This document shows positions 1 to 12,288 of a stretch of 12,288 bases of DNA, one piece after another. The notes beneath the pieces were generated by a model, which saw only the letters and a list, made by a program, of their open reading frames with translations, ran no database searches and was not told the origin of the DNA. Origin of the DNA: Chlorokybus atmophyticus (lineage: Eukaryota; Plantae; Mesostigma and Chlorokybus algae); NCBI GenBank assembly GCA_009103225.1, contig RHPI01001536.1:1-12288 (forward strand), read 5' to 3'. Numbering within the stretch: position 1 is the first letter of the stretch; each line of letters opens with the position of its first letter. A program made the position numbers and the translations under genes.

Positions 1-940
1 TCCTTCTGCTGAGGGACCTGCACAAACATGTGTCAATGCTTGCAAACCAAATGCATGTGCATGCATCCAATCAGTGCTTGTGACAAAATGCATGCAAACT
101 CATCACTAGTGCAATGCAACGTGTGCTACCTGTGGTACAAGGAGCTGTACGTTTTCGGGAGAAGCGTCGTTGTGAGTCACTTCCATGCTTTCTGCCCCAC
201 ATGTAGTCAAGGTAAGCGCGCATAGGTCCATCAACGTTGCGATGCAGGCCAAGGGAGTCGAGATGGACGAGTAAAGGCGGCGTGTCACTTCCAAGTTGGC
301 CTCCAGGATTGCACACAAGCAGCAGACTCCAGTGAGTCCTGTGAACAATCAAAATAATTCCAGTTTGCAAATACAGCAGCAATTCAGCGAGATATTCTTG
401 GCGCTTATTCTCACCGCGTGTCTGGGTTGACAATCACTCCCAGCAAGTCCTTGGCAAACGGATCACTCTCCCACCTGTCTATCCTGTGATTGCTCGTGTG
501 CCAGTCATTTTGTCTATGGCAGCGCACGATCTTGGTGTAGAAATGCGGGTGGAACAGCTTCACCTGAATGCCATCTGCTCTGCCTAAGATTTCCTCTTCC
601 TTGTATCTGCATGTGCATCCCACGTACATATGAGATACACGAATAACACAGACGCAACAAATCACATACCTGCAAAAGAAGTGGAGGATGGTGTCATTGA
701 GCTCTTGTCTGCCATCCAGCAACCTCCTGTCCGTTTCAAGCACTGGCACCGCATCACGTGCACTTGCACTAGGGTAAATGAACAGTGGCTGCGGTGTTGA
801 CGGCTGCGGGTTGCTGACTGGATCGTCCAGCACCATCATATCATCATCGCTGCCCACGAGGTCCACAACTGCCGCAGCCGCCGTGGGTTGCTGATTATCG
901 CCCTCTTCGTCTTCATCGTCAACTTCCATCGTGACTGCCT
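1..940 (-). pseudogene. Ulp1/SENP-family (peptidase C48, SENP6/7-ULP2-like) SUMO protease domain; runs off the window; one frameshift
   Basis: Exons 940-670, 606-415, 338-130 and 17-<1. Motifs: LFIYP...AVPVLETDRRLL...ELNDTILHFF, FHPHFYTKI, RW..DPFAKD, HWSLLLVCNPG (catalytic His 332-334), LVHLDSL (Asp 257-259), VPQQK at the window edge. The catalytic Cys (expected in a DCG motif) lies beyond base 1. Frameshift near 160. Confidence 0.88.
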
Positions 941-1013
941 CTGCAGCCATAAATGGTTCAATTGGGCAAGAACCACAACGCAAATCAACAAGCTCAAGCA
1001 CACAGCAGCTTAC

Positions 1014-1707
1014 CATTGTTAGCCTCATCCCCACTCTCTTCAACGTGTTGAACCCCACTCTGCACAGGTTGTGAAACCCTACCGCAACTGCCCGGCAGAG
1101 AACGACGAGCAAGGCTCTCCCTTGGGAGCTGCGCTGGAGCACCACCTTCTTCGTACGCAGCGCATCGCGAGCACGTAACCTCAACCATGCTACCCACAGC
1201 GTGCCGTCGACAGAGGCTGTTTGGACACGTCGCGCAGACTTGAAAAGCTGCTTCGTTGCAGTATTTCACATGGCACCTGTGTTTTGGTTCAGTACAAGTG
1301 ATGATGGTTCTAGGAGTGAAGTTCCTCACAACAAGATGCCAAGCATTTGCTGCCATGAAGTCCACCTACTCATGCCTTGGGCACTCCCAATATTCATCCT
1401 CCACAGGTGGCATAGAGACACAGTGCGCGTGGTAGCTTTTCCAGCAACCTTCCACATCGCAGCTAGATATGGTGCCCCCATCCTTGCAGACAAAGCAGTA
1501 GTCTTCATGTTCCCGATGTTCCAACGCATGCAGCTCCAGTCTCGGTCTCATCCTGTGAACAAAGGTTCAGTGGCCAGGTCTACAGTCTCACAGTAGGGAT
1601 ATGAGGCATCACAATCGCAAACAGTACCTCTTGTACTCAAAATGCCAGTCGCGGCGTGTGGTCCATGACACCTCGCTCGAGGCGCTATTGGTTTCGCTTT
1701 GGGCACC
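1014..1707 (-). CDS. NSD-type PHD finger plus C5HCH zinc-finger exons (1707-1628, 1552-1370, 1276-1014), in frame with the transposase upstream and Ulp1 downstream
   Basis: Spliced translation HEDYCFVCKDGGTISSCDVEGCWKSYHAHCVSMPPVEDEYWECPRH-E-CHVKYCNEAAFQVCATCPNSLCRRH matches the C4HC3 PHD plus C5HCH spacing of NSD1/2/3 PHD5-C5HCH. Intron 1369-1277 is GTAGGT...CACAG, phase 2. Confidence 0.85.
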
Positions 1708-2806
1708 CTGCACCAAGTACACAAGATGGTTGTATGTGATGCCAAAACCCAGGATATATGAGGACATCCAGATTCTAATGGACAACGTTGTTAACTCTCC
1801 TCTTACCGGAGTGTCCCGGTGCATGCCTCGACGCATGAGACTGCGCCTGTCTTTAACAAGCGCTACTGTTACTTTGTTGTCATGGGGATCAATTCCCTCA
1901 AACCACTGGCCCTTGACCTGCCAGCAAGAAGGGATATTCATCAGCCATTTTCATACTACTATTTCGATTTACTATCATCACACCAAGCACACGCCAAAAT
2001 GATTGCAACACAGCCACTTACCAGGTTGCAATCAAGGTAAGTTTGTTCTGCAAAGCGGGGCTTGTCTTTTCTTAGGATTGCAAATCCTCCACTGTGCTGG
2101 ACGTGGTTGCTCATGTACCACCTAGCTCTGAGCAGCTGGTGCTCCCGACCAGCTATCACCACAACATCAAAAGATTGCACCCTGCCATACCAATGGATCT
2201 TCTTGGTTGTCATCTGAGTCACGCCCAACGGTAAACACGCCACAGTCGATGGTGCGGAGTTTCTTCTCCATTTCCTCTGCTCTGAACTGACCGATGTCCT
2301 TGTAGCGTGCTCTGAAGGATCGCTTGATGTACTTTGGAAAGATTGGACCGCTCAACAGCTCCATCTCGTGCTTTGTAAGCTCCCTAGCAGGTCCACGCCA
2401 GTGATGCAGCTCAGTCATATGCTCCATGTCCTTTGCCACGACATGTCCTTCTTTTTGAGCCCTTTCCCTTGCCATCCCGCGTTTGTTCACCTCCCGACTG
2501 AACTCTCTGTGTAGCAGCGACCCATAAATAAATCATACTGTCTGCGCGTTGGACATCACGTACAAAACAGCAACTCCCAAAGCAACTTACTCTTACAACA
2601 GCCTGTATTCATCATCATTCTCAGCCAACCACCACTCGAGCTCCTGCCTTGTCTTACTATCTTTATCCCCAACCTCAATACGGTGTCTCCGTCCGCAGAG
2701 CATATAGTCGTCATCATCTCGTTGCTTGCCCGATCGCAAACTGATGTCGGAGAAAAGTCGCTTCAAGGTGTCCATGTAAGTGTTCAGCATGAGCTGGATA
2801 GAGTAT

Positions 2807-2876
2807 CTGCAGATGCAACTGGCAAACAATGTGGAAAGTTTGCACGTAATTCTCAGTGGGCTCACACAAAACTTGC
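2807..2876 (-). other. Non-canonical GC-AG intron in the transposase
   Basis: AAAAG|GCAAGT...ATCTGCAG|A. It was the only donor found that gives the phase 2 needed to join ASICK-R-YSIQL. Length 70 nt, similar to neighbouring introns. Confidence 0.7.
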
Positions 2877-4914
2877 CTTTTGCAGATGCTTGCTTCCACA
2901 TGCTGCCTTGCAAATATCATGCGCTTCACCCACTGCATAAAGCGTTCATGTGCCCACTCCCAGTGGTCACGCGTCGGACCAAGCCACATGCACTGCTCTG
3001 GTAGATGGCCAAGGAGGTGCAGCATCATTGTGAGAGAAGTTGGCGGGAAGAACATCCACTTCAGACTGTGCCTCATGCACCAGCACCTGCACTAAGTAAT
3101 AAGCTATGCATGCCATAGGAGCTGGGCATGCAGAGTAAAGTGTTATTACAGCCAACCTTCAATTCTTCGAGGTGTGACTGCTTTACTTCCAATGCAGTCA
3201 GCCGTTGATAGATGTCGCATAGTTTGAAGATGGTTCTCTTCTGATCTTCTCCAATGTCGTGTGCAGAGCGCAGCACGTACTGAAAAACGACCGACCATAA
3301 GTTGTGCTTGTCGTGCGATTTCATCGAGCCTGCATGCTCCATGTCAAAAGTTGTCCATGCATGGAGAATCATTGCTTTAGCGTAAACACAAAACATATAA
3401 CGGCTATCTCACCTAAATGCTTTGTAAAAGACTGCAGTTTCGAGCCGAAAGTGCTTGAAACCCTCACGCCGGAGAGCAATTGCTCAACCAGTCCTACATT
3501 TGTGATTGTCCATGGAGCCTGGGGTTTTACCTTGACTGCGCCTTCCTTTCCATCCTTCATCTTCATCTCTGTCTGCAGCACATAGGTTCAAGTCCTTGGT
3601 TAAATCCAACTGTGGCACATGTCAACGAGGCCGACTACATACGTACCTCTAGCCAGAGTTCAGGCATGCGGCCTTGCTGCTGCAGATGTTCTCGTGATTT
3701 GATGCTGTCGCGCAAGCCAGCTAGGAGATTTGCAAAGTTGGTTGCCAGGTTGGCAAAAATGTGCATAGGGCCAACCACATGACCTTTGACAGATTTTTGT
3801 AACGGTAGCCAATATGGAAGGTCGTGAAAACAGCTCAGTCCAAGGATGCCGGAGGTCTTTGAAGGATGTCTCTTGGAGTGCAGTGGACGCTTGCTGTTGC
3901 GAGATGTCATAGCATACCTGATCACATGGCATCCATTGCTGACATACCTATGTTCTGCAACCGAATGCGCAATCAACTGAGATTGCTCACCTGTACACGC
4001 TCTCTGCAGTCCGCATGGGTGGTGGAGGTCTGTGTTCTGGTTGCGGTCAACGCTCATCAACTCTGTAAGGATGGTCATCCGGTAGGTACCGGCGGTGGCC
4101 TTGATAGATCACCTTTTTGAGAAGTTCCACATGTTCTCCACTGCACTCGCACTTTGAACAGCCAAAGATGGCTCCATGCGCCATCTGCAAGGCAGCTTTT
4201 GCCAGAGCTGCGCAACCAACATGATGTACTTCATCAGCCACAACCATGGTTGCAAGGACAGTCCGATATACAGGTACAGTCAGACACTGATAACAGTAAG
4301 TGCAAACACTGCTGCTGCTTGCGTACCTGGGTAATCATGGATTACAATCTCCAGGATAGATCTGCAACGGAAAACTGCGTCGCGGTGACTGTCATATATG
4401 TCTATACCTACAACAAATGCTAGCAGATTACGTGCCTCAGTCATGCGCATTTGTCAAGCATGACTGCAGTAATGGAATCTGCTTATCCTAGCTGCGTTGA
4501 AACCATACCTTCCCAGAGATCTCCCAACTGGTCAATAATTGGCTTGAGATAAGCCTGTAGATTCTCTGGCTGTTTGGGTCCAGGGATTACAGCAGCTAGA
4601 AATGTAGTGTCTGTCTTGTGCATCTTGGCAATGGGCAGGTTCAACACTGAGATTGTGACCACCCAAAACTCATAGTTCACTGCAACTCAACAAACCCTTT
4701 GCTGCCATTCGTACAGTTACACTGCAACGAGCATACAGGAAGAAAAATGCTCTTTTATACCTTTGTGCGGATCTTTGAACGGGCTCATCCCGTCGATGAA
4801 CATCGCTAGGCGCACATTGCGTGGTTCTTTGGCAAACCGGCTGTAGCGTTGTTCAGTGTCCTTGAACATTGGCGAGTCTGACAGCAGCAAGTACACCAAG
4901 GGCTTACGACCAAC

Positions 4915-5310
4915 TGCCCCAGCCCCACAACACATTCAAACATGCATACAATCGCAAGGCTGGATACTGAGGTCTTACATACCGCCCCAGCACCTCGCCG
5001 ACACACAAACAAACACAGGCAAGGACACCGAGGTCTTACATGCCGCCTCAGCGCCACGCCGACACACAAACAAACACAGGCAAGGACACCGAGGTCTTAC
5101 ATGCCGCCTCAGCGCCACGCCGACACACAAACAAACACAGGCAAGGACACCGAGGTCTTACATGCCGCCTCAGCGCCACGCCGACACACAAACAAACACA
5201 GGCAAGGACACCGAGGTCTTACATGCCACCTCAGCGCCACGCACACAAAAGCACAAGGCACGGACACTGAGGGCTTGCATTGGACTGCCCCAGCCGCTCA
5301 CCAACACAAT
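4915..5310. repeat. 61-bp minisatellite (about 4 near-perfect plus 2 degenerate units) inside a 480-nt transposase intron (5357-4878)
   Basis: Anchor GAGGTCTTACA recurs at 4969, 5030, 5091, 5152 and 5213 (period 61). Unit is approximately CACGCCGACACACAAACAAACACAGGCAAGGACACCGAGGTCTTACATGCCGCCTCAGCGC. There are no unique spacers. Confidence 0.95.
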
Positions 5311-6775
5311 CATGCACACAGTCGTGCCTCATTTACCACTGAACTTGGCAATGTTACCGTGTATAGATCGCATAATCCCATCCTGACTTCGATTTGTGTG
5401 CGCCATCATCTCCGCAGCAACACTAGGTTTTAGGTACAGAGCCCTCAGCGCAGCAGGCACGTCAAAGTAACGCCCAATCTTCCATGCAACTTGTCTACCT
5501 CCTATGTTGCGGTAGCGAGGGGCCTTGCAGACTGCATAAGCAAGTCGTATGCTGATGGGACATGCTAATCAAATCCCATTGTAGTGAACATTTGCAACAA
5601 TTGCTCACCTTTGCAAAGTATCCTGTTGACATGCCAACAGGCATCATATGTGTGGAAGCCCATGTTGAGGCCTTCAAGGCATTTCAATAGCTCGTGCATG
5701 CTGCCTGGCATCTTATTCTCCTTAGGCAAGAGGATGCCACGCAACAACCTGGCACACAGAAACACATCAGTTCTGAACAGGCTGATGTTTCAGCAGTCAG
5801 CAGTGTAATTTGCCCACCAACCTGAGCAGTTTATTCATGAAATTGAAGGGTATTCGATGTAGCTGCGCCAGAACCAATAGCAGCATGGAAATGCCTAGAG
5901 GGGTTGTACGAGAGCCGAAAACAACAGGGTTGCTTGCATTATCCAGCAACGCAGCATTCACCTTGTCAAGTAGCATGGCATCATCAACGCATTTAGCCTC
6001 GTCTGGCTGCGATTCCACATCGGTTTCATAGTCTTGGTCTTCGCCGGCAACATCACCTTGCTCCGCATCACCTTGCTCCGCATCGATTTGCTCAGCAGTG
6101 GAGGTGCAGTGCACTGGCGTCTCAGGCTCTACTTGTCCATTCGTGGATTTGGTTCTGGCACCTTGATGCTCTTGCAATGTAGCATTCTAAATTCCACAAA
6201 ATGCTGGGTGAGATCCGCATTGTTCTCCATAAGCACATTGTCCTTCATGAGCACACAGATTACAACCTGCCAGCTGCAATGAGTCTAATGGCACATGAAC
6301 AATGAGAGGCACAGCATCAGCAATGTCAACATGCCACGCAAGTCAGGTCGTACCTGCTGGTTGCAAGTTGGCTGCAACATTGAAAGGAGATTCAACACTC
6401 GGTTGCAACGGCGTGCCTGTGTCAACATGTTCAGTAGCGTCGTTCCCAACTAGCAATTGTTCGGTGTCATGGAGAGCTTCACCTGGGGCAAGCCAGATCA
6501 ATGATCAGACAGCCTGTTGTATGGCTTCACAGCTGTAGAGAAGTTGCTCTTGTACCTGACGACATGTGTAAGGATGCAGCAGCAACAGCAGCATCAGCTT
6601 CTTCAAGTTCATGGGGTTGTAGTCGATCACGGTATTCAGGAGCAACAGCTTATGGAGTGCCACACCACATGTTTTTGCCAAAGTTTTCATGATATTCAGC
6701 CCTTCTAATGTGGTTGTGTGTGAACACTTTGCTCCCTTTGCAGTCGCGGCAAAAACACCTGCGAAAGTAGCTCAT

Positions 6776-7065
6776 GCTACAAACATCAAAAGAAGTCAGC
6801 CAACATACTGCAAGCAACTTCCAATCAACTTCCATACAGCCAAAGCAAAGACCTGCAGGCACGCTGCCGCCGCTGACACCGCCGCCGTCGCCACCGTCAT
6901 GACTGCCTACCGTAAATTAAGGGTTTAGGACACATCTAATCCCGATTCAAAACAAGCCAGAAAGTCAATCCGGATATGCTCCACAATTTGCGTACATGCT
7001 CCTTTTCTTCTTCCGTCCAGTGCATTAGCTTCTAGGGTTTGTGTGCCAGGTAGCGTGGCGCCAGC
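6776..7065. promoter_or_regulatory. Putative bidirectional promoter / 5' UTR region between the divergent transposase and Tudor-MTase genes
   Basis: Only about 120-290 nt separate the transposase ATG (6775, minus) from candidate plus-strand starts (ATG 6899 in a GCCGTCGCCACCGTC-ATG context; ATG 7066). No defined promoter motif was identified. Confidence 0.35.
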
Positions 7066-7458
7066 ATGCGCGGCGTCAAAGTGTGTAGCTTCTGCAAAGC
7101 ATACTTGGTTAGGAATGGCAACAACAGACGTCTGCAACAGCATGAAGAGAAGTGCAAGCTGTACAGTGAGCAGTATGGCTTCTATGAAGCCTGCTGGCAC
7201 CACAAGGCAAGGGGGGACAATGTGAGGCAATGCAGACTGCTGGCACAATGCATGAGGCCAGATTTCTTTTGAAAGGAGTGCACTTGCCTGCAGTGCTTGC
7301 TTTCCAAGTTTGAGTGGGACGGCGAGCCCATGAATCACCTGCCTTGGGCACGGCCTGGAGCATATCACGATGGGCAGATGTGCAATGTGGTTCGACGTCA
7401 GCTCGTGCGCAACGGTCGCGGCAAGTCCACGGTAATCGAAGACGATGTCAACAACAGG
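7066..7458 (+). CDS. Probable 5' exon of the Tudor-MTase gene: Cys/His-rich putative C2HC zinc-binding region with one in-frame TGA (7270-7272)
   Basis: CSFC-x15-H-x3-C followed by CWHH, C-x5-C and CTCLQC. The same frame stays open from 7273 to 7458 and ends at a strong donor AGG|GTGAGT, in phase 0 with acceptor CCAAAG|GGG at 7531/7532. The true start is uncertain; an in-frame ATG at 7330 follows the stop. Confidence 0.5.
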
Positions 7459-7531
7459 GTGAGTTGAACTGTCCTTGCAAACAGCAAAACAGCGCTTGCA
7501 TGCATGACCAACTTACTCTTGAATGCCAAAG

Positions 7532-7830
7532 GGGAACGCGGTTGTCGACGATGTCGCGACACTGGCTGCTTGGCGGAAGGAGATTGTTGATGAGGGGCAG
7601 TCTTTGGTAGCATGCCGCGTTGTGGTGTACTGGCCAGGAATGAGCTCCTGGTATGCAGGCCACATCATCACTTTTGATGCCAACACAGGTATACTGCAGA
7701 GTATTTACATGCGCACGCTCATGCAAGCACCGGCTCAGGCAAACATGTGGCTCAGGAAAACATACCATCAAGTACGACGATTTCGTTGAGGACCCACGGC
7801 TGCACCACATCTTGATAAAGAACTGGAACA
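7532..7830 (+). CDS. Tudor domain (plant MSH6/PDS5-like) split by intron 7689-7755 and fused in frame to the MTase
   Basis: Spliced translation GQSLVACRVVVYWPGMSSWYAGHIITFDANT-G-KHTIKYDDFVEDPRLHHILIKNW matches the Tudor pattern VxVYWP-x4-WYxGxIxxFDxxTGKHxIxYDD. Donor ACAG|GTATAC and acceptor GGCTCAG|GA are both phase 1. Confidence 0.82.
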
Positions 7831-8693
7831 TGGCAGCTGTGCGTGAGGGTTACGACGTAATGGTTCGTGTTGGTGGTCAAAGCTGTCTGAAACTGCAAGA
7901 CTTGCCTGGTCGAGAGCTCGATCGATGGCCCAAGCCCCCACCCCTTCTGATCACACGCACACCAATAGACTCAAACGGAAGACGTTGCAGGCCGCGCGCA
8001 CTGGATCTCTTTTGCGGCGCTGGTGGTGTAGCCATGGGTCTGTACAGGGCAGGGTTTGATGTTGAGGGCATCGACAACAAGCCACAACCGTCATACCCAT
8101 TCAAGTTCTGCCAGATGGATGCAATGGACGCTGACCCGACAGCATACGCTGCGGTGTGGGCAAGTCCTCCATGTCAAGCTCTAAGTGGGGCCATTCCCAC
8201 TACACAGCGCTCCGCGTACGGCAATCGATGGGAGCACGTCAACCTGATTGACCCCATAAGAGCCAAGTTGCAGTTGAGCGGCAAGCCATGGGTGATAGAG
8301 AATGTCGCAGGCGCATCAGGACACATGACAACTCACCTGAAGCTGTGTGGCACCATGTTCAAGTTGGATGTGTATCGTCATCGCATCTTCGAGACAAACC
8401 CTCCACTGCACTCAGACTTGAAATGCAACCACACTGGTTGTGCACTTGGAGAGCTGGCCACCCACCCGGAGCAGCGCCGGCAGTTGCTACCTGGGGAGAG
8501 GCAAATTTACCCGGTGTACGGCCAAGCATCCTGCCGTGGCACGATTGCAGGGTGGCAGTCTGCCATGCAGGTGGAGTGGATGGATGCGGAATCGGAAGTC
8601 AAGAATGCCATTCCACCAACTTACTCTGAACATGTAGGCAGGCTGTTGCTGGAAGCAATAGGCTTCACTGTTGATTACCCTCCTTTTTACTGA
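7756..8693 (+). CDS. C5-cytosine DNA methyltransferase, compact bacterial/phage type; terminal exon of a Tudor-MTase fusion
   Basis: Motif I LDLFCGAGG (8001-8027), II/III GID...DAMD, IV WASPPCQ (catalytic Cys within 8163-8177), VI VIENV (8292-8306), VIII LCGTMF...YRHRIFE, IX/X AMQVEWM...EVKNAIPPTYSEHVG. Uninterrupted to TGA at 8691-8693. Confidence 0.93.
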
Positions 8694-8780
8694 AAGGTAG
8701 AGGTAGCTCTTGATTGCTGGCCACTTTGTTAGCCTGAACTCAAACCCAACAACAGAATGAGCGACCCAATAAAGTCAGCA

Positions 8781-9978
8781 AGAGGTCTTAATCACGAGGA
8801 TGCCTCTGTTTGCCAGCACGGGAAAGACTGACCTGCTGGGCAGGGTCTCTTCCAGAGCACCTTCATGCCCTGTTGCGCCGTCCGCCCACCCGAGACTAGA
8901 CCTCCTGCGGGTTCACTGCGAACGCAGGGTATGGTCCAACCAAAGCTGACTCGCGAAAGTCATGAACCAGAGGCTCTGAGCATGTGCACAAAGTCTACAG
9001 TACGTGACTTGCGCGAGACGGCTCTGCAGGACCACATCCTGCGTTCAAAGTAAACCCGCAGGAGGTTTTGTGTCGGGTGGGTGGGCGGAGAAGGAGAACT
9101 TCTAGGTTGCTGTGCGCATGCCTTTGGTTGCGTGCAATCTTTGGACACATGCCCGGTTTCAGCGGTTGCCGGGGCCAGTACGAGGGCGTGCCAGTACGAG
9201 GGCGGCATGTCAACAGCAGCAAGAGGTGTTCTCTTGGGTGGGTGGGGGGAGAAGGACTGACAGCCTGAGTTGCCATATCACAAACAGCAACCCAACCCCA
9301 GCGGCAGGTACAACCGTCGTCCATCCAAAAGCCCTGGAGCAGATCGCGACCAACAAGTTCCATGCAGAGGCTGGAGGTGGTTGAGAAGGTGAAATGCAAT
9401 CACAGTTAGTATATGCACGAGAGCGATGCATACCTCATGACTTACTGCGGACTTCTGTTACCACCTCCACTCTACAAGTGCTGTCACACTTACCTGTGCG
9501 CCGTGACTGCATACAAACAGCAGCCAGCAAGGCTCCCAAGGCGGTGCATTCGCAGTGAACCCGCGTGCAGTCGGGATGATCCTAAGCATACAAGGACAGG
9601 CAGATGTGGGTGATTGCGTTTTGCTGCAATCATTCAACACACACAGACAGTCAGCTAAAGCTAACACACTCTATCCTGTACAAAGACCACGAGATTGTCT
9701 TTCCTCTATCCTGTCATGTCAAGCTCCTGTCATGTCACCTGGAAGAACACCTCCACTTCCTGCTGGTTAGCAGCGAAAGCAGGTGGCACAGGCAAGAAGG
9801 GGGCAAGAAAGTGAGCAAGAAGGGGGCTTAATCACAGGGTGATGCCCCTACGCTCTGCATACAAAGACAGAATGAGCAAGCAGAGGGCTTATTCACGAGG
9901 ATGCCTCTGCATTCAGCATGAGCTCAGACCCGAATCGGGAATGAGAAAACAGAGGGCTAAATCTAGAAGATGCTTCTG
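8781..9978 (+). repeat. Dispersed ~28-bp direct repeat AGAGG(T/G)CTTA(A/T)TCACGAGGATGCCTCTG, 4 copies
   Basis: Copies at 8781-8808, 9821-9849 (degenerate), 9882-9909 and 9951-9978. The three better copies have self-complementary ends (AGAGG...CCTCT, or CTTCT with a G-U pair). Confidence 0.7.
8881..9089. repeat. Imperfect inverted repeat (fold-back): arms about 8881-8936 and 9030-9089, about 93-nt spacer
   Basis: The left arm TCCGCCCACC--CGAGACTAGACCTCCTGCGGGTTCACTGCGAACGCAGGGTATGGTC aligns to the reverse complement of the right arm at roughly 80% identity by eye. Confidence 0.85.
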
Positions 9979-10072
9979 TGTTCAGCTTGAATTAATATAT
10001 ACACTTACACATGAGGTTGGCCCTGCAAAGCTGGTAGTCGTGAAGTGAACAACCTCAAGGTTGCTGTCACAG

Positions 10073-10905
10073 CTACCTCTGCTGCTGCGGCTGCTGCTGC
10101 TGCTGTGTTTCCTTCTGCTCCCGCCGCTGCTTTCGCTGCTCCTTTCCCTGCTGAGCCATTCGCTTTATCTGTTGGCGCTCCTCCTCCTTCTGCCGCTTCA
10201 GCTGCTTACGCAGCTGCTCCTGCTGCTCAAGGGTCTCCTGTGCAGCTATCATCTCCTGCTCACGCTGATATGCAGCTTGATGTGCCAGCTTCTTGCCCTC
10301 CCGATGACTTACGATTTGTTCCAGTCGTTCCAATTTCTGCAACCTGCTTGGCTTTGCCGAACTCAAACTTTGAACGATCTAGGAGGTGTGCTTGCTGTTT
10401 AACAAGCAAGGTCCGCTCATAAGTCTTAGCAGCCGACACAAGCAAATCGAACTGATCAGCATTCCAATCTTGGTTGCAAGGACCCTTGGGCACGCCAATG
10501 CGCACTACTTTCCTGAGTCCCTGGAGAAACAGTTGTAGTTTAAGGGCCTTAGGCACCAGCTCAACGCAGGTGTTTGCCACCCCGCACAATTGTGCAAACT
10601 GCGCGTGATATTCGTCCACGGTGCGCTCCCCCTGTTGCACACGATGCAGCTTCTGGAAAGCACCGGAAGGCGTGTTGTCCCTTTGCAAAGCAGCTCGCTG
10701 TTGGCGGCGTGACGGGCGGCGTCTGCGTTTCTTGGGGTCACTGGTGTCACTGGTTGCTGCGGTGCTGATGTCAATTGACATATCACTGATAGCATCAGCC
10801 TCCTCCTCAACAGCGGCATCAACCTGCATAGCGCCAGCCTCCTGCTGGCTCCTGGCCTCAGCCTCCTGCCTTTGCTGGTCTTTAGCCTCGTTGGCCTTAG
10901 CCTCC
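10073..10905 (-). pseudogene. Second copy of the gag-like ORF (10905-10260) plus an overlapping +1-frame Gln/Glu/Lys coiled-coil ORF (about 10380-10073)
   Basis: Same gag translation as 11428-12073. Coding-like content switches frame near 10380-10365 into SSAKPSRLQKLERLEQ...QQQQPQQQR*. Confidence 0.55.
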
Positions 10906-12073
10906 NNNNNNNNNNNNNNNNNNNNNNNNNNNNNNNNNNNNNNNNNNNNNNNNNNNNNNNNNNNNNNNNNNNNNNNNNNNNNNNNNNNNNNNNNNNNNNN
11001 NNNNNNNNNNNNNNNNNNNNNNNNNNNNNNNNNNNNNNNNNNNNNNNNNNNNNNNNNNNNNNNNNNNNNNNNNNNNNNNNNNNNNNNNNNNNNNNNNNNN
11101 NNNNNNNNNNNNNNNNNNNNNNNNNNNNNNNNNNNNNNNNNNNNNNNNNNNNNNNNNNNNNNNNNNNNNNNNNNNNNNNNNNNNNNNNNNNNNNNNNNNN
11201 NNNNNNNNNNNNNNNNNNNNNNNNNNNNNNNNNNNNNNNNNNNNNNNNNNNNNNNNNNNNNNNNNNNNNNNNNNNNNNNNNNNNNNNNNNNNNNNNNNNN
11301 NNNNNNNNNNNNNNNNNNNNNNNNNNNNNNNNNNNNNNNNNNNNNNNNNNNNNNNNNNNNCCGCTTCAGCTGCTTACGCAGCTGCTCCTGCTGCTCAAGG
11401 GTCTCCTGTGCAGCTATCATCTCCTGCTCACGCTGATATGCAGCTTGATGTGCCAGCTTCTTGCCCTCCCGATGACTTACGATTTGTTCCAGTCGTTCCA
11501 ATTTCTGCAACCTGCTTGGCTTTGCCGAACTCAAACTTTGAACGATCTAGGAGGTGTGCTTGCTGTTTAACAAGCAAGGTCCGCTCATAAGTCTTAGCAG
11601 CCGACACAAGCAAATCGAACTGATCAGCATTCCAATCTTGGTTGCAAGGACCCTTGGGCACGCCAATGCGCACTACTTTCCTGAGTCCCTGGAGAAACAG
11701 TTGTAGTTTAAGGGCCTTAGGCACCAGCTCAACGCAGGTGTTTGCCACCCCGCACAATTGTGCAAACTGCGCATGATATTCGTCCACGGTGCGCTCCCCC
11801 TGTTGCACACGATGCAGCTTCTGGAAAGCACCGGAAGGCGTGTTGTCCCTTTGCAAAGCAGCTCGCTGTTGGCGGCGTGACGGGCGGCGTCTGCGTTTCT
11901 TGGGGTCACTGGTGTCACTGGTTGCTGCGGTGCTGATGTCAATTGACATATCAGTGATAGCATCAGCCTCCTCCTCAACAGCGGCATCAACCTGCATAGC
12001 GCCAGCCTCCTGCTGGCTCCTGGCCTCAGCCTCCTGCCTTTGCTGGTCTTTAGTCTCGTTGGCCTTAGCCTCC
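10193..12073. repeat. Near-identical 713-bp duplication (10193-10905 vs 11361-12073, offset 1168) flanking the assembly gap
   Basis: Only three differences were seen: 10605 g / 11773 a, 10786 c / 11954 g, 10886 c / 12054 t. Confidence 0.9.
10906..11360. other. Assembly gap (455 N)
   Basis: Run of n characters. Confidence 1.
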
Positions 12074-12288
12074 GCCTCCTGCCTCTGCTTGGCCTCGGCC
12101 TCCTCCTGCTTGGCCTTAGCATTGGCCTCATCCTGCTTGGCCTTGGCCTCCTCCTGCTGCTGCTTGGCCTCGGCCTCTAGCCTCTGCTTGGCCTTGGCAT
12201 TGGCCTCATCCAGCTTGGCCTTGGCCTCCGCCTCCTGCCGCTGCTTGGCCTGCTGCTTGGCCTCCTGCTTGGCCTGCTTGGCCTCGGC
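11428..12288 (-). CDS. Gag-like protein (Retrotrans_gag-type capsid segment) with N-terminal EAK/Q coiled-coil repeats; 5' partial
   Basis: The frame is open from the window end to TGA at 11428. FQKLHRVQQGERTVDEYHAQFAQLC...LQLFLQGLRKVVR...LVSAAKTYE resembles the retrotransposon gag major-homology region. A basic KKRRRRPSRR stretch (NLS-like) precedes it. Confidence 0.6.
   Translation of the reverse strand, partial: AEAKQAKQEAKQQAKQRQEAEAKAKLDEANAKAKQRLEAEAKQQQEEAKAKQDEANAKAKQEEAEAKQRQEAEAKANETKDQQRQEAEARSQQEAGAMQVDAAVEEEADAITDMSIDISTAATSDTSDPKKRRRRPSRRQQRAALQRDNTPSGAFQKLHRVQQGERTVDEYHAQFAQLCGVANTCVELVPKALKLQLFLQGLRKVVRIGVPKGPCNQDWNADQFDLLVSAAKTYERTLLVKQQAHLLDRSKFEFGKAKQVAEIGTTGTNRKSSGGQEAGTSSCISA
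12074..12288 (-). repeat. Coding low-complexity repeat (GAGGCCAAG / CAGGAG units; about 26-aa EAKAKQDEANAKAKQ..EAEAKQ.QE period)
   Basis: Direct translation: AEAKQAKQEAKQQAKQRQEAEAKAKLDEANAKAKQRLEAEAKQQQEEAKAKQDEANAKAKQEEAEAKQRQEA. Confidence 0.85.

Follow-up and report, generated by a model that had tools for sequence, protein, structure and literature searches.

Does a DNA transposon of the alga Chlorokybus atmophyticus carry its own cytosine methyltransferase? The question is raised by a 12,288-nt stretch of contig RHPI01001536.1 (the window, meaning the whole of the DNA analyzed), in which a transposase gene lies head-to-head with a gene for a Tudor domain joined to a C5 DNA methyltransferase. 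Our preferred reading, to which we assign a probability of about 0.6, is that positions 1 to 8693 represent the right part of an old, damaged, large CACTA/EnSpm-type transposon that includes the divergent Tudor-methyltransferase gene as its second gene. Joint mobility of the two genes cannot be proved from this window alone.

A CACTA transposase gene predicted to continue into PHD-C5HCH and Ulp1 domains

The minus strand from 6900 to 1 holds ~20 predicted exons that thread in phase through CACTA transposase, PHD, C5HCH, and Ulp1 segments. Splicing was checked by hand on the genomic letters, and the introns have phase-consistent GT-AG sites apart from one GC-AG intron. Candidate start codons are found at 6900-6898 or 6775-6773, and the 5' exons (5358-6900) comprise a Cys-rich exon at 6775-6556, an approximate exon of uncertain start at 6131-5822, and exons at 5748-5609 and 5531-5358. 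Public contigs have 27 additional nt at 5633 relative to the window copy. The intron between exons 5531-5358 and 4913-4761 contains a 61-nt tandem repeat of 4.6 copies (4962-5242). The transposase core (2597-4913), with its phases checked, begins with exons T1 to T4 (4913-4761, 4679-4509, 4407-4327, and 4207-3991) and continues with exons at ∼3896-3647, 3572-3413, 3329-3157, 3091-2877 (DUF4218, followed by the GC-AG intron), and 2806-2597. Four minus-strand exons within 4935-4050 matched Transposase_21 (PF02992; best E 1.1e-10), and minus-strand positions 3091-2717 matched DUF4218 (PF13960; E 2e-9); this pairing of a tnp2-type DDE transposase with a DUF4218 region places the gene in the CACTA/EnSpm superfamily.

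Linker exons at 2506-2022, 1917-1807, and 1707-1628 (1628-2506) lead from the transposase C-terminal region to an NSD-type PHD finger exon (1552-1370) and a C5HCH exon (1309-1014), which are joined in phase by a 60-nt GT-AG intron (1014-1552 overall). The PHD_NSD match at 1566-1369 (E 7e-7) scored 29.8 bits against a curated cut-off of 23.9, and the C5HCH match at 1365-997 (E 1.5e-5) was marginal at 25.5 bits against 26.3. Once the intron is removed the two domains are adjacent, as in the NSD-type PHD5-C5HCH module. Exons 940-670, 606-415, 338-130, and 17-1 (1-940) are assigned to an Ulp1/SENP protease by manual splicing and by a Peptidase_C48 match at 433-74 (E 0.004; 17.5 bits against a cut-off of 20.7) that is partial, the domain being truncated by the window start. 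The His motif HWSLL (∼334-314) and the Asp motif LVHLDS (∼268-248) of the Ulp1 triad are present, the Gln motif VPQQ is in a shifted frame, and the position of the catalytic Cys falls beyond the window start. These matches and the in-phase predicted exons bear out an earlier sequence-only reading in which the transposase was spliced to PHD-C5HCH and Ulp1 domains. Ulp1/SENP protease domains have been captured by plant DNA transposons, including KAONASHI MULEs and some CACTA elements; the Ulp1 domain described here differs from those captures in that an NSD-type PHD-C5HCH module apparently connects it, by in-frame splicing, to the transposase.

A plus-strand gene joining a Tudor domain to a complete C5 methyltransferase

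The plus-strand gene model (7066-8693) has four exons, three GT-AG introns, and 496 codon positions; its predicted product comprises a Cys-rich region followed by a Tudor domain and a small but complete C5 DNA methyltransferase. Exon 1 (7066-7458) is Cys/His-rich and without a Pfam match. The RDM15/PDS5-like Tudor domain (7532-7850) is split by a 67-nt intron, one part lying in exon 7532-7688 and the other starting at 7756. The methyltransferase core (7980-8693, with the stop codon at 8691-8693) contains motifs I, IV, VI, VIII, and X as FCGAGG, SPPCQ, ENV, RHRIFE, and AIPP, in the order characteristic of PF00145 and aligned with the invariant columns of 40 homologues. An AATAAA sequence occurs at 8768, 3' of the stop. 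The methyltransferase ORF matched thousands of PF00145 proteins (best E 1e-69), and its structure model (pLDDT 90.9) gave M.HaeIII (1dct; E 1.5e-8) as the best Foldseek match, followed by DNMT3A/B and DNMT1, consistent with the Class I SAM methyltransferase fold of DNA C5 enzymes.

The Tudor domain scored weakly in Pfam (E 0.06) and matched the Tudor domain of Arabidopsis RDM15 (PDS5C; PDB 7DE9) with E 0.01 over half the domain only. RDM15 is an H3K4me1 reader that links this mark to DNA methylation; its cage is formed by Trp616, Tyr623, and Tyr641, and Asp643 and Asp645 coordinate the monomethylammonium group (PMC8184781). A Trp and a Tyr of the window Tudor align at the 7DE9 cage positions and motif comparison supplies the Tyr of KYDD as the counterpart of Tyr641, so that a three-residue aromatic cage is predicted. 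By sequence, the two domains appear to be of the same subtype. By motif comparison only, the segment YDDFVED retains Asp643 and has Val at position 645, and H3K4me1 specificity is therefore doubtful. RDM15 also differs in recruiting the RdDM machinery without being fused to a methyltransferase, whereas the window Tudor is fused to one. Taken together, the methyltransferase matches, motifs, and predicted fold, along with the 7DE9 match and despite the weak Tudor score, agree with the initial description of a Tudor-C5-methyltransferase gene.

Head-to-head arrangement and the right flank

Between the divergent start codons at 6900 and 7066 lie 165 nt, or 290 nt if the transposase starts at 6775, in keeping with the head-to-head layout within 300 nt that had been reported for this pair. 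The spacer (6901-7065) is a candidate bidirectional promoter with two telobox-like AGGGTTT sequences, at 6920 and 7034. A transposon terminus and two promoters would hardly fit into 165-290 nt. No CACTA/CACTG terminus or target site duplication was found within the window; the left end of the element lies beyond it, and a right-hand terminus was not found in it. The sole CACTG/CAGTG inverted pair, of 20 nt (8907-8926/9545-9564), runs 7 nt past CACTG and lacks direct 3-bp flanks. It belongs to a noncoding stretch (8780-9980) with many short direct and inverted repeats, including a 28-nt motif at 8781, 9882, and 9951 and a 79-nt imperfect palindrome (8859-8937/9029-9107), which may represent subterminal repeats or a separate element. 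The same stretch has a weak CCHC remnant at 8963-9277. Beyond this repeat-rich right flank of ∼1.3 kb lies a gag-like retroelement gene. The gene content and the divergent layout of the proposed two-gene transposon are borne out, but no termini delimiting such an element were found in the window.

Damage in the window copy

The transposase gene contains two in-frame stops, TAA at 6652-6650 in the Cys-rich exon and TGA at 4049-4047 in exon T4, and the methyltransferase gene contains an in-frame TGA at 7270-7272 in exon 1. Public DNA contigs covering this locus have a sense codon in place of two of the three stops, GAA for the TAA and TGG for the TGA at 7270-7272. Two frameshifts are also probable: one of 1 nt near 2214-2184, where the reading frame switches within exon 2506-2022, and another near 196-166, which puts the VPQQ motif of the last Ulp1 exon in the +1 frame. 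As read from its sequence, the window transposase gene is no longer able to make a full-length protein, and the methyltransferase gene has an open frame only past its TGA, except if this codon is intronic; a 72-nt GT-AG interval (7222-7293) could alternatively splice it out. Given these stops and frameshifts, the earlier suggestion of an element steering its epigenetic state cannot hold for the window copy as it stands.

Public contigs, paralogous copies, and the case for cargo

The same colinear arrangement was present in public contigs of two studies, one contig spanning 5213-7161. Within 7161-8656 these contigs break up, and extra contigs 90-95% alike occur there, which together indicate that paralogous methyltransferase copies exist. 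The loose ends seen in the paralogous contigs, at 7544 and 8693, confine the similarity of at least 90% within those points. Just past the stop codon (8693) one paralogue departs, but the letters that directly follow in it still resemble the window 3' flank. The word depth of the main contigs was flat and approximately at single-copy level, so the exact window unit is not a recent multi-copy family. The tight spacing, the shared arrangement in the contigs of two studies, and the paralogous methyltransferase copies favor the methyltransferase as cargo.

The strongest competing account, although in our judgment an unlikely one, treats the locus as two independent units that happen to adjoin: the Tudor-methyltransferase would be a small mobile or duplicating cassette in its own right, or the cargo of another element, and the CACTA transposon would have landed beside it in a transposon-rich region. 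The lack of shared termini in the window, the restriction of similarity of at least 90% among paralogous contigs to ∼7544-8693, and the gag-like gene immediately to the right, which marks the neighborhood as a transposable-element pile-up, all suit such an origin. It is less easily reconciled with start codons separated by only 165-290 nt, and the resemblance of the paralogue's post-stop letters to the window 3' flank fits a larger unit having been duplicated long ago, with its coding part under selection.

Between the window and the public contigs, the Tudor-methyltransferase coding part showed 0 differences in 1,080 nt, compared with 25 differences in 3,347 nt (∼0.75%) for both flanks combined; 8 were expected in the coding part (Poisson P ∼3e-4). 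CpG is depleted throughout the region (observed/expected 0.54-0.66), and CpG transitions account for 15 of the 40 strain differences listed, a pattern expected for methylated DNA.

Ancestry and rarity of the methyltransferase

In a phylogenetic tree, the methyltransferase grouped with small orphan methyltransferases from phages and from giant-virus-like contigs (SH-aLRT 89-93, under the threshold of 95), as anticipated when it was first called phage-type. It fell with an MBD-insert clade of which one member is on a giant-virus-like contig; P0004, the closest relative on a long contig, has topoisomerase II and ribonucleotide reductase genes as neighbors on a densely packed, virus-like contig. 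These tree neighbors from virus-like contigs (P0001-P0004, P0006, P0123, and P0124) are 41-52% identical to the window enzyme and share with it extra motifs such as a C-terminal VDYPP and a CNH..C.LG segment. Their target-recognition region contains a methyl-CpG-binding insert, and they have no Tudor domain, whereas the window protein is without this insert and begins with the Cys-rich region and Tudor domain. No Tudor-methyltransferase fusion was detected among 1.84 billion representative proteins, and no orthologue with the Tudor part was detected among these representatives or 5.8 billion clusters; it is thus not a conserved streptophyte gene.

The absence of a Tudor-bearing orthologue from those collections also weighs against a second account, somewhat less probable still, in which the Tudor-methyltransferase genes form a host or domesticated family that methylates algal transposons and sits near transposases merely through its repeat-rich location. 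Reader-fused DNMTs, such as DNMT3 with its PWWP/ADD domains and plant CMT with its chromodomain, are typical of host silencing pathways, and the unchanged 1,080 nt of coding sequence would suit a host gene while the neighboring transposase gene gathers stops and frameshifts. The in-frame stop in the window copy and the phage and giant-virus-type orphan enzymes as nearest relatives argue the other way. That the methyltransferase gene is a relic of an endogenized giant virus unrelated to the transposon, as the viral neighbors of P0004 might suggest, is very improbable given its three GT-AG introns, its plant-type Tudor domain, and the finding of no other viral gene in the 12 kb, where the neighbors are transposase and gag-like genes.

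Discussion

If positions 1 to 8693 are the right part of a CACTA/EnSpm-type transposon, its main gene would formerly have encoded one protein of ∼1,500 aa, with a Cys-rich N-terminus followed by the Transposase_21 DDE core, the DUF4218 region, the NSD-type PHD-C5HCH module, and the Ulp1 protease. The second gene, transcribed divergently from the shared 165-290 nt spacer, would supply the Cys-rich region, the RDM15-like Tudor domain, and the small C5 methyltransferase, an enzyme of phage or giant-virus ancestry that presumably acquired spliceosomal introns and a plant-type reader. The Tudor cage may dock the enzyme on nucleosomes with a methylated H3 lysine, our best guess being H3K4 in a low methylation state, and the methyltransferase would then write 5mC nearby. 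The element family could thereby supply de novo methylation guided by a reader that it encodes itself, the likeliest effect being to damp or disguise its own transcribed copies, while the PHD-C5HCH-Ulp1 tail might deliver a SUMO protease to transposase-bound chromatin.

The sequence-only reading knew of no such combination, and in the literature that we searched we likewise found no C5 methyltransferase described as fused to a reader and adjoining a DNA transposase. Mobile elements carrying chromatin enzymes are already known. Retrotransposons with a DNMT include SymbioLINE-Dnmt and SymbioDIRS-Dnmt3 of Symbiodinium and elements of Klebsormidium (PMC5890265); these mobile elements encode their own C5 methyltransferase with intact catalytic motifs, as is proposed for the window, and in one case the host is a streptophyte alga. 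Their enzymes are described mainly as of the eukaryotic Dnmt3 type and Tudor is absent from that report, whereas in the window a small phage/giant-virus-type enzyme has its own spliced gene next to a DNA transposase. Fungal DNA transposons (KDZ, Plavaka, and others), including CACTA-superfamily relatives, encode TET/JBP dioxygenases (PMC12730594), so that a cytosine-methylation enzyme again lies beside a transposase, as an accessory gene type common to several lineages; those enzymes oxidize 5mC as erasers or modifiers rather than writing it, occur in fungal hosts, and have no histone-reader fusion described. Giant Plavaka elements of red algae (17-19 kb, with accessory genes PAG1-3) are very large CACTA-superfamily members with chromatin- or DNA-modifying accessory genes, but PAG2 combines a putative N6-adenine methylase with a SET domain and is not a C5 enzyme, and no Tudor, PHD-C5HCH, or Ulp1 domain was reported (bioRxiv 10.1101/2025.02.11.637652). 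What would be new relative to the literature searched is the pairing of a cut-and-paste transposon with a histone-reader-fused, virus-derived C5 methyltransferase.

The window's own value is lowered by the damaged and partial state of the copy in it. A much wider proposal, which we put forward tentatively and consider unlikely, is that a cassette of Cys-rich region, H3K4-methyl-reading Tudor domain, and giant-virus-derived C5 methyltransferase is under purifying selection and common to several superfamilies of giant DNA transposons (CACTA, Plavaka, and Academ) of this early-diverging streptophyte alga, such that transposons, not the host, supply major de novo methylation and shape the methylome, with the PHD-C5HCH-Ulp1 tail as a second chromatin-directed activity. 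Should the pairing prove to be true cargo, it would show that an enzyme from a giant virus or phage turned into a spliced nuclear gene, picked up a histone reader of plant type, and was then taken up by transposons, and the locus would be a simple setting in which to ask why selfish DNA writes the mark that usually silences it.

Two divergent genes and their predicted products

The window is eukaryotic, intron-split DNA with a G+C content of ∼50% and short GT-AG introns (48–100 nt). Both gene models were built by manual splicing with each junction checked by script, which replaced a home-made dynamic-programming gene finder (1,148 training codons) that missed known exons. On the minus strand, about 20 exons thread in phase from a Cys-rich exon (6775–6556) through the transposase core to position 1, with one GC-AG intron after 2877. 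Pfam identified Transposase_21 across four exons from 4935 to 4050 (best E 1.1e-10), DUF4218 at 3091–2717 (E 2e-9), PHD_NSD at 1566–1369 (E 7e-7), C5HCH at 1365–997 (E 1.5e-5), and Peptidase_C48 at 433–74 (E 0.004, the match being cut by the window start); an OTU domain was absent from the window by the same search. The PHD exon (1552–1370) and the C5HCH exon (1309–1014) are joined across a clean 60-nt GT-AG intron, the removal of which eliminates a stop codon between the two Pfam hits, and the gene ends with four Ulp1 exons that reach position 1. As far as sequence can tell, this in-phase series bears out the proposal that the transposase is spliced to PHD-C5HCH and Ulp1 domains, and it supports one long predicted transposase-PHD-C5HCH-Ulp1 product. 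Maize En/Spm yields two products by alternative splicing, and the minus-strand gene could likewise be spliced into two. A 61-nt tandem repeat (4.6 copies, 96% match) occupies 4962–5242 inside a transposase intron; the DNA contigs of this locus from public runs of two studies (public contigs) break there.

The plus-strand gene starts at an ATG at 7066 and comprises exons 7066–7458, 7532–7688, and 7756–8693, separated by introns 7459–7531 and 7689–7755 (496 codon positions), with an AATAAA at 8768. The N-terminal exons of both genes gave no match in the Pfam search. The first Tudor exon aligned to PDB 7DE9 (E 0.01), the Tudor domain of Arabidopsis RDM15 bound to H3K4me1 (PMC8184781); the second half of the domain alone had no match in the PDB sequence search. 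Cage residues Trp616 and Tyr623 of RDM15 aligned to Trp and Tyr in the window Tudor, and motif comparison pairs Tyr641 and Asp643 with the Tyr and second Asp of KYDD, whereas RDM15 Asp645 is replaced by Val. Because the cage residues are matched but Asp645 is not, methyl-lysine binding is plausible and a strict preference for the monomethyl state is doubtful. Within the C5 methyltransferase ORF ending at 8693, Pfam detected only the N-terminal third (E 2.4e-4); the ORF nevertheless matched thousands of PF00145 proteins (best E 1.3e-69; 4,083 representatives at E ≤ 0.001). Its FCGAGG, SPPCQ, ENV, RHRIFE, and AIPP motifs fall at invariant columns of 40 homologues, and the predicted model (mean pLDDT 90.9) had fold matches to M.HaeIII (E 1.5e-8), DNMT3A/B, and DNMT1. 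Taken with the Pfam and 7DE9 matches, these results account for all of the domain content claimed in the sequence-only reading.

Linkage of the two genes and the search for termini

The start codons of the divergent genes lie 165 nt apart (6900 versus 7066), or 290 nt if the transposase begins at 6775, in agreement with the predicted head-to-head pairing within 300 nt. This short spacer is the strongest argument in the window for co-residence of both genes in one element, since separate units would require a transposon terminus, subterminal repeats, and the promoter of the second gene to fit within it. The 165-nt spacer contains two telobox-like motifs, AGGGTTT at 6920 and 7034 (AAACCCT on the opposite strand). 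Public contigs of both studies show this colinear order, and a single one of them (5213–7161) runs from the transposase 5′ exons across the spacer into the beginning of the methyltransferase gene. We favor, with a probability of about 0.6, the reading that 1–8693 represents the right-hand portion of a composite, decayed CACTA element with the divergent Tudor-methyltransferase as its accessory gene.

The claim that one transposon carries both genes is thus partly supported, by spacing and colinearity: no convincing CACT(A/G) terminus was found within the window, and the left end of the element lies beyond position 1. A candidate small CACTG element at 8914–9557 was rejected as a transposon end; its inverted repeat extends 7 nt past CACTG, and the triplets on either side are reverse complements instead of direct repeats. 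Rightward of the methyltransferase gene lies a 1.3-kb non-coding stretch with many short direct and inverted repeats, followed by a minus-strand coiled-coil, Lys/Glu/Ala/Gln-rich, gag-like gene (10076–12288; Retrotrans_gag, E 9e-5). The ORFs in 8700–10000 had no Pfam match except a weak zf-CCHC zinc knuckle on the minus strand inside the repeat-rich stretch (8963–9277, E 0.023), which may be a degraded extension of the gag-like element. An N gap at 10906–11360 is flanked by a 1,168-nt tandem duplication (10193–10492 = 11361–11660, 100% identical), and this duplication may be an assembly artefact. The lack of a terminus in the window would suit a transposase gene and a Tudor-methyltransferase gene that are independent neighbours; given what the spacer would then have to hold, we regard that arrangement as possible though unlikely.

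Decay of the transposase gene and conservation of the methyltransferase

Four lesions interrupt the transposase gene in this copy: an in-frame TAA (6652–6650), an in-frame TGA (4049–4047) after the HPYR motif that ends the Transposase_21 match (profile position 184 of 213), a frame switch near 2214–2184, and a second near 196–166 that puts the VPQQ motif of Ulp1 out of frame with its His and Asp motifs. The segment with the TGA at 4049–4047 is presumably conserved coding sequence, judging by what is known of CACTA transposases. In the methyltransferase gene, the Cys-rich N-terminal region contains an in-frame TGA (7270–7272), which could be removed as a predicted intron through a 72-nt GT-AG interval (7222–7293). 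The Tudor-methyltransferase frame stays open over 7532–8693, with every motif intact. The public contigs have GAA for the TAA at 6652 and TGG for the TGA at 7272, and they contain 27 extra nucleotides at 5633. The simplest reading is that the window allele is more decayed than that in the public data sets.

Between the window and the orthologous public contigs, no difference was found over 7577–8656 (1,080 nt), versus 15 in 1,949 nt of the left flank and 10 in 1,398 nt of the right. About 8 differences would be expected in the coding stretch (Poisson P about 3e-4), where the two public runs count as one lineage because their variants are identical. This deficit suggests that the Tudor-methyltransferase part is under constraint or gene conversion while the transposase gene decays. 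The CpG observed/expected ratio is 0.54 to 0.66 in every part of the window, and CpG transitions make up 15 of the 40 listed strain differences between 4500 and 10400; at 12 of the 15, the contigs have CpG and the window TpG or CpA. Depletion and transitions together are a signature of long-term cytosine methylation that does not indicate the enzyme responsible.

Word depth along the main contigs is flat (about 18–26 in one run, 26–34 in the other), so the unit is not a recent high-copy family. The contigs repeatedly break inside 7161–8656, and extra contigs 90 to 95% alike accumulate there; paralogous methyltransferase genes therefore exist. One paralogous contig diverges right after the stop codon (8693) and another upstream of 7544, and their loose ends are still similar to the flank at this locus, suggesting that they are old duplicates whose coding part has been conserved. 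Contigs of both runs also jump from 7576 back to 7461, with TTGTC at the junction, implying a local 121-nt duplication that covers the intron and the beginning of the Tudor exon, in that strain or a paralogue. The unchanged coding stretch beside a decaying transposase gene would be compatible with a host or domesticated gene family. We consider such an origin rather improbable, since two large protein searches gave no match to the Tudor part, this copy has an in-frame stop, and its nearest relatives are orphan enzymes of phage and giant-virus type.

Relatives of the methyltransferase

Most relatives are orphan enzymes of 200 to 240 aa, one of which (P0125) is encoded on a phage-like contig that also specifies DNA polymerase A and further methylases. 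The closest (P0001–P0004, P0006, P0123, and P0124; 41–52% identity) have a methyl-CpG-binding insert within the variable region, and P0004 is encoded on a 29-kb contig whose densely packed, virus-like gene array includes topoisomerase II and ribonucleotide reductase. The window protein shares extra motifs with this clade, including a C-terminal VDYPP, but lacks the insert. A quick maximum-likelihood tree placed it inside the MBD-insert clade with SH-aLRT of 89 to 93, below the threshold of 95. Despite the setting of P0004, an origin as a giant-virus remnant is very improbable: the gene is split by introns and includes a plant-type Tudor domain, and the 12 kb contain no other viral gene. Scanning viral_contigs and metagenome_contigs with the methyltransferase gave zero confirmed relatives.

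In two large protein searches, of collections without the source genome's own proteins, no match covered the Tudor/linker part (first 60 query residues), and the Tudor-methyltransferase fusion was thus not found outside the Chlorokybus genome. A separate link between a transposase and this methyltransferase type is seen in P0182 (414 aa), a member of this family of small enzymes that carries an IS1595-type DDE transposase domain (PF12762, E 1.6e-5) as a fusion partner. P0005, P0121, and P0122 are close relatives in the form of tandem double-methyltransferase proteins (438–453 aa).

Comparison with known systems

Retrotransposons of Symbiodinium and Klebsormidium carry C5 methyltransferases, mainly of the Dnmt3 type and without Tudor (PMC5890265), whereas the window has a Tudor-fused methyltransferase beside a DNA transposase. 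Fungal DNA transposons of several superfamilies, including Plavaka, carry TET/JBP (PMC12730594, which refers as well to SET genes of Harbinger and MuDR elements and to anti-silencing by VANDAL), and giant Plavaka elements of red algae have an N6-methylase/SET accessory gene (bioRxiv 10.1101/2025.02.11.637652). Full-text literature searches found no description of a DNA methyltransferase combined with Tudor and a CACTA/DNA transposon. The combination in the window is accordingly a variant on the known theme of epigenetic enzymes in mobile elements, not categorically new. In the composite CACTA element that we favor, the Tudor-methyltransferase protein would act as a histone-mark-guided de novo cytosine methylase, which the element family may plausibly use to dampen or mask copies of itself.
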